Assembly (NCBI GenBank): GCA_041572575.1
Contig: JBFFSH010000065.1
Coordinates: forward strand, 1 to 14,746
DNA length: 14,746 bases
Direction: 5' to 3'
Source: Thermodesulfobacteriota bacterium
GTDB taxonomy: Bacteria; Desulfobacterota_D; UBA1144; Nemesobacterales; N074bin48
Shown: piece after piece, positions 1 to 14,746 of the stretch
Layout: each line of letters begins with the position of its first letter
Numbering within the stretch: the stretch's first letter is position 1
Translations under genes and position numbers: made by a program
Notes under the pieces: generated by a model
Told to the model about the DNA's origin: nothing
Databases searched by the model: none
The model's input: only the letters and a program-made list of their open reading frames with translations

Positions 1-53
1 CAAAAAAACCACGAACTATGAACAAACTTTCACTCCAACTCACTGACAAAATG

Positions 54-191
54 TTAACAAATTCTAACTTTAAAACTGGACCTAAATTCTGGGGCTTGAC
101 AATACTTAGATGATTCAAGCAGTTCTTTTTCTTCTGGACTCAGATTAAATAGTGGTTTATCTAATCCTATCAATATTTTATATTTTGGCAT
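54..191 (-). CDS. Small hypothetical ORF (45 aa, MPKYKILIGLDKPLFNLSPEEKELLESSKYCQAPEFRSSFKVRIC); possibly a gene interrupted at 101 by an IS-like end
   Basis: Translated by hand: ATG at 191, TAA at 56-54, AGGT SD-like motif 7 nt upstream. It is below the ORF-track cutoff and has no recognisable domain. Confidence 0.3.
   Translation of the reverse strand: MPKYKILIGLDKPLFNLSPEEKELLESSKYCQAPEFRSSFKVRIC
62..101. mobile_element. Candidate IS3-family-like terminal inverted repeat (one end only)
   Basis: TTCTAACTTTAAAACTGGACCTAAATTCTGGGGCTTGACA ends in CA (5'-TG on the other strand) and resembles IS3/IS407-group ends by recall. It carries an outward perfect TTGACA at 96-101. The partner repeat and the transposase are not visible. 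Confidence 0.4.
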
Positions 192-330
192 ATTTATACC
201 TATAACTTTTATTAATATTAATTAATAATTTATTTTCTATTAAATATTATAAAGAGTTAATAATATTATATTCAATCATCTTGTTGCTTATTATTAAATT
301 AATTCCATGTCCAATTAACAATATGATAAT

Positions 331-579
331 TTAGTATAATCGATCTATTGGTATATATTCTCTGTAATCTAAGAGTTTGAAACTTAGCCAGAAAACTATA
401 ATTAATATAACTATATTTAATAATAATGCCTTCCACTTTGGTTCTTCAGGAGTTGTCTCCCCTCTAAATATCATAATTATTAGGTTGAAGAAACCGTATA
501 TAAAAAATAATCCTACAAGGAACAAAACAGCACCTAAAAAATGTACAATCTTTTCACCTATCGTATAACTTTCTTCCAT
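331..579 (-). CDS. Small hypothetical membrane protein (82 aa, two hydrophobic helices); island cargo
   Basis: Two hydrophobic stretches (FLGAVLFLVGLFFIYGFFNLIIMIF and ALLLNIVILIIVFWLSF). GGGGG SD at 586-590 and a candidate promoter upstream. Confidence 0.65.
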   Translation of the reverse strand: MEESYTIGEKIVHFLGAVLFLVGLFFIYGFFNLIIMIFRGETTPEEPKWKALLLNIVILIIVFWLSFKLLDYREYIPIDRLY

Positions 580-596
580 TATTGACCCCCAATATT

Positions 597-625
597 ATTT
601 TAAATTAATTCAAATATATATTCAA
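597..625 (-). promoter_or_regulatory. Candidate sigma70 promoter for the 82-aa membrane protein gene
   Basis: Minus strand TTGAAT (625-620), 17-nt spacer, TAAAAT (602-597). It overlaps a 10-bp direct repeat ATTCAAATAT at 608-617 and 620-629. The AT-rich background weakens the call. Confidence 0.4.
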
Positions 626-640
626 ATATGTAAATACTTC

Positions 641-1672
641 TCAGTTTAATTTTAATTTCTCTATGCTCCTAACTTTATGTTCTTCGGATATATGTGAATA
701 AATCATTGTAGTAGAAATTGAAGAATGACCCAAAAGTTCTTTTACAGTAACTAAATCAATTCCACTCATTACTAAATGAGATGCAAAAGTGTGCCTTAGA
801 CTATGTAAAGACGCCTTAACTCCAGCTTTCCTACATGCGACACCAAAGCTGTTCTTGATTGTCTTCAATTTGTTCCCATTAGAGTGACAAAAGAGATATT
901 CTCTTTGTTGAGGTTGCCTAAGGGTTACTTTTTGGTTCTTAAAATTTACATAATTTAATTTTAACCACCTGAGTATACGAAATAATTCTTCATTCATAGG
1001 TATAACTCTAAAGTTATTTGTTTTAGAACTTCGCACCATGATTTTCCTATTATCATAATCAATATCCTTAAATCGAAGGTTTAAAGTTTCACCGATCCTC
1101 ATACCTGTATTTAACATTACTATTACCATGGGTTTAAGCCACTCTGAGCAATTATCTAATATCTTATTTATTTCTATAGTATTGAGATATTTAACAGGCT
1201 CCTTAGGTAACCGAAGGAGTTTAAGCTTAGGTGTTTTGTCTATGTATTTCCACTCCAATGCCTTATTTAACATAAACCTAAGTAGTGACAACTCTTTATT
1301 TATAGTAGCTGGTTTTAAACCTAGAGATTTCCTATGAGATTTATAATTTTCTATAGAGATGGAATCAATTTTAGATAGTTCTATATCACCAAAGTATTTT
1401 TTTATTGTCTTAGTGATCTCCAATTCTATAGTATAAGTGGAGTGAGCTTTATTAGTCTTAGAATATACGAAGTATTTATTAAGGTATTGATAGAGTGTAG
1501 GTACTAAAGGTGAACTTAAGTTTAACCTGTCTTTACTATAGTCTAACTCAAGTTGCTTTAATATCTTCTTTGCCTCTTTCTTATCAACCCTGCCAATCTT
1601 AAGCCACTTTTTCTTACCTGCTTTACTGAAGACCCCATAATAACTACCACCCTTAAATGTTAAACTTGCCAT
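641..1672 (-). CDS. int: Tyrosine recombinase / phage-type integrase (343 aa from ATG 1672)
   Basis: Catalytic motifs TGMRIGE (R), SSKTN (K), HSLRH, LLGH and TTMIY (Y) are all intact. A basic N-terminal segment looks like an arm-binding domain, followed by a SAM-like core-binding region. AAGGGG SD precedes ATG 1672, which I prefer over TTG 1720. Confidence 0.95.
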   Translation of the reverse strand: MASLTFKGGSYYGVFSKAGKKKWLKIGRVDKKEAKKILKQLELDYSKDRLNLSSPLVPTLYQYLNKYFVYSKTNKAHSTYTIELEITKTIKKYFGDIELSKIDSISIENYKSHRKSLGLKPATINKELSLLRFMLNKALEWKYIDKTPKLKLLRLPKEPVKYLNTIEINKILDNCSEWLKPMVIVMLNTGMRIGETLNLRFKDIDYDNRKIMVRSSKTNNFRVIPMNEELFRILRWLKLNYVNFKNQKVTLRQPQQREYLFCHSNGNKLKTIKNSFGVACRKAGVKASLHSLRHTFASHLVMSGIDLVTVKELLGHSSISTTMIYSHISEEHKVRSIEKLKLN

Positions 1673-1723
1673 AATAATTACCCCTTGTTTTTGACTAGAG
1701 TAACCATTAACTAAGTTCAACTC

Positions 1724-1742
1724 GGTTAGAATATGGTTAGAA
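1724..1742. repeat. 8-bp direct repeat GGTTAGAA x2 with 11-bp period; candidate integrase arm-type sites
   Basis: GGTTAGAA at 1724-1731 and 1735-1742, between the int start and the tRNA 3' end. Confidence 0.45.
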
Positions 1743-1802
1743 AAAGAATTATGGCTTAAGTTAATAGATGGTGAAAAGTGTCGTAACCCACTGTAGTTAT
1801 TG

Positions 1803-1888
1803 TGGTGCCGAAGGGGGGATTCGAACCCCCACGCCCGTAAGGCACTACCCCCTCAAGATAGCGCGTCTGCCAGTTCCGCCACTTCGGC
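1803..1888 (-). tRNA. tRNA-Leu (anticodon GAG), 86 nt, CCA encoded
   Basis: Acceptor stem GCCGAAG/CTTCGGC; anticodon arm CTATC-TTGAGGG-GGTAG (GAG at 1854-1852); long variable arm; T arm GGGGG-TTCGAAT-CCCCC; A discriminator plus CCA. Confidence 0.98.
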
Positions 1889-1907
1889 ATGTTTAAAAAG
1901 GAAAATT

Positions 1908-1935
1908 AAGTTAGCATAGAAAGTTTAAAATTCAA
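1908..1935 (-). promoter_or_regulatory. Candidate sigma70 promoter of the tRNA gene
   Basis: Minus strand TTGAAT (1935-1930), 16-nt spacer, extended -10 TGc-TAACTT (1916-1908), about 20 nt upstream of the mature tRNA 5' end. Confidence 0.5.
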
Positions 1936-2018
1936 GACTTTTAAGTAACACCCAATATGAAATTTAAACCTCATTCTGGATAAACTTCAACACTTCATAA
2001 GATAGTGCTGTAAACAAA

Positions 2019-3239
2019 TCATGCCCCATATTTCTTAAGCCTTCCCGCATGAGCCATCATTAGAGGCATAAGCTCAGTTGATTTTACGATCCCAAGCTCC
2101 CCTGCCCTGCAGCCATTTTCTGAAAAACCGTCTTTATTATTACCAAAGCAGAAGTTAGAACTTAGCAGTACCGGTACCGGATGCCAGCTATGTGCTTTCA
2201 TTGCAGCAGGGGTAGAATGGTCACCAGTTATAAGCAGGACATCTGGTTTTAGGTCAAGTATCCTTGGAAGTTGTGAATCAAACTCTTCTATAACACCTGC
2301 CTTAGCCTCAAAGTTACCGTCTTCACCATAACTGTCGGTCTTTTTAATATGCATATAAAAAAAATCTTTTTTACTAAAATCCCTTACAAGTGCATCAACC
2401 TCGCTTTCCACAGTTACCCCTTCAACATGAAGAACCTCCATTCCGACAAGCTTGGATACCCCTTTATACATAGGATAGGCGGCGATGCAGCCTGCATCAA
2501 GTCCATATCTATGCTCATAACTTTGAAGTTTAGGAAATATAGATATGCCCCTGAGGAGGATATAATTTGCTTTTTCTTCATCTTTTATAACATCTACAAT
2601 ATTGCTTATTATCTTCTCAAGCTCTTTTGCTACTTTCTGAGCCGTTACGTTTTTACCTTTTGGAATGATCGGAGATTTACCAACCTCCTGCGGGTCGGTA
2701 TCCGGTATTTGGTCTGAGCCTTCAGGCAGTGAGAGCGGAAAAGAAAGAATAAGCGCAAACCGGTGTTCTAGACCTGAGGTTATCGTTACCTTTATATCAT
2801 TGATCTCATCAATTTTTGATCTGATCTTTTCAGTTATTCTTTTGTTCTCTTCAGTAGCAATCCTGCCGGCTCTTCTGTCTGTAACCACTGGTTTTCCGTC
2901 TTTATACTCAACGGTTGCGAAGTTACCCCTTATCGCAAGGTCATGAGAGTCCATATTAAGACCAAGCCCAAGCACCTCAAGAACCCCCCTCCCTATATCA
3001 TATTTAAGCGGATCATAACCAAAAAGCCCAAGGTGAGCCGCACCGCTTCCTGGAGTAACACCCGTTGCTACTGGTACCTGAAGACCAAGAGCAGAGTGTT
3101 CTGAAAGAGCGTCAAGATTTGGAGTGTTTGCAAATTGCAGTTCAGATTTTCCATTTACCGGAAGGCCTCCTAGACCGTCCAGAACGCACAAAACAATTTT
3201 AGTGTCGTTTTTCTGCTTTAGGCTTGTAATGATCTCCAT
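2019..3239 (-). CDS. apgM: 2,3-bisphosphoglycerate-independent phosphoglycerate mutase, archaeal-type (ApgM)
   Basis: Motifs VLDGLGG, TPGSGAAHLGLFGYDP, RGNFAT, DRRAGRI, HIKKTDSYGEDG, TGDHSTP, HSWHPVP and the C-terminal KKYGA. AGGGGAG SD. Confidence 0.93.
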   Translation of the reverse strand: MEIITSLKQKNDTKIVLCVLDGLGGLPVNGKSELQFANTPNLDALSEHSALGLQVPVATGVTPGSGAAHLGLFGYDPLKYDIGRGVLEVLGLGLNMDSHDLAIRGNFATVEYKDGKPVVTDRRAGRIATEENKRITEKIRSKIDEINDIKVTITSGLEHRFALILSFPLSLPEGSDQIPDTDPQEVGKSPIIPKGKNVTAQKVAKELEKIISNIVDVIKDEEKANYILLRGISIFPKLQSYEHRYGLDAGCIAAYPMYKGVSKLVGMEVLHVEGVTVESEVDALVRDFSKKDFFYMHIKKTDSYGEDGNFEAKAGVIEEFDSQLPRILDLKPDVLLITGDHSTPAAMKAHSWHPVPVLLSSNFCFGNNKDGFSENGCRAGELGIVKSTELMPLMMAHAGRLKKYGA

Positions 3240-3272
3240 TAATTAATTCTCCCCTACTCTTATAATTATACA

Positions 3273-4043
3273 TCAATTTGGATCATCAAGTGTAAATTCC
3301 ATCCCATCGTATGCGGGCATTATATTGCTCGGCAGACGAGATTTCAAGTCCTTGTAGTCAAGCTCATGGCCCATATGTGTAAATACTGCTTTTTTGGGTT
3401 TAATTTTCTCTACTTGCTCTATGGCCTGATCAACACTGAAGTGTGCTGCATGAGGGGTTGGCCTTAGAGCATCAATAATTAACACATCGAGATTTTGCAG
3501 CTTTTCATATGAATAATCAGGAATGCCGCTGCAGTCTGTAAGATAGGCGATATTTCCAATCCTGTATCCAAGTATAATCCAGTCAGCATGGTTTATATCT
3601 ATGGGAGTTATAGTAACACCCTCTACCTTAAAATCTCCGCCCACCTCGTTTAAAATAAGCTTTGGCTTTCCGCCAGCAGAATAAATACCGTCAAAAATAT
3701 ATGCAAAATTATTCTTGAGATTGTTAACTGTGAGTGCGTTTCCATAACATGGAATTGTCATTTTGTTTATAAAATTATAGGTCCTCAGATCGTCTATTCC
3801 ATGTGTGTGATCAGCATGAGAGTGGGTGTACAAAACAGCATGAATTAGCGTAATATCATGCCTTAGGGCCTGAAACCGCAGATCGGGTGAAGTGTCTATT
3901 AGTAAATTAGTATTATTTACTTGAATAAATACCGAACATCGGGTTCTTTTATTTTTAGGATTGTCAGACAAGCAAACATTACAACTACAACCTACTATTG
4001 GTACTCCCGTTGAAGTTGCGCAACCTAGGATAATTACTTTCAT
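3273..4043 (-). CDS. MBL-fold metallo-hydrolase, PhnP-like phosphodiesterase family
   Basis: N-terminal LGCATSTGVP-x3-CxCxxC, THSHADH (HxHxDH), YLTD, HF and THMGH motifs, and a C-terminal AYDG. Confidence 0.9.
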   Translation of the reverse strand: MKVIILGCATSTGVPIVGCSCNVCLSDNPKNKRTRCSVFIQVNNTNLLIDTSPDLRFQALRHDITLIHAVLYTHSHADHTHGIDDLRTYNFINKMTIPCYGNALTVNNLKNNFAYIFDGIYSAGGKPKLILNEVGGDFKVEGVTITPIDINHADWIILGYRIGNIAYLTDCSGIPDYSYEKLQNLDVLIIDALRPTPHAAHFSVDQAIEQVEKIKPKKAVFTHMGHELDYKDLKSRLPSNIMPAYDGMEFTLDDPN

Positions 4044-4163
4044 TAAACAAAATTTAGCATTAAAATATAATTTTTAAAATAATTAGTAACACTTTTTAAT
4101 TTTAATAGTTTTTAAATAAAGTCTTTTCTTTTAGTAAAAAAGTATTTATAATAATAATTTAAA
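4044..4163. promoter_or_regulatory. AT-rich divergent promoter region
   Basis: 120-nt gap between divergent genes. Minus strand extended -10 TGc-TAAATT at 4059-4051; plus strand TATAAT at 4066-4071 and 4147-4152. Confidence 0.5.
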
Positions 4164-5888
4164 GTGGTTAGGCAATATACTTTAATTAAATTATTAATTA
4201 TTTTCACCCTTTTGGCTTTATCTGCCCAGAGTAGAGCTGCAGATAAATCAGAAGAGCTGTTTGATAACGCCAATAGCTTATATAAGACCATTTTAAAAGA
4301 TACTTCCAAAGCTCAAAATGTAGAAATTTGGCAAAAACTTGCCGATGCTTTTTATGGCATTTTCAAATCATATAACAATAGCCAAAAAGCCCCTACTGCG
4401 CTTTTTATTTCAGGAAAGCTCTACGAAAAGATGGGATATAATTTCAATTCAAAGGATTATCTTAAAAAATCCATAGATGTTTCAAGAGAGCTTACTATAT
4501 TTTACCCAAAAAGTAACTACGCAGATGACGCACAGATAAGGATTGCCAGGATTACTGAGGGTTGGGACAAAACTCAGGCTTTTATTGAGTATGACAAAGT
4601 GCTCAATGAGTTTGCGGGCGGCGATATGGTTTATGCCGCTACAAAGAAAGTAAAACAACTCGACAAGTACAAGCCAAAGGGCTATTCGTATTTAAAAAAT
4701 AAGAGAAATACAACAATTGTAAGCCAGAGTGAAATTAAAAACACCAAGGGCCTTTCAAAAGTAACTAATATCAGAAATTTCTCACTTAGAGATTACACCA
4801 GAGTTGTCATAGATATGGAAGGTCAAAAACGATATAAATCTCACCTATTAAAACCAGACCCAAAACATGGCAAACCACCAAGGCTTTTTGTTGATATTGA
4901 CGGAACCTATATTGATCCTAATCTAAAGATTCCATCACTCGAAGCCGGCCTTTTGGAACAAATCAGGTTTGGAAGAAATACGGACAATAAAGTAAGGGTA
5001 GTACTGGATATAAATAGCTTTGAAAAATATAATGTATTTCACCTCCAAAATCCTTTCAGGATAGTGATGGATATATATGGTGATAAGAAAAGCTCACCAA
5101 CTACTGCAATAGCTCATTCACATACACAATCGGATATTAAATCTAACTCTAATCGAAATACTGAAAGCCTGGCTGGTATTCTTGGCTTAAAAATAAGAAG
5201 AGTGGTAATAGACCCTGGCCATGGTGGGCATGATCCAGGCGCAATCGGTCCTTCTGGTTTAAAAGAAAAGGATGTTAACCTAAAAATTGCAAAAGCTCTT
5301 AAAGCCAAACTACAAAAAGACGGCAAGAAATATGGAATAGAGCATGTATCATTAACAAGAGATAATGATAAATTCATAAGACTTGAAGACAGAACAACCA
5401 TTGCTCAGAAAAAAGACGCCGATCTTTTTATATCTATTCACTGCAATGCAGCAAAAAGCAAGAATGCCTATGGTATCGAAACATATATACTCAGTCTCAC
5501 AAAAGACAAACGAGCTCTTGAAGTTGCAGCAAGAGAAAATGCTCTTTCAACTCAGGATATAAGCGATATGGAAAACATCATCAAAAAGATTGTGAACAAT
5601 GCCAAAATAGACGAATCAAAAGAACTTGCATCACATGTGCAAAACTCAATAATTACAAAAGTGACCAAGAAATACAGCAATGTGAAAAACAAGGGAGTAA
5701 AAAAAGCTCCATTCATGGTTCTAATTGGCGCTGATGTACCAAGCATACTTGTTGAATCTTCTTTTATTACCAATCCGAGAGAAGAAAAGAGGCTTAAAAA
5801 TAATAACTATATAGACAAAATTGCTGACGGCATATTTGCTGGTGTGGTAGAATATTCTAAAGGAATGCAAACAGCATATGCCAAATAG
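4164..5888 (+). CDS. N-acetylmuramoyl-L-alanine amidase (signal peptide, TPR-like helical region, AMIN domain, Amidase_3), AmiC-like
   Basis: Signal peptide ending SRA-A; TPR-like YPKSNYADDAQIRIA; AMIN-like YTRVVID, PPRLFVDI, VRVVLDI and PFRIVMDI; zinc-amidase motifs IDPGHGGHDPGA, EKDVNL, SIHCNA and LVESSFI. GTG start is uncertain. Confidence 0.93.
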   Translation: MVRQYTLIKLLIIFTLLALSAQSRAADKSEELFDNANSLYKTILKDTSKAQNVEIWQKLADAFYGIFKSYNNSQKAPTALFISGKLYEKMGYNFNSKDYLKKSIDVSRELTIFYPKSNYADDAQIRIARITEGWDKTQAFIEYDKVLNEFAGGDMVYAATKKVKQLDKYKPKGYSYLKNKRNTTIVSQSEIKNTKGLSKVTNIRNFSLRDYTRVVIDMEGQKRYKSHLLKPDPKHGKPPRLFVDIDGTYIDPNLKIPSLEAGLLEQIRFGRNTDNKVRVVLDINSFEKYNVFHLQNPFRIVMDIYGDKKSSPTTAIAHSHTQSDIKSNSNRNTESLAGILGLKIRRVVIDPGHGGHDPGAIGPSGLKEKDVNLKIAKALKAKLQKDGKKYGIEHVSLTRDNDKFIRLEDRTTIAQKKDADLFISIHCNAAKSKNAYGIETYILSLTKDKRALEVAARENALSTQDISDMENIIKKIVNNAKIDESKELASHVQNSIITKVTKKYSNVKNKGVKKAPFMVLIGADVPSILVESSFITNPREEKRLKNNNYIDKIADGIFAGVVEYSKGMQTAYAK

Positions 5889-7616
5889 ATGTCAAAGAAC
5901 GCAGATATAGCAAACATATTCAGCCGTATTGCATCATCGCTGCAGATACTGGATGAAAACCGTTTTAAGATTCGTGCCTACCAGAATGCTTCGAGAAACA
6001 TATCAGAGCTTTCAGAAGATTTAGAAAAGCTCGCTAAATCAGGTTCACTTTCTTCGATACCGGGAGTGGGAAAAGACCTGGCTCTAAAAATTGAAGAATA
6101 CCTGTCTACAGGAAAGATTGAGTATTATGAAAAAATTCAAAAGGAAGTCCCCTCCTCTCTTGTAGACCTTCTTAGAATCCAGAGTATGGGTCCAAAGACA
6201 CTTTCACTTCTGTATAAAGAGTTTGGTGTTAAAAACCTTACTGATCTTGAGAAAGTTCTTAAAACCGAGGAGCTTGAAAAGATTAAGGGGATGGGCAAAA
6301 AAAAGATCGAGGATTTACACAAGGGAATTGAGCTTATGAAAAAAGGCCTGGAAAGGCTAAATATAGGCATTGCCTTTCCAATTGCCCAATCCATAGTGAA
6401 CTTGATCGAGAACATTCAAGGAACAAAAAAGACCACATTTGCGGGTTCACTCAGAAGAATGAAGGAAACAATTGGTGATATAGATATACTTACAAGCACA
6501 GAGGACGGAGAAAAAGTTATAGATGAATTTGTAAAGCTTCCTTTTGTGACCGAAGTTCTTGCATCGGGGGATACCAAAGGCAGTGTAATCATAGAAAACG
6601 ATGTACAGGTAGACCTGAGAGTAGTTGGAGAAGACTCTTACGGAGCAGCTCTGCTGTATTTTACAGGCTCTAAGGAACATAATGTAAAGCTTAGAACAAT
6701 GGCTGTGAAAAGAGGGCTGAGTATTAATGAATATGGGATTTACGAGGGTGATAAAAAACTTGCTGGACGTACTGAAAAAGAATTATATGAAGTTCTAGGG
6801 CTTCCCCTGTTTCCACCCGAAATCAGGGAGGACAGAGGTGAGTTTGATGCTGCGGCAAGCAAATCTTTACCAAATCTTATAAGTTTTCAGGATATAAGAG
6901 GAGATATACATTGCCATTCCAACTGGAGTGATGGGAAGAGTACCATTGAGGAGATGGCACGAGCTGCAAAAAAAATGGGTTATGAATATATTGCCATTAC
7001 AGATCATTCCCCTGCTTCACGAATTGCTAATGGGCTGGATATAAAAAGGCTTAAACAAAAATTTAAAGAGATAGAAGAAGTAAGAAAAAAAGTAAAAGAC
7101 ATAAAAATACTTTCAGGAACAGAGGTTGATATACTAAGCGACGGTTCACTTGATTATCCCGATAAAATACTAAAAGACCTGGATGTGGTTGTAGCATCTG
7201 TTCACAGCGGCTTTAAGATGGAAAAGAGTGCAATGACAAAAAGAATTATAAGAGCTATAAAAAACCCCTATGTACATATTCTGGGCCATCCTACAGGAAG
7301 ACTTATTAATGAGAGAGAACCCTATAATGTAGACTTAGAAGAAGTATTCAAAATCACTAAACAATATGGCAAAGCAGTTGAGCTTAATGCATCATACATG
7401 AGGCTTGATCTAAACGATATACACAGCAGAAGAGCTAAAGACCTAGGTATTCCAATTAGTATAAACACAGATGCCCATCATACTGACCAGCTTCAGTTTA
7501 TGTTATACGGCATAGGTACTGCCAGACGCGGATGGGTTGAGAAAAATGATGTTATAAACTGCATGAGTTACAGCAAACTAACAAAGTGGCTCAAACAGGT
7601 ACGGGATCATACTTAG
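5889..7616 (+). CDS. polX: DNA polymerase X with C-terminal PHP exonuclease domain
   Basis: HhH motifs IPGVG and IKGMG; GSLRRMKETIGDIDIL (DxD) and VDLRVV (third Asp); YFTGSKEHN; PHP motifs HCHS, TDHS, GTEVDI, GHPTGR and NTDAH. The ATG directly follows the amidase TAG. Confidence 0.96.
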   Translation: MSKNADIANIFSRIASSLQILDENRFKIRAYQNASRNISELSEDLEKLAKSGSLSSIPGVGKDLALKIEEYLSTGKIEYYEKIQKEVPSSLVDLLRIQSMGPKTLSLLYKEFGVKNLTDLEKVLKTEELEKIKGMGKKKIEDLHKGIELMKKGLERLNIGIAFPIAQSIVNLIENIQGTKKTTFAGSLRRMKETIGDIDILTSTEDGEKVIDEFVKLPFVTEVLASGDTKGSVIIENDVQVDLRVVGEDSYGAALLYFTGSKEHNVKLRTMAVKRGLSINEYGIYEGDKKLAGRTEKELYEVLGLPLFPPEIREDRGEFDAAASKSLPNLISFQDIRGDIHCHSNWSDGKSTIEEMARAAKKMGYEYIAITDHSPASRIANGLDIKRLKQKFKEIEEVRKKVKDIKILSGTEVDILSDGSLDYPDKILKDLDVVVASVHSGFKMEKSAMTKRIIRAIKNPYVHILGHPTGRLINEREPYNVDLEEVFKITKQYGKAVELNASYMRLDLNDIHSRRAKDLGIPISINTDAHHTDQLQFMLYGIGTARRGWVEKNDVINCMSYSKLTKWLKQVRDHT

Positions 7617-7633
7617 TTAACAAGGACTTTTAT

Positions 7634-9649
7634 ATGTCATCAATACCGTTTAAAGATGCTAAAGAAAAGGCTAATAAATTAAGACAGGAAATAAGCCTGC
7701 ATGACAGGCTCTACTATATAGAAAACCAGCCATCTATATCAGATTCTGAATATGATGCATTAATGAGAGAACTTAGAAGTATAGAAGAGGAACATCCGGA
7801 GCTAATCACCCCCGACTCCCCTACCAGGAGAGTAAGTGGTACGGTAGCAGATGGATTTGATAATATTGATCATATTGTGCCAATGATAAGTATAGACAAT
7901 ATTCAAAACGAAGACGATGCTTATGATTTTGACAAAAGGGTAAAAAAATATTTGGAGTTGGACGAGAACATTGATATTGAGTATGTGTGTGAGCCAAAAT
8001 TTGATGGGGTATCCGCCTCTTTAACGTATGAAAATGGAATTCTTACAAAGGGCGCTACAAGGGGTGATGGCAGGAAAGGAGAGGATATAACCCAAAATCT
8101 AAAGACAATTAAAGCTATTCCACTTAGTTTAAATACCAACAATAAACAGCCAAAACTTATAGAAATAAGAGGTGAGGTTATTTATGCAAATGAAGATTTT
8201 GCAAAACTAAATAAACAATTGGCCGCAGAGGGAAAGCCGGTATATGCAAATGCGAGAAATACTGCATCCGGCTCATTGAGACAGCTTGACCCTAGCATAA
8301 CCGCCTCGAGACCACTTGATTTCTATGGCTGGGGAATAGGACATTCAGAAGGATTAAATGGTACAACAGAGTGGGAAGTTATTGAAAATATTAAAAAATG
8401 GGGTTTTAAGATCGATGCTAGAATAGCCAAGTTTGACAATATTTCAGGTGCAATCTCATATCATCACGAGATAGAAAACTCCAGGGACGACCTTCCCTAT
8501 GATGCAGATGGTGTTGTAATAAAAGTTAACGACAAGAAATATCAAAGAGAACTTGGATCGACTGCTAAATATCCAAGGTGGGCAGTTGCATATAAATTTA
8601 AACCACGGCAGGCAACCACAGTTGTAAATGATATTATTGTTCAGGTTGGAAGGATGGGGCTTATTACACCGCTTGCAAAAGTGCAGCCGGTTGTAATTGC
8701 CGGAGTTACCATAAGTAATGCCTCACTTCATACTGAAGACATCGTTATGCAAAAAGATGTTAGGAAGGGTGATACGGTTCTTATAGAAAGAGCGGGTGAT
8801 GTGATTCCTCAAATAGTAAAATCGATACCTGAGAAGAGAACCGGCAAAGAAAAGAAGTTTAAAATGCCATCTAATTGCCCTTCTTGTAAAACACCCATAG
8901 AAAAGGAAGGTGCATACTATTACTGCCCCAACCTTTCATGTCCGGATCAGATTAAGGGACGCATAGAACATATGGCATCAAGAAGAGCCTTTGATATAGT
9001 TGGTCTTGGTGAAAAGATTGTAGTTCAGTTCCTAGAACAAGGAGTAATAAAAGACCCGTCAGATATATTTTATCTTAAAAAGGAAAATATAATTAATCTT
9101 GAAAGGTTTGCTGATAAGTCTACTGAAAACCTGATAAATGAAATTGAGAAAAATAAAAAGATACCTTTCGACAGATTTTTAAACGCTATAAGTATAAGGC
9201 ATGTTGGCCAGAGGATGTCTCAGGTTATAGCTGAAAATTTTGGAGACTTAGATTCACTTATGAATGCAAGTGTACAAGAGTTAGAGCAAATAGATTCAGT
9301 AGGCCCGGAAATAGCTAAAAGCATCGTAAATTTCTTTAGTATTGAGAGTAATGTTAATTCGATAAACAAGATGCTCGGTGGCGGCGTTGAAATAATTTAT
9401 TCACAAAAAGCAAAGGGTGATAAATTAGCCGGTAAAACCTTTGTACTCACAGGCACTTTAGAAAACTACACTAGAGACGAAGCAAAGGAAATCATAGAAA
9501 ATGAAGGAGGCAAGGTCACTTCATCAGTCACAAAAAGGACAAGTTATGTTATTGCTGGCGAGAGCCCTGGGTCAAAGTATGATAAGGCTATGAAACTCGA
9601 TATTCCCATCATAGATGAGAATGAATTTAAAGTGCTTATTGGTAAATAG
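7634..9649 (+). CDS. ligA: NAD-dependent DNA ligase (671 aa from ATG 7634)
   Basis: EPKFDG adenylation motif, TRGDG, EIRGEV, DGVVIK, AYKF, C4 zinc finger (CPSC...CPNLSC), HhH region and BRCT (GKTFVLTG). AAGGA SD at 7622-7626. Confidence 0.97.
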   Translation: MSSIPFKDAKEKANKLRQEISLHDRLYYIENQPSISDSEYDALMRELRSIEEEHPELITPDSPTRRVSGTVADGFDNIDHIVPMISIDNIQNEDDAYDFDKRVKKYLELDENIDIEYVCEPKFDGVSASLTYENGILTKGATRGDGRKGEDITQNLKTIKAIPLSLNTNNKQPKLIEIRGEVIYANEDFAKLNKQLAAEGKPVYANARNTASGSLRQLDPSITASRPLDFYGWGIGHSEGLNGTTEWEVIENIKKWGFKIDARIAKFDNISGAISYHHEIENSRDDLPYDADGVVIKVNDKKYQRELGSTAKYPRWAVAYKFKPRQATTVVNDIIVQVGRMGLITPLAKVQPVVIAGVTISNASLHTEDIVMQKDVRKGDTVLIERAGDVIPQIVKSIPEKRTGKEKKFKMPSNCPSCKTPIEKEGAYYYCPNLSCPDQIKGRIEHMASRRAFDIVGLGEKIVVQFLEQGVIKDPSDIFYLKKENIINLERFADKSTENLINEIEKNKKIPFDRFLNAISIRHVGQRMSQVIAENFGDLDSLMNASVQELEQIDSVGPEIAKSIVNFFSIESNVNSINKMLGGGVEIIYSQKAKGDKLAGKTFVLTGTLENYTRDEAKEIIENEGGKVTSSVTKRTSYVIAGESPGSKYDKAMKLDIPIIDENEFKVLIGK

Positions 9650-9696
9650 TGGATTGTTTAAAGAATCTATAACCAAAATAAAGATATTAATAGATA

Positions 9697-10509
9697 ATGG
9701 TACAATATTTTATTGAGTTAAATCCCATATATCAAGCACTCATTGCAACTTGCTTCACCTGGTTTCTGACTGCACTAGGTGCATCTGTAGTATTTGTAAC
9801 AAAGAGTATTAACAAAAAACTATTAGACTTTTCTTTAGGTCTTTCAGGCGGAGTAATGATTGCTGCAAGCGTCTGGTCTCTTCTTATTCCTTCAATAGAT
9901 ATGTCAGAATCAAGGTATGAACTGCCGTGGGTACCCGCAGCAGTTGGTTTTCTTTTTGGCGCAGCTTTTATAAGAGTAGCAGATAAAATTATTCCCCACC
10001 TTCACCTTGGCTTCCCGCTTGCAGAAGCTGAAGGCTTAAAGACTCACTGGAGAAGAAACATCTTGCTTGTCCTTGCAATTACTTTGCACAATATACCCGA
10101 AGGTCTAGCAGTAGGTGTAGCATTTGGCGCCCTAGCCACGGGATTTGAAGGCGCCACTCTTGCATCTGCAGTAACCCTTGCCCTTGGAATAGGAATACAG
10201 AATATGCCTGAGGGTCTGGCAATATCAATGCCTCTTAGAAGGGATGGTATGTCCAGACTTAAAAGCTTTTACTACGGACAACTTTCTGCAGTAGTTGAGC
10301 CGATTGCAGCATGTATCGGAGCCGCTGCGGTGCTATACATCAACCCCATACTCCCCTACGCACTGGGATTTGCCGCAGGCGCTATGATATTTGTGGTTAT
10401 TGAAGAACTGGTACCTGAATCTCAACGCTCTGGAAACACTGATTTAGCAACATCCGGCACTATACTGGGTTTTATACTCATGATGATTCTGGACATACAG
10501 TTTGGATAA
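9697..10509 (+). CDS. ZIP family divalent metal transporter (GufA/ZupT-like)
   Basis: Multiple hydrophobic helices, TM4/TM5 signatures HNIPEG and QNMPEG, plus GGVMIAAS, AAGAMIFVVIEELVPES and a His-containing loop PHLH. Confidence 0.93.
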   Translation: MVQYFIELNPIYQALIATCFTWFLTALGASVVFVTKSINKKLLDFSLGLSGGVMIAASVWSLLIPSIDMSESRYELPWVPAAVGFLFGAAFIRVADKIIPHLHLGFPLAEAEGLKTHWRRNILLVLAITLHNIPEGLAVGVAFGALATGFEGATLASAVTLALGIGIQNMPEGLAISMPLRRDGMSRLKSFYYGQLSAVVEPIAACIGAAAVLYINPILPYALGFAAGAMIFVVIEELVPESQRSGNTDLATSGTILGFILMMILDIQFG

Positions 10510-10545
10510 GAAATTTACTATTTCCTGAGTATTTTATTAATAATA

Positions 10546-13176
10546 CTATTTCCAGACCTTAAACCAGAGAAGGTTGTTAAACTCCTTCACACTAATAGTC
10601 TCTGCTGTAAGTATCGGAAATAGATAAACAAATGCTGATAGTGAAAGGAAGAAATATAATAGTACAATCATTTTACCCTTGGTTGATATGCTCCAGATCT
10701 TGTCTATAAAATATGCAACTAGGATGTATAAAAACATAAGAGTAGGCAGAAAGTGATATATAAATATTACTTTTTTTGGTGAAAGTATCCACGGAAGCCA
10801 TGAAATAAACATTCCCGATATTACAAATATTAATGGATATGACCTGGTTCTAATGATCTGAATAATTGCTGCTATTATTGCTGCAATACCAGTCCACCAT
10901 ATGACAGGATTACCAATCGTATATATGTATTCACGCAGCCTTCCTACCTTTTCAAAATAAAGCAGTAAAGGCTTATAAACCAGAATCCATGACCACCAGG
11001 CGGACTGATAATTATGGGGATTTTTTACACTTTCATGATATCTTAACATCGATTTATGAAGCGCAATAAATTCAGAAAATGACTGCTTGTAAATAAAAAA
11101 CGGGATGTAGCTTAATATATAGATAACAATAGGTATAAATACTAAAGATAAAGTGAGTAGTAAAAGTTTTTGACTAGCGGGCTTTATTTCTATCTTCTTA
11201 TCTTTATTTTTATATAAATACGATATGAACAAACAAATGAGAATAAAAAGATTAAATGAAAGAGCAGTCCATTTTACAGATACTGCAAGCCCTAAGAATA
11301 TACCTGAAAGATAAAGAAATTTATTATTTTCTTTCCTTAAATATTTAACAGTAAACAGGCAGGCCGAAATTAGAAATACGAAAAGGAATATATCGACCAT
11401 TGCAATTCGGCTTAGCACAAATGGGAAAGGATCAAGCAGATATAATATTGCTGAAAACATACCAATGTTCACGCTATTGAAAATATTTCTTGCAAGAAGA
11501 AATATCAACATTGCTGCAGCAGCACCAAACAAGACCTGAAATATCCGCCAGGCAAATGGGCTGTCACCGAATACAAGAATTCCAAGACTTATGATCTCTT
11601 TTCCAAGAGGCGGGTGTGTCCATTCAAACTCGTTTATACCTGGATAACTGTAATCCTTGCCCCAAGCATACAAATTACCCTTTGTAATCTCCTGTGCAGT
11701 GAATGCATAATAGACTTCATCAAACATAAATTTATCAGGATATCCCACATCATTTATTCTGACTAAAAAACCCACGATAACAGCTGATACCAGGATGACC
11801 GTCTTTATATTTCTACTTATAAGATTATTTTTATATTTAACACAGATATGTTTAACAAATTTCACTAAATCAGATACTGCTCCAGATTTTTTCAGATAAT
11901 CAATCAGCATGAAAATAAACACCAATATGAGAATGCAACCTAGAAAATATATCAATGGAGTAAAGAAATTATGTGTAAATGTGGTGTAATCTGTAATTAG
12001 CCTTTTATAAGCCCAGAACATCTGAAAAACATAAATCCCGCTTAGAACAGTCAGATAAATAATATATTCTTTATATCTTATTATTAAGAAAGAAAGCAGC
12101 ACTATGGGCATAAGCATATGCCTTTCATGTGCGCGTGTAACAAACAGATAGGTTGCAAATGAGATCAGAAACACGGTTTCAAAGACTATGACAAAAAGAT
12201 TATTTCTATCTGTAAGTGCTGTTTTTCTTAAATTATTAAAACATCCGATGAGAATAGATATAAAGAAAATTAAAAATAATACTGTACCCCAGGCTTGATA
12301 TGTAAGGTTTAGAAATAGAGTTTGATCACTCTTCCACATTGCAAACATCCCCCAGAAATTTACAGCATGCATAGATGCAAATTGATGCCTTCCATACGAG
12401 CCTATAAACCTTTCATATATAAAGACTGCGGGCTTTGTAAAAACATCTGTAATAATGTCTATATTTTGATATACAAATGGAAGAGCAATAATAAAGCATG
12501 TTAAAACAAATGCTGAACCGAGTTTAGCTATACCAATTCCAAACTGCTTTTTTAATACAGGATTGTTTAAGTTGCAGCTAAACACATAAACAATCATTAA
12601 AATTAAAGGTGAAAATACTATTGCCTGTGGCTTAATTAGAAATGATATTGTACAAAATACACCAGCAAGGAATATTCTTTTATTAATCAGAAATAATATT
12701 CCGGCAGCAAGTGGAAGAGCATTGAGCGTATCCACCTGTCCCCAATGGGTAGAATTAGATAATACTGCCGGATTTAGGAAAAACAGTATTGCTGCAAATA
12801 TCGCATATTCTTTTTTTACAAAATTACTAGCTGTTATATATATCAATACTGCAATTAAAAGGTCAGATATATTAGCCGGCAGTTTGTATAAAATCTCATA
12901 GGGAACGTCTTTAAGGTACAGGTTTATCTTAGCAATTAATGCTAATATAAATATATATCCCGGCATATAGTCACAAAAGTACTCAGAATAGAAATTGCTG
13001 AATCCTACTTCTAATGCACCCTCTCCCCATTTTTTAAAGATGATGAGATCAGGATAAAAAGTCAGAAACTGAGATAAGTAAAGTCTAAGAATAAATCCGA
13101 AAAAAAGTAGAGTAATAAATACAATTAAGAGTTTATTGTAATTTCGTTTACCGGACATTATGGAAATAATACTCAT
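10546..13176 (-). CDS. Polytopic membrane protein fusing two GT-C glycosyltransferases: N-terminal ALG6/8- or Gpi18-like domain (about aa 1-430) and C-terminal PMT/GT39 protein O-mannosyltransferase-like domain (about aa 455-876)
   Basis: N-half: PD-x6-W, CDYMPGY, YKLP, NPA-x6-WGQVD, KPQ, NFW and RAHERH. C-half: FDEVYY (DE at aa 486-487), HPPLGK, AWR, SRIAMVD, VKW, HNYQSAWWSW, GNPVIWW and FIYHFLP. Start is ATG 13176 or 13158. Confidence 0.88.
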   Translation of the reverse strand: MSIISIMSGKRNYNKLLIVFITLLFFGFILRLYLSQFLTFYPDLIIFKKWGEGALEVGFSNFYSEYFCDYMPGYIFILALIAKINLYLKDVPYEILYKLPANISDLLIAVLIYITASNFVKKEYAIFAAILFFLNPAVLSNSTHWGQVDTLNALPLAAGILFLINKRIFLAGVFCTISFLIKPQAIVFSPLILMIVYVFSCNLNNPVLKKQFGIGIAKLGSAFVLTCFIIALPFVYQNIDIITDVFTKPAVFIYERFIGSYGRHQFASMHAVNFWGMFAMWKSDQTLFLNLTYQAWGTVLFLIFFISILIGCFNNLRKTALTDRNNLFVIVFETVFLISFATYLFVTRAHERHMLMPIVLLSFLIIRYKEYIIYLTVLSGIYVFQMFWAYKRLITDYTTFTHNFFTPLIYFLGCILILVFIFMLIDYLKKSGAVSDLVKFVKHICVKYKNNLISRNIKTVILVSAVIVGFLVRINDVGYPDKFMFDEVYYAFTAQEITKGNLYAWGKDYSYPGINEFEWTHPPLGKEIISLGILVFGDSPFAWRIFQVLFGAAAAMLIFLLARNIFNSVNIGMFSAILYLLDPFPFVLSRIAMVDIFLFVFLISACLFTVKYLRKENNKFLYLSGIFLGLAVSVKWTALSFNLFILICLFISYLYKNKDKKIEIKPASQKLLLLTLSLVFIPIVIYILSYIPFFIYKQSFSEFIALHKSMLRYHESVKNPHNYQSAWWSWILVYKPLLLYFEKVGRLREYIYTIGNPVIWWTGIAAIIAAIIQIIRTRSYPLIFVISGMFISWLPWILSPKKVIFIYHFLPTLMFLYILVAYFIDKIWSISTKGKMIVLLYFFLSLSAFVYLFPILTAETISVKEFNNLLWFKVWK

Positions 13177-13187
13177 AAAGAAGATAT

Positions 13188-13224
13188 AAAAAAGGGGAGA
13201 TAATTATTATCAATTATCTCCCCT
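13188..13224 (-). terminator. Rho-independent terminator downstream of the lipoprotein gene
   Basis: Perfect 12-bp stem GGGGAGATAATT (13194-13205) / AATTATCTCCCC (13212-13223), 6-nt loop, followed on the minus strand by T6 (13193-13188). Confidence 0.88.
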
Positions 13225-13269
13225 GTGTTTAATTAATTGTTAGTTATATATTGTTGTTATGCTTATTAC

Positions 13270-14406
13270 CTAAGGAGGAGGAGTCGGACCATCAGAGGGG
13301 TTGTCACTCGGGCCATCCGAAGGACTGTCGCTGGGGCCATCCGAAGGACTGTCGCTGGGGCTATCTGATGGGCTGTCGCTGGGGCTATCTGATGGGCTGT
13401 CACTTGGGCCGTCCGAAGGACTGTCGCTTGGGCTATCTGAAGGACTGTCACTCGGGCTATCTGATGGGCTGTCACTCGGGCCATCCGAAGGACTGTCGCT
13501 GGGGCTATCTGATGGGCTGTCGCTAGGGCTGTCTGAAGGGTCATCATTTAGCACTTCACAGTCTGTATTTACTTCGGCACCCTCATCGGTTGATATATCA
13601 CCCTGAGCTCCCTCTATAATACAATCAGTCCCCTCTATGTCTACTGAAGAGTTATCATCTGCGTCTACACCGTTTTCATCACTGATAATTTCTACTATAT
13701 CTCCATTTATATCCACATCGGAGTCATCATTTGCATCAATCCCATCCTCTTCTGAGTCGCATAATACCTCATTAGTATTAATAGATACTGAAGATTCATC
13801 TTCAGTCTTAATACAATTTGAGCATTGCTCTAGAGTAATCATGTTAGAATTGATGATTAAATTACAGTCATTTTCAGCTTTTATACAATCGCCACCTTGC
13901 CCGTTTATATGTATATCACGATTTATCTGTGTAACTCCACCTTCACACTGTATACCAATATCTAACTGATTGAGAAGCACCAGGTCATTATTAAAATCAA
14001 GCGTAACATTATATGTGATTACATTATTTTCGGGAATAATCACATCTGTAAATATGCTCTGTCCGTCGAATCTGAATTCAAAAGTTACAAGCCCCGAAGT
14101 AGAAACTATGAAATTACCATCACTGTTTGTAACAGTTGATTGTACTAAAACTCCGTCTTTGAAAACATTTACAAGTACACCAGCAGATTGAGCATTTAAT
14201 TCCTTTAAAAATGAGAGTTTATCTAATATAGAGGATAATATTGTTCTATTTTGTTTCTTTACCTCTTTTGAAATCAATATTCCCTCAACTTTTCCACTAA
14301 CAACACTGTTATTCAGTTCAGAGTCACTTGTTCCTCCACAGGCTGTAAATATTAAAGATAAGCAAAATATGGATACAACAACTACAGATATTTTAGTTCT
14401 ATGCAT
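13270..14406 (-). CDS. Acidic surface/periplasmic lipoprotein: beta-sandwich-like region, 24-aa beta-helix-like repeats and a C-terminal (xPSD)21 tail
   Basis: Signal peptide with lipobox IFTA-C (Cys codon 14340-14338) followed by GGTSDS. ATG 14406 has AGGATGGTG upstream (alternative ATG 14421). Repeats are listed separately. Confidence 0.85.
   Translation of the reverse strand: MHRTKISVVVVSIFCLSLIFTACGGTSDSELNNSVVSGKVEGILISKEVKKQNRTILSSILDKLSFLKELNAQSAGVLVNVFKDGVLVQSTVTNSDGNFIVSTSGLVTFEFRFDGQSIFTDVIIPENNVITYNVTLDFNNDLVLLNQLDIGIQCEGGVTQINRDIHINGQGGDCIKAENDCNLIINSNMITLEQCSNCIKTEDESSVSINTNEVLCDSEEDGIDANDDSDVDINGDIVEIISDENGVDADDNSSVDIEGTDCIIEGAQGDISTDEGAEVNTDCEVLNDDPSDSPSDSPSDSPSDSPSDGPSDSPSDSPSDSPSDSPSDSPSDGPSDSPSDSPSDSPSDSPSDSPSDGPSDSPSDGPSDNPSDGPTPPP
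13291..13542 (-). repeat. Coding tandem repeat: 21 x 12 nt encoding [S/G/N/D]-P-S-D, with 24-nt and 72-nt higher-order periodicity
   Basis: 252 nt equals exactly 21 units: 15 SPSD, 4 GPSD (units 6, 12, 18, 20), 1 DPSD and 1 NPSD. The invariant Ser alternates TCN/AGY codons in every unit. Confidence 0.97.
13558..13893 (-). repeat. Four to five degenerate 24-aa repeats, probable parallel beta-helix
   Basis: GDCIKAENDCNLIINSNMITLEQC / SNCIKTEDESSVSINTNEVLCDSE / EDGIDANDDSDVDINGDIVEIISD / ENGVDADDNSSVDIEGTDCIIEGA / QGDISTDEGAEVNTDC. Confidence 0.7.
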
Positions 14407-14472
14407 TACTAAGGTCACCATCCTACTATAGTATTAAATAAATTATATGAGATGCTAATAAGAAGTCAACTC

Positions 14473-14746
14473 TCACGAATTTAGAATTTTTCTCAAATTC
14501 CAGGACTCAGCAAACATTTTTAAAATTACACTAATATTTGCTCCCGACTGACTGCCTTTTAATCTTGGATAATGATTTACGGCAATTTCTTTAATACCAT
14601 AACCCTTATTAAGTAGTCTTATAATAAACTCTGTACTAAAAAGAGCACCATCTGAGATTATTGGTTTTATTTGTTGATATGCCTGAGTGGGAAACACCTT
14701 GAATGCGCAATCTATATCTCTTAGATTAAGACCGAACATAAGCTTA
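14473..14746 (-). CDS. Glycosyltransferase family 2, DPM1-like (polyprenyl-phosphate sugar synthase-like); C-terminal fragment, 5' end outside the window
   Basis: The frame is open to the window edge (AAG CTT ATG...). Motifs LRDIDCAFKVF, FSTE, IKEIAVNHYPR-x2-GSQSG and a C-terminal amphipathic helix are typical of DPM1-like GT2 enzymes. Confidence 0.85.
   Translation of the reverse strand, partial: KLMFGLNLRDIDCAFKVFPTQAYQQIKPIISDGALFSTEFIIRLLNKGYGIKEIAVNHYPRLKGSQSGANISVILKMFAESWNLRKILNS

Follow-up and report, generated by a model that had tools for sequence, protein, structure and literature searches.

Three adjacent genes at one end of the window (the whole stretch of 14,746 nt analysed here) raise the question of whether they form a self-contained apparatus for glycosylating a single lipoprotein, as a preliminary description of this DNA had proposed, or belong to machinery of wider use in the cell. 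Judged from sequence and predicted fold, the locus probably encodes (probability about 0.62) the core of a pathway that serves protein O-glycosylation in the cell generally, and the lipoprotein is one likely acceptor among several. The features on which the argument is built are the following:

14473..14746, minus strand: GT2 gene, 3' end (the last 90 codons, the only ones within the window) of a 234-aa soluble protein; PF00535, 107 bits
14442..14469, minus strand: sigma-70-like site TTGACT-16-TATAAT, 11/12 match, in front of the lipoprotein gene
13270..14421, minus strand: lipoprotein, 383 aa
13291..13542, minus strand: xPSD tail of the lipoprotein, 21 x (S/G/D/N)PSD, 36 Ser in 84 aa (residues 294-377)
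13187..13224, minus strand: intrinsic-terminator-like hairpin, 14-bp stem and U run, in the lipoprotein/GT-C gap; -19.5 kcal/mol, z -4.1
10546..13176, minus strand: fused double GT-C protein, 876 aa
11872..13176, minus strand: module A (residues 1-435), ALG6/ALG3/GPI-MT-I/PimE-like GT-C
10546..11823, minus strand: module B (residues 452-876), GT39 protein O-glycosyltransferase without MIR domain

The genes are co-oriented and closely spaced, as had been described, with gaps of 51 nt (GT2/lipoprotein) and 93 nt (lipoprotein/GT-C). The contig end truncates the GT2 gene, whose 5' part was found at the end of contig C39 of the same genome (G000) and joins the window contig through an exact 141-nt overlap. 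In this assembly, contig ends overlap by 141 nt more often than by any other length (43 cases). The host, a marine bacterium that is likely one of the Dadabacteria, fits the low-GC diderm previously suggested, with a GC content of 0.25-0.47 in the window and two Omp85 genes in the genome. A LigA query against viral contigs gave no match and thus no taxonomic placement.

The HMM checks suggested in the preliminary description (PMT, PMT_4TMC and Glycos_transf_2) were run, and in addition to the PF00535 match of the GT2, module B scored over the cut-offs of both Pfam PMT (PF02366; 73 bits, cut-off 22.7) and PMT_4TMC (PF16192; 78.9 bits, cut-off 32.4). A profile was required for this relationship to emerge from the PDB, as single-sequence phmmer with the fusion protein gave 0 matches there; a single-protein query of the fusion against the genome contigs gave no match either. 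The module B profile aligned to yeast Pmt1, including its DE motif and second Asp. The DE motif of the first outer loop, D486-E487 (11716-11721), lies where it had been placed and was invariant in 32/32 homologues, as were R590 and D595 of the second-Asp motif R-x4-6-D; D486 and D595 match D74 and D176, described as essential in MtPMT (PMC12331936). In the loop-5 motif R-x2-(Y/F) (MtPMT R441/Y444), Arg was present in 31/32 homologues and is replaced by Lys in the window protein, with the aromatic residue kept. Foldseek placed Pmt structures at ranks 1-7, and fold comparison yielded VIA Z scores of 38.1 with Pmt2 (rmsd 2.5, 407 aligned) and 37.8 with Pmt4, versus 28.1 with AglB and 27.1 with ArnT. 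Neither the actinobacterial Pmt equivalog (NF058602; 134.5 of 800 bits) nor that of ArnT (28.2 of 567 bits) reached its cut-off, and among 14 control genomes PMT_4TMC was matched in Corynebacterium glutamicum only. The PMT-like domain originally noted is thus borne out, and the assignment of module B as a GT39/PMT-type enzyme, not an ArnT-like one, is supported.

The fold of module A was closest to ALG6 (VIA Z 28.7), followed by ALG3 (27.0), GPI-MT-I (25.1) and PimE (21.5), over ~350-390 residues, with a profile match to GPI-MT-I (E 1.6e-10). It remained under the Pfam GT87 cut-off (17.9 vs 25 bits), and 14/34 of its relatives matched GT87 at E<=0.01. Residues D43, K182 and R348-x-H350-E351-R352 were invariant in 34/34 sequences, D43 being located juxtamembrane at the start of helix 41-57, the first after TM1. 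The positions of D43, K182 and H350 resemble those of D58, K195 and H321/H322 of PimE as described in PMC12041525, an equivalence by position, so module A looks catalytic. Moreover, elongation of protein O-mannose is an activity reported for PimE (PMC12757957), a structural relative of module A. Module A, via D43, would most likely, at about even odds, add a second sugar onto the first, as PimE does after Pmt. Somewhat short of an even chance is the alternative that module A extends no protein glycan and instead has a structural role in a dimer with the PMT, or has a separate lipid as its acceptor. One preprint, which also cites Paenibacillus fusions (10.64898/2026.07.15.738315), describes a heterodimer of Pmt and a GT87-like protein in which the partner is non-catalytic (mycobacterial ML2687c/Rv0051), the best structural relatives of module A all act on lipid-linked glycans, and GT2+A fusions in three genomes (G018, G023 and G056) link module A no less closely to the donor enzyme than to module B; against this alternative stand the invariant PimE-like residues and the reported activity of PimE on protein O-mannose. 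Either role of module A is compatible with the function that we favour for module B. Module A is absent beside the PMT in G013, G041, G047, G016 and G005, and so is not always needed there.

The GT2 is a predicted polyprenyl-phosphate sugar synthase. Its best PDB sequence match was ArnC, followed by GtrB-type sll0501 and DPMS, and it passed no NCBIfam equivalog cut-off, that of PgfS included (71.2 of 500 bits). The earlier label of "DPM1-like" holds for the class only, that of the GT2 domain, with ArnC outscoring DPMS. A ManC-like gene on contig C69 fell under its cut-off. A GtrA flippase is encoded on contig C2 (PF04138, 69 bits), away from the window locus, and the set of GT2, GtrA and GT-C is present in the genome. 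Three-component glycosylation systems have a GT2-GT-C-GtrA layout.

Gene order was compared among 43 loci of the order. The usual unit was GT2–GT-C–PMT–GtrA, with GtrA directly downstream of the PMT in 34/43 loci, and most relatives encode modules A and B in separate genes. The occurrence of split, A+B-fused and GT2+A-fused forms among close relatives supports that the three proteins work as one unit. The lipoprotein adjoins this unit in only 4/43 loci, and in 34/43 the GT2 and GT-C genes are adjacent or fused with no lipoprotein between them. The preliminary description had named as a refutation a lipoprotein gene that is absent or unlinked in relatives with adjacent GT2 and GT-C genes, and this is largely what was found. 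In quick trees, the only ones used, the linked PMTs formed one clade (SH-aLRT 99, including one protein of unknown context), as did the linked lipoproteins (SH-aLRT 99); the window genome sits on a long branch (1.21) of the PMT tree.

The lipoprotein consists of a signal peptide, Cys28, a transthyretin/CnaB-like beta-sandwich (~39-152), a beta-helix (~154-293) and the disordered xPSD tail (model pLDDT 74). It belongs to a multi-copy family of this order, present in 53/101 genomes and mostly encoded away from the PMT locus. Its hydrophobic stretch (11-29) leads into the lipobox Cys28, a residue found in at least 90% of 28 family members. A large protein database returned a single weak match, and the Atlas low scores only (<0.8). 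The tail, whose serine content is exactly as first noted, is the likely acceptor region for O-glycosylation. Its 21 units of 12 nt include 13 distinct ones, and it is therefore a coding repeat that has drifted synonymously. One public contig lacks 168 nt of this repeat (length variant or assembly collapse). An MSCRAMM SD-repeat identity for the tail was rejected, the matches being of low complexity and far under cut-off.

It is unlikely that this lipoprotein is a bystander, inserted separately, with its acidic tail an unmodified spacer or cation binder and the PMT acting on enzymes with Pro/Thr linkers, even though several observations favour such a view. The link has a single origin, most family members are located elsewhere, and the lipoprotein gene has its own promoter-like site and terminator-like hairpin. 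The promoter-like site is the best of 19, a total at chance level (shuffle mean 21.3), and is not clearly conserved, with a 10/12 site at the equivalent place in G016 and none in G054 and G093; each of the other three linked loci has a comparable hairpin with a U run at the equivalent position (z -2.6, -3.4 and -5.3). Given hairpin and promoter-like site, a single operon for the three genes cannot be assumed, and the RNA-labelled runs, being flat-depth contigs that may hold DNA, are evidence for neither expression nor co-transcription. Acidic residues also make up roughly a quarter to a half of the linked tails, and three of the four tails are Pro-free, unlike the Pro-rich acceptors that MtPMT is described as reading (PMC12331936). 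Against the bystander view, however, all four linked copies keep a Ser/Thr-acidic tetrapeptide tail despite a changed unit (SPSD, (S/T)EDG), as compared with 8/19 unlinked paralogues from PMT-positive genomes (11/19 were tail-less) and 0/4 from PMT-negative ones. Moreover, the link lasted, in one clade of four loci from four families, while the PMT-bearing proteins diverged to ~40% identity. The proposal of the Ser-rich lipoprotein as an acceptor is plausible.

That the three genes exist for glycosylating this one lipoprotein is quite improbable. Their adjacency and common orientation agree with it, as does a link that four families have retained, every time with a Ser/Thr tail, and the second, lipoprotein-linked A-B copy that G093 carries in addition to its ordinary operon could be a specialised one. 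Most loci, however, have the GT2 beside the GT-C and no lipoprotein, the GtrA gene lies on a different contig, and the only PMT_4TMC gene of the window genome coexists with five other secreted Pro/Thr-linker proteins, including a GH18 chitinase, two subtilases and a phosphatase. Of the earlier proposal, then, the genes and the PMT module stand, whereas the self-containment is overstated. Across the order, codons for (Pro-Thr)4-Pro occurred in 16/44 PMT_4TMC-positive versus 5/57 negative genomes, counts that are not independent as the genomes are related; this codon pattern replaced Pfam PT (PF04886), which missed even the window genome.

LpxC and LpxB were found in 0/101 genomes of the order, so canonical lipid A appears absent and its modification by the cluster is unlikely. 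It is highly improbable that the targets of the cluster are a glycolipid or envelope polymer (in an ArnT- or GtrABC-like manner) rather than proteins, as the PMT_4TMC domain of module B, the low ArnT score and the missing lipid A genes outweigh the three-component layout, the ArnC-like GT2 and the additional GT-C and GT2 genes around the cluster in relatives; the ArnT-like alternative that the preliminary description had raised against itself is thus unlikely, with a small probability left for a glycolipid other than lipid A.

In the general pathway that we favour, the GT2 would load a hexose or HexNAc onto polyprenyl phosphate, and GtrA, whose gene immediately follows that of the PMT in most relatives, would carry the lipid-linked sugar across the inner membrane. 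Module B, via D486, would then put the first sugar on Ser/Thr of exported unstructured tails and linkers, the candidates being the SPSD tail and, in the chitinase, the two subtilases and the phosphatase, the Pro/Thr linkers. The lipoprotein gene may have joined the GT2/GT-C pair once, in one clade, and then stayed; read-through at the hairpin would give much lipoprotein and little enzyme. The product would be a membrane-anchored beta-helix protein with a sugar-coated, protease-protected, stiff tail. Counting against this general pathway are the single evolutionary event behind the link (4/43 loci), the very acidic, mostly Pro-free tails, the loop-5 Lys, the tail-less paralogues, the 28/44 PMT-positive genomes without the (Pro-Thr)4-Pro pattern, the module A gaps and the ArnC matches.

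Two Omp85 genes together with the lack of LpxC and LpxB also suggest a bolder possibility, distinctly unlikely, that the GT2-GT-C-PMT-GtrA cluster builds the main surface sugar coat on proteins. An initiating PMT and the elongating GT-C fused to it would then make abundant lipoproteins with Ser/Thr repeat tails into a mucin-like brush replacing LPS; if true, an outer-membrane bacterium without lipid A would carry a Pmt+PimE pathway on a single chain. Among the papers listed in searches of the freely accessible literature, none reported the glycosylation system described here or a loss of lipid A in Dadabacteria. The type of system is known. Both GT39 enzymes outside Actinobacteria and GT87::GT39 fusions have published precedents, and the novelty implied at first is lowered by the precedence of a Caldicellulosiruptor bescii GT39 (PMC6151902), streptococcal tails (PMC12041528) and a Paenibacillus fusion (10.64898/2026.07.15.738315). 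With this locus, GT39-type protein O-glycosylation, which has been studied in fungi, animals, Actinobacteria and one Firmicute, would reach a diderm lineage seemingly without lipid A. The locus could serve as a compact test kit as well, with initiating-type and elongating-type GT-C modules in one chain and a natural 36-Ser reporter, for deciding between second catalyst and mere scaffold as the role of the GT87-like partner of bacterial PMTs, the question raised in the 2026 preprint.

Compared with known systems, the window protein has in common with bacterial GT39 enzymes (actinobacterial Pmt with Ppm1 and PimE; C. bescii) and yeast Pmt1/2/4 the PMT and PMT_4TMC fold lacking MIR, the DE motif and the second Asp, along with a GT2-made lipid-linked donor (predicted here) and Pro/Ser/Thr-rich exported acceptors (candidates here). 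The C. bescii enzyme (Cbes_1864), encoded near its acceptor celA, is described as shown to glycosylate proteins (PMC6151902). Unlike these, the window protein is fused to a second GT-C, clustered with a GT2 and, in relatives, GtrA, and found in a diderm host. The order of the two modules is common to the GT87::GT39 fusion noted in Paenibacillus (bioRxiv 10.64898/2026.07.15.738315), and the Paenibacillus GT39 protein P0107 aligned to the two halves with 28% and 30% identity; the window fusion differs in being compact, without large inserts, and in being two genes in most relatives. In contrast to ML2687c as described there, module A keeps its likely catalytic residues. Fused ALG6/PimE-like::PMT proteins of Woesebacteria (Patescibacteria) are full-length homologues with ~30% identity, and no GT2 or GtrA was seen within 6 kb of their loci with the queries used. 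They lie beside exported S/T/P-rich proteins, and an S/T/P-rich ORF was among the next three downstream in 47/55 of these loci; the neighbourhood is one synteny block with the ORF on the opposite strand, which counts against it as support. A parallel in organisation is cnm-pgfS-pgfM1-pgfE-pgfM2 of Streptococcus mutans, which likewise combines a GT2 and two GT-C proteins with a non-core acceptor gene docked by a general machine, cnm being described as preceding the core pgf operon, from which a leaky terminator separates it (PMC5856776). GT-C-dependent O-glycosylation of Ser/Thr tails, including those of lipoproteins, is reported as shown in streptococci (PMC12041528), with PgfM1/M2 described, unlike the window enzymes, as YfhO-domain proteins carrying GalNAc (PMC5856776, PMC12041528). 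By analogy, the window system would work like the Pgf system and is not a member of it.

The window takes up all of contig C65 of genome G000. The three co-oriented, closely spaced genes noted in the preliminary description were confirmed in position, strand and spacing, with intergenic gaps of 51 nt and 93 nt:

14473-14746, minus strand, GT2 gene (last 90 codons only)
13270-14421, minus strand, lipoprotein gene
10546-13176, minus strand, fused GT-C gene

The 5' part of the GT2 gene was found on contig C39 of the same genome, where an identical stretch of 141 nt, the length typically shared by contig ends in this assembly, joins the two parts to give a whole protein of 234 aa. On C39 it is preceded by what we take, from their sequences, to be rRNA-methyltransferase-like and M23-peptidase-like genes. 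On the other side of the locus, genes for an AMIN-domain amidase, PolX-PHP, the NAD-dependent ligase LigA and a ZIP transporter (4164-10509) share one direction and converge on the glycosylation genes; as PolX adjoins LigA, a repair pair is suggested. The low-GC contig start, with a tyrosine integrase gene (641-1720) and a small membrane ORF (331-579), probably marks the boundary of a mobile element.

The model of the 876-aa fused protein (pLDDT 87.7) consists of two GT-C modules connected by a Lys-rich, low-confidence linker. The C-terminal module B (residues 452-876) scored over the Pfam cut-offs for PMT, PMT_2 and PMT_4TMC, in agreement with the PMT-like domain initially proposed, and both parts of its family profile align with yeast Pmt1. 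Its fold matched Pmt2 and Pmt4 with a Z of 38 (rmsd 2.3-2.5, ~407 residues), compared to 27.1 for ArnT. Residues D486, E487, R590 and D595 did not vary among the 32 proteins aligned, and the conserved acidic residues match those described as essential in MtPMT (PMC12331936); a loop-5 Arg conserved otherwise is Lys in the window protein. A score of 134.5 of 800 bits against the actinobacterial Pmt equivalog places module B in GT39 and outside that orthologue group. We put the probability that module B modifies proteins at roughly 0.85. The fused gene is the only PMT_4TMC gene in G000, which carries three further PMT_2-type GT-C genes. A profile search found 4,869 representatives at E<=1e-30, which makes for a large wider family.

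Module A (residues 1-435) scored below the Pfam GT87 cut-off, and its fold matched ALG6 (Z 28.7), ALG3, GPI-MT-I and PimE. K182, an RxHER motif and D43, which stands where the first helix following TM1 begins, were invariant (34/34). Two reports put the catalytic Asp at this helix position in PimE, ALG6 and Gpi14 (PMC12041525, PMC12653191). Residue position and conservation thus suggest that module A is catalytic. PimE is termed an elongator in a review (PMC12757957). We consider the chances even that module A elongates the glycan on the tail.

The fusion profile matched 46 of the 101 genomes of the host order, and 43 loci from 42 of these were tallied, leaving out G088, G007, G011 and G035; the last three encode more distant PMTs, likewise beside GT2 and GtrA genes, without the lipoprotein. 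The genes usually run in the order GMC oxidoreductase, FG-GAP/ASPIC protein, GT2, A, B and GtrA, with GtrA directly downstream at 34 of the 43 loci. At 34 of 43 loci GT2 lay next to the GT-C core or was fused to it, whereas the lipoprotein lay directly upstream of GT-C/PMT at four of 43 (G000, G054, G016 and a second copy in G093), the G016 linkage being inferred from GT2-lipoprotein and lipoprotein-PMT pairs at two contig ends; contig ends truncate three loci, and G005 and G097 show neither. Of the three-gene order checked in relatives, the GT2 and GT-C pairing mostly held and the lipoprotein position mostly did not, which argues against the self-contained system first proposed.

A and B are separate genes in most loci, fused in G000, G028 and, frameshift aside, G054, in which an A-rich stretch carries the frameshift that breaks the fused gene (L044:11921-14528), through assembly error or phase variation. 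GT2-A fusions occur in G018, G023 and G056 (L039:3264-5291, L046:10168-12213, L059:5185-7257), so that one operon shows two different fusions, GT2+A in three genomes and A+B in others. In G000 the GtrA gene lies on contig C2 behind an FG-GAP gene, a pair that looks like a remnant of the ancestral operon. An exported, propeller-type FG-GAP/ASPIC gene precedes GT2-A-B in most relatives (L056:6416-7969 and equivalents; in G000 at the end of C2, L176:7951-8928). In the mycobacterial Pmt complex a beta-propeller partner sits over the active site; the FG-GAP/ASPIC protein may be its analogue, or may just as well go with the GMC oxidoreductase.

The four linked PMT domains formed one clade (SH-aLRT 99, with the PMT protein P0002 included) in a quick tree in which G000 sits on a long branch, and the linked lipoproteins likewise formed one clade (FastTree support 99); these single clades indicate that the lipoprotein-PMT link arose once. 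Ser/Thr-acidic tetrapeptide tails, with differing repeat units, were present in 4/4 linked lipoproteins, and a hairpin plus U run separates the lipoprotein and GT-C genes at 4/4 linked loci.

The lipoprotein comprises a lipobox (Cys28), a transthyretin-like sandwich, a beta-helix and a disordered tail of 84 aa, whose 36 Ser, as originally counted, fall in 21 xPSD units. The beta-helix matched Cthe_2159 (Z 12.1) and, best, a phage tail protein (Z 16.1), middling scores being common for this fold. Members of this lipoprotein family are encoded by 53 of the 101 genomes, often in several copies; in one G016 paralogue (L067:2025-3515) a 195-aa Cys/Glu-rich C-terminal extension replaces the Ser tail. 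Among lipoproteins with complete C-termini, Ser/Thr tails were found in 3/3 linked, 8/19 unlinked PMT-positive and 0/4 PMT-negative cases (two open-ended rows dropped, and the G093 copy absent from that alignment), numbers that are small and favour a putative acceptor role. Modification of the SPSD tail appears probable.

Five further G000 proteins bear long Pro/Thr tracts: a GH18, two subtilases, a metallophosphatase and one unnamed. In a cross-count over the order, the (Pro-Thr)4-Pro codon pattern was present in 16/44 PMT_4TMC-positive versus 5/57 negative genomes (Fisher p 0.001, an overstatement because related genomes do not count as independent). In Woesebacteria-type loci (two non-Patescibacteria loci omitted), an S/T/P-rich exported protein was among the next three ORFs in 47/55, and S/T/P-rich ORFs numbered 106/340 downstream versus 1/234 upstream; they make up a single conserved block that faces the fused gene from the opposite strand. 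A second glycosylation neighbourhood is possible on G000 contig C50 (L178), where the gene for a phosphatase with a Pro/Thr linker has more GT2 and PMT_2-type GT-C genes nearby.

Neither LpxC nor LpxB turned up in any of the 101 genomes (81 at least 90% complete), in searches that each scored above the cut-off in four control genomes that make lipid A, and a search of G000 for the LpxA C-terminal domain found none. Together with the two Omp85 genes of G000, the missing LpxC and LpxB make the order look like a diderm lineage that lacks canonical lipid A, a loss for which the literature searched yielded no report. Among proteins with a title, those most closely related to the fused protein carry the label Candidatus Dadabacteria or Thermodesulfobacteriota, so that the host is probably a Dadabacterium. 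The stretch occurs in sequencing runs from seawater and marine sediment.

In the mechanism we propose, GT2 would make a lipid-linked sugar donor, GtrA would flip it across the membrane, module B would attach the first sugar and module A would likely extend the glycan, the SPSD tail being one putative acceptor among several. Whether the sugar is mannose is evenly balanced: G000 has a ManC-like gene, and the GT2 sequence is not diagnostic.

The glycosylation locus is real, coherent and testable, and it is neither self-contained nor categorically new, as the system type is already known. GT39 is reported to be present in >3,800 bacterial genomes (PMC11727336), and a C. bescii GT39 encoded near its acceptor gene has been shown to be needed for protein glycosylation (PMC6151902). 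A preprint (10.64898/2026.07.15.738315) presents a heterodimer of Pmt with a GT87-like protein, as well as Paenibacillus GT87::GT39 fusions; a Paenibacillus protein aligns with both halves of the window protein. The S. mutans cnm-pgf locus follows the same logic as the window locus, terminator included (PMC5856776, PMC12041528).
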